Below are positions 1 to 64,000 of a stretch of DNA of 64,000 nt, piece by piece (the first letter of the stretch is position 1; every line of letters starts with the position of its first letter). Source of the stretch: an uncultured Acidimicrobiales bacterium (lineage in GTDB: Bacteria > Actinomycetota > Acidimicrobiia > Acidimicrobiales > SZUA-35); the NCBI GenBank assembly GCA_937958015.1, contig CALGOA010000185.1, positions 938-64,937 on the forward strand, written 5' to 3'. Under the pieces are notes generated by a model, which saw only the letters and a list, made by a program, of their open reading frames with translations, was not told the DNA's origin and ran no database searches. Made by a program: the position numbers and the translations under genes.

Positions 1-245
1 CGATTGTCCTCGGTCAGTGCCTGCTGGGAGGCCAGCGACGCCCGCTGCCACAACGGCACCTCGGTGGCGCCTGGCGCGTTCTGCTCGCGTTCGCGGAAAC
101 GGCGCAGGTAGAGCGGTGTCTCATCGGCCTCGAGGGATGGGGGTTCCGCTCCGTTACTGCCGTTCTGTCGATCCCGGTATCGAGCGAGATAGAGCGGTGC
201 GTCGAATCGCCCGGCGTCGGGGCTGTTGCCGTTGCCGCCGCTCAT
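1..245 (-). CDS. hypothetical protein, N-terminal fragment (gene runs off the window start)
   Basis: The minus-strand frame is stop-free from ATG at 243-245 down to position 1 (MSGGNGNSPDAGRFDAPLYLARYRDRQ...). Its ATG overlaps the TGA of the upstream dioxygenase (tcat, 242-245), which suggests co-transcription. It is absent from the ORF track because it is open-ended. No family was recognised. Confidence 0.5.
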   Translation of the reverse strand, partial: MSGGNGNSPDAGRFDAPLYLARYRDRQNGSNGAEPPSLEADETPLYLRRFREREQNAPGATEVPLWQRASLASQQALTEDN

Positions 246-1156
246 GAGTGCACCGACATGAACGCTGGGTCGACCTGGCCTCTGTAGGTGAACACCGCTC
301 GACCCATTTCCGCTTCGGTCCAGGTGGTGGGTTCGTCGTCGGGATCGAACCAGTAGCCGCCGGTATAGACCTCGTTTCGGTTCCCGGCCGGATCGAAGAA
401 GTACAGACCACAGCCGCGGGTAGCGCCGTGGCGGGTGGGGCCGGCGTCGATCTCGACGCCGTGGTAGGCGCAGGTGTCGGCGGCGTGGCGGAGATCGTTC
501 CACTCGTCCACCCAGTAGGCGAGGTGATGGAAACCCCCGTCGGGCCCGGTGAGAAAGGCGATGTCGTGAGGGTTGTGGGTGCGTTCGAGGAACGTGGTGA
601 GCTGGTGACCGTCGTCGGCCATGATCTGCTCGGTCAGGCGGAACTCGAGTACGTCGCGGAAAAAGGTGGTGATGCCATCCACGTCTTCACACAGAAGGAA
701 GATGTGATCGATCCGGGGCGGATGCATACCAACGAGGCCATCCGGGGCCGGGGGTGGGTTGATGAGGGTGAGGCCATTGCCCACCTGGGTCTGTCCCTGC
801 TCCAACTCAACGGTGTGGCCGCTCGGCGCCACGAATCGTGCGATCGATCCGGATGCGACGTTGCGTTCGCGGGGTTCGAACCGTTCGACCGTGATTCCCG
901 CATCCTCGACCCGTGCAGCCAACCGATCGAGTTCGCTGGGTTCCATCACTTTGAACGCCAGGGAATTCAGCCCGTAGGTGGCCTCCTCACTGAGGATCAA
1001 CGAATGGTGTTGCTGCTCGTCCCATCCTTTGAGAAACGCTTGGCCGGGTTCGGTGTGGGTGACGACGAGCCCAACAACTTCGGCGTAGTAGGCGGTGGCC
1101 AGTTGGAGATCCGGAACCCGGACCTCGGCGTGGGACAGTCGCAGAATGCCCGACAT
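242..1156 (-). CDS. catechol 2,3-dioxygenase-type extradiol ring-cleavage dioxygenase (two-module VOC fold), copy 1
   Basis: 304-aa ORF with the extradiol dioxygenase pattern: LSHAEVRV N-terminal module, PPRIDHIFL, HDIAFL, HHLAYW, GNRNEVY (His/His/Glu ligand contexts). It is clearly paralogous to the next gene. Confidence 0.85.
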   Translation of the reverse strand: MSGILRLSHAEVRVPDLQLATAYYAEVVGLVVTHTEPGQAFLKGWDEQQHHSLILSEEATYGLNSLAFKVMEPSELDRLAARVEDAGITVERFEPRERNVASGSIARFVAPSGHTVELEQGQTQVGNGLTLINPPPAPDGLVGMHPPRIDHIFLLCEDVDGITTFFRDVLEFRLTEQIMADDGHQLTTFLERTHNPHDIAFLTGPDGGFHHLAYWVDEWNDLRHAADTCAYHGVEIDAGPTRHGATRGCGLYFFDPAGNRNEVYTGGYWFDPDDEPTTWTEAEMGRAVFTYRGQVDPAFMSVHS

Positions 1157-2064
1157 CAGGTGTGCACCGTTGCGAATCGCTGGTTGAGGACACCCTCGTA
1201 GTAGAAGACGGCTCGGCCCTCTTCCTCCTTGGTCCAGGTGATCGTGGGAAAGTCGGGGTCGGGTCGGTAACCGCCGGTGAACACCTCGTTGCGGGTACCC
1301 ATCGGGTCGAAGAAGTAAATCGTGTTGCCTCGGGTCAGGCCGTGCCGGGTGGGGCCAACGTCGATCGTCACGCCGTTGTAGGCCAGGATGTCCGCAGCGC
1401 GCCGAACGTGATCCCAGTCGTCCAGCCAGAAACTGAAGTGGTGGAGCGCACCGTTTGGGCCCTGCACGAATGCGATGTCGTGGGGTTTGGCGCTCCGCTC
1501 CAGAAAGGCGATGATCTGGTGGCCGCCCCCGTCGAGCAACTGCTCGGTGAGACGGAAATCCAGAACCTCCTGGAAGAACTGGGCCACGACCGGCACCTCC
1601 TCGGCGTGGACCAGCATGTGATCGATCCGGGGCGGAGCGATCCCCTTGAGCCCCGGAATCATCGGAGGAGGATTCACCAACGGCATGCGCCCGCCCACTT
1701 TGTGAACGTCGGCGACCAACTCCATCTGCTGGCCACTGGGAAGCTCGAATCGAATCGACTCCCCCTGGCCGATCTCCTCACCGTCGCCGATTCGTTCGAC
1801 CGGATGACCAGCGGCTTCGATGCGCGACTCGAAGTGATCGAGATCGTCGGGATGTTCCACCTTGAACGCGAAACGATCCAGTCCGACCCGTGTGTCGTGT
1901 CGAACCGCGAGACAGTGGTGATCCCGCTCATCCCAGCATTTGAAGAAGATGCGGTCATCGGTCCGCTCGACGATGTCCAGACCCATCACTTCGGTGTAAT
2001 ACGCAGCCGCCAGTTCGAGGTCGGTGACCGTGATGTCAACATGACTCAACCGAAGGATTCCCAC
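1156..2064 (-). CDS. catechol 2,3-dioxygenase-type extradiol ring-cleavage dioxygenase, copy 2
   Basis: 302-aa ORF with the same motif set (PPRIDHMLV, HDIAFV, HHFSFW, GTRNEVF). Its stop overlaps the start of copy 1 at 1156. Confidence 0.85.
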   Translation of the reverse strand: MGILRLSHVDITVTDLELAAAYYTEVMGLDIVERTDDRIFFKCWDERDHHCLAVRHDTRVGLDRFAFKVEHPDDLDHFESRIEAAGHPVERIGDGEEIGQGESIRFELPSGQQMELVADVHKVGGRMPLVNPPPMIPGLKGIAPPRIDHMLVHAEEVPVVAQFFQEVLDFRLTEQLLDGGGHQIIAFLERSAKPHDIAFVQGPNGALHHFSFWLDDWDHVRRAADILAYNGVTIDVGPTRHGLTRGNTIYFFDPMGTRNEVFTGGYRPDPDFPTITWTKEEEGRAVFYYEGVLNQRFATVHT

Positions 2065-2179
2065 CTCCCGAACCTATGCCAGTCGTCACACTGGGCGGAA
2101 GGGGCATTCCGCATAGCGGGACAGCTTCTGACTGCGGTACGGTTCGGAGATTCCGTCGACTCCAACCTCTCGCAATCGA

Positions 2180-2917
2180 TTGTCGTCCGTCGCCAACGCA
2201 GCTCGGGTGCTGAAGTCGTTCTCGCCATCCCATCCCGATTGGGGTGTTGGCGAGCTGGCCCGACACCTCGATCTCTCCACCTCGACGGTTCACCGGTTGC
2301 TCAGCACCCTCACCGATGAGGGACTCCTCGATCAGGACGCCGAATCGGGCCGATACCGGCTTGGTCTTTCGGTGTTCGATCTGGTCGGCGCACTCCCCAC
2401 CCAACGTTCATTGCACGAGGCCGTGCTCGTGTCGATGACCGAGCTACGCAGCTACACGGGCGAAACCGTGCAGGTCGGCGTGCTTGACGGCCGCCAGGTT
2501 GTGTACGTGGAACGCCTGGACAGCCCCCACACGTCACAGGTCTTCACTCAGGTCGGGCGGCGAAATCATGCTCACTCCACCGCATCCGGGAAGGTCCTGC
2601 TGGCCTTTGCCCCGCGACGCCAGTTGGACAAACTGCTGCGGGGTTGGGACCTGCCCCGCCAAACCCCTGACACGATCACCAGCATCAAGGCCCTGCGGAA
2701 GGAGCTGGCCGAGATTCGCCGTCGGGGTTATGCGGAGAATCGCGGCGAGTCCGAGGCCAGCGTGGTGTCGATCGGTGCGCCGATCCGTGATGCCAGCGGC
2801 AGTGTCGTGGCATCGCTCAGCATGGCGGGCTCAGCCGAACGAATCGACCCGCATCGCCTTGCCTACGCCGAGGCGGTAGTAACCCTGGCCCGCCGGGTGT
2901 CCTCGCAGATGGGGTGA
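2180..2917 (+). CDS. IclR family transcriptional regulator
   Basis: 245-aa ORF with a TTG start. It has an N-terminal wHTH (AARVLKSF...WGVGELARHLDLSTSTVHRLLSTL) and a C-terminal IclR effector domain (GYAENRGESEASVVSIGAPIRD). It is divergent from the dioxygenase pair. Confidence 0.85.
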   Translation: MSSVANAARVLKSFSPSHPDWGVGELARHLDLSTSTVHRLLSTLTDEGLLDQDAESGRYRLGLSVFDLVGALPTQRSLHEAVLVSMTELRSYTGETVQVGVLDGRQVVYVERLDSPHTSQVFTQVGRRNHAHSTASGKVLLAFAPRRQLDKLLRGWDLPRQTPDTITSIKALRKELAEIRRRGYAENRGESEASVVSIGAPIRDASGSVVASLSMAGSAERIDPHRLAYAEAVVTLARRVSSQMG

Positions 2918-2921
2918 CCGC

Positions 2922-3280
2922 TCAGTCGATCCAGCGATCGACGATCTCGCCGATCTCGCCTGACGACTGCAGGTTGGCAAGGACCTGATTTATCGGCTCC
3001 CGCCACGAAGAATCCTGAGCCAGTCCGACAATTCGGAGAACGCCTCGACCCAGACGATGTCGTAGTCCACACCCAACTCCGCGGCGACGACATCCCAGAT
3101 CTCGGCATAGAAACCATCGGCCCGGCCATCGTCGTCGAAGACGAACGGTTCGAACTCGGTCATCACCACCGTGACCCGCTCCGAGAGCGGATCGATCGTC
3201 TGAGCAGAAACAACCGACGAGTTCAGGGCCAGGGCGGCAACGATGAACGGCACGAACCATCGACGGAAGATTGACAACAT
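2922..3280 (-). pseudogene. remnant of a family-3 solute-binding protein (amino-acid ABC-type SBP) with an internal deletion and frameshift
   Basis: The 2990-3280 frame gives a signal peptide plus an SBP N-terminus (MLSIFRRWFVPFIVAALALNSS...VTVVMTEFEPFVFDDDGRADGFYAEIWDVVAAELGVDYDIVWVEAFSEL). A different frame (2922-...) gives only the typical SBP C-terminus (WREPINQVLANLQSSGEIGEIVDRWID). The central ~150 aa of the fold are missing. Confidence 0.6.
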
Positions 3281-3391
3281 GAGCGGCCAGTATGCACTAG
3301 CATTGGAGAGGGTCTGTGCACCATCGTTGCTGTCGTCCCGCTCCGTGGGATGTTCTCCGTAGTGATCTGAGGCGGCTTCTACGATCGGACG

Positions 3392-4051
3392 ATGGGATCG
3401 GCCGACGTAGATCTACTCCTTCTCGATTTCGGCGGCGTCTGCCTGCTGAATCCGGTGGAACTTCACGGACGGGCCGAAGCCCAACTGGGTCTACCGCCCG
3501 GGACCTTCACCTGGATGGGCCCGGTCGATCCTTCCACCGACCAGTTGTGGCGCACGATGATCGCCGGAGAGGGAGTCACTGAACGGGAGTACTGGGCGCA
3601 GCGGGCCCGCGATGTCGGAGCGGCCGCGGGCCGCGAGATGGAACTGGCCGCATACATGGAGCTCCTGTACGAACCACCGACGCCGGAGTTGATCCGACCC
3701 GGCGCGACCGCAACCGTGACCGCTGCGTTGGCCGCCGGATACGGCGTCTCGATCCTCACCAACGACATGCGGGCGTTCCACGGCCGCCAGTGGGAACACG
3801 GGGTCGAGTTCCTTTCGCTGGTCGATCACATCGTGGATTGTTCGGACACCAACATCCTGAAGCCGGACCCTCGAGCCTTTGCCCGAGCCGAGGAGATAAC
3901 CGGCGTCGCGGCCGACCGGATGCTGTTCGTCGATGACCAACCCCGCAGCGTCGCCGGTGCGGAGTACGCCGGGTTGAAGGCGATGTGGTTTGACATCGCC
4001 AATGCGGAATCATCGTGGGCTGACGTTGCTCGCCGCCTCGGCCTGAACTAG
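3392..4051 (+). CDS. HAD-superfamily hydrolase
   Basis: 219-aa ORF with a HAD motif I-like LLLLDFGGV (the second Asp is replaced by Gly), plus SILTND and KPDPRAF...FVDD motifs. Confidence 0.7.
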   Translation: MGSADVDLLLLDFGGVCLLNPVELHGRAEAQLGLPPGTFTWMGPVDPSTDQLWRTMIAGEGVTEREYWAQRARDVGAAAGREMELAAYMELLYEPPTPELIRPGATATVTAALAAGYGVSILTNDMRAFHGRQWEHGVEFLSLVDHIVDCSDTNILKPDPRAFARAEEITGVAADRMLFVDDQPRSVAGAEYAGLKAMWFDIANAESSWADVARRLGLN

Positions 4052-4776
4052 CCCGCTCCGCCCACCCGCAACTCCACCGGTTCGAACCCGGGCGCAGTGA
4101 GGGTGTAATCGCTCCCGGCCTCAACATCGAACGGTGCGGTGAGCCCGCCGGTAAACACCAGCTCATCGGGACGCAGGTAGGCACCTTCAACGGCCAACTG
4201 CCTCGTGAACCAGTCGATGGCGCCGGTCGGCGAACCCATGGCGTTCGAACCGCGACCTACCCGCTGTTCGACGCCGTTGGAGAAGGTGACCTCAATGTCC
4301 TCGGGTGCGTCCACCTCGTAGAAGACGCCGACGACGATCGCCGCGCTGGAGGAGTTGTCGGCCGTGTTATCGAGCGCATCGAAGTTGAAGCTGGGGAATC
4401 GGGGGTCGACGATTTCAAGCCCAAGCGCCCATTCGCCGTCACCGTTCTCGGTGGGCCAGAAGACCAGCTCCGGCTCCACCTTCGGGTGGATGAACGCGTC
4501 GAGTTCGATCACCGAATCGAGCTCCTGGGATTGCCACAACGTCCCCCAGTTCGGTCGATCGATTCCCAACGCCTCCCGCATGGCCGCCGAGGTCCACCCG
4601 AGCTTGTAGCCGATCTGCCCATCGCCGGCGGCGAGGCGCAGCTGGTCGGTAGCCCGGGCAATCCGCCGGGCGTCATCCCAGTCCATGTCAGGGAATCGTT
4701 CGGTCAGTAACGGAATTGGTGTGGCGCTGCGGGCCGCGTCGAAGAGCTCGGCGGCTACGGCTTCGGCGTCAATCAT
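4048..4776 (-). CDS. 2-keto-4-pentenoate hydratase family protein (MhpD/XylJ-like)
   Basis: 242-aa ORF. The N-terminus (IPLLTERFPDMDWDDARRIA...GYKLGWTSAAMREALGIDRPNWGTL) matches the hydratase/decarboxylase family of meta-cleavage pathways. Confidence 0.7.
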   Translation of the reverse strand: MIDAEAVAAELFDAARSATPIPLLTERFPDMDWDDARRIARATDQLRLAAGDGQIGYKLGWTSAAMREALGIDRPNWGTLWQSQELDSVIELDAFIHPKVEPELVFWPTENGDGEWALGLEIVDPRFPSFNFDALDNTADNSSSAAIVVGVFYEVDAPEDIEVTFSNGVEQRVGRGSNAMGSPTGAIDWFTRQLAVEGAYLRPDELVFTGGLTAPFDVEAGSDYTLTAPGFEPVELRVGGAG

Positions 4777-5227
4777 CGAACAGTTCTTTCACCGGTTTCC
4801 ATGGATCATCAAGACTGGCGTCGAACAGAATGGCAGTCATCCCGAGCGACCCGGCCACGGTCACGTTGTCGCGAGAATCATCGACCACTGCGGTGCTCTC
4901 GGGCGAAACTCCGGCCAGGAGCACACATCGTTGGAACGCACGCCGGTCGGGTTTGAAGATGCCATTGTCAGAACAGCACACAACGTGGTCGACCGCAGCG
5001 AGCAGTGGAACGTCCGCGATCCAGTCTTGCGATAGCTCGTTCGAGAGAACCGCCACCGCGACGCCACCACGTCGAATCGCCTGTACCAGATCTTCAACTT
5101 CAGGTCGCACTGCATCGGCCAAGGTTCGAGCCGCACCGCGGCCAATCAACTCTGCAGCCGAATAGGTGCAGACCCCATCGAAATCGAGAACGAGAAGTTC
5201 AATCACTGTTCTGCCAGGCGCGCCCAC
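4769..5227 (-). CDS. HAD-superfamily hydrolase (short)
   Basis: 152-aa ORF with LLVLDFDGVC (motif I), VLSNE and KPDRRAF...VVDD motifs. It overlaps the hydratase start by 8 nt. Confidence 0.7.
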   Translation of the reverse strand: MGAPGRTVIELLVLDFDGVCTYSAAELIGRGAARTLADAVRPEVEDLVQAIRRGGVAVAVLSNELSQDWIADVPLLAAVDHVVCCSDNGIFKPDRRAFQRCVLLAGVSPESTAVVDDSRDNVTVAGSLGMTAILFDASLDDPWKPVKELFDD

Positions 5228-5361
5228 ATCTGACGTGCCTTTTTGCCCCTTTGTTCGACCTGTCGACCTGAAGGTAGCCGACCCTGCTCAGTACCCCGAA
5301 CAGGGGTGCATCCGACCGCTCGAATTCTAAAGGGCGACTACGATCACGCCGTTGGCTTTGC

Positions 5362-6030
5362 ATGGCTGCGAAGCAAGACATCTCGATCCCAGCTGCGTAT
5401 TTCACGACCGGTGCCCTACCGCCAATCTGCGCCAAGACAGGCCTACAGACCGACGAAAAGCAATCGGTCACCGCAGTGCGCAATAACCCCTGGGCCGTTC
5501 TCGGGTTTTTCCTGCTTGGGATCGTGGGCTTGATCATCGCGCTCTACGCAACCCGCAAGACCCTCGACGGTGCCGTGCCCCGCGAACCGGACCCCGACAA
5601 GGTCGCCAAGCGCCGCTACATCGGTCTCGGCGTCGCTGCCGTCAGCGGCCTCTTTCTCCTGACCCTTACGGCCGACTCGGACGTGGCATTGCTGAGCCTG
5701 TTTGGATTCATCGGGATCTTCGTGGCCGGTTTCATCATCGTCGGGGCCTCAAGCTCGATCAAAGTCCGAGCCGAGCTCTCAAAGGATCAGCAGACCGTCA
5801 CCCTGAAAGATGTGCACCCGATGTTCGCCGACGCCACCCGGGTCTTCCTCACCAACTCGATGAGCAATGGCCCCGTGCCACCAGGAATGCCCTACCAGTT
5901 CGCACCCGCCGGCATGGCTGCAGCCGGCTGGACCGGCGTACCTGCACCTGGCCGTTCCGATCCGGCGGCCCCGCCGCCACAACCCCTGCCGGCCGCTCCC
6001 GGTTATCAACCGGACCCTTTCAGCTCGTAG
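5362..6030 (+). CDS. hypothetical membrane protein with a Pro-rich C-terminal tail
   Basis: 222-aa ORF with three clear hydrophobic segments and a C-terminal APAGMAAAGWTGVPAPGRSDPAAPPPQPLPAAPGYQPDPF. No family was recognised. Confidence 0.5.
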   Translation: MAAKQDISIPAAYFTTGALPPICAKTGLQTDEKQSVTAVRNNPWAVLGFFLLGIVGLIIALYATRKTLDGAVPREPDPDKVAKRRYIGLGVAAVSGLFLLTLTADSDVALLSLFGFIGIFVAGFIIVGASSSIKVRAELSKDQQTVTLKDVHPMFADATRVFLTNSMSNGPVPPGMPYQFAPAGMAAAGWTGVPAPGRSDPAAPPPQPLPAAPGYQPDPFSS

Positions 6031-6083
6031 CCGCGACCGAATCTGGCAATCATCTTCGAAGGCAAGAAGAGGTTGCCGAGTGC

Positions 6084-6118
6084 TCATTAATCGTTTATCG
6101 TCGATGAACGATGAATGA
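6084..6118. promoter_or_regulatory. 35-bp AT-rich imperfect inverted repeat overlapping the arsR-like start codon (candidate ArsR/SmtB operator)
   Basis: TCATTAATCGTT-(11 nt)-AACGATGAATGA: 12-nt arms with one mismatch. The site is conspicuously AT-rich in a GC-rich context and spans the ATG at 6111. Confidence 0.6.
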
Positions 6119-6425
6119 TCTGAAAGAGTCCGAGGCTGAAGAGTACGCCCGCTGGTTCCGCTGCCTTTCGGACCCGACCCGCATTCGCCTTCTTCATCTG
6201 ATCGCTACGCACTCCAGTGCGATGACGGTCGGTGAGCTTGTCGATCAGCTCGGGCGGTCTCAATCCACCGTGTCCCGCCACCTCAAACTGCTGGCCGATG
6301 AGCACTTCATCGTTGCGACGCCCGACGGCATCCGAACGCTCATCACCGTCAACGACGATTGCATGTCAGCGCTCCCCCACGCGGCCCGCCACATCATGGG
6401 TGTCCAGAGCGGCTCGGGCCGGTGA
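6111..6425 (+). CDS. ArsR/SmtB family metalloregulator
   Basis: 104-aa ORF with FRCLSDPTRIRLLHLI...MTVGELVDQLGRSQSTVSRHLKLLADEHFI, the canonical ArsR wHTH. Confidence 0.9.
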   Translation: MNDLKESEAEEYARWFRCLSDPTRIRLLHLIATHSSAMTVGELVDQLGRSQSTVSRHLKLLADEHFIVATPDGIRTLITVNDDCMSALPHAARHIMGVQSGSGR

Positions 6426-7378
6426 TCACCGCCACGGTGATTCTGATCGCCGAACTGACTGTGCTCTTCGTCGGAGTTGCATTCGGCGTCGAACTACTGC
6501 AGCGCCGACTCGGCCCCGAACGACTGAAGGCATGGATGGGCGGCACTCCAGTCACCGCAGCACTGAAGGGAATCGCCGTCGGCTTTGTGACGCCGTTCTG
6601 CACCTATTCGGCGGTGCCGCTGCTGATAGGACTCCGCCGGGCCGGAGTTCCGACGGCTGGTTTTGTTGCATTCATCGTGGCGGCTCCGGTTCTGGATCCG
6701 GTTCTGTTCGGGGCGCTCGCCCTCATCGTCGGACTCGATATTGCCATCGCCTATCTGGTGGTGGCGTTCACCGCTGCGCTCACGTTGGCGCTGGCGGCCG
6801 AACGGATCGGCATCGATCACCATCTCAAAGAGCTGCCGACCGTTCGTTCGAGGGAACTCGTCGCGACCGGAATCGGCCAATCCACGCCGATCTGCGATCA
6901 ACCGTCGGGTGAGTTCACACAATGCGAAACGGCGGCCGATAGCCACGAGGAGTGGAACGGCATCGGAATCGAGGCGGCGACTGCGGCAAAGAGCACGGCC
7001 GCCCTTGCCCGCTCCTTCGGCCCGCTGCTCCTCGCCGGTGTTGCCATCGGACTGGCCATAGATCTGTTCGTATCGCCCGACACCGCTGCTGCGATCACGG
7101 GAAACAACGGTGCACTGTCGATCCCGATCGCTGCGGCTCTGGGCACACCGCTCTACTTCAGCACCGAACTCTTCATCCCGATTGCGGATGCTCTAAGCGA
7201 CGCTGGGGTTGGCACCGGCGCCATCGTCGCTCTCACGATCGCAGGAGCCGGAGCCAACCTGCCCGAGTTCGTGATCCTCACGAGGCTGGCCCGACGACGG
7301 CTGATCGTCATCTTCTTCGCATATGTGTTTCTTGTAGCAACACTCGGCGGAGTCCTTGCTGAGGCAATCGCAACCTGA
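6422..7378 (+). CDS. permease (DUF318/ArsP-like predicted permease family)
   Basis: Polytopic membrane protein. GTG 6422 overlaps the arsR stop (GTGA), so the longer track ORF from 6359 is rejected. A central hydrophilic loop is rich in Cys/His/Glu (STPICDQPSGEFTQCETAADSHEE). Confidence 0.7.
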   Translation: MITATVILIAELTVLFVGVAFGVELLQRRLGPERLKAWMGGTPVTAALKGIAVGFVTPFCTYSAVPLLIGLRRAGVPTAGFVAFIVAAPVLDPVLFGALALIVGLDIAIAYLVVAFTAALTLALAAERIGIDHHLKELPTVRSRELVATGIGQSTPICDQPSGEFTQCETAADSHEEWNGIGIEAATAAKSTAALARSFGPLLLAGVAIGLAIDLFVSPDTAAAITGNNGALSIPIAAALGTPLYFSTELFIPIADALSDAGVGTGAIVALTIAGAGANLPEFVILTRLARRRLIVIFFAYVFLVATLGGVLAEAIAT

Positions 7379-7408
7379 GCCACAGCTGCGGGGTCATAGA
7401 CTCCGGTC

Positions 7409-8083
7409 ATGAAGCGAGCGGAGAAGGCAGAACGAATCGGGACGATCCTCGAGGAGCTGTATCCGAATCCGCCGGTACCACTGCACCACAAGGACCCGTA
7501 CACACTGCTGGTCGCGGTGGCTCTCTCGGCTCAGACGACCGACAAGAAGGTCAACGAGGTCACGCCCAAGCTGTTCGCGGTTGCCGATACGCCGGAGAAG
7601 ATGAGCGAACTGTCGCCAGAGGAGATCCTCGAATTGATCCGCGAGATCGGCCTGGCTCCCACCAAGGCGAAGAACCTGTCCAAGATGGCTTTCCAGATCA
7701 TGGACGCAGGCGGCGAGATCCTTCCCGACTGGGAGTTCCTTGAAAGCTTGGCCGGCGTTGGCCACAAGACAGCCAGCGTGGTGATGGGTGGCGTCTTCGG
7801 CGTGCCGGCGTTCGCAGTGGACACCCACATTCACCGCCTGGCCGACCGCTGGGGACTGTCCAACGGCTCCACGGTCGAACGAACCGAACGAGACCTGAAG
7901 GCGGTCTTCCCCGAGGAGACGTGGAGCGATCGCCATCTTCAGATCATCTACTTCGGACGCGAGTACTGCCCGGCCCGCGGCCACGATCTCAGCCAATGCC
8001 CGATCTGTGGGTGGGCCGCCACCAAGAAACGGATCGCCGACGAGGCCAGAATGAACCGACCGAAGAAGCGCTCGAAATCCTGA
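7409..8083 (+). CDS. nth: endonuclease III (DNA glycosylase/AP lyase)
   Basis: 224-aa ORF with an HhH-GPD core (LLVAVALSAQTTDKKVN, LAGVGHKTASVV, VDTHIHR) and a C-terminal Cys cluster (CPARGHDLSQCPICGW). Confidence 0.9.
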   Translation: MKRAEKAERIGTILEELYPNPPVPLHHKDPYTLLVAVALSAQTTDKKVNEVTPKLFAVADTPEKMSELSPEEILELIREIGLAPTKAKNLSKMAFQIMDAGGEILPDWEFLESLAGVGHKTASVVMGGVFGVPAFAVDTHIHRLADRWGLSNGSTVERTERDLKAVFPEETWSDRHLQIIYFGREYCPARGHDLSQCPICGWAATKKRIADEARMNRPKKRSKS

Positions 8084-8277
8084 CCGAGTCGCACTACTGT
8101 GGAGTTCCGGCGTCGAGTGGCGCCCAACCCCATGTGCGGCCCCGCCCGGCCCACGCCTCGGGGCAAAGGAGAGCCTGTCTCTTCCACTTCGATCGTTGTT
8201 GATGCCATTTCATTTTCCTGGCTGAGACTCGTGGGTGGGGGCGGACGCGTCGGGTCGTCGGCCGGATGGAGAATGTC

Positions 8278-9885
8278 ATGACCACCCAACGCACCCTCAA
8301 GAAGCAGATCCGCGATCGCATGGGTCGAACCGGCGAGCGGTACACCACCGCCCGCAGCCACATCATCGGTTCGCAGAAACAACTCATGGTCGGCGGCCAA
8401 CAGGGCGACATCGCCGCAGTGAGGAATGCGCTCGCAGCTGCGGGCGTCGTCGGCCCCGATGGAACAGCCCTTACCGAAGCGCAGGTCTTTGGCCTGGCCG
8501 GTGGCATCGGGTTCCTCTACGGAGTGTTTCGCTACGACGGAGGACCGACGATGACGATCACCACCCGCAACACGTCGATGCCCGACACCTTCCTCGACCA
8601 ACTGTGGTCGACGGAGGGTCTCAGGTGTTCGGTCTCCACAACCGGAGGCGTGAAGAAAGCTCGCACCGACTTGGAGACCGCAGTCGCCGATGGGCGTCGG
8701 GCCCTGTGTTCTGTGGGAGCCGGCCGCCTCGGCTACCTCGGCCTCCCCGAGGAAGAAGCTGCCATGTATCCGATCGTCGTCGGGGTGATCTCTCACGATG
8801 GCGGTGACTACCTCATCGATGACCGGTCGCCGGTCCCCCACCGAATCGATGCCGAACAATTCGCAGCGGCGCGAGCGGTAGTGCGATCGGCGAAACACCG
8901 GATGGTCACGATCGATGGCGGCGAACCGGACTGGGAGCAGGTGATTGTGAGCGCGGTCCGAAACGGCGCCGACCGATACAACACACCGCCGGTGAAACAG
9001 TTCGCCGCAAACATCGGCCTTGCTGGACTCGACAAGTGGCGCCGACTCCTGACCGACTCCAGGGATCGCATGTCCTGGTCAAAGGTCTTTCCGGAAGGGC
9101 CAGACGCCGGCCTGGGGTTCAGCAGATTGTTCGAGTGCGTCGAGCATGCGTACACAGCTGCAAATGCAGGCCGGCCCCTCTACGCCGAGTTCCTCCGGTG
9201 GGCTGCCGATGTCACTACCGAATCGAGGTATGCAGAGGCCGCCGAAGCCGCCGACGCATCGGGCGAGAGGTGGGCTGCGATAGCGGATCTGTCCTCGAGT
9301 GCGGATCCGGCGGTGCGCCGGGCCGCCGCCGCCATCGACAAACGAGCTGAGTTGCTGGACAACGGGGCCGATCCCGACAAACTTCTCACCGCCTATCGAG
9401 ATCAGGAAACGGCGGTTGAGGCATGCCGGATCTCGGCCAAGCACGCGGCAGCGACTCGGACCCAGATCGCAGAGGAGCTCTCCGAGATCATCGAACACGA
9501 AACGACGATGCTGGAGATCCTTGGGGCCGGTATCGACCGGCCGTCACCCCCGACCCGGAGTCGTCGACGGGAGAACGAGGCTGACCGAATCACGATGCAG
9601 AACCCCAACACCGGTCGCACCGACAACACGATGGACCGGAAGATGTACGACCCCGTGCGCACCGCGATTCTGCAGGCGCTCAACGATGTCGATGGCGTCC
9701 GCTTCTCCGACCTGCCTGCCGAGGTTGAGGCGAGAACTCCGGCGGCGATGTGGGCCTCGAGCAAGGTCGGTTGGTACACCACGTCGGTCAAATTGGATCT
9801 GGAGGCTCGCGGTCTGCTCGAACGGTTTGATTCTCCTCAGCGGCTCCGGCTGACCACCGCCGGGCGGAACGCCCTGTCGAACTGA
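8278..9885 (+). CDS. BtrH_N/DUF4872-like protein fused to a C-terminal winged-helix-like module
   Basis: The track ORF starts at 8266, but ATG 8278 has GGAG 6 nt upstream. The middle region resembles the DUF4872 family (FAANIGLAGLDKWRRLL...RPLYAEFLRWAA...ERWAAIADL). The last ~100 aa (MQNPNTGRTDNTMDRKMYDPVRTAILQAL...KVGWYTTSVKLDLEARGLLER) look like an independent small wHTH domain. Family assignment is from memory. Confidence 0.55.
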   Translation: MTTQRTLKKQIRDRMGRTGERYTTARSHIIGSQKQLMVGGQQGDIAAVRNALAAAGVVGPDGTALTEAQVFGLAGGIGFLYGVFRYDGGPTMTITTRNTSMPDTFLDQLWSTEGLRCSVSTTGGVKKARTDLETAVADGRRALCSVGAGRLGYLGLPEEEAAMYPIVVGVISHDGGDYLIDDRSPVPHRIDAEQFAAARAVVRSAKHRMVTIDGGEPDWEQVIVSAVRNGADRYNTPPVKQFAANIGLAGLDKWRRLLTDSRDRMSWSKVFPEGPDAGLGFSRLFECVEHAYTAANAGRPLYAEFLRWAADVTTESRYAEAAEAADASGERWAAIADLSSSADPAVRRAAAAIDKRAELLDNGADPDKLLTAYRDQETAVEACRISAKHAAATRTQIAEELSEIIEHETTMLEILGAGIDRPSPPTRSRRRENEADRITMQNPNTGRTDNTMDRKMYDPVRTAILQALNDVDGVRFSDLPAEVEARTPAAMWASSKVGWYTTSVKLDLEARGLLERFDSPQRLRLTTAGRNALSN

Positions 9886-9999
9886 GCGATCATGGTCTGG
9901 GCGGGCGAATGGCGCGCCGCCCGGACCGTCCCGCGGGGTCCGACCCACAAATCTCGAGAACAGGTGCAAGGAATCAACCCCGCCGCAAGTGGGGTAGGT

Positions 10000-10494
10000 G
10001 TGAAGGCTGACATCGAAGCGATCGAGCTTCTCGTCGATGAACCGGACAGCATCGATTTTGCGACGTTCTATTCACAGGAACACGAGGGACAGGTTCGGCG
10101 AGCGTTTCTGCTCCTAGGCACATCATCCGCCGCCCACGACGCTGTTGCAGAGGCGTTCGAAGAGGTGTTTCGCCGGTGGGACCAGATTCGAGACCCCGGC
10201 CCCTACCTGAACGTCGTCGTGATCAACTCGTGCCGGGACGCCGCCAAACGACGCGGACGGGAAACGCCGACCGATCGATTTCCCGACTGTGGACATGATG
10301 ATCGAGCCGATCACATGGCCGACTGCCTGATGGGACTTCCGTTTCGGCAGCGGGCGGCGGTCGTCTTGCGGTACTACGGCGGCGAATCCGAAGCATCGAT
10401 CGCCGAATATCTGGACTGCCGCCCGGGCACCGTCGGCTCCCTCATCCATCGCGGCCTGAAGGCCCTACGCCTGCAATTGAAGGAATTGGAATGA
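10000..10494 (+). CDS. ECF-type RNA polymerase sigma-70 family factor
   Basis: Region 2 (AHDAVAEAFEEVFRRWDQIRDPGPYLNVVVINSCRDAAKRR) and region 4 (LPFRQRAAVVLRYYGGESEASIAEYLDCRPGTVGSLIHRGLKALR) are present. The track ORF begins at 9892; GTG 10000 gives a typical ECF length. The start is uncertain. Confidence 0.8.
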   Translation: MKADIEAIELLVDEPDSIDFATFYSQEHEGQVRRAFLLLGTSSAAHDAVAEAFEEVFRRWDQIRDPGPYLNVVVINSCRDAAKRRGRETPTDRFPDCGHDDRADHMADCLMGLPFRQRAAVVLRYYGGESEASIAEYLDCRPGTVGSLIHRGLKALRLQLKELE

Positions 10495-12104
10495 TCGAAC
10501 TCCTACCTGACGAATTTGAACAGGAACTGGCCGAACTGATGAACGAGCGCGCCAGTCGACTCCGAGTCGAGTCCTCACCTGTTCGAGAAACGGCTCACAC
10601 GAACAGCCCGTCACGGCGACCCTGGATTTTGGCGGCCGCAGCAGTCCTGCTGATCGTGTTGGGTCTGGCCGGTCTCAACCGCTGGTCTGAGCGCGACGAT
10701 TCTCGATTCGTTGACTCTGCAGCGTCATCAGCGCTCGAGACGGAGTTGGTGATCTGGATTGAACAGTCAGCGACGCCGGGTGAGATTGACGAGGTTGCGG
10801 CAACGCTCGAGAGCCTCTCCAGCGTCGTTCGCTTCACCTATGTCGACAGGTCTCAGACCTTCGCCGAGTTCGAGGAGTACTTCGCTGAGTCCCCCGAGGT
10901 TCTTCTGGCGGTCGAACCTGAGGACCTACCCGTCTCGTTTCGTGTCGAGACGAACGATCCGAAGGCTGTGACAGACGCCGTGCAGGATCTCGCTGGCGTC
11001 CGGCAGGTTGATATCGGGTCCGACCAGACCTCAGATCCCGGATGGCTCTTCCCGGCTGCGGCATTGGAATCGGTGGTGATGATCGATCCGGATGTCTCGC
11101 TTGCGTACCTACAGAGGGTTCATGCTGCAGTCGAAGAGTTGAGCTCGACCCGCTCGGCGTATCCGGTCAGCACGGCCCGAAGCCTGGAAAAGTTCGCTGA
11201 GTTCTTCGACGACTATCCAGCGCTGCGCACACAGATCGAAGACGCTGACCTGCGGCCCTCGGTACGGGTAGTTACCGAGGACATCGTCGAACTTCGTCGA
11301 ACCGTCGATGGAATGCCTGGGGTTCTCTTCGTCACTGGATCGTCCGTGCCAGCGGACCCCGATCCAATCTTCCTTTTGCCGGCGAACGACATCGCAGCCG
11401 CAGCGACCGTCGAATCGGCGTTCGGCCCGGAAACTCCCAACGTTGACGCCGGGCAGGCGCTCTTACTTGCGAGCGACACCAGTCAAGACCTCTCCGTGGT
11501 CCGTCAGATCGATGCTCCGAGCTTCTCAGATCCAGTCTTTCTAACCCATTCCGTTGGGGACCGCATGGTCGCTCGGGACGTGATACGAGACGGTCGCCGG
11601 CAGGCTGCCGAACCGCTCGCAGACGGAACGTGGCTGCAGTACCTCAGCCCGGTCGCCGAACTCGATGACCTGATCGCTTCGACGCGATTCACCAATGGGA
11701 GGATCATCGTCGACAACCCGGCCTTTGCGGAGAGGTCACGCATTGACGACATCTCCGGTGGCGCTTCAACCTGGCTGACGCTGGACGAGTTCTCCGGTGA
11801 CCGACTGTTCATCCGAATGTTGGCCCACGGCACGATCCGGAGCGAAGAATTCTGGACGCTGGCTGAAACGGGCAGGCCGCCGGAGTCTGAGTTTCGGGTC
11901 AACGGACTGCCGACGTGGACCGGTTCAGTAGTTGAAGTCGATGAAGATGTGACCTGGACATCGGTTGGTTGGTATCCCGACGAGGGTCGGTGGGTCTCGG
12001 TTTCGGGGTCACGAAGCCTCGAGGAACTCGTTGAGATCGCCGAGGGTCTGCAGGAAGTTGACGAGGCAACATGGCGAGCGTGGGTTGACGATCGTTCCGA
12101 CTAG
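10491..12104 (+). CDS. single-pass membrane protein, putative anti-sigma factor with two FtsX-ECD-like repeats and a DUF4367-like C-terminus
   Basis: ATGA overlap with the sigma gene. It has a short cytoplasmic N-terminus, one TM segment (WILAAAAVLLIVLGLAGL), and two alpha/beta modules resembling the FtsX extracellular domain (VIWIEQSATPGEIDEVAATLESLSSVVRFTYVDRSQTFAEF... and VMIDPDVSLAYLQRVHAAVEELSS...). The C-terminal end is VTWTSVGWYPDEGRWVSVSGSRSLEELVEIAEGL. Confidence 0.6.
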   Translation: MIELLPDEFEQELAELMNERASRLRVESSPVRETAHTNSPSRRPWILAAAAVLLIVLGLAGLNRWSERDDSRFVDSAASSALETELVIWIEQSATPGEIDEVAATLESLSSVVRFTYVDRSQTFAEFEEYFAESPEVLLAVEPEDLPVSFRVETNDPKAVTDAVQDLAGVRQVDIGSDQTSDPGWLFPAAALESVVMIDPDVSLAYLQRVHAAVEELSSTRSAYPVSTARSLEKFAEFFDDYPALRTQIEDADLRPSVRVVTEDIVELRRTVDGMPGVLFVTGSSVPADPDPIFLLPANDIAAAATVESAFGPETPNVDAGQALLLASDTSQDLSVVRQIDAPSFSDPVFLTHSVGDRMVARDVIRDGRRQAAEPLADGTWLQYLSPVAELDDLIASTRFTNGRIIVDNPAFAERSRIDDISGGASTWLTLDEFSGDRLFIRMLAHGTIRSEEFWTLAETGRPPESEFRVNGLPTWTGSVVEVDEDVTWTSVGWYPDEGRWVSVSGSRSLEELVEIAEGLQEVDEATWRAWVDDRSD

Positions 12105-12187
12105 TAGCTGCAGAGTCCGATTCGAAGACGAGGGCACGAAACGATTCGGATTCGGTTCCGACATGCTGGCGGAGCTACGTTGACGCC

Positions 12188-12670
12188 GTGACTCCACATC
12201 TTGTGACAGGTGACCAACTCCCGCCGCTGATGGCAAAAGATCTCGACGGCAACGAGGTCGACATGACCGCCAGCGTGGCCGGCAACTGGGCCGTGATCAT
12301 GTACTACCGAGGCGATTGGTGACCCTACTGCCGTCAACAGTTGGTTGACTTCGCCGTCCACGGACTCCCGCTCATGAGTCTGGGGGTCAAGGTTGTTGCC
12401 GCCTCGGTCGATTCTGTCGAGTCGGTGGCCAAACTCCGAGAGGGTCTGCACGTCGGGTACCCGATGTATGCCGAGGTCGACGCAGCTGCGCTGGCCGAGG
12501 CCACCGGAGCGTCGGTGCACATCGGTGAGGACCGGACGTTTACCCATGCCACGGCCTTCCTCGTCAACCCCGAGGGGATCATCTCAAATGCGGTGTACTC
12601 GACCGGACCGATCGGCCGATTCACCGCCAGCGAGATCATCCGCAAGACGATGTTCGAACAACGTAAGTAG
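12188..12670 (+). CDS. redoxin / AhpC-TSA (PRX_like) thioredoxin-fold protein with in-frame TGA at the active-site Cys position (candidate selenoprotein, otherwise a pseudogene)
   Basis: One frame reads VTPHLVTGDQLPPLMAKDLDGNEVDMTASVAGNWAVIMYYRGDW-TGA(12320-12322)-PYCRQQLVDFAVHGL...NPEGIISNAVYS.... The family motif is W-C-P-x-C. The track reports only the C-terminal 109 aa (12341-12670). Confidence 0.6.
12320..12349 (+). other. UGA codon plus downstream stem-loop (candidate bacterial SECIS element)
   Basis: A perfect 6-bp stem GUCAAC (12333-12338) / GUUGAC (12344-12349) closes the loop AGUUG. The stem starts 11 nt after the UGA, and the loop contains GU. Confidence 0.45.
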
Positions 12671-12791
12671 AACCCCAGCAATCTCGCTCAGAATTTCAGC
12701 GCACTCTTTGTGCACGGGATAGGTTCTGAATGGGCGTCGGCAAGGGAGTGGCCGTGCCGCCGCCCGTCCTTCCTTGCCGGCGACCCACCGA

Positions 12792-13364
12792 CTACAGGTC
12801 CTTAACCATCAGGATCCACTCGCCCGGTTGATCAGACCCCGGGAAGGGAGCGAAGGGCCGCCTCTGCCACTCCCGAAAGCCGAGACTCAGGTAGAGCCGA
12901 TGTGCGCCAGCGTTGAAACTGCCGACGAGCAGCGTCACACGTTCCACCCCTGCCTTGCGTGCTTTACGGTCTGCCAGAGCAAACAACTCGTGTCCCACGC
13001 CCTGGCCCCGGAACTCGGGGTGCACGGACGCAACCGAGACGTACCAGGTCCCCACCGCCAGCGCCTTCAGTTCGTTCAATGGTTGGAGCACCGCCGCCGT
13101 GCGCTCGGTGGGCTCGGGCATCGGGGGAAGCACATAGCTGTTCAGAGCCCCGGCCACTCTCTGTTCGACCTCGACGACCGCCCACTTCGACAGGTGCGTG
13201 AGTGCGTCGCCATTGTCGAGAATGCCGGACCGACCAACTTCGAAGCTCGACTGTCCCTCCTGGGCATGTTCCTCCCACAGCCAGGAGACCAAGCGGCGGG
13301 TTGCCGCATCGGCAAGGATCGCCAGGTCGGAACTGTCGCCGCCGACCGCGTCCCGAACCGTCAT
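12792..13364 (-). CDS. GNAT family N-acetyltransferase
   Basis: Acetyl-CoA binding motif VHPEFRGQGVGHELFALADRKARKAGVERVTLLV...NAGAHRLYLSLGF. The track ORF extends to 13409; ATG 13364 (MTVRDAVGG) is the preferred start. Confidence 0.8.
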   Translation of the reverse strand: MTVRDAVGGDSSDLAILADAATRRLVSWLWEEHAQEGQSSFEVGRSGILDNGDALTHLSKWAVVEVEQRVAGALNSYVLPPMPEPTERTAAVLQPLNELKALAVGTWYVSVASVHPEFRGQGVGHELFALADRKARKAGVERVTLLVGSFNAGAHRLYLSLGFREWQRRPFAPFPGSDQPGEWILMVKDL

Positions 13365-13562
13365 GTCTGGTATCACCCTGCTGTCAGCCACGACAAGAGC
13401 ATGCGCCACGACGCACGTTTATGCCAGCGATTGAAGCGGAGAAATTCGCCGCGACCGGAGGTGGCTTCTCGGCGTCAGAACACTACGCCCACTCGGCCGC
13501 ACGGCGTCACTGTTGACGGCGGCGGCTGCGGCCGATGTGGGTGGGTTAAGCCTGCCGAGCGA

Positions 13563-14318
13563 CTAGCCGGACATGTAGTTGCTGGTGGCACCGCCGTCCA
13601 GCACGATGGTCTGGCCGGTCACCCAACCCGACGCCTCCGAGCAGAGGTACATGGCCGCATTGGAGATGTCCTCAACTTCGCCGAGTCGTTTCAGTGGGTA
13701 GGCCTTGGCGGCCTGCTCGCCTCGTTCGCCCTCCCAGAGAAGGCGGGCGAAGTCGGTCTTGATCAGGCCCGGAGCGACCGCATTCACGCGTACGCGCGGA
13801 GCGAGTTCGGCCGCTAGTTGTTTCGTGGTGTGGATCAGCGCTGACTTGGTCATGTTGTAGACCGCAAGCTCTGCGCTGGTACCCAGTCCGCCGACCGAGG
13901 CGACATTGAGAATGGCTCCGCCGTTTTCTTTCATCGATGCGTTCCATGCCGCCTGCGCCCACAGGACGGGGGCGGTGAGGTTTACCTGGATCGTCTTGTT
14001 CCAGCGCCCGAGGTCAGCCTCGATCATGGGTCCCACGTAGGGATTGGTCGCAGCGTTGTTCACAAGGATGTCGACTCCACCAAACTGCTCGACGGTTGAC
14101 GCAACGACGGCCTCGGCCGACTCGGGTTCGCCGACGTTGCCCGGCATCCAGACACAGGCTCCCCCGATCTCACCCGCCGCTTCTTCGAGCTGCTCGGCTT
14201 TGCGGCTGGTGATCATGACGTTGGCGCCAGCGTTCGAGAACGCCGTGGCGATCGCTTTGCCGATTCCCCGGGAACCCCCGGTCACAATCGCAGTCTTTCC
14301 GTCCAGACGAATCTCCAT
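13563..14318 (-). CDS. SDR family oxidoreductase
   Basis: 251-aa ORF with TGGSRGIGKAIA, NNAA and the YNMTKSAL (YxxxK) catalytic motif. Confidence 0.9.
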   Translation of the reverse strand: MEIRLDGKTAIVTGGSRGIGKAIATAFSNAGANVMITSRKAEQLEEAAGEIGGACVWMPGNVGEPESAEAVVASTVEQFGGVDILVNNAATNPYVGPMIEADLGRWNKTIQVNLTAPVLWAQAAWNASMKENGGAILNVASVGGLGTSAELAVYNMTKSALIHTTKQLAAELAPRVRVNAVAPGLIKTDFARLLWEGERGEQAAKAYPLKRLGEVEDISNAAMYLCSEASGWVTGQTIVLDGGATSNYMSG

Positions 14319-14340
14319 CCGGCGAGACTAGTGCGGGGTC

Positions 14341-14697
14341 CTAGCGGGCCCGAATTACGCAGAATTCGTTGCCGGTCGGATCGGCCATCACAACCGTCTC
14401 GTACGGTGTCGGCTCTGCTTCCCGGGCGATGACCGTGGCACCCAACGACTCGAGCCGGGCCACCTCGTCGGGCACAACGTCGACAACAACGTCGAAGTGC
14501 ATCCGGTTTTTCACCGCCTTGGGTTCGGGAACCCGTTGGAGCGTGAACGCCTGAAGCCCCGTCCATTTACCGGTGGCCCGCAGCAGGCGGTAGTCACCTT
14601 CGGACTGGACCGAGAACCCGAGGGCCTCGGACCAGAAGTCGGCCGCGCTATCGAGATCGACGACGTCCAACGTGATTCCAATGTGGCGAACGGTCAT
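14341..14697 (-). CDS. VOC (glyoxalase-like) family protein
   Basis: 118-aa ORF with IGITLDVVDLDSAADFWSEALGF, MHFDVVVD and GNEFCVI. Confidence 0.7.
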   Translation of the reverse strand: MTVRHIGITLDVVDLDSAADFWSEALGFSVQSEGDYRLLRATGKWTGLQAFTLQRVPEPKAVKNRMHFDVVVDVVPDEVARLESLGATVIAREAEPTPYETVVMADPTGNEFCVIRAR

Positions 14698-14741
14698 GGC
14701 GTCATCATTGCAGTCGGTATGGGCGAATGATCGTCAGCGGG

Positions 14742-15224
14742 TCACAGCTCTGCTGCGGTCTGAACGCCACTCCACCGCTCCAGCTCTGCGTCGAAATCGA
14801 TCGGTTCAACGGTGACGCCGCCAACCTTGGCCCACTCGCTCTGCGGAAGCATCCACATCACCTCGAACTCGATGCCGTCGGGATCTTTGGCATAGACACT
14901 CTTGGTGGTGCCGTGGCTCGATTGACCAACCAGGGCTCCGAGTGCTTCGAGGGTGGCTCGGGCCTGCACCAATTCGTCGATCGTGTTCACCTGCCATGCG
15001 AGGTGGTAGAGGCCGGGCGCGCGCCCGGGTGGTGTTGTTGCAGGTCCTACCTGGAACAAACCAAGGTCGTGGTCGTTCGCTCCATTGGACAACTTGAGGA
15101 AGACAGCGCCGGGCATCTCTGCGACAACGTCCATGGCGAGCGCGTTCGTCCAGAACGCCTTCGACCGTTCGACATCGCTGACATACAGCACGGCATGGTT
15201 CAAACGAACAGCAGGAATAGCCAT
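14742..15224 (-). CDS. VOC family protein (glyoxalase/bleomycin-resistance/dioxygenase fold)
   Basis: LNHAVLYVSDVERSKAFWTNALAMDVV and LYHLAWQV motifs. The start was trimmed to ATG 15224 (MAIPAVRL). Confidence 0.75.
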   Translation of the reverse strand: MAIPAVRLNHAVLYVSDVERSKAFWTNALAMDVVAEMPGAVFLKLSNGANDHDLGLFQVGPATTPPGRAPGLYHLAWQVNTIDELVQARATLEALGALVGQSSHGTTKSVYAKDPDGIEFEVMWMLPQSEWAKVGGVTVEPIDFDAELERWSGVQTAAEL

Positions 15225-15269
15225 AGTGGTTCCAACGCCAACCGTCGTCCGCAAATTCCTTGATTGCGG

Positions 15270-16262
15270 CTAGGAGGCATTCACCTCGGGCATGATGTCG
15301 AGCGCCAGCCTCTTGAGGTCGTCCAGGGTCTTCGAAACCGGAACGTCGGTGAAGGGGGGCCAGATCAACGGCATCGTGAGTCCGGCCTCTTTCAGCCGCT
15401 TCAGGTTGTCTGTCACCTGATCGGCGGTCCCGATCAGGATGTTGCTGCCTTTGCCCATGTCGCCCTGATCGGACTTCTCATCGGTGATCACGGTCCAGTA
15501 CATGCTGCAGACCTCCAGCTCATCCATCGCTTTGGGTTTGTCCAGCTTCTCCAACTCCTCCTGGATGGGCCCTCGCCATTCCTGCAATTCGGTGGGTGTG
15601 TCCTGGATGCCTATCCACCCGGACAGGTTGTACTTTGCGATGCGGTTGGCCGACCGTTTCGGATCCTTCAACCCGCTCATGAAAATTGGCGGATGGGGGT
15701 CCTGCACCGGTTTGGCGCCAAACCCACACGACTCAAAGTCGGCGAACTCGCCGTGATATTCGAACAGCTCGTTGGTCCAGATCCCCTGCATGATCTCGAT
15801 CGTTTCCCGCACGTGCTTGTGTCGCTTCGGGTAGATGTGCGACGCACTCGCCGCCGCGAACTCCTCGGGCATCCAACCCGCTCCCACGCCGACGTTGAGC
15901 CGCCCGCCACTGAGATGATCGACCGTCGCCAGCTCGGTGGCGAGGACACCGGGAGCGCGGTACGGCGTATCGGTGATGCTCATTCCGATTCGCACCTTCT
16001 CCGTCTTTGCCGCCAACCACGGGATCAGAGGCCAGCCTTGGTACCACTGGCCGCGAGCCGATACCGGCAGCTGCTTGGGGAACCCATCCATCATTCCGAA
16101 CGCGTTGGTCATCTCTTCGCGATCCGATGACTCGGGAACGACAATCCGGTCGAGGGTCCACACGGAGTCGAAGTCCAGTTCCTCCGCGAGCGCGGTGAGG
16201 TCTTCGAGCTCCTTGACCGTCACCTTGTCGCGAAAGTTCGGCAGGTACAGAGCGAGCTTCAT
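15270..16262 (-). CDS. LLM-class (luciferase-like) flavin/F420-dependent oxidoreductase
   Basis: MKLALYLPNF, LDFDSVWTLDRIV and GRLNVGVGAGWMPEEF, typical of the luciferase-like monooxygenase family. The start was trimmed from 16277. Confidence 0.8.
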   Translation of the reverse strand: MKLALYLPNFRDKVTVKELEDLTALAEELDFDSVWTLDRIVVPESSDREEMTNAFGMMDGFPKQLPVSARGQWYQGWPLIPWLAAKTEKVRIGMSITDTPYRAPGVLATELATVDHLSGGRLNVGVGAGWMPEEFAAASASHIYPKRHKHVRETIEIMQGIWTNELFEYHGEFADFESCGFGAKPVQDPHPPIFMSGLKDPKRSANRIAKYNLSGWIGIQDTPTELQEWRGPIQEELEKLDKPKAMDELEVCSMYWTVITDEKSDQGDMGKGSNILIGTADQVTDNLKRLKEAGLTMPLIWPPFTDVPVSKTLDDLKRLALDIMPEVNAS

Positions 16263-16389
16263 GAGAGTGTCCTCCAAGAGTTGGGCTGCCCGGTCGCAGC
16301 TGAATCCAGCCTTGCGCGCTGCCAGGCATCGCCAACAGACACGAACGTTTCATTCGCTCTAGTGCCAATGCACCAGACCGAATCCGTGG

Positions 16390-17037
16390 TCAGCGTCGAA
16401 GAATTCCGAGTCGGGCCGCGATGGCGGTCGCCTCGAGTTTGGAGTGAGCACCGAGCTTGATCAGCACATGTTGCATGTGGTTTCGCACGGTGTTGACGCT
16501 CAGGTGCAACTCCTCGGCGATTGCCTTGTTGCTGCGACCCAGCGAAGCGATTCTCAATATCTGCAGCTCTCGGTCAGTGAGATCGGTTCCAAGTTGATCG
16601 GCGCCGGACCCAACCACCGACCTGAGCATGTCTGCCGAGACCGGGGTGTGGTCCGAAGCTACAGCTTTAATTGCGGCGAGGATCTCAGCTGATCCGTTCC
16701 TCTTGGTGATGAACCCATCAGCCCCCGCATCCATCACCTCGTTCAGAACGACGGGACTGGAGTACGACGTGAGCATCAGGATTCGGGCCGTCGGGACCGC
16801 CTCGTTCAGCGCCGTCAAAGCATCCGTCCCCTGTGAGTCGGGCAGGTCGTAGTCCAGAACGATGACATCGGGGCGCGAGGCCCGCGCCGTCGCGACCGCC
16901 TCGGAACTGGTACCGACCGTGCCGAGAACATCCACCATCTCGTCCTTCGACAATGCTTCGGCAAGCAACTCGGCAAGAACTCGATGATCGTCGACGATCA
17001 AAACCCTAATCGCCGCCGACGACGTCAACGGCGTCAT
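16390..17037 (-). CDS. NarL/FixJ-type response regulator (REC + LuxR HTH)
   Basis: IRVLIVDDHRVL...DVIVLDYDLPD in the receiver, and LTDRELQILRIASLGRSNKAIAEELHLSVNTVRNHMQHVLIKLG at the C-terminus. The start is either 17037 or 17082. Confidence 0.9.
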   Translation of the reverse strand: MTPLTSSAAIRVLIVDDHRVLAELLAEALSKDEMVDVLGTVGTSSEAVATARASRPDVIVLDYDLPDSQGTDALTALNEAVPTARILMLTSYSSPVVLNEVMDAGADGFITKRNGSAEILAAIKAVASDHTPVSADMLRSVVGSGADQLGTDLTDRELQILRIASLGRSNKAIAEELHLSVNTVRNHMQHVLIKLGAHSKLEATAIAARLGILRR

Positions 17038-17088
17038 CGTCCAGTGGACAGCAGCGGCCCGAACGCGAGAGGATTCAGCCACCGGTAC

Positions 17089-20088
17089 ATGGAGGAGACC
17101 CTAGTGGAGGGCCACCAAGCCAGAAAAGAAGCCGACTGTCGAGTCGTGATTGGCCCCGAGGAAACTGCGGCCGCCCGCGCAGCCTGGCCCGACATACCGA
17201 TCGTCGCGCTGGTGGAGGCTTCAGAACCCGACCAGGCCGTCTACGCGCGGTGTGCTGGTGCCGATGTCGTTCTCCCGACGACGGATCTGGCGACTGGTTG
17301 GCGCCACGACACCCCCGGACTGGCTGTCGCCGTGAGCGCGGCGACCTCGCTGGCCGAACGCCGCAACGGGATCCGAGACACATCGCGTCGTTCCGGTCAT
17401 GATCTCGGCCAAGCGCTGAGTGCCATCAATCTGGCCGCGGAACTGGCCATAGGCGACCGCCAGAAAAGCGAGAGGCTCCTGCAGCAGATCCAAGCGCAAG
17501 CCCAGGATGCCGGGGTTCACGCTTGGCGAGCCGGTCGAGCAGGACGCTCGTCGGGGTTGGCGTTGGGCCCCGTTGATCTCTCCGCAGTGCTCCATCGAGT
17601 GGCGACGTCGGAGCCGGACGTCTCGGTTTATGACTCATCCGGTTCAGCGTGGGTTCTCGGTGACGTTCGACGCGTCGAACACCTACTGGAGGAACTGATT
17701 CAGTACGGCCGGCAAGCGGCAACCAGCCAGCGCATCGAGGTGAAGATCAGCTCAACTGGTCGAATCGAAATAGTCATTCAGGGCACGGGCACCCACCAAC
17801 AGCCAGCGCCTGCACGGGACATCGAGTTCGGTCTCATGGCCGTTGGAGAGATCGTCAACGACCTCGGGGGGTCCATCCGGATAGTCGAGGGGAAACAAGA
17901 CGCCGGACCACACTGGATCCAACTGTCATTCCCGCTGCTGCCCTACCGCGGCCACCGGGCCGGCCTGATCGCAGTTCCGCCAGATCGAATGGCGATACAG
18001 GCTGACATTCTGGAAGGGGTGCTGCGCCACGCTCCACTTTCCGAGTCACTCGAGGCGATCGTCGAAGCCATCGAGTGGCAACTTCCCGGCACCAAATGTT
18101 CCATTCTCCTACTGCACAACGGACAGACCCTCCATCACGGTGCCGGGGCCAGCCTGCCGGAGGCCTACAGGAACGAAATCGACGGCGTAGCAATCGGATT
18201 CGGGCAGGGTTCGTGCGGCACCGCAGCCTTCCTCGGAGAGCCCGTGATCGCCGCCGACGTTGAACACAACCCGCACTGGGTGAACTTCATAGACCTGGCG
18301 CTGAGCCATGACCTGCGATCCTGCTGGTCCACACCGATCCTGGCCGCCGATGGCGGTGCGGTACTTGGAACCTTTGCGGTGTACCGCTCCGAAGCCTGGG
18401 AACCGGAGGAAGCCGCCACCCATCTGGTCTCTCGTTTCACTCACCTCGCCGCCGTTGCCATCGGTCATCACTGGTTATTCAATGCACTCGCCGAGAGCGA
18501 GTCTCGATTCAGAAACGCGTTCGAGGGCGCAACGGCAGGCATGGCATTGGTCGGTCTGGACGGGTCGATCCTCAAGGTCAATCCCGCCCTCTCCGCGATG
18601 TTCGACACGACCTCGACCGATCTGTGCCGAAGCAACATCCTTGATCTCGTAGAGCCAGCACACCGCGCCCGAATACTCCGCAGCTGGGAAGACGTGCTCG
18701 GCGACGGTAATCAGGAGGGCGAACCGGAATCGCTCGAGATTCCATTCCAGAACCGGTCGAGCGGGGATCCGCTGTGGGCGTCTATGCGAACCTCTTTGGT
18801 CAGCGCAGAGACCGGCGACCAGCCGCAGTACTTCTACGCCGAGATTCGCGACATCACCGCCAGCCGCCGCCACGCAATGGAACGCCAAGCGAGAGAAGCA
18901 GCCGAAGCTGCCAGTCAGGCCAAGACCGACTTCCTGGCGCTGGTGAGTCACGAACTGCGGACACCCCTCAATGCGATTCTGGGATTTGCCCAAGTGATGA
19001 AACTGGTCGATCTTGATCCCACGCAACGAGCCGACGCAATCGACAACATTCTGACAGCAGGCCAGCATCTCCTCGGCCTAATCGGTGAACTTCTCGATCT
19101 CTCTCTGATAGAGGCATGCCAGTTCAAGACCGTGATCGAGAACATCGACACCGTCGATGCGATCGACGAAGCCGTGCAAATCCTGCAGCCGCTCGCCGAC
19201 AGCCGGGAGATCAGGCTTCATCGCGGCCCCAATTCTTCGGCCGGTCTGAACACTCCGGCAACCCAGTCGCTCGAGGACTCGAACACCCAACATCTCGTCG
19301 TTGACGCCGACCGCCAGTGCCTCCGGCAGGTGTTGATCAACCTGGTCGGCAATGCGCTGAAGTTCACTCCTATGGGCGGTGAGGTCGGTATCACAACGAT
19401 GAAGACGACCAGCGACTCGGTGCGTATCTGTGTCGTGGATACCGGACCAGGAATTGCCCCGGCGGCAATCGATGACCTGTTTCAGCCCTTTCATCGACTC
19501 AGTCGAGGTTCGCATCACGCGGAAGGAACCGGGCTCGGGTTGTCGGTGGCGGCCCAACTCGTCGACGAAATGCAAGGCAGTATCGGGGTCGAAAGCAGTG
19601 AGGGTGACGGAAGCTGTTTCTGGGTGGAACTCCCTGAAGGAACGCGAACGAACAATCGAGCACTCGAGCAGTCCGAGGATCCATCGGAACACTCAACCGA
19701 TGCGTTCGGCCATCAGCCGACGAGCGGTTCGGTTCTATATGTCGAGGACGATCCCGCTGCGGTTCAAGTCATCGCAGCCACACTTGCCCTCCGACCCGAT
19801 ATCGACCTGACAACTGCGACGACTGCGGCTCAGGGAATCGCCGCGGCACGCGCCCACTCGTTCGATGCAATCTTGCTCGACATCGGCCTACCCGATGGGT
19901 CGGGTTGGGACGTTCTCCGCTCCCTCCGGGATGCGAGCGCAACCGCAGCGGTCCCGGTGGTGGTCCTCACCGCCGGCCCCGACCTGCCGCCATCGGGGAC
20001 GCCGGACCCCGATCGGATTCTCGCCAAACCCGTCGACATCGAGACCTGCCTGCAGGCGATCGATGAACTGCTGGCGCCGACGGGCTGA
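17089..20088 (+). CDS. hybrid sensor histidine kinase (GAF-PAS-HisKA-HATPase_c-REC) with an extra degenerate kinase-like N-terminal module
   Basis: H-box LVSHELRTPLNAILGF; N/G boxes LINLVGNALKFTP, VVDTGPGIAP, GTGLGLSV; C-terminal receiver VLYVEDDP...AILLDIGLPDGSG. GAF (CSILLL...GTFAVYR) and PAS (FRNAFEGATAGMALVGLDGSILKVNPA) domains lie upstream. The N-terminal ~300 aa carry a second H-box-like SGHDLGQALSAI. The track ORF starts at 16984, antisense into the RR gene. Confidence 0.85.
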   Translation: MEETLVEGHQARKEADCRVVIGPEETAAARAAWPDIPIVALVEASEPDQAVYARCAGADVVLPTTDLATGWRHDTPGLAVAVSAATSLAERRNGIRDTSRRSGHDLGQALSAINLAAELAIGDRQKSERLLQQIQAQAQDAGVHAWRAGRAGRSSGLALGPVDLSAVLHRVATSEPDVSVYDSSGSAWVLGDVRRVEHLLEELIQYGRQAATSQRIEVKISSTGRIEIVIQGTGTHQQPAPARDIEFGLMAVGEIVNDLGGSIRIVEGKQDAGPHWIQLSFPLLPYRGHRAGLIAVPPDRMAIQADILEGVLRHAPLSESLEAIVEAIEWQLPGTKCSILLLHNGQTLHHGAGASLPEAYRNEIDGVAIGFGQGSCGTAAFLGEPVIAADVEHNPHWVNFIDLALSHDLRSCWSTPILAADGGAVLGTFAVYRSEAWEPEEAATHLVSRFTHLAAVAIGHHWLFNALAESESRFRNAFEGATAGMALVGLDGSILKVNPALSAMFDTTSTDLCRSNILDLVEPAHRARILRSWEDVLGDGNQEGEPESLEIPFQNRSSGDPLWASMRTSLVSAETGDQPQYFYAEIRDITASRRHAMERQAREAAEAASQAKTDFLALVSHELRTPLNAILGFAQVMKLVDLDPTQRADAIDNILTAGQHLLGLIGELLDLSLIEACQFKTVIENIDTVDAIDEAVQILQPLADSREIRLHRGPNSSAGLNTPATQSLEDSNTQHLVVDADRQCLRQVLINLVGNALKFTPMGGEVGITTMKTTSDSVRICVVDTGPGIAPAAIDDLFQPFHRLSRGSHHAEGTGLGLSVAAQLVDEMQGSIGVESSEGDGSCFWVELPEGTRTNNRALEQSEDPSEHSTDAFGHQPTSGSVLYVEDDPAAVQVIAATLALRPDIDLTTATTAAQGIAAARAHSFDAILLDIGLPDGSGWDVLRSLRDASATAAVPVVVLTAGPDLPPSGTPDPDRILAKPVDIETCLQAIDELLAPTG

Positions 20089-20090
20089 GT

Positions 20091-20477
20091 TCAGCGGCGA
20101 GAGACAGCGACGAGATCCTCGATTCGACCGAGGAGTGATTCGACATCGAAGGGTTTGATGAACACATCGTCGAAACCAGACCGAAGCGCGCGCTGAACGG
20201 CCCGTTCAGAAGTAACGCCGCTGATGGCCACCAGGACGATTTTGGCCCATTCGGGATTCGCCTTCACCCTCCGCGCTAGGGCATATCCATCCTGATCGAC
20301 GTCCTCAGAATCGGCGAAGATCAGGTCGGATAACACGATGTCGGGATGCTCATGGGAGATCAGTGCCAACGCTTCCACGATCCCCGTGGCGCTGAGCACC
20401 GTGTGCCCGAACGCGGTAAGCGTGAGATCCATGAGCTCAATCGTCGGTTGGTGATCTTCGACAACCAGGACTCGCAT
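20091..20477 (-). CDS. single-domain response regulator (CheY-like receiver)
   Basis: 128-aa ORF with MRVLVVEDH, DIVLSDLIF and LVAISG. It is convergent with the kinase gene and only 2 nt from it. Confidence 0.85.
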   Translation of the reverse strand: MRVLVVEDHQPTIELMDLTLTAFGHTVLSATGIVEALALISHEHPDIVLSDLIFADSEDVDQDGYALARRVKANPEWAKIVLVAISGVTSERAVQRALRSGFDDVFIKPFDVESLLGRIEDLVAVSRR

Positions 20478-20646
20478 CTCGTCGTGCCTCCTGCCAACAC
20501 GAGACTAGGACTGCGGCCGAACCGTGTCACTTGGCCGACTGATGCGAATGCATCCCCTCGTTTGACGCGTGAGCCAGTGTCCACGGTTGAACACACCGAT
20601 CTACGGTCGCTCCAAACAGATCGAAAACCACACAAAGGGGAATCGA

Positions 20647-21423
20647 ATGGGAAGAGTAGATGGCAAGGTCGCCCTGATCACCGGAGGCGCCAGGGGTCTG
20701 GGCGAAGCGAACGGACGCCTGATGGCCGACGAAGGCGCAACGGTTGTGCTGAGCGACGTTCTCGATGACGACGGAAAAGCGACCGCCGACTCGATCGTCG
20801 CATCTGGAGGTTCCGCCGAGTACATCCACCAGGACGTGACCGACGAGGACACCTGGGATGAGGTCGTCAAGGGAATCGTCTCGCGACATGGCCGGCTGGA
20901 CATCGTCGTGAACAACGCTGGTGTCGCTCTCGACAAGACGGTCGAAGACACCACACTTGAGGAATTCCGGTGGGTGAATGCGATCAACAACGAGGCGGTC
21001 TTTCTGGGCACCCGCGCCGCCATCAGGGCGATGAAGAACCAGAACCCGAAGGGCGGATCGATAGTCAACATCTCCTCGATCGCTGGCCTTGTCGGCATCG
21101 AAAACCTCGCCGCATATAACGCGTCGAAGGGCGCGGTCCGACTCTTCAGCAAGTCGGCTGCGCTTCACTGCGCTAGTAACGGTTACAACATTCGAGTCAA
21201 CACCGTGCATCCGAGCTACACGTGGACCCCGATGGTTCAGGCCATCGGCGACAACACCGGGGACCGCGATGCCTTCTTCGAGGCACTCAGTGAGGCCCAC
21301 CCGCTCGGGCGCCCTGGTGTTCCGATGGACGTCGCCTACGGGGTTCTCTATCTCTCCTCGGACGAGTCCACATGGGTCACAGGATCCGAGTTGGTGATCG
21401 ACGGCGGCATTACTGCTGTTTGA
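20647..21423 (+). CDS. SDR family oxidoreductase
   Basis: ATG 20647 is preceded by AAGGGGA. Motifs: GKVALITGGARGLGEA, NNAG, YNASKGAV. Confidence 0.9.
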   Translation: MGRVDGKVALITGGARGLGEANGRLMADEGATVVLSDVLDDDGKATADSIVASGGSAEYIHQDVTDEDTWDEVVKGIVSRHGRLDIVVNNAGVALDKTVEDTTLEEFRWVNAINNEAVFLGTRAAIRAMKNQNPKGGSIVNISSIAGLVGIENLAAYNASKGAVRLFSKSAALHCASNGYNIRVNTVHPSYTWTPMVQAIGDNTGDRDAFFEALSEAHPLGRPGVPMDVAYGVLYLSSDESTWVTGSELVIDGGITAV

Positions 21424-21468
21424 TCCAGGCGTCGGAGATCGGCCCAATTCGATGATGCCCGGAACGTC

Positions 21469-23010
21469 GTGAATCCCGCAATCTGGGTGGAGCGACAGGG
21501 TTTGCTCCGACCCGACCAACCAGCGCTGGCCGACGGCGAACGGGTCCACGCTGACTGGGCCACGTTCGCCGACAGGGCAGCTCGGGCCGCGACCGGCTTG
21601 ACCGCCAACATGGGAGTGTTGCCGGGTGAGCGCGTCGCCATTGTGATGAACAATCGCCCCGAGTATCTCGAGGCGTTGTACGCCATCTGGCACGCCGGTC
21701 TGGTGGCGGTGCCGGTCAACGCCCGCCTGCACCGGGACGAGATCGGATACATCCTCGACCACAGCGGCACGAGGGTCGTCGTGACCGATGAGGCCCATGC
21801 GGCCGACGTCGAGTCGTTGATCGGCACGGCAGGCCGACTCGAGTCGGTCATAGTGACGCCGGGCCAAGGGTGGGACCGGCTCACGGCGGCATCGCAGCGC
21901 CGGGTCTTCGGGTGCGGTCCCGAAGACCCGGCCTGGCTGTTCTACACCAGCGGCACTACCGGACAACCAAAGGGGGCGACGCTGACGCATCGCAATCTGA
22001 TGATGATGACGCTCAGCTACTTCGCCGACATCGATCAGGTGATGCCGCAGGATTCGATTCTTCACGCCGCACCGCTTTCACACGGTTCGGGCATGTACGG
22101 GTTACCCCACGTCGCACGAGGCGCAGTCAGTGTCCTGCCGGCATCGGGCGGTGTTGAAGGAGAGGAGATCGCCGGCCTTCTGAATCGCTGGCCCGGGATG
22201 TCTTTCTTCACGGCACCGGTGATGGTCAACCGCCTAGCAACCGACCCCTCGATGGCCCAGATCGATCGCTCGCATCTGAAGACGATCATCTACGGGGGAG
22301 CTCCGATGTATCTGGCAGATCTCAGAATCGCGTTGGATACGTTCGGTCCCCGGCTCGCACAAATCTATGGACAGGGCGAATCACCGATGACGATTACCAC
22401 CCTTTCGAAGGCGGATCACGCCGCGAGGGATGGCAGCCGGTGGCTGGAGCGAGTCCAGAGCGTCGGCACCGCTTTTACCGATGTGGAGGTGCAGGTCGTG
22501 GATGACGACGATCGTCCGCTACCGGCAGAGGAGGTCGGGGAGATCGTCGTACGCGGTGATGTCGTCATGGCTGGCTACTGGAACCAGCCTGATGCCAATG
22601 CGGAGACTCTGCGGAACGGCTGGTTGCATACCGGCGACGTCGGAAGTTTTGACTCGGACGGGTTTCTCACGCTTCGGGACCGTTCCAAGGACCTCATCAT
22701 CAGCGGCGGGATGAACATCTACCCGCGCGAAGTTGAGGAGACTCTGCTCCGCCATGCGGCTGTTGCGGCAGCGTCAGTCGTCGGTCGTCCGGACCCCGAG
22801 TGGGGCGAGGCCGTGGTTGCCTTCGTGGTTCCGATGGACGGTTCCGCGACACCCCCGATCGAAGAACTCGACCAACTTTGCCTCGACCACATCGCCCGGT
22901 ACAAACGCCCCAAGGAGTACCGATTCCTGAGCTCGCTGCCGACGAACAACTATGGCAAGGTCCTGAAGCGTGAACTTCGAGCCCAACTTCACCCGCCTGC
23001 GGGCCCATGA
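21469..23010 (+). CDS. AMP-dependent acyl-CoA synthetase/ligase (FadD-like)
   Basis: 513-aa ORF with the AMP-binding motif FYTSGTTGQPKGATLTH, plus GWLHTGDVG and GGMNIYPREVE. Confidence 0.9.
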   Translation: MNPAIWVERQGLLRPDQPALADGERVHADWATFADRAARAATGLTANMGVLPGERVAIVMNNRPEYLEALYAIWHAGLVAVPVNARLHRDEIGYILDHSGTRVVVTDEAHAADVESLIGTAGRLESVIVTPGQGWDRLTAASQRRVFGCGPEDPAWLFYTSGTTGQPKGATLTHRNLMMMTLSYFADIDQVMPQDSILHAAPLSHGSGMYGLPHVARGAVSVLPASGGVEGEEIAGLLNRWPGMSFFTAPVMVNRLATDPSMAQIDRSHLKTIIYGGAPMYLADLRIALDTFGPRLAQIYGQGESPMTITTLSKADHAARDGSRWLERVQSVGTAFTDVEVQVVDDDDRPLPAEEVGEIVVRGDVVMAGYWNQPDANAETLRNGWLHTGDVGSFDSDGFLTLRDRSKDLIISGGMNIYPREVEETLLRHAAVAAASVVGRPDPEWGEAVVAFVVPMDGSATPPIEELDQLCLDHIARYKRPKEYRFLSSLPTNNYGKVLKRELRAQLHPPAGP

Positions 23011-23419
23011 CCACGGGGTCCTCTCGACCCTCCATCCCAAACGCGGCATCGATTCGGTTCCGGTCGTGTACGCGATCGACGATGATGGATTCGTCGGAGT
23101 CCCCATCGATCGAGTGAAACCGAAGACGTCGACGCTCCTTCAGCGGGAGCGAAACCTGGAACTCGATCCACGGGCCACTCTGCTGGTCGAAGAGTGGGAC
23201 CGACTCGACTGGTCCAAACTCTGGTGGATCCGAGCCCATCTCCTTTACGAACCCGACGAAGGCGCCCGTGAACACGGCCTAGCCGACCTGCTTGCTAGCC
23301 GCTTCCCGCAGTATCACAACAAGCCGTTCGAACGGGTGCTGGTGATGACCATTCACACGATGCAGGGTTGGGCCGCTTCACCGACGGACGACAACGCCGG
23401 CGGAGGGCGACCTTCTTGA
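22970..23419 (+). CDS. pyridoxamine 5'-phosphate oxidase-like split-barrel (PPOX / probable F420-dependent) family protein
   Basis: 149-aa ORF with HGVLSTLHPKRGIDSVPVVYAID...ATLLVEEWDRLDWSKLWWIRA. It overlaps the ligase 3' end by 41 nt. Confidence 0.55.
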   Translation: MNFEPNFTRLRAHDHGVLSTLHPKRGIDSVPVVYAIDDDGFVGVPIDRVKPKTSTLLQRERNLELDPRATLLVEEWDRLDWSKLWWIRAHLLYEPDEGAREHGLADLLASRFPQYHNKPFERVLVMTIHTMQGWAASPTDDNAGGGRPS

Positions 23420-23532
23420 ACGGTGAGAGTCCGCTTCGCCTCGGAACCCTTCTTCATGATGGCAACTACATCGATGGACTTCTACCCCGTGGAAACACCG
23501 TGAGATGTAGTCTCCATCAGGAATTTGGTGAG

Positions 23533-23606
23533 CGCCCACGCGAGGACTTGAACCCCGAACCTACCGGGTAGAAACCGGTTGCTCTATCCAATTGAGCTAC
23601 GTGGGC
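23533..23606 (-). tRNA. tRNA-Arg (anticodon UCU)
   Basis: The reverse complement folds as a cloverleaf: acceptor GCCCACG/CGTGGGC, D arm GCTC..GAGC, anticodon stem ACCGG/CCGGT with loop TTTCTAC, T arm CGGGG-TTCAAGT-CCTCG. CCA is not encoded. Confidence 0.9.
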
Positions 23607-23621
23607 AGGACGGAAAATAGG

Positions 23622-24332
23622 TTAGCCGCAGGCCTTGATGAACCAGTCCCAAATAGGTTCCTGGATGCGCATCATCTCCGGGTGCCACTGGATCCCAATG
23701 ATCCTGCCGTTCTCGTGTTCGACGGCTTCGACGACGCCATCCTTCGCTCTGGCGACGACGTTGAGCCCGGAACCGACCGCTTCCACCGCTTGGTGGTGGT
23801 AGCTGTTCACCATGGCGGACGACCCGTACAGGTCGGCGAGGACTGACCCGGCCTCGAAGGTCACCTCGTGACGTCCGACGTGGCGAGGGTACGCCATGCT
23901 GCTGTGGGCCTCACCCGAATCGCTGGGCAGGTCGGCCACGAGCGTGCCCCCGCAGCCCACGTTCAGGATCTGGATGCCGCGGCAGATTCCCAGAATCGGA
24001 ATGCCTCGTTCGGCGGCTGCGGCCACAACCGCCAATTCAAACGCATCACGCTCAGGTTCGATCGCCCACAGGTTCGGTCCGGGGGTGGCGCCGTAACGGG
24101 CCGGGTCAACGTCGGTCCCGCCGGTCAATAGCAGTCCGTCGAGGCGGGCGACGACAGCCTCGGGATCTACCGATCCGGGAAGTTGCACCGGGAGACCGCC
24201 GGAGGCAGCAACCTTCTCGGAGTACTCAGCCCAGTGAAGATCGATCGGTGCGCTCGCCAGGATCGACGGCGAATTCTGGAAGGTGTGGCCAGGTGTCTGA
24301 CGGCCGGTAACTCCGATGAGGGGCTGCATCAT
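23622..24332 (-). CDS. class I glutamine amidotransferase, gamma-glutamyl-GABA hydrolase (peptidase C26) family
   Basis: 236-aa ORF with LLLTGGTDVDPARYG, ILGICRGIQILNV (nucleophile Cys) and SYHHQAV. Confidence 0.8.
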   Translation of the reverse strand: MMQPLIGVTGRQTPGHTFQNSPSILASAPIDLHWAEYSEKVAASGGLPVQLPGSVDPEAVVARLDGLLLTGGTDVDPARYGATPGPNLWAIEPERDAFELAVVAAAAERGIPILGICRGIQILNVGCGGTLVADLPSDSGEAHSSMAYPRHVGRHEVTFEAGSVLADLYGSSAMVNSYHHQAVEAVGSGLNVVARAKDGVVEAVEHENGRIIGIQWHPEMMRIQEPIWDWFIKACG

Positions 24333-24359
24333 CCCAGCCTACCGAAGGAGGGTCGGGCG

Positions 24360-25055
24360 CTACAGGCCAGCGGGGCGAATGACTGGCGAGATACGTTCGC
24401 GACCGGTAGCCACATTCAGAATCGAGATCGCGGGTGCCATCTCATCACGAAGCTGCTTGGAGACCTTGCGGGTGCTGAGCACACTCCCGATCATCGAAAA
24501 GCTTGCGTACTGGAGCCAGTACTCCTTGGGCGCACGGTCGTAGTGCTGCTGGGTATAGATCTCTTTCGGAATGATCAGGTGCTGGGTGTACTTGATCTTC
24601 CCCACCTTGGCGTAGCCCGATTCGTTCTTTCGGAGATCGCGAATCTTACGATCGACTACCCGGTTGAAACTGTCGACCCAATCGACGGTGCTGGGTGAGT
24701 CATCAGACCAGTCCGCAGCCATGATGCAGGCGCTGGCGGAACGGAACAGACCGAGCATGCGGTTATTGCGAACTTCGAACGTGATCTCGTCATCGAGGAT
24801 CAGGAACTCGAACGTGGAAAGCAAACACTCCGAGATCGGTTCGTTGCGGGACTGGGCGTCGGCGAACTGACTGACCTGCTCGCGTTGGGTCTTCAGACCG
24901 TCGATCTGAGCCTGGAAGTCGGCGGTTCGAACCTCGTGGTCGGCGAGTTCGCTCGATTCGAGATCGATCGACTCGAGCAACGCGCCCAACGAGGCCAGCA
25001 CAGCATCTTTGTCCGTCGGCGCCGGTGTGGCGGCGATGATGTCGGCAGCTTCCAT
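24360..25055 (-). CDS. hypothetical protein
   Basis: 231-aa ORF with an acidic, coiled-coil-like N-terminus. It looks less GC-rich than its neighbours. No family was recognised. Confidence 0.5.
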   Translation of the reverse strand: MEAADIIAATPAPTDKDAVLASLGALLESIDLESSELADHEVRTADFQAQIDGLKTQREQVSQFADAQSRNEPISECLLSTFEFLILDDEITFEVRNNRMLGLFRSASACIMAADWSDDSPSTVDWVDSFNRVVDRKIRDLRKNESGYAKVGKIKYTQHLIIPKEIYTQQHYDRAPKEYWLQYASFSMIGSVLSTRKVSKQLRDEMAPAISILNVATGRERISPVIRPAGL

Positions 25056-25131
25056 TTCATGAACATCGACGGCAATTCGGGGGGTCTTGAGATATCGGTT
25101 TATCGGACGCCGACACTCGTAGCCTTGGGGG

Positions 25132-25731
25132 GTGCGACCGCTCGACCTGCAGTTCTCTCAAAGCGCCACCGACCACCGCACGCTGCCCGAACTCGAGTCC
25201 GAGATCGCCATCGTTGGCCGCTCGAATGTCGGCAAGAGCACACTGATCAATTCGATCGCGAACCGCAAACGATTGGCCCACACGTCCAAGACGCCGGGTC
25301 GGACCCAGTTGTTGAACCTCTTCGTTCTCAACGAGAACCCGATCACCCGTGGGGTGATGGACCTCCCGGGTTACGGATATGCGGCGGGTGCATCGAAAAA
25401 GGCGCAGGCATCGTGGCAGCGAATGATCGAGGACTACCTGTTGGAACGGGAGTCTCTGACCATGGTGATGGTCCTGGTCGACGGGCTGGTCGGTCCCACG
25501 GCGCTGGACAAGGGGATGTTGGCGTGGTTGCGCAGCAACGGCCTGCCCCACAGTGTCGTTGCCACTAAACACGACAAAGTGAAGTCGAGTAAACGACAGA
25601 AACGAAAGAAGGAACTGGCCGAGGGATGCGACCTCGAGCCCGGCGACGTCCTGTGGGTCAGCGCCTCCAGCGGGCTCAATATCGACCGTCTTCGCAGCTC
25701 CACCCTTACATGGCTCTCACTCAGTGAATAA
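25132..25731 (+). CDS. engB: ribosome biogenesis GTPase YsxC/EngB
   Basis: GTG start. G1 motif IAIVGRSNVGKSTLIN, G3 motif DLPGYGYA, G4 motif ATKHDK. Confidence 0.9.
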   Translation: MRPLDLQFSQSATDHRTLPELESEIAIVGRSNVGKSTLINSIANRKRLAHTSKTPGRTQLLNLFVLNENPITRGVMDLPGYGYAAGASKKAQASWQRMIEDYLLERESLTMVMVLVDGLVGPTALDKGMLAWLRSNGLPHSVVATKHDKVKSSKRQKRKKELAEGCDLEPGDVLWVSASSGLNIDRLRSSTLTWLSLSE

Positions 25732-25830
25732 GCGGGTCTAAGCCTCAACGTGCTTGTCTTAGCAGCGACACCCTAGGCCCCATTCACCAGGACGCTCAAG
25801 GAATTTTTACCCAGCGCCGAAGACTTCTGC

Positions 25831-26886
25831 GTGTTCGCCCCCTCATCGCACTTTTTTCGTCGTGTCTTAGCAGTTTTGGTCGGATTTCTTCTCGTTCTAT
25901 TTCACGCCCCGACGCCGGTCGGCGCCGAGGTCGAGGCCGTCACGCCCGAAACGGCATCGCCGATGTCCGACGTCGAACGAGCCTTGGCCAGCCAGATCGC
26001 ATCTGACACCAACGCCGTTCGGGCCGACGCCGGCCTGAATCCCCTGCTGGAGTTCGAATCACTCGCCCCCTACGCCGGTTCGAATGGTCAGAACATGGTG
26101 CAGGACGCCGCCCTCGGGCACTCCGACATCGTCACCCTCATCGACGACTTCCCCCAGAACATGTGGGCGGCGGAGAACGCCCTCGTCATGTTCGACCCCG
26201 CCTCGGATGCCGCCGGGTTGTGGCTGGGCTCGGCCCCCCATGCAGCAAACATGATGGCGGGCCGAGCCACCCACATCTGGGTCGACGTTCGTTGCGCCGA
26301 CGACGGCAGGATGTGGGTCACCTCCCAATACATCGAACGAACGGTGGAGACGCCCGAGGACACCCTGCCGGGTTCTGATAGTGCCGTGTCCGATGCCGCC
26401 ACCTCGGATCTCCGTTGTCCCCGGACCGTAGGCCCGTTCGACTCGGCCGACCGTTTCGTCCAACAGCAGTACAGCGACTTCCTGGGCCGCGCTGCCGATC
26501 CCGAGGGTCTGGCGTACTGGGCCGGCATGCTGAACACCGAGGAGCTCGAACCCGCCGAGGTGATTCTGCACTTCCTGAACTCCGGTGAATTTGCAGGCCG
26601 CATCCGCCCACAGGCCGAGCGTGCACTGCTCGACTCAGAAACGTTGCCGACCGCGGAGCAGGTTCGGGAGTGGCGCCGCACGACCCAGAGTCAGCCTCGA
26701 GTTGCCGATGCCGCGGCCATTCGAAGCGAAGTCGATGTGTTGATGATCTACGTCGGCATGTTGAACCGTGCTCCAGACGCCGAAGGCTTCGCCTACTGGA
26801 CCGAACTGGCCCAGTCCGGGACCGACCTCGGCCTCCTGGTGGAGGGGTTCCTCGCGTCGGACGAGTACCGGAATCGCGTTCGTTAA
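25831..26886 (+). CDS. secreted CAP (SCP/PR-1-like) domain protein with two C-terminal DUF4214 repeats
   Basis: Signal peptide (VLAVLVGFLLVLFHAPTPVGA), CAP-like core (NAVRADAGLNPL...WLGSAPHAANMM), then QQQYSDFLGRAADPEGLAYWAGML and MLNRAPDAEGFAYWTEL. Confidence 0.75.
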   Translation: MFAPSSHFFRRVLAVLVGFLLVLFHAPTPVGAEVEAVTPETASPMSDVERALASQIASDTNAVRADAGLNPLLEFESLAPYAGSNGQNMVQDAALGHSDIVTLIDDFPQNMWAAENALVMFDPASDAAGLWLGSAPHAANMMAGRATHIWVDVRCADDGRMWVTSQYIERTVETPEDTLPGSDSAVSDAATSDLRCPRTVGPFDSADRFVQQQYSDFLGRAADPEGLAYWAGMLNTEELEPAEVILHFLNSGEFAGRIRPQAERALLDSETLPTAEQVREWRRTTQSQPRVADAAAIRSEVDVLMIYVGMLNRAPDAEGFAYWTELAQSGTDLGLLVEGFLASDEYRNRVR

Positions 26887-28097
26887 TCCTCCGAGTCGGC
26901 CAACACGAACGTGCTGACCACCTCAACGTGACTGGTCTGGTTGAACAGGTCTAACACCACCACGTCGGTCAGGCGATAACCGTGAGCGGTCAACAGGCCG
27001 GCGTCGCGACCCAACGCCCCGGCGTCGCAGCTCACCAACACCACCCGGGCGGCACCGGTCGCGGCGATGCGCCGCGCGCCCTCCTCGGCCAAACCCGACC
27101 GGGCGGGATCGGCGATCACGGCGTCGGCTCGGACGGCCGTCCACCGTTCGAAGCGCGACTCCACCTGCTTAGCGCCGGGAGCATTCACCCGGGCGTCAGC
27201 AACCGCAGCAGGATTGGACTCGATGGCGATGACCGAGCCGCCCGAGCCAAGCCACTCACGGCCGATCGTGGCGGAGAACAAACCACCGCCCGAGTAGGCA
27301 TCGATCAGAACACCCGAACGATCCGCCGAACCCAACCCGCGACGAACCTCCTCGACCAGCGCGGCCGCACCCTCGGATGAGGACTGGAAAAACGCATGGG
27401 CCGAAATCCGAAGGGTCACGCCATCGATCGTTTCCGTGATGTGTTCATCGCCCGGCGAGTTGCCGTTGACGACGATCACGTCCGGAGGTGCCTGCACCGA
27501 GGCCACGTCCGTGTCGGTCACCACCATCCGCTGACCCGTCGATCCACTGACGCGGAGGCTCACCTCGGTTGCGCCGGGGCAACGTATGGTTGCGATCAGA
27601 TCCTCCAACAATGGATGGGCGACCCCGCACGTCGTTGGAACGAACGCCTCATGGGACGCCCGCTGGCGGTAGGCCAGTCGACCATCGGGCTGCGCCAACA
27701 TCCGCACGGCGGTGCGGTAGCCGGTCCCGGGCAACTCCGGACCTGACCGGATCGGAATCTCTGCCGTAGCCAACTTGCCGATCCGCCGAAGCGCATCCTC
27801 GACCATCTCGACCCGGAGCCGTCGCTGCCCATCGGCGGAGATGTGCTGCCAATCGCAGCCGCCGCAACGCCGTTCGCCGACTGCATGGGGGCAACCCGGC
27901 ACCACCCGATCCGGCGATGGTTCGATGACCTCGACGACCTCACCCTCGGCGAACCTCTTCTTACTCTTGGTCAATCGCACCACGACCCGTTCGGTCGGAA
28001 CCGAACCGGCAACGAAGGTGGCTCGTCCATCATCATCGAGCCCCAGACCCTTGCCTCCGACGGCAATCCGATCAACGGTGAGTTCCACCTCGTTCAC
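26883..28097 (-). CDS. TRAM-domain class I SAM-dependent RNA (uracil-5-)-methyltransferase (RlmD/TrmA family)
   Basis: 404-aa ORF with an N-terminal TRAM domain (GGKGLGLDDDGRATFVAGSVPTERVVV), a Cys cluster CPHAVGERRCGGCDWQH, a SAM motif LIDAYSGGGLF and VLVSCD. Confidence 0.8.
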   Translation of the reverse strand: MNEVELTVDRIAVGGKGLGLDDDGRATFVAGSVPTERVVVRLTKSKKRFAEGEVVEVIEPSPDRVVPGCPHAVGERRCGGCDWQHISADGQRRLRVEMVEDALRRIGKLATAEIPIRSGPELPGTGYRTAVRMLAQPDGRLAYRQRASHEAFVPTTCGVAHPLLEDLIATIRCPGATEVSLRVSGSTGQRMVVTDTDVASVQAPPDVIVVNGNSPGDEHITETIDGVTLRISAHAFFQSSSEGAAALVEEVRRGLGSADRSGVLIDAYSGGGLFSATIGREWLGSGGSVIAIESNPAAVADARVNAPGAKQVESRFERWTAVRADAVIADPARSGLAEEGARRIAATGAARVVLVSCDAGALGRDAGLLTAHGYRLTDVVVLDLFNQTSHVEVVSTFVLADSED

Positions 28098-28115
28098 ACC
28101 CCCATACTGGAGCCG

Positions 28116-28811
28116 ATGTCTTCAAGTTCCGCACCCCAGATCAAGATCATTCCATCGGTTCTTCCGGCAGACTTCGCCCGCCTGGGCGACGAATGCCAGG
28201 CCCTCGAGAAGGCCGGAGTCGATCGCATCCAGTTCGACGTGATGGATGGCCGATTCGTACCGAACATCACGTTCGGCCCCGACGTGATCGCGTCGGTGCG
28301 TGACGCCGTGTCGGTCCCCTTCGAAGCTCACCTCATGATCGAAGAGCCCGATCACCTCATCAGCCGGTTCGTCGAAGCGGGATGCAATCTGATCATCGTG
28401 CATGAAGAAACCTGCACCCATCTGCATCGCACGCTCGCCCACATCCGCGACCTCGGAGCGAACGCTGCGGTCGCACTGAACCCGCACACTCCTATCGATC
28501 GGGTCGCCCACGTTCTGGACCTGCTCGACATGGTGCTGGTGATGACGGTCAACCCGGGTTTTGGCGGTCAGGCCTACATCTCCACCATGGAACCCAAGAT
28601 CGCCGCCACCCGGGCCCTGCTCGACACCGCCGACCACTGGATCGACCTTGAGGTCGACGGCGGGATCAGCGCCAACACCATCGAGGGTGCCGCCGGGGCC
28701 GGCGCAAACGTTCTGATCTCAGGGTCGGCGATGTTCCGCCATCCCGAAGGACTGGCGGCCGCAGTGAGCGAATTACGTCAGTTGGCCACGAAGGCGTACG
28801 GCCGAGACTGA
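28116..28811 (+). CDS. rpe: ribulose-phosphate 3-epimerase
   Basis: IIPSVLPADFARLGDE...DRIQFDVMDGRFVPNITFGP...HLM...VMTVNPGFGGQ...EVDGGI. The start was trimmed to ATG 28116 from the track's 27843. Confidence 0.9.
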   Translation: MSSSSAPQIKIIPSVLPADFARLGDECQALEKAGVDRIQFDVMDGRFVPNITFGPDVIASVRDAVSVPFEAHLMIEEPDHLISRFVEAGCNLIIVHEETCTHLHRTLAHIRDLGANAAVALNPHTPIDRVAHVLDLLDMVLVMTVNPGFGGQAYISTMEPKIAATRALLDTADHWIDLEVDGGISANTIEGAAGAGANVLISGSAMFRHPEGLAAAVSELRQLATKAYGRD

Positions 28812-29417
28812 TTACTCGTCGTCGCCGAGTTCGCCAGCTCGGGCGATCACTCGATCGAACAGTCCGTACTCCTGGGCCTCTGCGGCGGTGAACCACTTGT
28901 CACGATCAGAGTCACTCTCGATCTCTTCCACGGTGCGGCCGGAATGGTGAGCGATGAGTTCGGCCATCTGACGCTTGATCTTGACCAGATTCTCAGCCTG
29001 AATGGCGATGTCGCTGGCCTGACCCTGGATGCCGGCCGACGGCTGGTGCATCAAGATGCGAGCATGGGGCAGTGCGTAACGTTTGCCAGGGGCACCGGCG
29101 GTCAGTAGGAACTGACCCATCGATGCGCCAAGTCCGAGGCAGACCGTGGCCACGTCGGGCTTGATGAACTGCATCGTGTCGTAGATGGCCATGCCGGCGG
29201 TAACCGAACCACCGGGTGAGTTGATGTAGAGCCAGATGTCTTTGTCGCTGTCCTGACCGGCGAGAAACAGCATCTGAGCTGCGAGCTGATTGGCGATGTT
29301 GTCGTCCACCTGGGAGCCCAGGAAGACGATACGTTCCTTGAGCAACTGGTTGTAGATATCGAACCCGAAGCCGCCGGCAGGTGATTCGGCGGTGGGGAGT
29401 CCAGGGATGGTCGTCAT
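28812..29417 (-). CDS. clpP: ATP-dependent Clp protease proteolytic subunit
   Basis: 201-aa ORF with [17 protein letters not shown], the catalytic triad contexts GASMG, MHQP and DRD. Confidence 0.9.
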
Positions 29418-29496
29418 AGGTTTCTAGGCTACCAATGGCCCACCGCTCTGAGAGCGATCCGCCCGGTCGGGTTTCCGCCACCAACCGTGGCTGAGT

Positions 29497-30051
29497 TCAG
29501 GGGGCCAGGGCCTGCACCAGAGCCCGCAACGCTCGCCCGCGGTGGGAAATGAGATTCTTCTCTTTTCTGGTCATTTGTGCGAACGCCCGACCGTCGCCAT
29601 CGTCAGGAATGAAGATCGGGTCGTATCCGAATCCGCCGTCACCCTGAGCGGACCGAGCGATCTGCCCCTCGGCCACCCCTTCGACCACAAGGTCGGGCCG
29701 GCCGTCGGGAAACACAACGATCAAGACCGTTCGGAAACGGGCCGAACGAGTCTGATGGTCCTCCAGCTCGGCCAGGAGGCGCTCCCAGCCGCCGTACCGA
29801 GCGGTCAGCACACCGGGTTCGCCATCCAGCGCATCGACGAACAGACCGGTGTCGTCGGCCAGGGCTGCTTCGCCCGTGGCCGCGACCACCTCGATCGCCT
29901 TCTTTCGAGCGTTGCCCTCCAGGGTTCCGGCATCCTCGACCGTTTCACCCAACCCGTCGGGTCGGGGTGAAACCTCGACGTCGGCATCGGCCAACAGATC
30001 GGCGATTTCTACGACCTTGCCCGGATTCTGGGTTGCCAGCACCAACTTCAA
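29497..30051 (-). CDS. rdgB: non-canonical purine NTP (dITP/XTP) pyrophosphatase RdgB/HAM1
   Basis: 184-aa ORF with LVLATQNPGKVVE, ALADDTGLFVDALDGEPG, GFGYDPIF and SHRGRAL. Confidence 0.9.
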   Translation of the reverse strand: MKLVLATQNPGKVVEIADLLADADVEVSPRPDGLGETVEDAGTLEGNARKKAIEVVAATGEAALADDTGLFVDALDGEPGVLTARYGGWERLLAELEDHQTRSARFRTVLIVVFPDGRPDLVVEGVAEGQIARSAQGDGGFGYDPIFIPDDGDGRAFAQMTRKEKNLISHRGRALRALVQALAP

Positions 30052-30054
30052 GGG

Positions 30055-30774
30055 TCAGTCCCGGGGAGGGCGGGCCGCCGGAGGTGTTGCTAGCAGCGCC
30101 TTCTGGGCGTCGGTGATCTGGGCGACGCCGATCTCGGCCAGATCGAGCAACTCATTGAGCTGGGTTCGGCTGAAGACTTCGCCCTCGGCGGTGCCCTGGA
30201 CCTCGATCAGATTGCCTTCACCGGTCATGACCACGTTCATGTCGACGCCAGCGGTGGAGTCTTCGATGTAGGGAAGGTCGAGGCGGGGTTCGCCGTCGAT
30301 GATCCCAACGCTGATGGCGGCGCAGGTATCGGTGAAGGGGTCCTTACCGATTCCCAGCCGGGTGACCGCGTCGTGCAGCGCCACGAAGCCGCCACAAATC
30401 GAGGCGGTTCGGGTCCCGCCGTCAGCCTGAAGCACGTCGCAGTCGACCGTGATGTTTCGTTCGCCGAGTTTCTTCATGTCGACGACGGCCCGCAGACTGC
30501 GGCCGATCAGCCGTTGGATCTCCTGATCGCGACCGGACTGACGCCGACGAATCCGCTCCGGACTGGAACCCGGCAACATGTTGTATTCGGCGGTCACCCA
30601 GCCTTTGCCGGTATTGCGCATCCACCGGGGTACGTCTTCCTCGACCGATGCGGTGCACAGAACATGGGTACGCCCAAATTTCACCAGCACCGAGCCGTCG
30701 GCCATGTCGGTGAAATCCCGCTCGAAAGTGAGGGGTCGAAGTTCGTCGTTTTGTCGGTTGTCAGGACGTGCCAT
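30055..30774 (-). CDS. rph: ribonuclease PH
   Basis: [13 protein letters not shown]...[14 protein letters not shown]...[11 protein letters not shown]...[15 protein letters not shown]. The start was trimmed to ATG 30774. Confidence 0.9.
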
Positions 30775-30933
30775 AGGCCGACACCGTAGTGCCCCGGTGG
30801 GGACTCTCACCCACGAAGGCACGTCCGTCGGGAACACGATTGCCCACCTTTATAGGCACTCCTTCCCGATCCCTTTCGGGCTAGCAGGAGACCGTGTCAC
30901 AGTGACTCCACAAGTCGTGGGTGATGACACGCA

Positions 30934-30975
30934 GCGCCGGGCCAAAGTGCCCGGCGCTTCTGCGTTTTCTCTGCT
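30934..30975 (+). terminator. orphan intrinsic-terminator-like hairpin in the rph / DUF3068 divergent intergenic region
   Basis: Perfect 9-bp stem GCGCCGGGC / GCCCGGCGC with loop CAAAGT, followed by TTCTGCGTTTTCTCTGCTTCC on the + strand. No + strand gene lies upstream of it. Confidence 0.5.
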
Positions 30976-31038
30976 TCCGCTCAGTTACAAAGTGTCTTTC
31001 AGCTCGCAAGTGCCCAAGTCATCTGACAGGGTTACGTC

Positions 31039-32148
31039 ATGCGTCGACTTGGAAGCTTCATTCTTGGATTGGGTCTGCTGGCACTGCTGGCCGGCCTGAT
31101 CATCAATTTCCTGATCGTGCCCAGGGCCAAGCAGTTCCCCGCTGATGTGGACGAGACCCGCACCTTTGATGGTGTTCTCAACACCACGTTGAACCCCGAG
31201 GCATTGGCCACCGGAGACCTTGCGTCACTCTTTGTCACCGACATCCCCGTGACCGTGGAACGTCGGCTCCAGGTCCTGGAGACCGATGGCAGCAAAGCTC
31301 TGGTGCAGAGTGACGCCCTGGTGCTGGACCCGGCCAATCAGCCCATCCAGGCCACCGAGAGCGTCTACGCCATCGACCGCAAGACCATGCTGAGCATCGA
31401 GAACTTCACCGACAATCCGAACGTCATCGCCAGTGAGGGACTGGCGGCCGGTTTCCCCATCGGAACCGAGAAACGTGACTACGTGGGCTGGAACGGAGAG
31501 TCGGGTGAAACCAACCCGCTGCGGTTCGAGGGCGAAGAGGAACGCGAAGGTGTCGACGTCTACCACTTCACGTCCGCTTCGGGCCCCGATGCGATCCTCG
31601 AGCCCGATCCCGCGTCGCTGCCGCCTGCGCTGCCCAAGGCCCAGCTCCTGGGACTCGTCGGCGTGCTCGGACTACCAGAAGCCACAACATCCCAGCTCGC
31701 AGGTGCACTTGAACTGGCGCCCGACCCGGTACCGCTGTCCTATACCTACAGCTACACCCGCGACTTCTACATCGATCCCGCCACCGGCATCCTGATCGAC
31801 TACAACACGAACGAAACCCGCACCGCCGGCGTGAACATCGCTGGCAACTTCCAGCCGCTCGCCACGGTCTGGGATCTGACCTTCGAACAGTCCGATCAGG
31901 GAATCGCTGACTCCAAGGCGGACGCCGACGAAGCTCAGGGACAGTTGTTCTGGCTGGCCACCATCCTGCCGTGGGCCCTCATGATCGGCGGTGCCCTTCT
32001 GGCGCTGTTCGGGTTGTGGACCCGCTTCAAGCACCGTGACCGTGGAATCGATCCCGACCTTGAGCCACAGTCGTTCATGGGCTCGGACGGATCAGCTGTT
32101 CTCGACGGCGGCCGCCAGAGGATCGATGACATCAACGACCTTGGCTGA
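31039..32148 (+). CDS. DUF3068 (PorA-like) membrane-anchored protein
   Basis: 369-aa ORF with an N-terminal TM (SFILGLGLLALLAGLIINFLIVPRAKQFPADVDETRTFDG) and a C-terminal TM, the typical DUF3068 layout. Confidence 0.7.
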   Translation: MRRLGSFILGLGLLALLAGLIINFLIVPRAKQFPADVDETRTFDGVLNTTLNPEALATGDLASLFVTDIPVTVERRLQVLETDGSKALVQSDALVLDPANQPIQATESVYAIDRKTMLSIENFTDNPNVIASEGLAAGFPIGTEKRDYVGWNGESGETNPLRFEGEEEREGVDVYHFTSASGPDAILEPDPASLPPALPKAQLLGLVGVLGLPEATTSQLAGALELAPDPVPLSYTYSYTRDFYIDPATGILIDYNTNETRTAGVNIAGNFQPLATVWDLTFEQSDQGIADSKADADEAQGQLFWLATILPWALMIGGALLALFGLWTRFKHRDRGIDPDLEPQSFMGSDGSAVLDGGRQRIDDINDLG

Positions 32149-32178
32149 CGTTTGATCCGACATCGGACCGGGTAATTG

Positions 32179-32218
32179 ATTGGGAGCGGCCATTTGGCCG
32201 CTCCCAATTCTGGTTTTT
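32179..32218 (+). terminator. Rho-independent terminator of the DUF3068 gene
   Basis: 13-bp perfect stem ATTGGGAGCGGCC / GGCCGCTCCCAAT with loop ATTT, followed by TCTGGTTTTTG. Confidence 0.8.
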
Positions 32219-32400
32219 GAAGGCTTCTTCGGTCGGTTCCGTTTAGGTCCGATTCGGCCCGAATAGCTTGTTGATGCAGGTGGCGTTCGTCCGACCTCGT
32301 AGGAGCCGACCACCCACCGCGACAAGACGGGAGTTTCCACCCACAATCGCTCGGTAGTCATACCCATGGTGGTTCGGTCGATCCGATTTAGGTTTCCGGC

Positions 32401-33549
32401 ATGCGAATGAACCATGCGGGGAAGAACGCACTGATCCATCCCCTCGAGGAAGGCCTCGCCGCCCTCGCAGATGCCCGGCTTCGGATCGACCCACTGGGCA
32501 CCGTGGAACGCAAACAGATCGTCGAAGGTCTCTTCCACGAAGGCGACCGGGCGAAGGCGTTCCATCACCGGTTCTACAGCCTGATGACCCTGTCGGTCCT
32601 GATCGCTGTGCTGGGCCTTCTGGCCGACTCCACCGCCGTGGTCATCGGCGCAATGCTCGTCGCTCCACTGATGGCACCCGCCCTCGGCGTTGCTGCCGCC
32701 CTCGTCATGGACTGGTCCGACCGGGCCCTGTGGTCACTCTGGCTCGTCATCACCGGCGCAGCGCTCGCCGTCGCTCTCGCCGCCGCCACCTCGTGGATCC
32801 TGCCCGGTGACCCTCAACCGCTTCCGAATGAACTGTTGGCTCGAACCTCTCCCCGACTGGTCGATCTCGGAGTCGCCCTCGTCGCCGGCGCCGCTGGCGC
32901 ATATTCGCAGGTGCGACGACAAGCTGGGGATGCGATCGTCGGAGTGGCCGTCGCCGTTGCGCTCATTCCACCACTGGCCGTTACCGGCATCACCCTTCAA
33001 CTGGGCGAATGGCAGATGGCCGCAGGTTCATTCCTTCTCTTCCTTGCGAACGTGATCGGCATCATCACCGCCGGGGCGCTGACATTCATCCTGTTCGGCC
33101 TGGTTCCCAACGGCCGACTCTTCGAAACTCGTCAACCGATTGCCCGGCGTCTTCGCCAGACCGTGATGGCCACCGTCCTCGTCGTCGCCCCGCTGCAGAT
33201 CATCGACGAGTGGCGACCAACCCCGGTTATGAGTTCGGCGCCCGGTCAGGCCATGGTCACCGACGTCGTGAGTGGCTGGCGAGCCGATGTTCGGATCATC
33301 AGCGTTGCCATCGAGGACATCGTCGATGAGCGCGAAGCTCCAACCGTTCATCTCACCCTTGCCAGCAGTGCTCCTCGAGATGAACCGCTCGGCGTCGACG
33401 TCCTGTCGAATCGGATCTCCGAGGCGTTCGGATCCTCGGTCAACGTGGTCGTGACCTCGGTCGAAAGCAACGTCGAAAGTGCAACTACCAACATCGAAGA
33501 GCCGGAATCCAACACCGGCCTCAACCCCCTCGAACGAAAAGGCGAGTGA
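32401..33549 (+). CDS. DUF389 family membrane protein
   Basis: 382-aa ORF with the characteristic SLMTLSVLIAVLGLLADSTAVVIGAMLVAPLMAP and IPPLAVTGITL motifs, plus a soluble C-terminal domain. Confidence 0.7.
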   Translation: MRMNHAGKNALIHPLEEGLAALADARLRIDPLGTVERKQIVEGLFHEGDRAKAFHHRFYSLMTLSVLIAVLGLLADSTAVVIGAMLVAPLMAPALGVAAALVMDWSDRALWSLWLVITGAALAVALAAATSWILPGDPQPLPNELLARTSPRLVDLGVALVAGAAGAYSQVRRQAGDAIVGVAVAVALIPPLAVTGITLQLGEWQMAAGSFLLFLANVIGIITAGALTFILFGLVPNGRLFETRQPIARRLRQTVMATVLVVAPLQIIDEWRPTPVMSSAPGQAMVTDVVSGWRADVRIISVAIEDIVDEREAPTVHLTLASSAPRDEPLGVDVLSNRISEAFGSSVNVVVTSVESNVESATTNIEEPESNTGLNPLERKGE

Positions 33550-33550
33550 C

Positions 33551-34255
33551 ATGCACAGAATCCCCCTAGCAACCTTTACGTGGCAGCGGACCGAACCTCT
33601 TCTCGAGGTTCACCCCGGCACGATCAACCTGTCGTTCCCGAGCCGTTTCGGCGACCTGCCGTGGATGCTCGACCGGTCCGAGATCGCCGTGGTGGACACC
33701 CGCGATCAGATAGCCGAACTCGACGATGGCCTGATGGGCAATGCCGAAGTCGACTACAGCCACCTCAGCGTCCCGTATCTTGCGACGACAACCGCCGCCG
33801 CCCCGCCGACGACGGGCCTCCTGTTCGTCGAACCCAAACGCCACCCCAACCTCGGCATCATCGATGGTCTCCTCGTTCGCGAAGCGAATCCGGGCCAACT
33901 CATCGAACTGGCTGCCGCCCTGGGGATGGAGACCGCGACCGGTCTCCATTGGTTCGCAGACCACCGCCAGGCTGTGCCCCCAGCCGCCATGGCGGTGCGC
34001 TCCACTATCCGCCGAGTGGAGAGTGCCGGTGTTGCTTCTGCAGCAGCCGGCGGTGGTCTGTTCTTTCTCGCCGCAGGACAGAGCATGCACGTCCGAACCG
34101 GCCGGGTCGGACTTGCAATGCTGATCGGGGGAACCGGCGTCGCTGTTGTGAGCGACTGGCTGGGACGGCATCGTTCTATGAATGGAGCCGACTCCGACCA
34201 TTCTTTCGACTCTCGTCAGCACCTCCACGGCGACAGCGAACGCGTCGGCACGTAA
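33551..34255 (+). CDS. hypothetical protein with C-terminal TM segments
   Basis: ATG 33551 lies immediately after the DUF389 stop (MHRIPLATFTWQRTEPLLEV...). The 3' end overlaps the ligase ORF by 74 nt, so the true 3' end or the ligase start is uncertain. Confidence 0.45.
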   Translation: MHRIPLATFTWQRTEPLLEVHPGTINLSFPSRFGDLPWMLDRSEIAVVDTRDQIAELDDGLMGNAEVDYSHLSVPYLATTTAAAPPTTGLLFVEPKRHPNLGIIDGLLVREANPGQLIELAAALGMETATGLHWFADHRQAVPPAAMAVRSTIRRVESAGVASAAAGGGLFFLAAGQSMHVRTGRVGLAMLIGGTGVAVVSDWLGRHRSMNGADSDHSFDSRQHLHGDSERVGT

Positions 34256-35663
34256 CGAGAAGGTTGCTGCGCTCGCCGCCTTTCTGAAAGAGGTTCCGGG
34301 CGACGAAATTCCCACTGCGGTTGCGCTGCTGACCGGCGTCCCACGCCAGGGTCGCGTCGGTATCGGCTGGGCCACGGTCGGCGCCTCGTTCGACGGCGGT
34401 GGAGTACCGGGGTCCCGGTCCAACGAAGCAACCCTGACCCTCGCCGACGTGGACGCCGCCGTCGACGGGGTTGGTGCAGCCACCGGCGCCGGGAGCGACG
34501 GCGTCCGCAAGCAGATCATCAGCGACCTCATGACGGCGGCAACGAAGGACGAGGCCGACTTCCTCGCCGCGGTGTTGGTCGGCGGCCTCCGCCAAGGCGC
34601 TCTGGCGGGTGTCCTCACCAGCGCGGTGGCCAAAGCCTTCGGCGTCAAACTCGGATCGGTCCGGCGGGCGGCGATGTTGCTCGGCGACTTGGGCGCAGCT
34701 GCGAAGTTGGCAGCCACCGGTGGCGAGGACGCCCTCGCTTCGGTCGGGCTGACGGTTGGCCGTGCGATCGAGCCCATGTTGGCCTCCACATCCGCCGACG
34801 TCGCCGAGGCGATCGAATCCGTTGGACTCGCCTCGGTCGAGTGGAAGCTGGACGGAATCCGTATTCAGGTCCATCGGTCAGGCGACGACGTGCGGGTGTT
34901 CTCTCGCAATCTCAACGACATCACCGAACGGACCTCCGGTGTCGTGGACGCGGTGCTCAACCTACCGGTCCAATCGATCGTGCTCGACGGAGAGGTTCTG
35001 GGTTCCCAACCCCACTTCTTCGACGTGCTGCTCCTCGACGGCGAAGACCTTCTGGAGCGACCGCTTCGGGACCGGCTCGAGATACTGGATCGGGTAACCG
35101 GTGATCTACGAATTCCGGGCATCATCACCGAGGACCCGCTTGCGGCGCAGACCCACCTCGACGAGGCGTTAGCCGCAGGCCACGAGGGGGTGATGGTCAA
35201 AGCCATCGAAACCACCTACGAGGCTGGCAAACGGGGCAAGGGCTGGAAGAAGGTCAAACCCATTCACACCCTCGACCTGGTAGTGCTCGGAGCCGAATGG
35301 GGTCACGGCCGACGCCAGGGTTGGCTGTCGAACCTTCATCTTGGCGCCCGCAACGGCGATGACTTCGTGATGGTTGGCAAGACGTTCAAAGGCCTGACCG
35401 ACTCCGTTCTCGAGTGGCAGACCGCCGAGATCCTGGCCCGCGAAACCCACCGCGAAGGCATCACCGTTTTCGCCCGGCCGGAGCTGGTGGTGGAGATCGC
35501 GTTGGACAGCAGCCACACCAGTACCCGGTACCCCGGTGGCGTGGCTCTGCGATTCGCACGCGTCCGAACCTATCGCGATGACAAGGACCCGAACCAGGCC
35601 GACACCCTCGATGCAGTCAAGTCGCTGATGGTGACCCTCCCCGTCCACGACCTACCCGAGTAG
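34182..35663 (+). CDS. ligB: ATP-dependent DNA ligase (LigB-type)
   Basis: 493-aa ORF with the motif I adenylation site EWKLDGIRIQVH, plus EGVMVK and WKKVKP. The N-terminal DNA-binding domain resembles actinobacterial LigB. Confidence 0.85.
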   Translation: MEPTPTILSTLVSTSTATANASARNEKVAALAAFLKEVPGDEIPTAVALLTGVPRQGRVGIGWATVGASFDGGGVPGSRSNEATLTLADVDAAVDGVGAATGAGSDGVRKQIISDLMTAATKDEADFLAAVLVGGLRQGALAGVLTSAVAKAFGVKLGSVRRAAMLLGDLGAAAKLAATGGEDALASVGLTVGRAIEPMLASTSADVAEAIESVGLASVEWKLDGIRIQVHRSGDDVRVFSRNLNDITERTSGVVDAVLNLPVQSIVLDGEVLGSQPHFFDVLLLDGEDLLERPLRDRLEILDRVTGDLRIPGIITEDPLAAQTHLDEALAAGHEGVMVKAIETTYEAGKRGKGWKKVKPIHTLDLVVLGAEWGHGRRQGWLSNLHLGARNGDDFVMVGKTFKGLTDSVLEWQTAEILARETHREGITVFARPELVVEIALDSSHTSTRYPGGVALRFARVRTYRDDKDPNQADTLDAVKSLMVTLPVHDLPE

Positions 35664-35676
35664 CCGGACGTATTGG

Positions 35677-36672
35677 TCAGCTCAGCAACGAGTGGACTCG
35701 ACGGCGTGCGTGCGCAGCGACGGTCACCATCGGATTGACCGATGGAAGCTCCGGCAAGGTCGAAGCGTCGATGACAGGCACCTCAGTGTCGATGCCGGTG
35801 AGGGTGCAGCAGGCATGTGCGACGGGAGCGGGAGCATCGGACCGCTCCCCCACCAGGCCAACCGCTGCGAGCAGGCTTTGCGCATGAGCCGCTCCGCCAT
35901 TCAGCGTCGAACCGTCGGAATCCTCCACCATGGCAGAGACGATGAGGGCTCCGCGGGCCGGGTCTTTCCCGGCCCGTTCCAGGACCACGATCTGCACGTC
36001 ACCCCGGCGAAGAAGGGCGGTCGCCACCGGCGCATCGGTCGATCGGTTCCGCAGCCGGTCCGGCAACTCGAATTCCACGACCGCGCTCTTGTGATCTCGA
36101 AGCGGTGCGGCCTCAGCTCCGACGAGACCCGGCGACCGGAGAGCCCCAGCCGCCACGAACACGGCGCGGTCGACCCGCCATCGATCGACATCCTCCGCCG
36201 AAACGGTGGACCTGGCCTGAACCACCAGCTGTTCCGATGGCTGGAGCCAGAGATCCGCTGCGGTGAGGCGGGTGCCGTTGCGGACCATCAGGGTTGCCGC
36301 TTCACACTCCCCTCCAGCAACTGCGGCCAACTCGTCGACCAACGGTCCAACAGGGGCCGTTTCCGGCTGTATCTGACTCCAGACCCAATCGGCTTCATCC
36401 GAGCGATCGGTCGGCATTTGGACAACCATGCCGTTCACCGCCGAACCACCACCGATGCCACGTCCGGCCAGATACGGGTCATCCCACCACCAGGCGGCGG
36501 CATCGGCAGCCCGATTCAGGTCAGGGGATCGCAGGGGGGCCGGGAGCGGACCGGCGGAACCGGCCTCGATGATCGCGACCGAATATCCGAGCTCAAGCGC
36601 CGTTGCCGCCGCCGCGCATCCAGCAACACCGGCACCGACGATGATTACGTCGGCGTCCGGATTGCGGGGCAT
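35677..36672 (-). CDS. FAD-dependent oxidoreductase, short GMC-like protein
   Basis: N-terminal Rossmann DVIIVGAGVAGCAAAATALELGYSVAIIEAG and a GMC C-terminal-type ending VIDASTLPELPSVNPMVTVAAHARR. It is only 331 aa long. Confidence 0.6.
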   Translation of the reverse strand: MPRNPDADVIIVGAGVAGCAAAATALELGYSVAIIEAGSAGPLPAPLRSPDLNRAADAAAWWWDDPYLAGRGIGGGSAVNGMVVQMPTDRSDEADWVWSQIQPETAPVGPLVDELAAVAGGECEAATLMVRNGTRLTAADLWLQPSEQLVVQARSTVSAEDVDRWRVDRAVFVAAGALRSPGLVGAEAAPLRDHKSAVVEFELPDRLRNRSTDAPVATALLRRGDVQIVVLERAGKDPARGALIVSAMVEDSDGSTLNGGAAHAQSLLAAVGLVGERSDAPAPVAHACCTLTGIDTEVPVIDASTLPELPSVNPMVTVAAHARRRVHSLLS

Positions 36673-36677
36673 GGTGT

Positions 36678-38222
36678 CTAACTTGCGCGGAGCTGCCGGC
36701 GCAGAATCTTTCCGCTGGCCGACTTGGGAATCGAGTCGACGAACTCGACCAGTCGAATCTTCTTGTACGACGCCACGTGTCCGGCAACGAATTCCATGAT
36801 GTCCTCGGCCGAGGCGTCCGCGTCGGGTTTCAGCACCACGAACGCCTTCGGCAACTCGCCCGCTTCGATCTCGGGAACCCCAATCACGGCGACATCCGCC
36901 ACCGCCGGATGTGTCACGATGAGCGCCTCCAACTCGGCCGGCGGGACCTGGAATCCCTTGTACTTGATCAGCTCTTTGACCCGGTCAACGATGTACATGT
37001 GGCCGTCGGAGTCGAAACGGGCGACGTCGCCGGTGTGTAACCAACCGTCCTCGTCGATCGTGTTGGCCGTCGCCTCTTCATTGTTGAGGTAGCCCTTCAT
37101 CACCTGGGGGCCCCGGATCAGCAGCTCACCCTCGCCGTCGACACCCTGATCGGTGCCGTCCTCGGCGACGATGCGACATTCGGTACTGGGCGCCGTAACG
37201 CCGTTGGATCCGGGCTTCACGTCCGTTCCGACGGTCGCATGGCTGATCGGGCTGAGCTCGGTCATGCCATAGCCCTGGACGACCACACATCCCACCCGGG
37301 CAGCAGCCTCCTCAGCCACTTCACCACCGAGCGGGGCAGCACCGCTGAAGATCTTGCGCAGCGATGACACGTCGTAGTTGTCGACCAGCGGACTCTTGGC
37401 CAGTCCCAACACGATCGGCGGCACGGCATAGAACTGGGTGACGCCGTGCTGTTGGATGAGCGACAACGCTTCCTCCATATCGAAGCGGGGCATGGTCACG
37501 ACGGTGACGCCGTCGGCTAGCAACCCATTCATGAGCACCTGCATGCCATAGATGTGAAAGAACGGCAACACCGCCAGTGCAACTTCACCCGGCTCGTAGG
37601 CGAGCATGGCGTTGCTCTGCACCAGGTTGGCGACACAGTTGTAGTGCGTCAGCATGACACCCTTTGGCAGGCCCGTCGTGCCGGAGGAATAGGGAAGCAC
37701 GATCACGTGGTCCTGCGGATCCACCTCGACCTGGGCGATCGGTTCACCCATCAGATCCGTCATTGAACGCAGACCCGCGACAGCGCCGATCGTAACGACC
37801 TCGGTCGCTGAAGAACCCTCGGCTGCTGAGACCGCGGTTTCAGCAAATGGCGACGCAGCGATGACCATGGTTGCGTTCGCATCGTTGAGCTGGAATCGAA
37901 CCTCCTCGGCACCGTAGGTAGGGTTGATAGTGGTGACCGTTCCGCCGGCCACAGCGACCGCGTGGAAAACGATGGTGTATTCGGGCATGTTGGGAGCCAT
38001 GAGTCCAACCGACACCCCTGGCTTGACGCCCTCCGCCTGCAGACCGCCGGCCAACCGATAGATGGCATCGGTCAGCTCCGCAAAGGTCCACGTGCCGCCG
38101 GTTGCACCGTCGATCATGGCGATACGGGTGGCGGATGGGTCATCGCCGAAGACGAACTCGGTCAACGGAACGACCGGGACCTCAACATCCGGAAGTGGAC
38201 TCTTGAACACATACTCAGCCAT
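36678..38222 (-). CDS. AMP-binding acyl-CoA / 4-coumarate-CoA ligase-like enzyme
   Basis: The start was trimmed to ATG 38222 (MAEYVFKSPLPDVE). Motifs: LPYSSGTTGLPKGVMLTH, GYGMTE, GWLHTGDV, KYKGFQVPPAELE. Confidence 0.9.
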   Translation of the reverse strand: MAEYVFKSPLPDVEVPVVPLTEFVFGDDPSATRIAMIDGATGGTWTFAELTDAIYRLAGGLQAEGVKPGVSVGLMAPNMPEYTIVFHAVAVAGGTVTTINPTYGAEEVRFQLNDANATMVIAASPFAETAVSAAEGSSATEVVTIGAVAGLRSMTDLMGEPIAQVEVDPQDHVIVLPYSSGTTGLPKGVMLTHYNCVANLVQSNAMLAYEPGEVALAVLPFFHIYGMQVLMNGLLADGVTVVTMPRFDMEEALSLIQQHGVTQFYAVPPIVLGLAKSPLVDNYDVSSLRKIFSGAAPLGGEVAEEAAARVGCVVVQGYGMTELSPISHATVGTDVKPGSNGVTAPSTECRIVAEDGTDQGVDGEGELLIRGPQVMKGYLNNEEATANTIDEDGWLHTGDVARFDSDGHMYIVDRVKELIKYKGFQVPPAELEALIVTHPAVADVAVIGVPEIEAGELPKAFVVLKPDADASAEDIMEFVAGHVASYKKIRLVEFVDSIPKSASGKILRRQLRAS

Positions 38223-38324
38223 CCGAAGAGAGTAACGGGGATGGCACCGTCGAGACGCAACGGACAGGGCCAGTTCTGGGCATTTTTGGGAATGCCGGAC
38301 GTAGGTAGAACGGTTCGTGCCTGT

Positions 38325-39797
38325 ATGGATGCCCCCTCCTCCAGCCGAACTTCGCAACGCCTTCTCCGGTTTGTGGCGCTAGTTCTTGGCGTCGGCATGG
38401 TGGCCGCCGCCTGCACCACCTCCACCCCCGACGGTGAATCGGCCGAAACGACCGAAACCACCGAAGCCGCAGCACCCAGCACCACCGTGGTGATCCCCGC
38501 TCTGCCAACCGGGGCGCAGCAGGACTTCGGTGACCCGCCATCGATTCCGGACGGACCCCTCACCCCCGAGGTGAACGATGCGATCGAATCGCTTTTTGGA
38601 CCAACCCTCGAGGATGGCCTGTTCGACTCCAACGAACTGGAAGCGCTCGATGTTCTGGGCAACTCCGGAGACGTGCGGGTGGGTTGGCTGCTCAGCGATC
38701 TGCTCAACTTCGTGCGCGGCGAGGACACCCGTCCCGGTGTCGCCAACAACGCCACCAAACTCCTCGACATCACCATCCAGCCGCCCGATGACCGCCAGCA
38801 GATCACCGATCGCCTGATCGCATGGGATGTCCCGGCGCCGCCCGACTACTTCCGACACAAGAAGCGCCTCTTCAGCTTTGTGGAGCGGGATTGGGAGCCG
38901 TTCTTCGATGAAGCCGGCGATGTCGACTGGCGTTACATCGGTTGGGGTGGTGTCTTCATCGATGACCGTCCATTCGGTCAGACCGATCAGCCGTGCCCCT
39001 CGAGGGGTTGCATCCCGGCGATCGACAATCCGCCTGCCTCGATCGCTTCGGGAGGCGACTGGTACCCGGACGACGCATTCGTCTTTGGCGTGGAGATCAA
39101 CGGTGAAACCCGCGCCTACCCCCGCCACATCATGGAGATCCGGGAGATGGTCAACGACACCCTCGGGGGCCGCGACTTCGCAATGCCATACTGCACACTC
39201 TGTGGTTCAGCCCAGGTCTTCTTCACCGATGAAGTGGAAGGGTTCGACCGTCCGGTGATGCGAACAAGCGGTCTGCTCAACCGATCGAACAAGGTGATGT
39301 TCGACCTGCGCACCAACAGCGTGTTCGACACCTTCCTGGGCGCCGCGGTCACCGGCCCGATGGCAGCCGCAGGAGTGGTGCTCCCCCAGGCGTCGGTCGT
39401 CACCACCACCTGGGGCGAGTGGAAAGAGGAACACCCCGAGACCTCGATCCTTCGGGAAGAGCTCGCGCTCGGCCAGGGACTCAACCCGCTCCGGGGCCGC
39501 GATGACAACGGACCCATCTTCCCGATCGGTGATGTCGATCCCCGCCTGCCCGTGCAGGAACCAATCCTGGGCGTGATCTCACCCGACAGTGGCGAACCGA
39601 TCGCCTTCCACGTGGCCACCGCCGTCGCAACTTTGGCCAATGGCGAAACAATCGAGGTCGACGGCATCACGATCCTCCCCGCAGCCGGCGGAATCCGCGC
39701 CGTCAACGACGACGGTGACGACCTCGGAGGCCATCAGGCGTTCTGGTTCGCATGGTCCCAGTTCCACCCCGACACCAACCTGTGGCCCGCAAGCTGA
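38325..39797 (+). CDS. DUF3179 domain lipoprotein
   Basis: The signal/lipobox region is LRFVALVLGVGMVAAAC. The DUF3179 core is CIPAIDNPP...VFGVEINGETRAYPRHIMEIREMVNDTLGG...YCTLCGS. The track ORF from 37962 is antisense to the neighbouring ligase. Confidence 0.75.
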   Translation: MDAPSSSRTSQRLLRFVALVLGVGMVAAACTTSTPDGESAETTETTEAAAPSTTVVIPALPTGAQQDFGDPPSIPDGPLTPEVNDAIESLFGPTLEDGLFDSNELEALDVLGNSGDVRVGWLLSDLLNFVRGEDTRPGVANNATKLLDITIQPPDDRQQITDRLIAWDVPAPPDYFRHKKRLFSFVERDWEPFFDEAGDVDWRYIGWGGVFIDDRPFGQTDQPCPSRGCIPAIDNPPASIASGGDWYPDDAFVFGVEINGETRAYPRHIMEIREMVNDTLGGRDFAMPYCTLCGSAQVFFTDEVEGFDRPVMRTSGLLNRSNKVMFDLRTNSVFDTFLGAAVTGPMAAAGVVLPQASVVTTTWGEWKEEHPETSILREELALGQGLNPLRGRDDNGPIFPIGDVDPRLPVQEPILGVISPDSGEPIAFHVATAVATLANGETIEVDGITILPAAGGIRAVNDDGDDLGGHQAFWFAWSQFHPDTNLWPAS

Positions 39798-39807
39798 CGA
39801 AACTCCC

Positions 39808-40257
39808 TCACCCCGCCCGTACGTACACGATGAAACCGGCGTGTTCGGCCATCTTGTCGTAGAGGCGTCGTCCGGCTTCATTCGTGTCCTGGGTGTGCCA
39901 GTACACACGACCAGAGCCCGCGGCATCCGCTGCGAGATACACCCCTTCGATCAGTGATCGTCCGATCCCCTGCCCGCGAACGCCTGGTGAGGTGAACAGG
40001 TCCTGCATGTAACACGACAGGTTCATCTGGGTCGTGTTGCGATGAAACAGGTAGTGAGCGAGACCCACGAGCCGATCACCGTCCGCTGCCACCAGTCCGT
40101 GAACCGGTTCGTTCGGATCGAAGAAGCGCTCCCACAGCACGTCGGTAATGGCACGGGGCAGCGCCGTATCCGCCTCGCGGCCATAGAACGCGTTGTAGCC
40201 GTCCCACAAGGGCAGCCATTGGTCAAAATCGTCTCGGCTGACCGGTCGCACCTGCAT
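39808..40257 (-). CDS. GNAT family N-acetyltransferase
   Basis: MQVRPVSRDDFDQWLPLWDGYNAFYG...VRGQGIGRSLIEGVY...AGRRLYDK. The start was trimmed from 40347. Confidence 0.8.
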   Translation of the reverse strand: MQVRPVSRDDFDQWLPLWDGYNAFYGREADTALPRAITDVLWERFFDPNEPVHGLVAADGDRLVGLAHYLFHRNTTQMNLSCYMQDLFTSPGVRGQGIGRSLIEGVYLAADAAGSGRVYWHTQDTNEAGRRLYDKMAEHAGFIVYVRAG

Positions 40258-40280
40258 GGGACCGAACCTTAGGCGCAGAA

Positions 40281-41612
40281 CTACTCCAGCCGAATGGGGC
40301 TGTCGTTGAAGATCCGTGAACCGTGGGGGTCGTTGCGATGTTTCCATCTGTGATGGAATCGGCAGAGCAGCTGACCATTGCTGATGAGCGTCTGGCCGCC
40401 ATGTTCATGGGGTTCTATGTGGTCGTACTCACACGTTGTTCGGCGACACCCGGGCTGCCGACAGCGGTTGTCGCGTAAGCGGATCAACCGTTTCTGAACC
40501 TCACCGAAGTGCCGACCGCCGACTCGGTCTTTGGCGATGTTGCCGTCCCTATCTACGACGTGGATTCGGATCCGGGCGCCGTCGACTCGCATTCGTTCAA
40601 CGATCACCGGAGGGAGGTAGGTTCCTCTCGCCGTTCGGGGCGCATCGATGGCCGAGAACCCGAGATCATGAGGGTCGGGCACCGTCCGGCGTCCGACGTT
40701 GCGGGCCCGAAGTCGTGCGAGTTTGGATTGGGCTTTCCATACCGCTTGGACCGCTCTGCGTTCTTCGTCATCGTCGCGATCGGTGATCATCTCGGATCGA
40801 TGGTGGCCTGAACCTGTCGGGTTCTCAGGGGTGAGGACTTCCAGATGGGCCCGATACTTCCCGTCGGGATTGAGAACGAGTTCTACCACTGCGTGACCCA
40901 GCGCCTGGGACGGCAGGTCGGCGGCCGTTTTGTGCTGGTGAGCTTGGGTTTCGATTGTGTCGATGAACGGCTCGGCGTGTTCGGGACCGACTGCGCCGGA
41001 GTAGTGCACCGAGCCGAAGACGTCGAACCCGTACTGAAAGTGTTGTTTGGCCTGCTGCTCGAGGAAGCGTTCCAAGCCCTCGTCTTCATCAGCGTGGTTC
41101 TCCCAGCGAGCGAGGTAGTCGGCGAACTCTTCCGGCGTGCACATTCCAGCCAGGTCACACAGATCGGACTCGGCCGAGTTGAACTGGAACCGGTCGATCC
41201 GTCGCCAGACCCGATGGACCACCTCGATATGGGCTGCGGTGATCCGCCCGGCCAGCAGGGCTGAGTAAAAGATCGGGTACCGGCCCGCCGCTGAACCAAT
41301 GAGGTCCAACTGCGAGCCGTGGCGCCGGCTGATACGACAACCGGTGTTCAACGCGGCCACCATTGAGGATTCGCCCTTGGTGAGAGAACATGCCGTTTGT
41401 TCGCCGACAGAAACGAACCCGCCGGAGACGGCCAGAGCCAACTGGGCTGTGGCGACAAGGTCGATCGTGTGGTCCGCGAACTCCTCCCGACCGAACTGGC
41501 TGCAATCGGTGTTGGCCAGCGTCAGAAGACGAGAAGCCGCCTCGGCCAGGACGGCGCGCTCCTCCACGAGCAGCTCCTGCGCGCCCGCATCTTGTTCCGC
41601 CAACAACTCCAT
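40281..41612 (-). CDS. DUF222 domain HNH endonuclease (REP13E12-type)
   Basis: 443-aa ORF with a C-terminal HNH motif (CRQPGCRRTTCEYDHIEPHEHGGQTLISNGQLLCRFHHRWKH) and an N-terminal DUF222-like helical region. Confidence 0.8.
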   Translation of the reverse strand: MELLAEQDAGAQELLVEERAVLAEAASRLLTLANTDCSQFGREEFADHTIDLVATAQLALAVSGGFVSVGEQTACSLTKGESSMVAALNTGCRISRRHGSQLDLIGSAAGRYPIFYSALLAGRITAAHIEVVHRVWRRIDRFQFNSAESDLCDLAGMCTPEEFADYLARWENHADEDEGLERFLEQQAKQHFQYGFDVFGSVHYSGAVGPEHAEPFIDTIETQAHQHKTAADLPSQALGHAVVELVLNPDGKYRAHLEVLTPENPTGSGHHRSEMITDRDDDEERRAVQAVWKAQSKLARLRARNVGRRTVPDPHDLGFSAIDAPRTARGTYLPPVIVERMRVDGARIRIHVVDRDGNIAKDRVGGRHFGEVQKRLIRLRDNRCRQPGCRRTTCEYDHIEPHEHGGQTLISNGQLLCRFHHRWKHRNDPHGSRIFNDSPIRLE

Positions 41613-41709
41613 ACCTCACCATAAAGGAGGGGTCTGACAGAGTTCGGCGAGGGCGGCTCGCGGGGAATCCCCCAAACTCCCCTAGGGGGAAACGATCACA
41701 CCTTCGGTC

Positions 41710-41739
41710 GTCATACTATGGCTATCGCCATAGTATGAC
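41710..41739. promoter_or_regulatory. perfect 13-4-13 palindrome immediately upstream of the thioesterase start codon (candidate operator / bidirectional -10 region)
   Basis: GTCATACTATGGC-TATC-GCCATAGTATGAC. Each arm carries TAGTAT (TANNNT-type -10) pointing outward. The right-hand copy ends 6 nt before GTG 41743. Confidence 0.55.
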
Positions 41740-41742
41740 CTC

Positions 41743-42528
41743 GTGATCTTCTCCAAAGCGACCGCTGCCCGCCGTGCTGAGAACGGGGAATGGCTTACCG
41801 AGGTCCAGCCGGGCTGGGATATCGGCGGCAATGCCAACGGTGGGTATCTGCTGGCGCTGGCCGGTCGGGCAATGGCAAACGCAGCCGAGCGGCCCGACGT
41901 GGCGTCGTTGACGGCCCACTATCTACGCCCCGGGATTCCCGGGCCCCATCGGCTTCAGGCGAACGTCGCGAAAACCGGCCGCAGATTCACCACGGTCCAG
42001 GGAACGCTGACCGGCGAGAAGCCGGTGCTGTCCCTGGTCGGTTCCTTTACCGACCATGCCGAGACCACCGATGACCGAAGCGTCATGCTGATGCCACCGA
42101 TCGACCTTCCGGATCCGGATCGATGCATCAAGATCGAAGCAACCGACACCTTTCCGCCCCCGGTCATGGGCAAGGTCGACCTCCGCCTCCATCCCGACGA
42201 CAGCTTCTACGACGGACCCAGCGGCACCCCGCAGATGCGGGGGTGGGTACGGCTACTCGATGACGAACCGTTGGACTCGGTCGCGCTGCTTCTGATCTCG
42301 GACATCTTCCCGCCCACGGTGTTTAATGCCAACTTCAACGTGGCCTGGGTTCCCACCCTCGAACTGACCGTTCACGTCAGAAACCGCCCGGTCCCCGGGT
42401 GGCTGCGATGTGAGTTCACGTCCCGGTTCGTCACCGGTGGGTTCGTGGAGGAGGACGGGCTGATGTGGGACGAAAACGACACCCTGGTCGCACAGTCCCG
42501 CCAGATCGCGCTGCTGCCGCGGGACTGA
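41743..42528 (+). CDS. acyl-CoA thioesterase-like (hot-dog, thioesterase-like superfamily) protein
   Basis: 261-aa ORF with a GTG start and N-terminal WDIGGNANGGYLLALAGRA, typical of the double hot-dog thioesterase family. Confidence 0.6.
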   Translation: MIFSKATAARRAENGEWLTEVQPGWDIGGNANGGYLLALAGRAMANAAERPDVASLTAHYLRPGIPGPHRLQANVAKTGRRFTTVQGTLTGEKPVLSLVGSFTDHAETTDDRSVMLMPPIDLPDPDRCIKIEATDTFPPPVMGKVDLRLHPDDSFYDGPSGTPQMRGWVRLLDDEPLDSVALLLISDIFPPTVFNANFNVAWVPTLELTVHVRNRPVPGWLRCEFTSRFVTGGFVEEDGLMWDENDTLVAQSRQIALLPRD

Positions 42529-42588
42529 ACCGGGTCGGACCCACGCAAGGTCCGCGGCCCACCGGGCGGGGTCGCGTAGCTTTTCACC

Positions 42589-43605
42589 ATGCCTCAGGAC
42601 CTCGATCTGACAGCAGCCTGTGGATCGCGTCCCGGCCTGCTCTGCGAGTTCGTCTTCGAACAGACCGACTCCGACATCGCCGCCCGTATCGCCACCTGGC
42701 TGGTCGACAAGCCGCTCCGGATCCTTCTGATCCTCACCGTCGCATGGCTGATTCGCTGGTTCCTGTTTCGTGCTATCGACCGCTTCGTCAGCCGGATCGC
42801 CGAAGACGAAGACCGTCGGGTGACCCCGCTGCCCGACGAGATCACCTCGGTCGCCGGTCGTCGGGCCCTTCGCGAGCACACGCTGGCGTCGCGGGCTGCC
42901 CAGCGGGCCGTCACGATCGGCGAAGTGCTGCGCAGCGGAGCCTCGCTGGTGATCTTCCTTTTGGCCGGGCTGCTGGCGCTATCAGAGCTGGACCTGAACC
43001 TCGCTCCCCTGATCGCCAGCGCCGGTATCGCCGGCCTCGCCATCGGCTTCGGCGCCCAGAGCATGGTGAAGGACTTCCTAGCGGGCATCTTCATCATCTT
43101 TGAAGATCAGTTCGGAGTGGGCGACATCGTCGACACCGGGCTGGCGATGGGCAAGGTCGAGGAGGTCTCCCTTCGTACGACCCGCTTGCGGGACCAGTCG
43201 GGAACGCTGTGGATCGTTCCGAACGGTGAAATCCAGAGAGTCGGCAACACCAGCCAGCTCTGGTCGAATGCGGTCATCGACGTCGAGGTCGCCTACGAAA
43301 CCAACCTCGACTACGCGATCAAAGTCATCAAGGACACCCTCGATGAGATCTGGAAAGAGAACGACCCGAGAGCCACGGTGATCGCCGAACCGGATGTGCT
43401 GGGCGTGGATCGTCTGGGTGATTCCAGCGTCGTCATCCGGGCGGTAGTGAAAACCGAACCGGCCGAACAGTGGGTCATGGGCCGCATCGCCCGCAAACGC
43501 CTCAAGGAAGCCCTCGATGAGGCGGGAATCGAGATCCCGTTCCCGCAACGCACCGTGTGGGTCCGCTCGGACCAGCCGCTCGATCCAGCTCAGTTGGCTG
43601 GCTGA
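42589..43605 (+). CDS. mechanosensitive ion channel (MscS family)
   Basis: 338-aa ORF with TM helices followed by AGIFIIFEDQFGVGDIVDTG...GKVEEVSLRTTRLRDQSGTLWIVPNGEI. Confidence 0.85.
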   Translation: MPQDLDLTAACGSRPGLLCEFVFEQTDSDIAARIATWLVDKPLRILLILTVAWLIRWFLFRAIDRFVSRIAEDEDRRVTPLPDEITSVAGRRALREHTLASRAAQRAVTIGEVLRSGASLVIFLLAGLLALSELDLNLAPLIASAGIAGLAIGFGAQSMVKDFLAGIFIIFEDQFGVGDIVDTGLAMGKVEEVSLRTTRLRDQSGTLWIVPNGEIQRVGNTSQLWSNAVIDVEVAYETNLDYAIKVIKDTLDEIWKENDPRATVIAEPDVLGVDRLGDSSVVIRAVVKTEPAEQWVMGRIARKRLKEALDEAGIEIPFPQRTVWVRSDQPLDPAQLAG

Positions 43606-44579
43606 AACACCCGCACCCAGTCGATTTCAAAGTCTGCCGGCCACGGCGTTGTGGCGTCCGGCGAACCGGAGTAGTCGCCACCGATCGCCAGGTTCAGGCG
43701 GAAGAAGAACGGCTGGTCGAACGGGGCATCCCCACCGCCGACCGACGAGGGCCACCCCTCGATCGCGTGGTGCTGAAGACCATCGATGAAGAACACCATC
43801 CGGCCGGGCTCCCAGAGCAGCCCGAAGGTGTGAAACTCGTCCGCGAACCCCTGACCAGGGACCGCCCGGACGTCTCTGGGGTTCTGGTCCCGGATGTTGT
43901 CGGGGCCGAGATAGTGAATATTGACCCGGGCGACGTCGGGCTCATCGCCCCGCACTTCCATCAGGTCGATCTCGCCACTGTTGGGCCACCGGCCGTACAC
44001 ATCGTCGTTTGGCGACATCCAGATCGCCGGCCAGAGCCCGCGACCCTCGGGAACCCGCGCTCGGACCTCGAACCAGCCCTGGGTGAATCGCGCCAGATCT
44101 TCCGACGTCACCATCCCTGAGCTGTATTGACGGGTGTCGCCGTTTGGGCAGGTCGTCGTTTCGGCCCGGCCTGTGAGCACCAGCAGGCCATCCCGAACAT
44201 CGGTATTGGCGGGGGTGTAGCAGTGCAGGCTGTTGTTGCCGTCTCCGAACGTACTGTTCTCGATCCGCCAGTTCCTCGGATCGATCGTTGGTTCCAGGAA
44301 TTCGTCCCGCCACACCAGTTCGTATCCGGGCGGAGCTTCGACCTCGGGCAGCACGATCGGTGGTTCGGTGGTGGTGGTCGGCTCGGTGGTTGTCGGCTCG
44401 GCGGTTGTCGCGGTTGTCGTGGTCGCCGGAACGGTGGTGGCGGCGGACGTAGTTGGTGCCTCAGGAGCGCCTGCGTCGTCGGATTGGGCCGGTAGCACCT
44501 CCGACGACGATGCACCATTGGTGCACCCGATGACCACGATCCCGAGAACAACCGCACCTGCACGCCGCCACAAACCCAT
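43590..44579 (-). CDS. glycoside hydrolase family 16 lipoprotein (beta-glucanase/laminarinase-like)
   Basis: The start was trimmed to ATG 44579 because the track ORF runs through the tRNA-Leu gene. The lipobox is VVLGIVVIGC, followed by a Thr/Pro-rich linker. The catalytic motif is GEIDLMEV, with WPAIWM. Confidence 0.8.
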   Translation of the reverse strand: MGLWRRAGAVVLGIVVIGCTNGASSSEVLPAQSDDAGAPEAPTTSAATTVPATTTTATTAEPTTTEPTTTTEPPIVLPEVEAPPGYELVWRDEFLEPTIDPRNWRIENSTFGDGNNSLHCYTPANTDVRDGLLVLTGRAETTTCPNGDTRQYSSGMVTSEDLARFTQGWFEVRARVPEGRGLWPAIWMSPNDDVYGRWPNSGEIDLMEVRGDEPDVARVNIHYLGPDNIRDQNPRDVRAVPGQGFADEFHTFGLLWEPGRMVFFIDGLQHHAIEGWPSSVGGGDAPFDQPFFFRLNLAIGGDYSGSPDATTPWPADFEIDWVRVFQPAN

Positions 44580-44623
44580 CCCTGAAGTTGTATCAGAGGC
44601 GTATCCTGCGGAGACACCATCCC

Positions 44624-44706
44624 GCCCGGATGGCGGAATGGCAGACGCAGAGGTCTTAAACACCTTGGCCCGGAAGGGCGTGTGGGTTCGAATCCCACTC
44701 CGGGCA
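44624..44706 (+). tRNA. tRNA-Leu (anticodon UAA), class II with long variable arm
   Basis: Acceptor GCCCGGA/TCCGGGC, D arm TGGCGGAATGGCAGACGC, anticodon stem GAGGT/ACCTT with loop CTTAAAC, variable arm GGCCCGGAAGGGC, T arm GTGGG-TTCGAAT-CCCAC. Confidence 0.9.
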
Positions 44707-44719
44707 CGCTCGGGGATTG

Positions 44720-45367
44720 TTACGCCTTGCCGTCGGCCATGTATTCGATCAGGCGCTCCATCACCTCTGGTCCGGCTTTGCTTACGCTGCCCGCGTCAAA
44801 CGGTGGCTGAGGGTCGTACTCGACCATCAGTTGCATCGCCTTGGCGGCGACGTCGTCGACCAGCAACTCCGACAGCCGGAGCGCCATGTCGATCCCCGAA
44901 CTCACCCCGGCGGCGGTGATGATTCGATCCTCAAGGTGTTCCACGATGCGCTGCTCGGTTGGCACCGCACCCAACTTCGCAAGCGAGTCGTAGGCACCCC
45001 AGTGGGTGGTGGCCGACTTTCCATCCAACAATCCGGCCTTGGCCAGGACTAGCGAACCGGTGCAGACCGATGTGGTGAACCGCGTCGTGGGGTGAACGGC
45101 CTGGACCCACGAGACGAGCGGATGGCCGTCCTCGGAGACGACCGCTCGAGTTCCGGTGCCGCCGGGAACCACGACGACGTCCGGGTTCGGAATATCGTCG
45201 TACGTTGCGTCTGCGATTAAGCCGAGGAACCCGTTCTCGGTTCGGATCTCGCCGGTTCGGTCAGCGACGAAGACGACCTCGGCCCCCGGGAGCCGTTGCA
45301 GGGTCTCGTACGGTCCGATGCCGTCGAGGGCGGTCAGACGATCGAAGAGGGGGATAGCGATTTGCAT
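44720..45367 (-). CDS. DJ-1/PfpI family protein
   Basis: 215-aa ORF with MQIAIPLFDRLTALDGIGPYE, VVVPGG and TSVCTGSLVLAKAGLL (nucleophile-elbow Cys). Confidence 0.85.
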   Translation of the reverse strand: MQIAIPLFDRLTALDGIGPYETLQRLPGAEVVFVADRTGEIRTENGFLGLIADATYDDIPNPDVVVVPGGTGTRAVVSEDGHPLVSWVQAVHPTTRFTTSVCTGSLVLAKAGLLDGKSATTHWGAYDSLAKLGAVPTEQRIVEHLEDRIITAAGVSSGIDMALRLSELLVDDVAAKAMQLMVEYDPQPPFDAGSVSKAGPEVMERLIEYMADGKA

Positions 45368-45393
45368 GAGGGTTCCTTCGGTGTTTGATGAAC

Positions 45394-46437
45394 TTAGGTC
45401 GTTGACGGTGAGAGGGAGAAGCGACGCCGGTAATCATCAGGCGACAAACCGAGCCGCCGATGGAAGGCGCGACGCAACGACTCGCCGCTGCCGAAGCCAG
45501 CCCGACGGGCAACCTCGGCCACGGTGAGGGACGTCTGTTCGAGATCGACACGGGCTACCTCGACCCGGGCCTGTTCCACGAAGCGGGCTGGCGTGATGCC
45601 CAACTCCTGAGAGAAAAGGCGGGTCAGGTGCCGGGCGGATATACCGACGGCGCGGCCCAGCGACTCGACCGCATGATCACCGGCCGGGTTCGAAGCGATG
45701 AGTTGCTGTGCGGTCCGAACCGGCTCCAGCGGCGACGGATCGAACCAGATCGGAGCGGCGAACTGGGATTGACCGCCGGGACGACGAAGGTGGAGTACCA
45801 GCCAACGGGCCACGATCTGGGCAGTTGCGCTGTCGTGATCCTGTTCGACCACCGCCAGGGCCATGTCCATCCCCGCGGTCACACCGGCGGAGGTCCAGAC
45901 CGTGCCGCTCTGAATGAAGAGGGGGTCCGGATCGACGTCGAGTTCCGGGTACCACTCGCGAAGTTGTTTGCTTCGGGCCCAATGGGTTGCCACCCGATGG
46001 CCGCTCAACAACCCGGCCTGAGCGGCGAGGAAACTCCCGGTACAGATGGTGAGCAATCGGCCGGCCGCGGCTGCGGTGGCGCGGAGCTTTTGTTCCAGCC
46101 TCGGGTTCCCGCAGGCCTCGAACACTCCGATACCACCCGCAATCGCCAGCGAGTCGGGACCAACATCGGTCAGGCCTTCGGTTGGAAACTCAAGTCCCGA
46201 TTCGGATCGAACGAGGCCGCCGTCCAACGACACCACCGTCTGGTCATACGCCGGTTGCTCCAGGACAAGGTTTGCGCCGGCAAAGACCTCGTAGGGCCCC
46301 ACGAGGTCGAGGGACTGGAACCCGGGGTAGACCAGGTGATGGATGGTGTGCGGGCCGCTCACACGACGATCATCCCCGCCCACCACGATGGCGTCAATGA
46401 CACGATGCCCACGATTTCGGACATCGAGTGGTCCCAA
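45394..46437 (-). CDS. GlxA family (DJ-1-like domain + AraC HTH) transcriptional regulator
   Basis: N-terminal DJ-1-like domain (LVYPGFQSLDLVGPYEVF...ICTGSFLAAQAGLL) and a C-terminal AraC HTH (LTVAEVARRAGFGSGESLRRAFHRRLG). The real start may be GTG near 46362. Confidence 0.8.
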   Translation of the reverse strand: MGPLDVRNRGHRVIDAIVVGGDDRRVSGPHTIHHLVYPGFQSLDLVGPYEVFAGANLVLEQPAYDQTVVSLDGGLVRSESGLEFPTEGLTDVGPDSLAIAGGIGVFEACGNPRLEQKLRATAAAAGRLLTICTGSFLAAQAGLLSGHRVATHWARSKQLREWYPELDVDPDPLFIQSGTVWTSAGVTAGMDMALAVVEQDHDSATAQIVARWLVLHLRRPGGQSQFAAPIWFDPSPLEPVRTAQQLIASNPAGDHAVESLGRAVGISARHLTRLFSQELGITPARFVEQARVEVARVDLEQTSLTVAEVARRAGFGSGESLRRAFHRRLGLSPDDYRRRFSLSPSTT

Positions 46438-46531
46438 CTGTTACAGCCCGTCAGCAGCCGCAGCCGAGTGATGCTCCCCCACTAGACTCCTCTTTCGTTC
46501 TTTGAGCGGTCCACCCAGCGAGAGGTACGTC

Positions 46532-49500
46532 ATGTTTTCTCGAACACTTCCGGTACTGCTCGGCCTCATGCTCATCGCGGGCGCCTGCACGGGCAGCGGC
46601 ACTGACGACACAGGGACACCGACCACCCAGGCCACCCCGACCACCGCCGACGTCGCCAGCGACACCACCGCAGGTGAGGTCGATCAAATCGATGCCACCG
46701 GACAACGCGTCGTTCCCGAAGACGAGAAACCCGCGCTTGAAGTAGCGCTGATCTGGCATCAGCATCAACCCGAGTATCCGGTGATCGATGGCGAGGTCAG
46801 CCGCCCCTGGGTTCGTCTGCATGCCTCGAAGGATTATGTCGACATGGCGTCGATCGTCGAGGAATTCCCCGACCTCCGGGTGACGTTTAACCTCACGCCG
46901 GTACTGCTGGACCAACTGGTCGCGCTTGAGGGTGACGCCGAGGATTCCTACGAGCAGGTTTCCCGGGCGCCGATGGTGCAGCTGCGACCGGACCAGAAAC
47001 GATTCATCGTCGATCGATTCTTCGATATCAACAGCCGGGTTCTCGATCGGTCCAACCGGTACAGGGAACTCCGGGCCCAGCGCGAGACCGGCGTCGACTT
47101 CTCCGATCAGGACCTGCGCGACCTTCGAACCCTGTTTCATCTCGGCTGGATCGATCCCGAGATCGTGGCCGACACGCCCGTTCTGGCCCGCCTCAAAGCC
47201 GACGACGGGGGGTATACCGACGCCGACACCATCGAGGTTCTCGACGCCATCGACGAGCTGGTGGCCCAGGTCATCCCCACCCACGCCGAGTTGTGGAACA
47301 GCGGTCAGGTCGAGCTGACCACCACGCCGCTGGCCCACCCGATCCTGCCCCTGATCGCCGACAGCGACCTCGCCCGGGTGGGCGACCCCACGGCGGTGCT
47401 GCCCCGCGAGACGTTCCGCGAATACGCCGACGCCGAACTGCAGGTCGAGCGCGGTCTGGAACGGGCGACCGAACTTCTCGGCCAGACGCCGAACGGCATG
47501 TGGCCCGGTGAAGGTGCCGTCGCTCAGGCGATCATGCCGATCTTTGCCCAGAACGACGTCGGCTGGGTGGCGACCGGTGAGGACGTACTCGCCCAGTCGC
47601 TCGACCTGGGCGGCTTCTCTCGCGACGCCAACGACACGGTCGTCGACGCGGCCGAGCTCTACATTCCCCGGCGGGTCGACACCCGCGAGGGTCCGGTTCA
47701 CGTGTTCTTCCGAGACGTGCGACTGTCCGATCTCATCGGATTCGAGTACTCCCGCATCGATGCCGACGTGGCGGCCGAAGATCTGATCGGCCGCCTCGAC
47801 GACATTCGGTCGCAACTGGCGCGCAACGGTGTGGACGCCGCATCGGGCCAGACCCCTCTGGTCACGTTGGCCATCGACGGCGAGAACGCCTGGGAGAACT
47901 ACCCCAACGACGGGCGCGACTTTCTTCGGGAGCTCTACGGCCGCCTCACCTCGACCGAGTGGCTCACGACCACCACACCGAGCGAGTACCTCTCGAATCA
48001 CGCCGACGACGTAAAGGAACTCGACGAGGTCTTCCCGGCCGCATGGTTCTCTCCAAACTTCGCCACGTGGATCGGCGAACCCGAGGAAGCGAGAGCGTGG
48101 GAGCTGCTGGGCCTCGCCCGGCGGGATCTCCAGGACGCCGAGCGGCGAGGCACCGCCAGCGCGGTTCAACTTGCCACCGCCACCGACCTGATGCTGAAAG
48201 CCCAGGGCTCGGACTGGTTCTGGTGGTACGGCGACGATCAGGACAGCGGGAACGACCGCTACTTTGACGATGCCTACCGAGAACTCCTCGGCCAGATGTA
48301 CGACGCGTTGGGCCAGAACCGCCCCCGCTGGACCACGGTGCCGATCATCGCCGACCCGCGGGTGGTGCCCATCAGCTCCAGCGGTGAGCCGGTGAGCATC
48401 ATCGTCGACGGCAATCCCGCCGATTTCTCCGACGCCGCCCAGTTCGACTTCGCCGTTGACGGCGACATCATCTCCACCCTGGCCGTGGCGGTCGACGATG
48501 ACCGGGTCGGCCTCCAGTTGGAGGGCGGTTACGACGACGGCATGGACATCTATCTGGGAGCCCCGCAGGGGACCAGCCGGCGCGGCACCACGATCGATGA
48601 CCGTTTCGTGCTCGGGTTCGACGCCACCCACCTGATCCGCTGGAACGAACAGGACGGTGCGTGCATCAGCGACCAGTTGGCGCCCGAGACCGTTATCAAC
48701 ACCTACCCCAGCCAATGCGAACGCCTCGAGTCGGCGCTGTCGGCGGCGGGGGTCGAGATGGCGATCCCGAACGAACTCCTCGGCACCCTCACCGCCGGCG
48801 ATCGACTGAACATTCGAATTCAGACCGGTTCGTCGCTCAGCCCGTCGAGCGGTCCCGCCGAGTCCCCGATCCCCGATATCGCCGGTTTCGAAGAGCTTCG
48901 GGTGATCGCCGACCAGGCCGGCGACGACCACGGTCCCGGCACCTACAGCTATCCCACCGACGTCGCCTTCACGTCGGGAAGTTACGACCTGCTCGAGGTC
49001 GTCGCCGGCCAGAGCGGAACCGAAACCGACGGCGACTATGTCTTCGCCATCCTGCTCGACGCACCCATCGAGAACCCCTGGAACAGTCCCATCGGACTGA
49101 GCGTGCAAAGCATCGATATCTACCTGGACTACGACCCCGGAGCCGGGACGGGACGCCGGGCCCTGCTCGACGGTCGAAACGCCCAGCTCGATGGGGACTC
49201 GGGCTGGGAGGCGGCAATTGCGGTTGAGGGTTTCGAGAGCGCCATCGCGGTGCCGAACAACTCCCGGTACACCGAAAACGATTCGGGTCTGGCGATCTCG
49301 GTACTCGCCGAACAGGGCCTGATCACCGTTCGGGTACCTCGATCGGCGCTACCCGCCGGCCTCGACCTGACCACCGCCGGGATCGGCGTCGCCGTCATGT
49401 CACAGGAGGGTTTCCCCAGCCCGGGGGTTCGCCGAATTCGCGACGTTGCACCAACCGCGTCCCAGTGGACGATCGGAGGAGGCGACTCGGCCGCCGGCGA

Positions 49501-49588
49501 CACCCGTATTCTCGATGTGTTGTTCAGCTCGCCGGGGACCCAGGAAGCAGACCTGGCCCGCAACCTGCTGCCGATGGACACCCCGTAA
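46532..49588 (+). CDS. glycoside hydrolase family 57 lipoprotein with a glucodextranase-C-like C-terminal domain
   Basis: Lipobox LLGLMLIAGAC. GH57 signatures LIWHQHQPEY, LHASKDYVDM, TFNLTPVLLDQL and WPGEGAV. C-terminal GDDHGPGTYSYPTD...SYDLLEV...NPWNSPIGLSVQSIDIYL. Confidence 0.8.
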   Translation: MFSRTLPVLLGLMLIAGACTGSGTDDTGTPTTQATPTTADVASDTTAGEVDQIDATGQRVVPEDEKPALEVALIWHQHQPEYPVIDGEVSRPWVRLHASKDYVDMASIVEEFPDLRVTFNLTPVLLDQLVALEGDAEDSYEQVSRAPMVQLRPDQKRFIVDRFFDINSRVLDRSNRYRELRAQRETGVDFSDQDLRDLRTLFHLGWIDPEIVADTPVLARLKADDGGYTDADTIEVLDAIDELVAQVIPTHAELWNSGQVELTTTPLAHPILPLIADSDLARVGDPTAVLPRETFREYADAELQVERGLERATELLGQTPNGMWPGEGAVAQAIMPIFAQNDVGWVATGEDVLAQSLDLGGFSRDANDTVVDAAELYIPRRVDTREGPVHVFFRDVRLSDLIGFEYSRIDADVAAEDLIGRLDDIRSQLARNGVDAASGQTPLVTLAIDGENAWENYPNDGRDFLRELYGRLTSTEWLTTTTPSEYLSNHADDVKELDEVFPAAWFSPNFATWIGEPEEARAWELLGLARRDLQDAERRGTASAVQLATATDLMLKAQGSDWFWWYGDDQDSGNDRYFDDAYRELLGQMYDALGQNRPRWTTVPIIADPRVVPISSSGEPVSIIVDGNPADFSDAAQFDFAVDGDIISTLAVAVDDDRVGLQLEGGYDDGMDIYLGAPQGTSRRGTTIDDRFVLGFDATHLIRWNEQDGACISDQLAPETVINTYPSQCERLESALSAAGVEMAIPNELLGTLTAGDRLNIRIQTGSSLSPSSGPAESPIPDIAGFEELRVIADQAGDDHGPGTYSYPTDVAFTSGSYDLLEVVAGQSGTETDGDYVFAILLDAPIENPWNSPIGLSVQSIDIYLDYDPGAGTGRRALLDGRNAQLDGDSGWEAAIAVEGFESAIAVPNNSRYTENDSGLAISVLAEQGLITVRVPRSALPAGLDLTTAGIGVAVMSQEGFPSPGVRRIRDVAPTASQWTIGGGDSAAGDTRILDVLFSSPGTQEADLARNLLPMDTP

Positions 49589-49604
49589 CGTTGCCAGCGC
49601 CACC

Positions 49605-50363
49605 TCAGTTGAGCGGATCCTCCACCACCACGCGGGCTGCCGGTACGAGCGACGCTTCATAGAACGTGATGAGTTGGGTGGCGGCCTCGATCTCCGCGGG
49701 TTCGGTGAGCGTCGTGAGCATCAGCTGGACATCGTCGAGCAGCTGGGCCCGCCGGTCGGTTTCTCGCAGATCGTGACGATGATGATCGCGGGCACCGTGA
49801 CGTGAATAACGACCGACCCTCGTGCTGAACAGATTCAGCGCCTGCAGTAGTTCGGTCGGACACAGGGTGACCGATCGGGTCAGACCCACCAGTTCCCGAG
49901 CTGCCTTCTCCACATTGGTCGGCATACGTCCGTCATTGACCTCGGCGATTTCGGCGGAGAAGAGTGCCGCGATGTGCTGCTGGGCGAGGGCTCGAACCGG
50001 TGGAATCCCGTCGACGGCTCGCTGGGCCAACATTCTGGCGATCCCGGGCAGAACCTCACCGGAACGACGCTCGAGGACCGTCTGTCGCACGTACCCGTTG
50101 CGATGGGCGCCGAGCAGAACTTCCATCCCGGGGTTCACCGCAACGAGCGCCTGGACCTGATCCGGGCCAACGGTGTCCCATACATCGCTCGTCCCGGCGA
50201 CCTGTCGAACCTGAGTGTCGACGTTCCGGGTGATGCCGTGTTCGACAAGTCGGAGTACCCGGGGCCGATCGATCCCTTCACCGGCGGCCACCGCCTTCAC
50301 GATCTCTGCCCCCTCCGTCACCAGGCGTTTGGCTTCGTTTCTCGGTCCGGCTCCCACCATCAC
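49605..50363 (-). CDS. hypothetical protein (helical-repeat-like)
   Basis: 252-aa ORF. No recognisable catalytic motif, and the composition suggests an all-alpha protein. Confidence 0.45.
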   Translation of the reverse strand: MMVGAGPRNEAKRLVTEGAEIVKAVAAGEGIDRPRVLRLVEHGITRNVDTQVRQVAGTSDVWDTVGPDQVQALVAVNPGMEVLLGAHRNGYVRQTVLERRSGEVLPGIARMLAQRAVDGIPPVRALAQQHIAALFSAEIAEVNDGRMPTNVEKAARELVGLTRSVTLCPTELLQALNLFSTRVGRYSRHGARDHHRHDLRETDRRAQLLDDVQLMLTTLTEPAEIEAATQLITFYEASLVPAARVVVEDPLN

Positions 50364-50548
50364 ACGATACGGCCGTTCTGAAAGAGCCCTCGGACTGGCG
50401 GCCGGAGCCGGTTCTATTTGGTTCTTTTACGTCAATTTTATGTCAGCCTTATTTCGCGCAATTCGGGAATATGACGGCGGACACGTCAGGTTTCGCCTGC
50501 GGGACTGGGCGATGCAGACAGTTCCGTAACCAAACAGGAGGAAACAAA

Positions 50549-51865
50549 ATGAAGAAAACACGGCTCTTGATGTTGGCGGTAGCCAGCGTCTTAACCACGC
50601 TCACGGCGGCGGTCCCGAGCGCCGGGGCGAACGGCACTCACTCCAACGACGCCACTTACACGGTGTCGATCACCAACATCACCGACGGGCAATACCTCAC
50701 CCCCGCCAACTTTGCGGCGCACGATCCCTCCGTGCGGGTCTTCAACCGCGGCCAGGCTGCCAGCCCGGGTGTGCAGGCCGTTGCAGAAAACGGTGGCGTT
50801 CCCGTGCTCGCAGCTGAACTGAATGCGGCGGTCGACGCACAGGGCCTCGGCGTTTCCGGTGTTGCCGAGGGTGGACCGCTCGCTCCGGGTCAGACGACCA
50901 ACTTCGACGTCACCACCTCCGCCACCCGCCTGAGCATCGTCAGCATGCTGATCTGTACCAACGACGGTTTCGCCGGCCTGAACAGCCTCGGCCTCCCCAC
51001 CATCGATGGCCAATCACGGGTGTACCCCCTGCAGGGATATGACGCCGGCACCGAGATCAACACCGAACTCAAAGCCGACATCGTTCCCGCCCCCTTCTGT
51101 CAGGAAGGCGCCGGCTCCGGCACCGGCGAGTCCAACCCCGCCCTCGCCGAGAACGGCGTCATCCGCACCCACAAGACGATCAACGGCGTCGGTGATCTCG
51201 GTGAGAACTTCGACTGGAACGGACCGGTCGCTCGCATCGTCATCACCCGGGTCCCTGCGGTCGCCGAGTACGAGCTGACCATCACCAACCTGACCGGCCA
51301 GTACCTCACCCCGCCGAACTGGGTCACCCATGACCGTTCCGTCGACGTGTTCCAGCGCGGCCAGGCCGCCAGCCCCGGTGTTCAGGCCGTCGCCGAAAAT
51401 GGTGCCGTCCCGGTCTTGGCCGACGAACTCGCCGGTGCCGTGAGCGCGGCGGGCTTCGGTGATTCCGGCGTTGCGGGACCCGACCCGATTCGACCGGGGC
51501 AGTCCCGCACCTTCACCATCTCAACCGCCGCTGACCGCCTCAGCGTCGTATCGATGCTGATCTGCACCAACGACGGCTTTGCCGGGCTCGACAGCCGAGC
51601 CCTACCCCGCAACGGTGGCAACCGCACCTACCGTCTGCAGGGTTACGACGCTGGCACCGAGATCAACACCGAACTCAAAGCCGACATCGTTCCCGCCCCG
51701 TTCTGTCAGATGGGATCGGGCGTCGGGACCGGCGAGTCCAACCCCGCCCTCGCCGAGAACGGCGTCATCACCCGCCACCGCACCCTCCGCGGTGTCGGTG
51801 ACCTCGACCCCGGCTTCGACTGGAACGGCGCAATCGCCACCCTGCAGATTCGTCGGGTCGGCTAA
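50549..51865 (+). CDS. secreted protein with two tandem Spondin_N-like domains
   Basis: ATG 50549 is preceded by CAGGAGGAAAC, and a signal peptide follows (MKKTRLLMLAVASVLTTLTAAVPSAGA). Two ~200-aa repeats each contain ITN(I/L)T.GQYLTP, AHD/THD, FNRGQAASPGVQAVAENG, LICTNDGFAG and YDAGTEINTELKADIVPAPFCQ. Confidence 0.7.
   Translation: MKKTRLLMLAVASVLTTLTAAVPSAGANGTHSNDATYTVSITNITDGQYLTPANFAAHDPSVRVFNRGQAASPGVQAVAENGGVPVLAAELNAAVDAQGLGVSGVAEGGPLAPGQTTNFDVTTSATRLSIVSMLICTNDGFAGLNSLGLPTIDGQSRVYPLQGYDAGTEINTELKADIVPAPFCQEGAGSGTGESNPALAENGVIRTHKTINGVGDLGENFDWNGPVARIVITRVPAVAEYELTITNLTGQYLTPPNWVTHDRSVDVFQRGQAASPGVQAVAENGAVPVLADELAGAVSAAGFGDSGVAGPDPIRPGQSRTFTISTAADRLSVVSMLICTNDGFAGLDSRALPRNGGNRTYRLQGYDAGTEINTELKADIVPAPFCQMGSGVGTGESNPALAENGVITRHRTLRGVGDLDPGFDWNGAIATLQIRRVG
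50650..51862 (+). repeat. intragenic tandem duplication, period 606 nt (202 codons)
   Basis: A 47-nt block ggcaccgagatcaacaccgaactcaaagccgacatcgttcccgcccc is identical at 51047-51093 and 51653-51699. A second shared block is ggcgagtccaaccccgccctcgccgagaacggcgtcatc. The unit borders are approximate. Confidence 0.75.
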
Positions 51866-51906
51866 GGCCAACCGGGTCGGAAACAACTCGACCTCAACGA
51901 AACGAA

Positions 51907-51941
51907 ACGGCGCCCGACTCAACGTGAGTCGGGCGTCGTTT
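51907..51941 (+). terminator. terminator hairpin downstream of the Spondin_N-like gene
   Basis: ACGG-CGCCCGACTC / GAGTCGGGCG-TCGT: a 14-bp stem including one G-U pair, with loop AACGT and a short T run after it. Confidence 0.7.
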
Positions 51942-52121
51942 CGCGCCCTCTCGAACACGGTCTGCGGACGCCTGTTCACCGCTCGTGAGTCGCTCAAAAA
52001 ATCAGGTGATTTCACCCAAGAAACTGCTCGGCCACCGACGGATTGCGGGGGCGTCAGCGGCTAGGTTCGCAGTGCGGACTACACGGCTACTACCCCATCG
52101 ACTCAAGAGGCGCACCCCAGA

Positions 52122-53819
52122 ATGAATCGGCATTTTCCTAGGATCCTCAGTGCATTCGTACTGCTTTTTTCACTGTTTGTGGCAGGAACCACAAGTGCAT
52201 CGGCGCAAGGGGGTAGAGACTATTTCGTCGGCCCCGGTGGCAACGACGACACTCCCGGCACGTCCCTCGATGCACCGCTCGCAACCCTGCAACAGGGCGC
52301 CGGTCTGCTGGGCCCCGGTGACACCCTGTGGGTACTCGAAGGCACCTACGACGGCTTCAGCATGAGCGGAGCCGGAAGCCCCGGCAACTACATGCGAATC
52401 GCCGCCCTCCCCGGCACGACCCCCACCATCGAAGCTGGCGACGGTAACGGCGCCCACTTCCACGACACCAGTTATGTCGAGATGTGGGGACTTGAGCTGA
52501 GCGGCGACGCCGACCAGAACCAGAGCCCCTACGGCATCGGCGTCCTTGTCACCGGTGACTCCCACCACGTGCGGATTGTTCAGAACGAGGTCCACCACTT
52601 CGGCGCCGGCGGAATCATCACGTTCCAGAGCGGCGATCACCTGGAGATCTACCACAACACCGTCCACCACAACGCCAACTGGAACCCCGACCAGCACTCG
52701 GGCATCTCCCTGCTGGGCCTGGTCGACGATGGCACCGCCACCTCGGGCGCCTACAACAACTATGTGATCGGCAACCTCATCTACACCAACGAGGTGAAGG
52801 TCAAGACCGACCAGTTTGGCGGCGGTAGCCGGGTCACCGATGGCAACTGCTTCGTGGTCGACGTGACCCTCGAATCCGGGTACTCGGGCAACACCCTGTT
52901 CGGGTCGAACATTTGCGTCGACAACGGCGGTCGCGGGACCCAGGTCTACAAGAGCGCTGACGTTGACGTCGTGAACAACACCTTCTACCAGAACATGCGC
53001 ACCCCCGACGTCGCCGGGATCGGGTCCGAGGTCATGGCCTATGACTCATCTCGAGTGCGGTTCGCCAACAACCTGATCATGTCCCGTTCGGGGGTTCTCC
53101 CGCTCACCGCTGGGCTCACCACCCCGGTGACCTTCTCGAACAACCTCACCGTCGGCACCCGTGATCCGCAGAAGTCGGGTTCGGATCGACACCTGTCGCT
53201 GGGCACGCCGGTACTCGCTGGCCCCTCGACCAATCCCGGATCGCTAAACGCTGCCAACTTCACACCCCTGTCGGGCAGTGCGGCGATCGACCACGGATCG
53301 GCAGGGTTCACCACCGGGCTACAGGTCGACTTCGCCGGCAACGTACGGGCAGCAGGCAACGGCCCCGACGCTGGAGCGATGGAGTCCGGTGGTGTCGATT
53401 CGGCGACCTGGCCCTACAACAAGGCACTGGCCGGGCCCGGTGTGGCTCCGGTCGATCCCGCTCCGACCCCCGAACCCGAGCCGGCTCCCACGCCGGACCC
53501 CGCGATTGAGGATGCCGTCGGACGCCTGTATTCCGCAGCGTTCCTTCGGGCGCCCGACGAGGCCGGGTTGGCCTACTGGCTCAGCGTCGACGCCCGTCTG
53601 GTCGACATCGCCTACGCCTTCACGATCAGCGACGAGTTCGTCGGACGGTACGGGAAGCTGGACAATCGAGGATTCGTCGATCGCATCTATCGAAACGTGC
53701 TTGAACGCGAACCCGACCAGGAGGGTTACGACTACTGGACCGGACTGATGGCCGATGGCCTCACCCGGGCCGAACTGCTCCTGTACTTCAGCGACTCGGC
53801 CGAGTACCGGGCCGGATAG
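52122..53819 (+). CDS. secreted right-handed parallel beta-helix (pectate-lyase-fold, DUF1565-like) protein with two C-terminal DUF4214 repeats
   Basis: Signal peptide ending SASA. N-terminal YFVGPGGNDDTPGTSLDAPLATLQQGAGLLGPGDTLWVLEGTY, repetitive beta-helix turns, a Pro-rich linker (APVDPAPTPEPEPAPTPDP), then FLRAPDEAGLAYW and LEREPDQEGYDYWTGL. Confidence 0.75.
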   Translation: MNRHFPRILSAFVLLFSLFVAGTTSASAQGGRDYFVGPGGNDDTPGTSLDAPLATLQQGAGLLGPGDTLWVLEGTYDGFSMSGAGSPGNYMRIAALPGTTPTIEAGDGNGAHFHDTSYVEMWGLELSGDADQNQSPYGIGVLVTGDSHHVRIVQNEVHHFGAGGIITFQSGDHLEIYHNTVHHNANWNPDQHSGISLLGLVDDGTATSGAYNNYVIGNLIYTNEVKVKTDQFGGGSRVTDGNCFVVDVTLESGYSGNTLFGSNICVDNGGRGTQVYKSADVDVVNNTFYQNMRTPDVAGIGSEVMAYDSSRVRFANNLIMSRSGVLPLTAGLTTPVTFSNNLTVGTRDPQKSGSDRHLSLGTPVLAGPSTNPGSLNAANFTPLSGSAAIDHGSAGFTTGLQVDFAGNVRAAGNGPDAGAMESGGVDSATWPYNKALAGPGVAPVDPAPTPEPEPAPTPDPAIEDAVGRLYSAAFLRAPDEAGLAYWLSVDARLVDIAYAFTISDEFVGRYGKLDNRGFVDRIYRNVLEREPDQEGYDYWTGLMADGLTRAELLLYFSDSAEYRAG

Positions 53820-53908
53820 ATCCGGTGATGTGGTGCCCGTCGGGGCGGGTCAGCGAACTCTGTCCCACCCCTTCGTCATACTGACATCAGTGGAGTAAGG
53901 AGCACCCG

Positions 53909-54301
53909 ATGGGCACACATCACAACCTCAACAATTCAACCGACACCGACTCGAAGAACGAACTGGCAACAACGACGGACTTCGCCCGGATCGGACGGTT
54001 ACTTACCGATACCGCCGCTGGCGACCAGGTGGAAGCACCCGGATTCCGTAGTCCACCCCGGATCCCCGGGGTGCGGCGATCGGTCACGCGGAACCGAGAC
54101 GGTTCGGTCACCGTGGCGGTCGTCGTTCGGGATCGGCCGGTGATGGCGGTGTTGTCGGACATGATCGACGGCGTCGTACTGACCTCGGGCCGCCAGGGTG
54201 CCGATGCCCGACATCTGTACGACCGGCTGTGGCGGGTCGGCCAGGACTGGCTCACCAGCGAGCAGGCTCCACGCCCTCATCATCTGCGGGTGGCGGCCTG
54301 A
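53909..54301 (+). CDS. hypothetical protein
   Basis: 130-aa ORF with TAAGGAG upstream of the ATG. Its stop lies 4 nt before the nuclease gene start. No family was recognised. Confidence 0.5.
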   Translation: MGTHHNLNNSTDTDSKNELATTTDFARIGRLLTDTAAGDQVEAPGFRSPPRIPGVRRSVTRNRDGSVTVAVVVRDRPVMAVLSDMIDGVVLTSGRQGADARHLYDRLWRVGQDWLTSEQAPRPHHLRVAA

Positions 54302-54305
54302 TCCG

Positions 54306-55247
54306 GTGTCAACGATCGCCAAGGCATCGCTGAACGCAGCCCAGCAGCAGGTTCTTGATCAGCTCGGTTCCACCGATCGTCCGGTTTTTGACCCGGCACT
54401 TCGGGCCCAGTTGCGACACGAACTCGATCAGGCGTTCGAACCGATGATCCCGGCGATCCCCAAGGACGAACCTCTTTTCGTGTCGAAACGATCGATCGGG
54501 ATGGTTCACAGCTGTGAGCAGCTGTTCGTCGCCGACAAGACCGAGGAGTTTCAGTGGAGTGTTCCGATCGCCCGCGGGATCGTGTCCCACAAGGCGATCG
54601 AACTGCTGGTTGGTTATCGGGGGAACCCCACGCCGCTCGAACTGGTCGAGTCGGCGATCGCCCGGCTCGAGAACGATGCCTACGGACCCGGCGACTTCCT
54701 GCTCGGACTCGATGAGGGCGAACGGGCAGAACTGGTCGCCCTCGCCAACGATCGGGTCACCACCTTCATGGAGACCTTCCCACCCCTGGAACGAAACTGG
54801 CGCCCGGTAACCGAATCCAAGGTTCGGGCCGAATTTGCCAACGGGCAGATTCAGCTCTCGGGCAAGATCGACCTCCAGCTCGGGTACGCCCGTGGCAACG
54901 AGGCCGGCAAGGTCACGATCGACCTCAAGACCGGACGTTCGCACCGAACCCATATCGACGATCTCCGGTTTTACGCCCTGATCGACACCCTGAAGACCGG
55001 TACCCCACCCCGGCTCCTCGTTAGTTATTACCTGGAGCAGGGCACACCCCACACCGAGGCTGTCACCGAGGACCTGCTGTGGACCGCCGCCCGCCGCACG
55101 GCCGAGGCCATCGGCCGGATGGTGGAATTGCAGTCCGAGGGGGTCGTACCCGAACGGACACCCAGCGGCGCGTGCACGTTCTGCCCGTTGCGCACCTCGT
55201 GTGAGGCTGGTGTGGCCTTCCTCGCCGAGCGGGCTCAGACAGCCTGA
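54306..55247 (+). CDS. PD-(D/E)XK nuclease family protein (RecB/Cas4-like fold with C-terminal Cys cluster)
   Basis: GTG 54306 (VSTIAKASL...). Core motif GKIDLQL...GKVTIDLKTGR (D..D/ExK-type), with YALI and a C-terminal CTFCPLRTSC. The track ORF from 54198 overlaps the upstream gene. Confidence 0.6.
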   Translation: MSTIAKASLNAAQQQVLDQLGSTDRPVFDPALRAQLRHELDQAFEPMIPAIPKDEPLFVSKRSIGMVHSCEQLFVADKTEEFQWSVPIARGIVSHKAIELLVGYRGNPTPLELVESAIARLENDAYGPGDFLLGLDEGERAELVALANDRVTTFMETFPPLERNWRPVTESKVRAEFANGQIQLSGKIDLQLGYARGNEAGKVTIDLKTGRSHRTHIDDLRFYALIDTLKTGTPPRLLVSYYLEQGTPHTEAVTEDLLWTAARRTAEAIGRMVELQSEGVVPERTPSGACTFCPLRTSCEAGVAFLAERAQTA

Positions 55248-56287
55248 TCCGCCGCCGGGTGGACGTGATGATCCATCGCTCCGTACTTTCGATGGAACAG
55301 GAGCCAGGCCACCGCCCCCGCCAGTATTGGCAGCCACAACGAAACGATTCGATACGCCAGCGTGGCCAACAGGGCGTCACCCTTGGTGATGCCCGAAAGC
55401 ACCAGCAGATAGGTCATGCCGGTTTCCACGAATCCGAATCCGCCCGGTGTCACCGGGATCATGGTGAGTAGTGCGCCGCCGGTGTAGGCCAGCAACACCA
55501 GTGACAACCGGGGATCGGCTCCCACCGCCACCAGCGCGGTGACGAGCACCAGGTAGTCGAATACCCAGTTGAGGGCCGCAGCCACGATGGCGAGAAGCCA
55601 CCGGTCCCCGACCGCATCCACCATCCGGTCCCGCTCTTTCACCAGCGTGCGCGGATCGACGTGCCAGTCGGTTCGAAATACCCGGGCGGCCCAATGGGTG
55701 GCCTTGGAAACGAGTAGACCCAGTCGGACCAGAGGGCGGGTGGTGCGCACCGAGATCACTCCCACGCCCACCAAAACGGGGAAGAGGACTCCACCGGCGA
55801 GCACGGCCGGCACCAGGCTCTCAGGAATAGGGGCACCGGCCAGAGCCAGTGCAAAACCGGCTGCCGGGAAGGCGGCCAACGCCGTGGTGGAGAGCCCGCT
55901 GGTGGCGGCCAGTGCGGCTCCGGCCTGCCCCGAGGAGGTGCCACTGACGGACAGCATGCGATACAGCACCGCCCCGCCGACGGCGGCGCCACCGGGCACG
56001 ACGCGGCTGGCGGCGTTGGAGGCCAACTGACTGGTAGCAGCCACGAACCACGACACGTTCGGGAGCACGATCCTGGTCAACCACCAGAGGAACCCGAAAC
56101 TGACGGTCTCGAACAGGATCATCAGCAGGAACCATCGCCGGTTGATTTTGACCAGCTCGGGGGCCGAGTTGAACAGTTCCAGAATGTTCGGCGCGAAGTA
56201 GTACAGCGACAACATGCCGACGAACATGATGACGGCGCGACGGACAAGTGCGGGACCACTAAAGAGGTCAACACGGGGCGTTCCCAT
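55235..56287 (-). CDS. UPF0104 / lysylphosphatidylglycerol-synthase-TM-like (flippase-like) membrane protein
   Basis: 350-aa polytopic ORF with the characteristic SRVVPGGAAVGG and IPVTPGGFGFVETG motifs. Confidence 0.7.
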   Translation of the reverse strand: MGTPRVDLFSGPALVRRAVIMFVGMLSLYYFAPNILELFNSAPELVKINRRWFLLMILFETVSFGFLWWLTRIVLPNVSWFVAATSQLASNAASRVVPGGAAVGGAVLYRMLSVSGTSSGQAGAALAATSGLSTTALAAFPAAGFALALAGAPIPESLVPAVLAGGVLFPVLVGVGVISVRTTRPLVRLGLLVSKATHWAARVFRTDWHVDPRTLVKERDRMVDAVGDRWLLAIVAAALNWVFDYLVLVTALVAVGADPRLSLVLLAYTGGALLTMIPVTPGGFGFVETGMTYLLVLSGITKGDALLATLAYRIVSLWLPILAGAVAWLLFHRKYGAMDHHVHPAADQAV

Positions 56288-56880
56288 CAGCTGAAGTCCC
56301 GAAGCGATCGTTCGAAACGGCCAAAGAGTCGGTCCAGACCCGCTACTGGTAGGCCCACTATTGCGTTGTGGTCGCCATCGATACGGTCGACAAACACCGA
56401 CGCGGCGCCTTGGATGGCGTACGCCCCGGCTTTGCCGACATGTTCACCGGTACCGAGATACCAGTCGATGTCGGCGTCGCTGAGTTCCCGCATCCAGACC
56501 GTGCTGGTCTCGACGCTGGAGTACATGGCGCCCGAGGGCGACATCACGGCGATTCCGGTGAAGACGTGATGGTCGGATCCACTGAGGAACGACAACATTC
56601 GGCGCGCATCGGCATCGCCTTCGGGTTTGGCCAGGATCTGGCCGGCCCGGTAGACGGTGGTGTCGCCACCGATCACGAAGGCGTCGGATTCGGTGACGGC
56701 GACGTGAGCAGCCTTTTCCTCCGCCAGTCGCTGCACCATGGCGGCGGCGGACTCGCCGGGAAACTCGGTTTCGTCGATGTCGGCGGGGACCACATCAAAC
56801 TGGGTTCCGAGCGCCGAAAGCAGTGCGACCCGTCGGGGTGAGGCCGACGCCAGCACGAGTCGAGCACGCTCTGCCATCAT
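56287..56880 (-). CDS. maf: Maf-like nucleoside triphosphate pyrophosphatase
   Basis: 197-aa ORF with LVLASASPRRVALL, VIGGDT, GKAGAYAIQG and IVGLPV. Confidence 0.9.
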   Translation of the reverse strand: MMAERARLVLASASPRRVALLSALGTQFDVVPADIDETEFPGESAAAMVQRLAEEKAAHVAVTESDAFVIGGDTTVYRAGQILAKPEGDADARRMLSFLSGSDHHVFTGIAVMSPSGAMYSSVETSTVWMRELSDADIDWYLGTGEHVGKAGAYAIQGAASVFVDRIDGDHNAIVGLPVAGLDRLFGRFERSLRDFS

Positions 56881-56990
56881 CTCATCCTAGTGGCGACCGG
56901 TGGACCCTTCGATTGGCCGTTTGACTACAACCGTCGAGGTCTGGCGGAAAAGAAGTTCACCCCGAGGCCGGATCTGCCGATGGTCACCGT

Positions 56991-57344
56991 ATGGATCATG
57001 ATGCCCGTGATACCGCACGTTGGATAGACATTCCCGTCCTTGCCCAGGACCCGGCCGAGTCTGCCCTGCTCACCCACTTTCTCACCGAGAACTCATTCCG
57101 ATTTCAGCAGTCACGCCGCTTCTTCAGCGTCCCGATCGAGGATGCCGACCGACTGGAAGAACGAGTCAACCTGTGGGCGTTCAACCATGAGATGCCACCC
57201 GACACCCGGGTGGAGGACTCACTGGACGCCACGTTGTCGATGATCGGCGAAGTTGTTCTGCTGGCGATCGCGGCGGCCAAGGCCAACGTCTCCCCCAATC
57301 CGATTCCAGCTGCCGGGATCGACCTCACCCGCAACGAGAACTGA
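56991..57344 (+). CDS. hypothetical protein
   Basis: 117-aa acidic ORF with one hydrophobic segment (IGEVVLLAIAAAKA). No family was recognised. Confidence 0.4.
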   Translation: MDHDARDTARWIDIPVLAQDPAESALLTHFLTENSFRFQQSRRFFSVPIEDADRLEERVNLWAFNHEMPPDTRVEDSLDATLSMIGEVVLLAIAAAKANVSPNPIPAAGIDLTRNEN

Positions 57345-57346
57345 CC

Positions 57347-57961
57347 CTACAACCAGGCGCTCGTCAGTTCGTCGCCACGTTCGGCCCAGTCTTCGGCTGT
57401 CATTGCGAATCGGGAATGGTCTTCCCATACGCCGTTGATCTCGAGGTACCGCTCGGCGATGCCCTCGTGGCGAATCCCGAGCTTCTCAACAACCCGCAGT
57501 GACCGGTCGTTTCGAGGCACGATGGCGATCTGCACCCGATGGAGTCCGACCCGCTCGAAGGCGAACTGCAGCGACAGAACGACCGACTCGGGAATGTAGC
57601 CGTTTCCGGCCCTGGCCTCATCCATCCAGTACCCGAGATAGGCGTTCTGGAACGCCCCTCGCTGCACCGAGTTGAGGTTGATCTCGCCGACGAAGTGTCC
57701 GCCGACGAAGATCCCGAAACCGTAACCGGTGCCCATCTGCCAGCTGCGATCACGGCTGTGACAACGTAACGAGAAGGCGGTCCGGTCGGCGGTGAGATCG
57801 GGGGCGCTGGGCGGGCTGGACGGTTCCCAGACGGTCAGCCATTTATGGTTCCGTCGCCGGACGGCCGACCACTGGGCGAAGTCGTCGGGTCGAAGCGTGC
57901 GCAGCAGCACCCTGCGCCCGAGGAGATTGGTCTGGGGTGATGGCTGCTGGGCCGAATCCAC
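57347..57961 (-). CDS. GNAT N-acetyltransferase, RimJ/RimL-like
   Basis: The GTG start directly abuts the upstream stop. Motifs: LLRTLRPDDFAQW...NHKWLTVWEP and GYWMDEARAGNGY...LHRVQIAIVPRNDRS. Confidence 0.8.
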   Translation of the reverse strand: MDSAQQPSPQTNLLGRRVLLRTLRPDDFAQWSAVRRRNHKWLTVWEPSSPPSAPDLTADRTAFSLRCHSRDRSWQMGTGYGFGIFVGGHFVGEINLNSVQRGAFQNAYLGYWMDEARAGNGYIPESVVLSLQFAFERVGLHRVQIAIVPRNDRSLRVVEKLGIRHEGIAERYLEINGVWEDHSRFAMTAEDWAERGDELTSAWL

Positions 57962-58510
57962 CTAGATCTCCGCCCCCGCTGACAGCGTGATGCTGTCGAT
58001 GTCCCAGCAGCGCATCATCTCGACGACGAGGCAACCGCCGCCGAGGATGAGATCGGTCCACTCGGCATCCAGGCCCGGGTTGTACGCGCGGTCAGCGAGG
58101 GACTCTGTTGCAATGGTTCGAAACACGTCCTCGACAGCTTCGCGGGTGAGCACAAAACCTTCCAACTCGAAGTCCGCCGAACCCACCTCCACCGCCGCCA
58201 CATTCACCAGCAACGGTCCGACGCCCGAGACCACTCCGTCTCGCACGGTCATGTCGAATCGGCTCCGGCCATCATCGAGACTGCGCTCGGCGCCCAACTC
58301 GCGGCTGATGTCGTCGAGGTGAAGTTCAACGACCGAGAGCGCTGCGGAGAGTTCCTCGGGTCGTGGTGGATCGGCGCCCAGGTAGAGGTCGGTGATGTTC
58401 TTGTACCCGAGCGGGAACTCGAGATCGATGTCGGGCAAAGGATCTACGCCTCGGATGGTGAACGTGGTCCGATGGGACTGAGGTTCGAACGTCATGATTC
58501 CCGGGCTCAT
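57962..58510 (-). CDS. short Ppx/GppA-related protein (partial-length relative to canonical exopolyphosphatases)
   Basis: ATG 58510 overlaps the DUF501 stop (ATGA). The ~180-aa product has PPRPEELSAALSVVELHLDDISRE..., resembling only part of the Ppx/GppA N-terminal region. The position after DUF501 matches the conserved actinobacterial gene order. Confidence 0.5.
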   Translation of the reverse strand: MSPGIMTFEPQSHRTTFTIRGVDPLPDIDLEFPLGYKNITDLYLGADPPRPEELSAALSVVELHLDDISRELGAERSLDDGRSRFDMTVRDGVVSGVGPLLVNVAAVEVGSADFELEGFVLTREAVEDVFRTIATESLADRAYNPGLDAEWTDLILGGGCLVVEMMRCWDIDSITLSAGAEI

Positions 58511-59037
58511 GCGGACGCCACCCCCGGCATGGCGGGATCGAATGCGCAGTCGCGCTGTTGAAGCGCGCCCTGGACCCACTCGCCGACCACATCCGGTGCT
58601 CCGGCGAGATAGTTGGCGTAGTGGGTGTGCAGACATTTGACGCCCTGACGGGTTCCGCCCACCCCGCCAAAGGGTCGCGGCCCCTCGTACGCGGGGTCGA
58701 TGTGGGCATCCCGTTCGCGTTGCGCTCGCCGATGGGTGAGAATCAGCCCATCGGGGTCGACCTGGGCTTCGGCTGCCTTCACGCCACCGTCGGACTCGAG
58801 ACCGCTGATGGTTCGGACCAGGAACGGGTCGCAGAGCCAGAACCGGGTGGGCATGGGGCGACCATTATGGAAGAGCGGCATGTTGGAGACCACCACGGGA
58901 CTGCGGTCATGGCGTCGGACGCACACGCTGAAAGTTCCCATGGGCGGACGGCCCAGCAACTCGGTCACCATGGCTTGGTCGTCCGCATCGATCACGGCAT
59001 CACCCGCCACGGTCAGCCCCGGCTCCTGATCAACCAA
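58507..59037 (-). CDS. DUF501 domain protein
   Basis: VTELLGRPPMGTFSV...PMPTRFWLCDP...GGVGGTRQGVKCLHTHYANYLAG is typical of DUF501. An alternative start at 58971 would remove the 25-nt overlap with coxG. Confidence 0.75.
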   Translation of the reverse strand: MVDQEPGLTVAGDAVIDADDQAMVTELLGRPPMGTFSVCVRRHDRSPVVVSNMPLFHNGRPMPTRFWLCDPFLVRTISGLESDGGVKAAEAQVDPDGLILTHRRAQRERDAHIDPAYEGPRPFGGVGGTRQGVKCLHTHYANYLAGAPDVVGEWVQGALQQRDCAFDPAMPGVASA

Positions 59038-59657
59038 CGAAGGACCAGCACCGCGACGGCGCCGGCGGCTACCGGTGCCAACCGTTTCGTGATCGTCTCA
59101 CCACTGACCGCCAGCAGATCGACCGCCTCGGCTTCGGGTCCGTCGATGGTCCGAACTGTTGGCGTATCGACCGACGCCGGGGTGTTTTCGACGGCGATCT
59201 GTTCGGACGGCTGCTCCGATGCGAGCTTGTCCCGGAGGTTGTCGACGAACTGGCCGAGAATCTTGCCTGAGATGTCCTCGATCGCGCCGCGGCCGAAGCT
59301 GGCGATCTTTCCGGACAGGCTGAGATCGGTGTGTACGGTCACCTCGGTCACCGCATCGCCCATCTGCTTCATCGACGCTGTCACCAATGCGTTCGCATTC
59401 CCCTGGCGCGGATCTCGACCTTCGGCTTTCAACTCGGCCCGGTGGTTCTCAGCATCCTGTTCCACGAAGCGGGCGGCACCTTTGTACTTGGCCGAGATTG
59501 GGCCGACCTTCACCTTGACGATCCCGCGATATTCTCCTCCCTCGATCTCGGTGAGCTGGGCACCGGGAAAACAGGGAGCAATGAACTCGAGGTCGGTAAG
59601 GATCTTCCAGGTTTCAGCGACCGGCCGATCAACTTCAAACGAGTTGGTGAGTTCCAT
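59013..59657 (-). CDS. SRPBCC/CoxG family (carbon monoxide dehydrogenase subunit G-like) protein with C-terminal TM tail
   Basis: MELTNSFEVDRPVAETWKILTDLEFIAPCFPGAQLTEIEGGEYRGIVKVKVGPISAKYKG, with a hydrophobic C-terminus (LAPVAAGAVAVLVLRWL). Confidence 0.8.
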   Translation of the reverse strand: MELTNSFEVDRPVAETWKILTDLEFIAPCFPGAQLTEIEGGEYRGIVKVKVGPISAKYKGAARFVEQDAENHRAELKAEGRDPRQGNANALVTASMKQMGDAVTEVTVHTDLSLSGKIASFGRGAIEDISGKILGQFVDNLRDKLASEQPSEQIAVENTPASVDTPTVRTIDGPEAEAVDLLAVSGETITKRLAPVAAGAVAVLVLRWLIRSRG

Positions 59658-59661
59658 GACA

Positions 59662-60291
59662 CTATTCCTTTGGGGATGGGGTCTTTTGGGAAGCGGGCGA
59701 ACTCGGCGAGTTTGCCTCGGCGGCGAGCAGGTCCTCGAGTGTGTCCACATCGAGGGGACTTCCGGGGCACGGTACCTCCGAAACAAGCTCAGGATGGCGT
59801 TCCATCAGCACTCGGGCGCCCTCATCCCCCTCGGTGGGCAGGAGCGCCCAAACCGAACGATCCAACTTCACCGGGGGTCGGCGTTTTCCACCGAACGATG
59901 CAGCCACGATCGGACCGATCGACGCCCCCACAACCCGCCAAGCGGCGATCCCGGCGCCGGGTTGATCACCCAGACCGACCACCATGGCGGAGTGATTGGC
60001 GGTCTCAGCCACCGCGCGTGCCGCCTGCAGGCTGGAGGCCTGCCCGGACTGCCACCGCTCGTTGTGAACTATCTCAATCGACGTTCCCGTGGAGGTCTCA
60101 ACCGCGGCTATCTCAGACGAGAGATCCACGGCTCCGGTGACCACTACCAACTGATTGAACCCGGCTCCGACCATCGCCCGTAACGAGTGGCCGATGACCG
60201 GCTCTCCCCGTAGGAGGGCGGTGAGTTTGTGGTTGGAACCTTCGAACCGTGAACCCCCACCCGCTGCGAGGAGTACGCCGGCAATCGTCAT
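59662..60291 (-). CDS. MobA/MocA-like molybdenum cofactor nucleotidyltransferase
   Basis: ATG 60291 overlaps the xdhC stop (ATGA). Motifs: IAGVLLAAGGGSRFEGSNHKL and VGLGDQP. Confidence 0.75.
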   Translation of the reverse strand: MTIAGVLLAAGGGSRFEGSNHKLTALLRGEPVIGHSLRAMVGAGFNQLVVVTGAVDLSSEIAAVETSTGTSIEIVHNERWQSGQASSLQAARAVAETANHSAMVVGLGDQPGAGIAAWRVVGASIGPIVAASFGGKRRPPVKLDRSVWALLPTEGDEGARVLMERHPELVSEVPCPGSPLDVDTLEDLLAAEANSPSSPASQKTPSPKE

Positions 60292-61079
60292 TCGACCGTC
60301 CGATGGATGTCGCCTTCGGTCCCGGAGAGGAACGGCGCCGACCGTCCGGAGCGGAGTGCGATGATCTCCGCGCAGATCGAAATGGCGGTTTCCTCGGGTG
60401 TCCTGGCCCCGAGATCGAGGCCGATCGGTGCGTACATCCGGGACAGCTCCTCGTCGGTCACCCCTTCGGCCCGGAGACGTTTGGCCCGGTCGTTCGTGGT
60501 GCGACGAGATCCCATGGCCCCGATGTACCCAGCGCTGGTCTTGAGCGCTCCGATGACGGCGGGAACATCGAACTTCGGATCGTGGGTCAGCACACAGACC
60601 GCGTCCCGGGGGCCCAGGTCGGGCCCGACTTTTTCGAGCAGGCGGTGGGGCCAATCGACCACGAGATCATCGGCGAGCGGGAACCGCTGGCGGGTGGTAA
60701 ATACCGGGCGGGCGTCACAGACCGTCACGCGGTAGCCGAGAACCTTGGCGACCCGACATAACGCAGCCGTGAAATCGACGGCACCGAAGATCAACATCTG
60801 GGGCGGTGCGGCGAAGGACTCGATGAAGACCTTCACCTCGTCCTGTCGGGCCTCACCTTTGGGTCCGTAGTTGCGGACCGAGGTGATCCCGGCGGCGAGT
60901 TCACCAATGGCGTCGCGGATCACCACCCGGTCAAGGTCGGGTTGGCCCAACGAACCCATCGGGTCCTGGTTTGGTCGCACGAGAAGTTTGGCGCCCACGT
61001 TTGGCCCTTCGACCACGGTGGCGAGTGCAACGGGGCTCTCGGAGACGAGAGCGGCGGAGAGAACCTCGAAGATACTCAC
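60288..61079 (-). CDS. XdhC/CoxI family molybdoenzyme accessory (sulfuration/maturation) protein
   Basis: GTG 61079 overlaps the upstream stop (GTGA). It has an N-terminal XdhC_CoxI domain (ALATVVEGPNVGAKLLV) and a Rossmann-like XdhC_C domain (MLIFGAVDFTAALCRVAKVLGYRVTVCDARP). Confidence 0.8.
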   Translation of the reverse strand: MSIFEVLSAALVSESPVALATVVEGPNVGAKLLVRPNQDPMGSLGQPDLDRVVIRDAIGELAAGITSVRNYGPKGEARQDEVKVFIESFAAPPQMLIFGAVDFTAALCRVAKVLGYRVTVCDARPVFTTRQRFPLADDLVVDWPHRLLEKVGPDLGPRDAVCVLTHDPKFDVPAVIGALKTSAGYIGAMGSRRTTNDRAKRLRAEGVTDEELSRMYAPIGLDLGARTPEETAISICAEIIALRSGRSAPFLSGTEGDIHRTVE

Positions 61080-61390
61080 CAGTCGAGGGGCTCGAGGAAG
61101 AGGTGGATGGTCCCGCCGCAGGTGAGTCCCACCGCGAACGCTTCGTCGTCGGAGTAGCCGAAGGTGACGATTCGTCGTGAATTGTCTTCCAGACACTGCA
61201 GGGCTTCGTGCACAACTGCGCCCTCGACACATCCGCCGCTGACCGAACCGGCGACGTCGCCGTCTTCGTTCACCGCCATCGACGCTCCGGGCAGCCGGGG
61301 TCCTGAACCTTCGATGTCGACCACGCGGGCCACTGCGACCCGTTTGCCCTGTGCTTTCCAACCCTTGAGGTCGGCGAGGATTTCCTTCAC
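61076..61390 (-). CDS. stand-alone XdhC N-terminal-domain protein
   Basis: 104-aa ORF: VAVARVVDIEGSGPRLPGASMAVNEDGDVAGSVSGGCVEGAV...GLTCGGTIHLFLEP. Confidence 0.75.
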   Translation of the reverse strand: MKEILADLKGWKAQGKRVAVARVVDIEGSGPRLPGASMAVNEDGDVAGSVSGGCVEGAVVHEALQCLEDNSRRIVTFGYSDDEAFAVGLTCGGTIHLFLEPLDW

Positions 61391-61446
61391 AGGTTCAGGC
61401 TACCGAGTTCCCTGCCGGGCAGCCAGCCTGCGCCGGTGCGTTCGGG

Positions 61447-62304
61447 TTAGAAGCCAGCGTCGACAAGAGCGCGTTTCACCAGCACTCGAGCCAGGTGCTG
61501 GCGATACTCGACGCTGGCGTTGAGGTCGGAGCTGGGGGCGGTGCCCTCGGCAGCCAACGCGGCCGCATCGGCGGCGTTTGCTCCGCCCGCAAGAGCTTCT
61601 TCCACCGCGGTGGCCCGCATCGGAGTTGGGCCCATGTTGACCAGGGCGACCCGGGCCGAACCTTTCACCTGCTGGGCCGACACTCCCACGATCGCCCAGT
61701 CCTGGGCTCGGCGGTTGAACTTCTGGTAGCCCCAGCCCATGCCGGTGGCTTTGGGAATGCGGACCTCGGTGATCATTTCGGTGTCGGAGATGTCGGACTC
61801 GAGGAAGCCGGTGAACAGATCGGTCGCCTCGATCACCCGTTCACCACCGTCGGCGGATCGAACAACGATGCTGCCGCCATGGGCCAACAATGCCGAGGGC
61901 GTATCGGCGGCCGAGTCGGCGTGGGCGATCGAACCGCCCAGCGTGCCCCGATGGCGGACCTGCGGATCCCCGACATTCGCCGTCGCCCGGGCCAGAAGCG
62001 GCGCGTGTTGTGCGATCAGATCGTTGGTTTCGATCGCCCGGTGACGGGTGAGCGCACCGATCGCAAGGTGGTCGCCGGCGTCGCGAACGTACGACAGGTC
62101 GCTCAGGCGGTCGATATCGACGACCACCGACGGGTACGCCAACCGCAGCTTCATCATCGGAAGCAACGAGTGGCCACCGGCCATCAGTTTGGCCTCATCC
62201 CCGTGTTCTGAAAGGGCGGCGAGCGCCTCGTCGACAGATCCGGCTCTCACATAATCAAACGCAACAGGTATCACCCCCACACCTTCGCACACGAGTAATG
62301 TCAA
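61447..62304 (-). CDS. FAD-binding medium subunit of a xanthine dehydrogenase / CO dehydrogenase family molybdoenzyme (CoxM-like)
   Basis: FDYVRAGSVDEALAALSEHGDEAKLMAGGHSLLPMMKLRLA...VRHRGTLGGSIAH. The start may lie a few codons downstream of 62304. Confidence 0.85.
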   Translation of the reverse strand: MTLLVCEGVGVIPVAFDYVRAGSVDEALAALSEHGDEAKLMAGGHSLLPMMKLRLAYPSVVVDIDRLSDLSYVRDAGDHLAIGALTRHRAIETNDLIAQHAPLLARATANVGDPQVRHRGTLGGSIAHADSAADTPSALLAHGGSIVVRSADGGERVIEATDLFTGFLESDISDTEMITEVRIPKATGMGWGYQKFNRRAQDWAIVGVSAQQVKGSARVALVNMGPTPMRATAVEEALAGGANAADAAALAAEGTAPSSDLNASVEYRQHLARVLVKRALVDAGF

Positions 62305-62342
62305 CGCCAGATACCCGGGCGACCTATTGGAGCTGACCTCAG

Positions 62343-63572
62343 ATGAATGACAACGTTCGACGGCGCAGGGAGGACGACGAGAAACTGATTCCCGGTTGGG
62401 GACTCGCCGCCGATTGGCAGATCATTGTGCTTGGACTCATCGTGGTCGCTGCTGTGCTCGGTTCAACCTTGGTGTGGCCGGCCCTGTTCGGCGGCGACGA
62501 CTCGACCGTTGAGGGGGTTCTGCCCGATTTGGATACCTCCTCCGAAGAGGTCATCGAGGACTCCGATGCCGAATCGGTCTCGCCGGTGACCACGACCACC
62601 CAGACCGAAACAACCGTCGCCCCCGATGTAGAGGTAGACCTGACCCCCGACGTCGCAGCCGCAGTAAGCGGCTTTGCCGGAATCACCGGATTTGCCAACG
62701 GTTCGATCGCCACCCTCGAAGGATTCGTCGGGACCACCGCCGAGTCGGTGCAGGCCGAGAACGAGGCCCTCGCCGTCGACGGGATCACCGGAATCGACAA
62801 CCGCCTGATCGTGCTTGAACAGAGCGTCCTCGACGCCGCCAACGGCGCCGATGCCGGAGTGAGCGACGCCTCGGTCGTCATGAACGGCACCAGCGCCACC
62901 CTGCGCGGTCTGGTGAGCAACGATCTCGACGCTGCCAGCGCAATCGCCGCGGCCGAAGCTGTCGAAGGTGTCTCTCCCCCGGTCATCAATGAGTTGCGGA
63001 TCCTCCAACCGCTGGTCGACGAGGCAGTCTCGGGCCTCAACGTGGTCGAAGGTGGCGAGTCTGTAGTGGAAACCGACCCGGCGGCCAGCCCGATCAGTCG
63101 GGTTGTCACCCTTACCGGATCGGTGGGTTCCGAGGAAGATTCGGCCGCCGCCGAGGCTGCTGCCCGGTCGGTCGAGGGTGTGACCGAGGTCGTCAACCTG
63201 CTCGAGGTCGTTGGGCCAACCGACGAGGACATCACGACCGAACTCAATCAGTTGTTCGATCTAGAGCCGATCCAGTTCCGCTCCGGATCCGACGAAATCC
63301 TCGCCGAGAGTCTGCCTACGTTGGACTCCGCGGTCCGGATCCTCCGGGAAGCGGCCGCCGACATCCGCCTCGAGGTCCAGGGTTACACCGACACCAGCGG
63401 TGGCGATCAGGCCAACCAACGGTTGAGTGAACGACGCGCCGCGGCTGTTCGTGACTACCTGGTCGAGGGTGGTGTGAACGCAGATGCGCTCACCTCCAGG
63501 GGCTTTGGTGAGACCACCCAGTTCGGAACCGAACTCGCGGACAACCGTCGAGTGCGGTTCGCTCTGCTGTAG
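62343..63572 (+). CDS. membrane-anchored BON-repeat protein with C-terminal OmpA-like domain
   Basis: One N-terminal TM, an acidic linker and three BON-like units (GITGIDNRLIVLE, VEGVSPPVINELRILQ, VEGVTEVVNLLEVV). OmpA_C motif: IQFRSGSDEI...VQGYTDTSGGDQANQRLSERRAAAVRDYL. Confidence 0.8.
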   Translation: MNDNVRRRREDDEKLIPGWGLAADWQIIVLGLIVVAAVLGSTLVWPALFGGDDSTVEGVLPDLDTSSEEVIEDSDAESVSPVTTTTQTETTVAPDVEVDLTPDVAAAVSGFAGITGFANGSIATLEGFVGTTAESVQAENEALAVDGITGIDNRLIVLEQSVLDAANGADAGVSDASVVMNGTSATLRGLVSNDLDAASAIAAAEAVEGVSPPVINELRILQPLVDEAVSGLNVVEGGESVVETDPAASPISRVVTLTGSVGSEEDSAAAEAAARSVEGVTEVVNLLEVVGPTDEDITTELNQLFDLEPIQFRSGSDEILAESLPTLDSAVRILREAAADIRLEVQGYTDTSGGDQANQRLSERRAAAVRDYLVEGGVNADALTSRGFGETTQFGTELADNRRVRFALL

Positions 63573-63670
63573 CGGGCACGTTCACCCGGCGTTCGGGGTT
63601 GGTGTCCCCCGGGACCGTTGAAATCGTTTCCACATCACCGCCGCCACCGTGGCGTCGGTGAAGGGAAACC

Positions 63671-64000
63671 ATGACAGTTACTGCGCGGCGAACCATCGCC
63701 GCATCGCTCCTGATGGTGGTGGCGAGTATCGCCGGAATCACCCCTGCCTCGGCGGCCGGAGACAGACCCACTCGGCCACAAGACATGGTCGCCTTCGTTT
63801 CCGGCGGCGGCGTAAACGTCAGCTGGAAGGCATCCTCGGACCAGCAGGGGGTGAAGGGGCACAACGTCTACCGCAACGGGTTCTTCCTGGCCTCAACATC
63901 GCGCACCAGTTTCCGTGACTCGCAGGGCCGATCGGGCTACCGCTACTACGTGATCGCCTACGACCGCGGTACTCCGGTGTCGTTCAGCCCCCGTTCCCAG
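63671..64000 (+). CDS. secreted protein, N-terminal fragment with FN3-like domain (gene runs off the window end)
   Basis: The frame is open from ATG 63671 to the window end: MTVTARRTIAASLLMVVASIAGITPASAAG (signal peptide), then VSWKASSDQQGVKGHNVYRNGFFLASTSRTSFRD...YRYYVIAYD. It is absent from the track because there is no stop in the window. Confidence 0.6.
   Translation, partial: MTVTARRTIAASLLMVVASIAGITPASAAGDRPTRPQDMVAFVSGGGVNVSWKASSDQQGVKGHNVYRNGFFLASTSRTSFRDSQGRSGYRYYVIAYDRGTPVSFSPRSQ

Follow-up and report, generated by a model that had tools for sequence, protein, structure and literature searches.

A probable Prx-like selenoprotein gene with an in-frame TGA codon and a candidate SECIS hairpin in an Acidimicrobiales contig

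The window analysed here, a 64-kb stretch of a metagenome-assembled contig, contains a redoxin reading frame interrupted by a single internal stop codon (Table 1). The frame opens with a GTG that aligns with the ATG of the four closest related loci (L001-L004). Its only internal stop is a TGA in the context G-D-W-(TGA)-P-Y-C, with the codons CCC TAC TGC following it. The initial annotation had proposed a candidate selenoprotein gene on the basis of this frame, its one TGA, the W-U-P-Y-C motif and an adjacent stem-loop, and all of these elements proved exact to the base. A search of the region around the gene detected neither promoter-like nor terminator-like sites.

Table 1. Positions of the redoxin gene, its sequence elements and neighbouring genes in the window.
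Feature	Position	Strand	Remarks
DUF6958/BtrH_N gene	8266-9885		
ECF-type sigma factor and FtsX_ECD-domain protein	9892-12104		
GGAG, possible ribosome-binding site, from sequence	12171..12174	+	13 nt 5' of GTG
Prx-like (AhpC/TSA-fold) thiol:disulfide oxidoreductase CDS	12188..12670	+	160 codons + stop; start GTG 12188, stop TAG 12668-12670; predicted Sec at codon 45
TGA, putative selenocysteine codon U45	12320..12322	+	First residue of the U-P-Y-C redox motif
TGC, Cys48	12329..12331	+	Resolving Cys of UxxC
Bacterial SECIS-type hairpin (candidate)	12333..12349	+	Inside codons R49-Q-Q-L-V-D54
Hairpin, first stem strand GUCAAC	12333-12338	+	
Hairpin, loop AGUUG	12339-12343	+	
Hairpin, second stem strand GUUGAC	12344-12349	+	
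GNAT acetyltransferase	12792-13409	-	
SDR gene	13563-14318	-	Opposite-strand neighbour

The neighbours of the gene are a DUF6958/BtrH_N protein, an ECF-type sigma factor and an FtsX_ECD-domain protein, together with opposite-strand genes for a GNAT protein, an SDR, two glyoxalase-family proteins and a luciferase-like monooxygenase. None of them gives a functional link. No conserved operon partner was found in the 80 related loci described below, and synteny was detected only with L001-L004. In these four loci the DUF6958/BtrH_N and SDR genes flank the redoxin gene much more closely than in the window. None of the 80 loci contained a match to the genes at 9892-12104 or to the GNAT gene, which look like lineage-specific insertions.

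Two tRNA genes recur downstream of the locus or its relatives. A tRNA-Arg(TCT) at 23532-23606 on the minus strand, about 11 kb downstream of the redoxin gene, lies about 2-5 kb downstream in three of the closest relatives (L002:5753-5827, L003:11430-11504 and L004:9120-9194); it looks syntenic, with variable content between. In the Nitrospinota/'bacterium' clade, a 92-nt tRNA-Ser(CGA) was found about 4-5 kb downstream at a conserved distance (L059, L060, L062, L066, L067, L069, L071-L073, L075, L076 and L079). This tRNA-Ser is not a tRNA-Sec, its anticodon being CGA and not UCA.

The program-made ORF list represents the redoxin locus only as two halves of 44 and 109 aa. The public record for the source locus is a 98-aa call, and orthologues are deposited as 103-111 aa entries named 'hypothetical protein', 'redoxin domain-containing protein' or 'alkyl hydroperoxide reductase subunit AhpC'. 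The expectation that a gene caller would report only the C-terminal part was borne out, the public calls being C-terminal fragments of about 100-110 aa. Searching with the protein gave 131 relatives, of which 120 were listed; about 115 of these were approximately 95-112 aa long and covered 55-68% of the query. As these short database homologues cover only the part after the TGA, they begin just 3' of the TGA column. The only full-length matches among the listed homologues were three distant proteins with 38-42% identity.

In a Pfam profile search with Cys put in at the TGA codon, the AhpC-TSA family (PF00578) matched residues 8-133 (E = 1.9e-20; 73.5 bits against a cut-off of 26), and the Redoxin family matched the same frame with E = 5e-12. 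Given the extent of the AhpC-TSA match, one domain runs across the TGA. This bears on a reading in which the locus yields two products, namely a 44-aa peptide terminated by the TGA and a separate 109-aa protein starting from TTG 12341. Both ORFs exist mechanically and public records call the downstream part alone; however, not only the Pfam domain but also a single predicted fold spans the junction, and the U-P-Y-C redox motif straddles it. Moreover, the supposed second start region is the conserved hairpin itself, and the truncated homologues have no constant called start: the close ones listed range from 91 to 112 aa and begin with M, with L or at an internal position. We regard two separate products as extremely unlikely.

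Conservation of the interrupted frame was examined by scanning one genome per GTDB species, which yielded 165 related stretches; the best 80 of the 165, from 80 distinct genomes, were analysed. The tblastn matches in these genomes cover query residues 1-160, and the N-terminal part 5' of the TGA is conserved in all 80 species-level genomes. Most are Acidimicrobiales/Acidimicrobiia MAGs; the others belong to Gaiellaceae, Gemmatimonadota, Burkholderiales, Syntrophaceae/Smithella, Nitrospinota and Tectomicrobia. The interrupting codon was TGA in 80/80 loci and TAA or TAG in none, and every locus was otherwise intact in frame, with no other stops or frameshifts. The occurrence of TGA at one column in 80 of 80 related genomes is far beyond chance. 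The initial annotation had suggested looking for other TGA-bearing orthologues and had named further disabling mutations as a sign of a plain pseudogene. The former were found in all 80 genomes and additionally behind the database protein P0110, in which an apparent W is really a TGA; no disabling mutation was found.

The codon three positions after the TGA, which specifies Cys in the source gene, was TGC in 62, TGT in 15 and TGA in 3 of the 80 loci. The three TGA cases are Nitrospinaceae orthologues with a U-P-Y-U arrangement (W-TGA-P-Y-TGA at L057:1100-1111, L061:6121-6132 and L063:6121-6132), in which two UGAs lie nine nt apart; UxxU is among the motifs that reviews give for the Prx-like thiol:disulfide oxidoreductase selenoproteins (PMC9312934, PMC13188914).

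Comparison of the source gene with its orthologues gave dN/dS values of 0.06-0.53 over the 42 codons 5' of the TGA and 0.11-0.30 over the part 3' of it, at dS values of about 0.5-2.7. Since dN/dS is below 1 on each side of the TGA, both halves of the redoxin are maintained as protein. These results weigh heavily on the reading of the locus as a plain pseudogene, that is, an ordinary CxxC redoxin in which TGC or TGT mutated to a nonsense TGA and which is now decaying. Such a mutation takes a single base change, the locus figures as a truncated protein in gene calls and public records, and the Sec machinery is absent from the 64-kb window. Against decay stand the presence of TGA in all 80 species-level genomes across several phyla, the lack of any other stop or frameshift, purifying selection on each side of the TGA and a covarying RNA-level constraint immediately 3' of it. 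The likelihood that the gene is a pseudogene is accordingly negligible. Even smaller, in our estimate, is that of a sequencing or assembly error at the TGA: single-base errors do occur in metagenome-assembled contigs such as the source, but the TGA is present in independent assemblies of 80 species and in three further contigs (L083-L085).

The RNA-level constraint resides in a 6-bp hairpin that is separated from the UGA by 10 nt. The hairpin is the minimum free energy (MFE) structure of the segment from the UGA to +45, with an unexceptional folding energy (z = -1.06 for 81 nt and z = -0.04 for the 45 nt from UGA to +45). As thermodynamics alone is unexceptional, the significance of the hairpin comes only from comparison across relatives. 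The MFE structure of the 81-nt segment, a 16-bp stem pairing the UGA itself, was rejected in favour of the 6-bp hairpin, all of its covariation measures being no higher than those of shuffled alignments.

Codon use in the stretch encoding R-Q-Q-L-V-D was counted in the source gene and in L001-L049. Arg was encoded by CGT in 50/50 cases, the first Gln by CAA in 37/40, the second Gln by CAG in 50/50, Leu by TTG in 47/50, Val by GTT in 46/49 and Asp by GAC in 50/50. Outside this stretch, conserved Arg, Leu, Val and Gly positions of the gene had a codon entropy of 1-2 bits. Several of the frozen hairpin codons are AT-ending, although the sequence is 63% GC. The R-Q-Q-L-V-D stretch is dual-coding, with its synonymous positions frozen.

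Covariation was assessed for the six stem pairs in an ungapped alignment of 81 sequences, using 500 shuffles and slid registers of the hairpin as controls. Paired cells made up 89%, compared with 78.5% in shuffles; 46 cells were changed on both sides, compared with 11.9; and the covariation score was 0.301, compared with 0.108. None of the 500 shuffles reached the observed value for any of the three measures. Slid registers scored 0.117 at most; this control keeps the relatedness of the sequences and therefore answers the concern that kin sequences might outscore shuffles without any structure. Compensatory pair types were found in four of the six pairs (for example, A-U 36, G-C 19 and G-U 4), the sets including A-U/G-C/G-U, G-C/A-U/U-A and U-A/G-C/C-G. 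The 81 sequences contain 23 distinct hairpin sequences, twelve of which (55 loci) keep 6/6 pairs. Variants with CAC (His) refold with a one-base bulge, and changes from GTT to GTC occur only where the base is bulged or where its partner went from A to G. The hairpin is thus kept in relatives through compensatory changes.

The form GUCAxC-AGUUG-GxUGAC, encoding RQQL(V/A)D, is almost invariant and common to Actinomycetota, Gemmatimonadota, Burkholderiales and Syntrophales. The GUCAxC/GxUGAC hairpin is missing from divergent clades (L059, L060, L062, L065-L067, L071 and L075; L069, L072, L073, L076, L079 and L080). Nitrospinota carry a shifted CGCC-CAGAU-GGCG stem, followed further downstream by a conserved UCUCCC-GGGC-GGGAGA hairpin; the stretches compared in L059, L060, L062, L065-L067, L071 and L075 were +13..+30 and +31..+46 nt after the TGA. 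In the L069/L072 group only weak structure was detected at the hairpin site. The clades without the exact hairpin (some Nitrospinota, the L069/L072 group and L080) would have to use a different element.

Rfam scans at the gathering threshold and at E <= 10 matched no SECIS family to the hairpin. According to a 2026 preprint on Actinomarina, the coverage of bacterial SECIS elements by Rfam is poor, which makes this negative result uninformative. In its position and in its small, G-containing apical loop, the hairpin agrees with bacterial SECIS elements as described in PMC1088965.

Two homologues serve as natural controls for the hairpin. As the initial annotation had anticipated for Cys-containing homologues, both carry Cys at the TGA column: P0090 has WCRFC (locus L086, codon TGC) and P0112 has WCPYC (locus L087, codon TGT). 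L086 encodes RQQLAD as CGC CAG CAG CTG GCT GAC, and L087 encodes RQQLVD as CGC CAA CAG TTG GTG GAC. The stem is broken in each, so that in these two sequences, on which the control rests, essentially the same peptide is specified by stem-breaking synonymous codons. The locus offers a clean example of a putative dual-coding bacterial SECIS with a built-in control, the Cys forms losing the hairpin via synonymous changes.

A third informative homologue is P0110, whose database sequence has a W at the Sec column (GHWWPYC). In three independent contigs (L083:717-1193, L084:452-928 and L085:49-525) the codon at this position is TGA, and the hairpin is intact (GUCGGC-AGUUA-GUCGAC). Translation of these genes under table 11 does not yield the deposited sequence, and the most likely origin of the W is gene calling under a code in which TGA = Trp. 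Gene calls of this kind can hide selenoproteins as apparent Trp variants.

The selenocysteine machinery was searched for near the gene. ARAGORN found no tRNA-Sec in either the 64-kb window or any of the 80 related loci. With E. coli SelA, SelB and SelD as tblastn queries, neither the window nor the approximately 6-kb flanks of the 80 loci gave a match to selA, selB or selD. The same 2026 preprint reports that all 84 complete genomes of Actinomarina (order Actinomarinales) encode selA, selC and selD together with a divergent selB; beyond it, the papers searched contain essentially nothing on selenocysteine in Acidimicrobiales. A crude, non-exhaustive GC3-filtered scan of in-frame TGAs in the window returned 49 candidates, with a redox-motif context only at 12320. 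Another TGA, at 21421-21423, was considered as the site of a second selenoprotein and rejected as the junction of two adjacent same-frame genes: ORF 20566-21423, by eye an SDR ending in VIDGGITAV before its stop, and ORF 21424-23010, by eye an AMP-dependent synthetase/ligase-like protein.

The absence of Sec machinery from the window and from the flanks of the 80 loci, together with the W in the P0110 entry, could be taken to favour recoding of the UGA to an amino acid other than selenocysteine, either by reassignment of the code (Trp or Gly) or by hairpin-stimulated near-cognate read-through (Trp or Cys). However, the P0110 W corresponds to TGA and is likely an artefact of the caller's genetic code. 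Reassignment also conflicts with the use of TGA as the commonest ordinary stop in the window, where it ends 17 of 35 long high-GC3 ORFs; on this ground the genetic code is not reassigned. In addition, non-TGA homologues have Cys at the column, which lies within a redox UxxC motif, the family has already been published as selenoproteins, and the hairpin fits the bacterial SECIS description cited above. Recoding to another amino acid therefore appears very unlikely. Taken together, the invariant TGA, purifying selection on both sides of it and the frozen and covarying hairpin support the selenoprotein reading of the initial annotation, and the frame is very probably, judging from comparative sequence data, a genuine Sec-encoding gene for a 160-residue Prx-like selenoprotein of about 17.5 kDa.

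In the HMMER alignment of the protein to AhpC (4ql7), GDWUPYCRQ stands opposite DFTFVCPTE. Sec45 falls in the Thr column of the peroxiredoxin T-x-x-C and Cys48 in the column of the peroxidatic Cys, while the Pro column is occupied by R42 and the column of the catalytic Arg ('ADRATF') by A121. Of the canonical P-x-x-x-T-x-x-C motif and catalytic Arg, only the peroxidatic Cys is kept. The placement of the TGA at the catalytic Cys position, proposed initially, consequently holds for CxxC-type relatives but not for true peroxiredoxins, in which this column is Thr.

Scores against family-specific models were far below their cut-offs: 42.8 against 272 for NCBIfam AhpC, 41.5 against 211 for PRK13189, 33.1 against 260 for NCBIfam PrxQ, 27.5 against 140 for BCP, 36.2 against 270 bits for PrxU (NF040737) and 17.9 against 120 bits for the SelL-related redox protein (NF040769). 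The ResA model matched weakly (20.5 bits against a cut-off of 170), and the ResA structure 3c71 was detectable by sequence (E = 5e-7).

The Cys homologue P0090 was modelled as a stand-in for the source protein and gave a pLDDT of 90.3. Foldseek placed this model in the peroxiredoxin fold, with TM values of 0.7-0.78 to 5epf, 3hjp, 1xvw and 1qmv (BCP/AhpE/Prx) at about 20% identity. The equivalent of U45 lies just before helix 50-61 of the model, and the +3 Cys lies in the first turn. The protein is a peroxiredoxin-fold scaffold with a thioredoxin-type U-x-x-C site and not a canonical peroxiredoxin site. It is probably cytoplasmic, as inspection of the N-terminus by eye revealed no hydrophobic segment, signal or membrane anchor.

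By analogy with the established bacterial pathway, a ribosome positioned at UGA 12320-12322 would hold the hairpin at 12333-12349 just outside the mRNA channel. SelB-GTP-Sec-tRNA(Sec) would bind the G/U-containing apical loop, assuming SelB dependence, and selenocysteine would be inserted instead of termination. In the product, U45 would sit at the N-terminus of the first active-site helix with C48 one turn in, a geometry of the thioredoxin/ResA-type CxxC. The Sec45 selenolate may attack an oxidised substrate, presumably a disulfide and possibly a hydroperoxide; Cys48 would then resolve the intermediate to give an intramolecular selenenylsulfide, which a thioredoxin-type reductant could recycle.

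The Prx-like clade occurs in no fewer than 49 species-level genomes (L001-L049), almost all of which carry an Acidimicrobiales or Acidimicrobiia label, and the present searches found only two non-TGA homologues, both distant (38-42% identity). The hairpin shared by Actinomycetota, Gemmatimonadota, Burkholderiales and Syntrophales could mark a portable cassette moved by horizontal transfer. Tentatively, and with slightly less than even confidence, we suggest that the clade is essentially obligately Sec-dependent, that Sec decoding is widespread and largely unreported in Acidimicrobiales, and that the gene and its SECIS spread horizontally as one cassette. If the clade is indeed Sec-dependent, selenocysteine decoding would be a widespread, largely unreported trait of Acidimicrobiales.

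For databases, the consequence is that a redox enzyme is stored publicly as a fragment of about 100-110 aa without its active site, sometimes mislabelled "AhpC". The truncated records concern the source genome and at least 80 species-level genomes (best 80 of 165 stretches). A corrected call restores the catalytic U-x-x-C site. It also marks the host organisms, many of them Acidimicrobiales, as probably using selenocysteine, with consequences for estimates of how far soil and aquatic communities depend on selenium.

Among known recoding elements, the E. coli fdhF/fdnG-type SECIS described by the Boeck laboratory is a hairpin in the coding region whose small apical loop includes both G and U. 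The candidate hairpin resembles it in lying within the coding region, in beginning about 11 nt after the UGA and in its G/U apical loop. It differs in being shorter (6 bp) and of other sequence, and no Rfam model covers it.

With AhpC/Prx1, BCP/PrxQ and AhpE the protein shares the overall fold (TM 0.7-0.78 for the P0090 model), the Pfam family and Cys48 in the peroxidatic column; in contrast to canonical peroxiredoxins, it has R42, U45 and A121 in place of their Pro, Thr and Arg. PrxU (TxxU) carries its Sec at the peroxidatic-Cys column; here Sec lies three residues upstream of that column, opposite the Thr. In ResA/TlpA CxxC oxidoreductases, the active-site helix likewise has a W-C-x-x-C-type motif at its N-terminus. 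Unlike in those proteins, Sec here replaces the N-terminal Cys, no signal or anchor is visible and the ResA score is weak.

The closest correspondence is with the Prx-like thiol:disulfide oxidoreductase selenoproteins, a family reportedly described by Kryukov and Gladyshev in 2004. The family is defined by pfam00578 and UxxC/UxxU (PMC9312934, PMC13188914), and prior work on it includes Zhang et al. 2005 (PMC1088965) and Zhang and Gladyshev 2008 (PMC2398784). The latter, the GOS study, listed 'Prx-like 1, pfam00578, UxxC' with 225 selenoprotein sequences, and its supplementary reads include ...FYRGHWUPYCRRQLV...KVFAASVD...SSYSSGPLGR (PMC2398784). The source protein showed 34% identity over 127 aa (E = 1e-23) to the GOS 'Prx-like 1' read JCVI_READ_286511, and shares with the GOS member the motifs FYRG(D/H)WUPYCR, AASVD and YSxGP(I/L)GR. 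It has the features of the family: a pfam00578 domain, a UGA at the first position of a thioredoxin-like U-x-x-C (UxxU in some members of the family) opposite Cys in homologues, and a downstream SECIS-type hairpin. Nothing categorical sets it apart; it represents an Acidimicrobiales orthologue group with 34% identity to the one GOS read compared. The gene belongs to this known family, Prx-like thiol:disulfide oxidoreductase or 'Prx-like 1' selenoproteins (pfam00578, UxxC/UxxU), and is a mis-annotated further member of it, involving no new family or mechanism.
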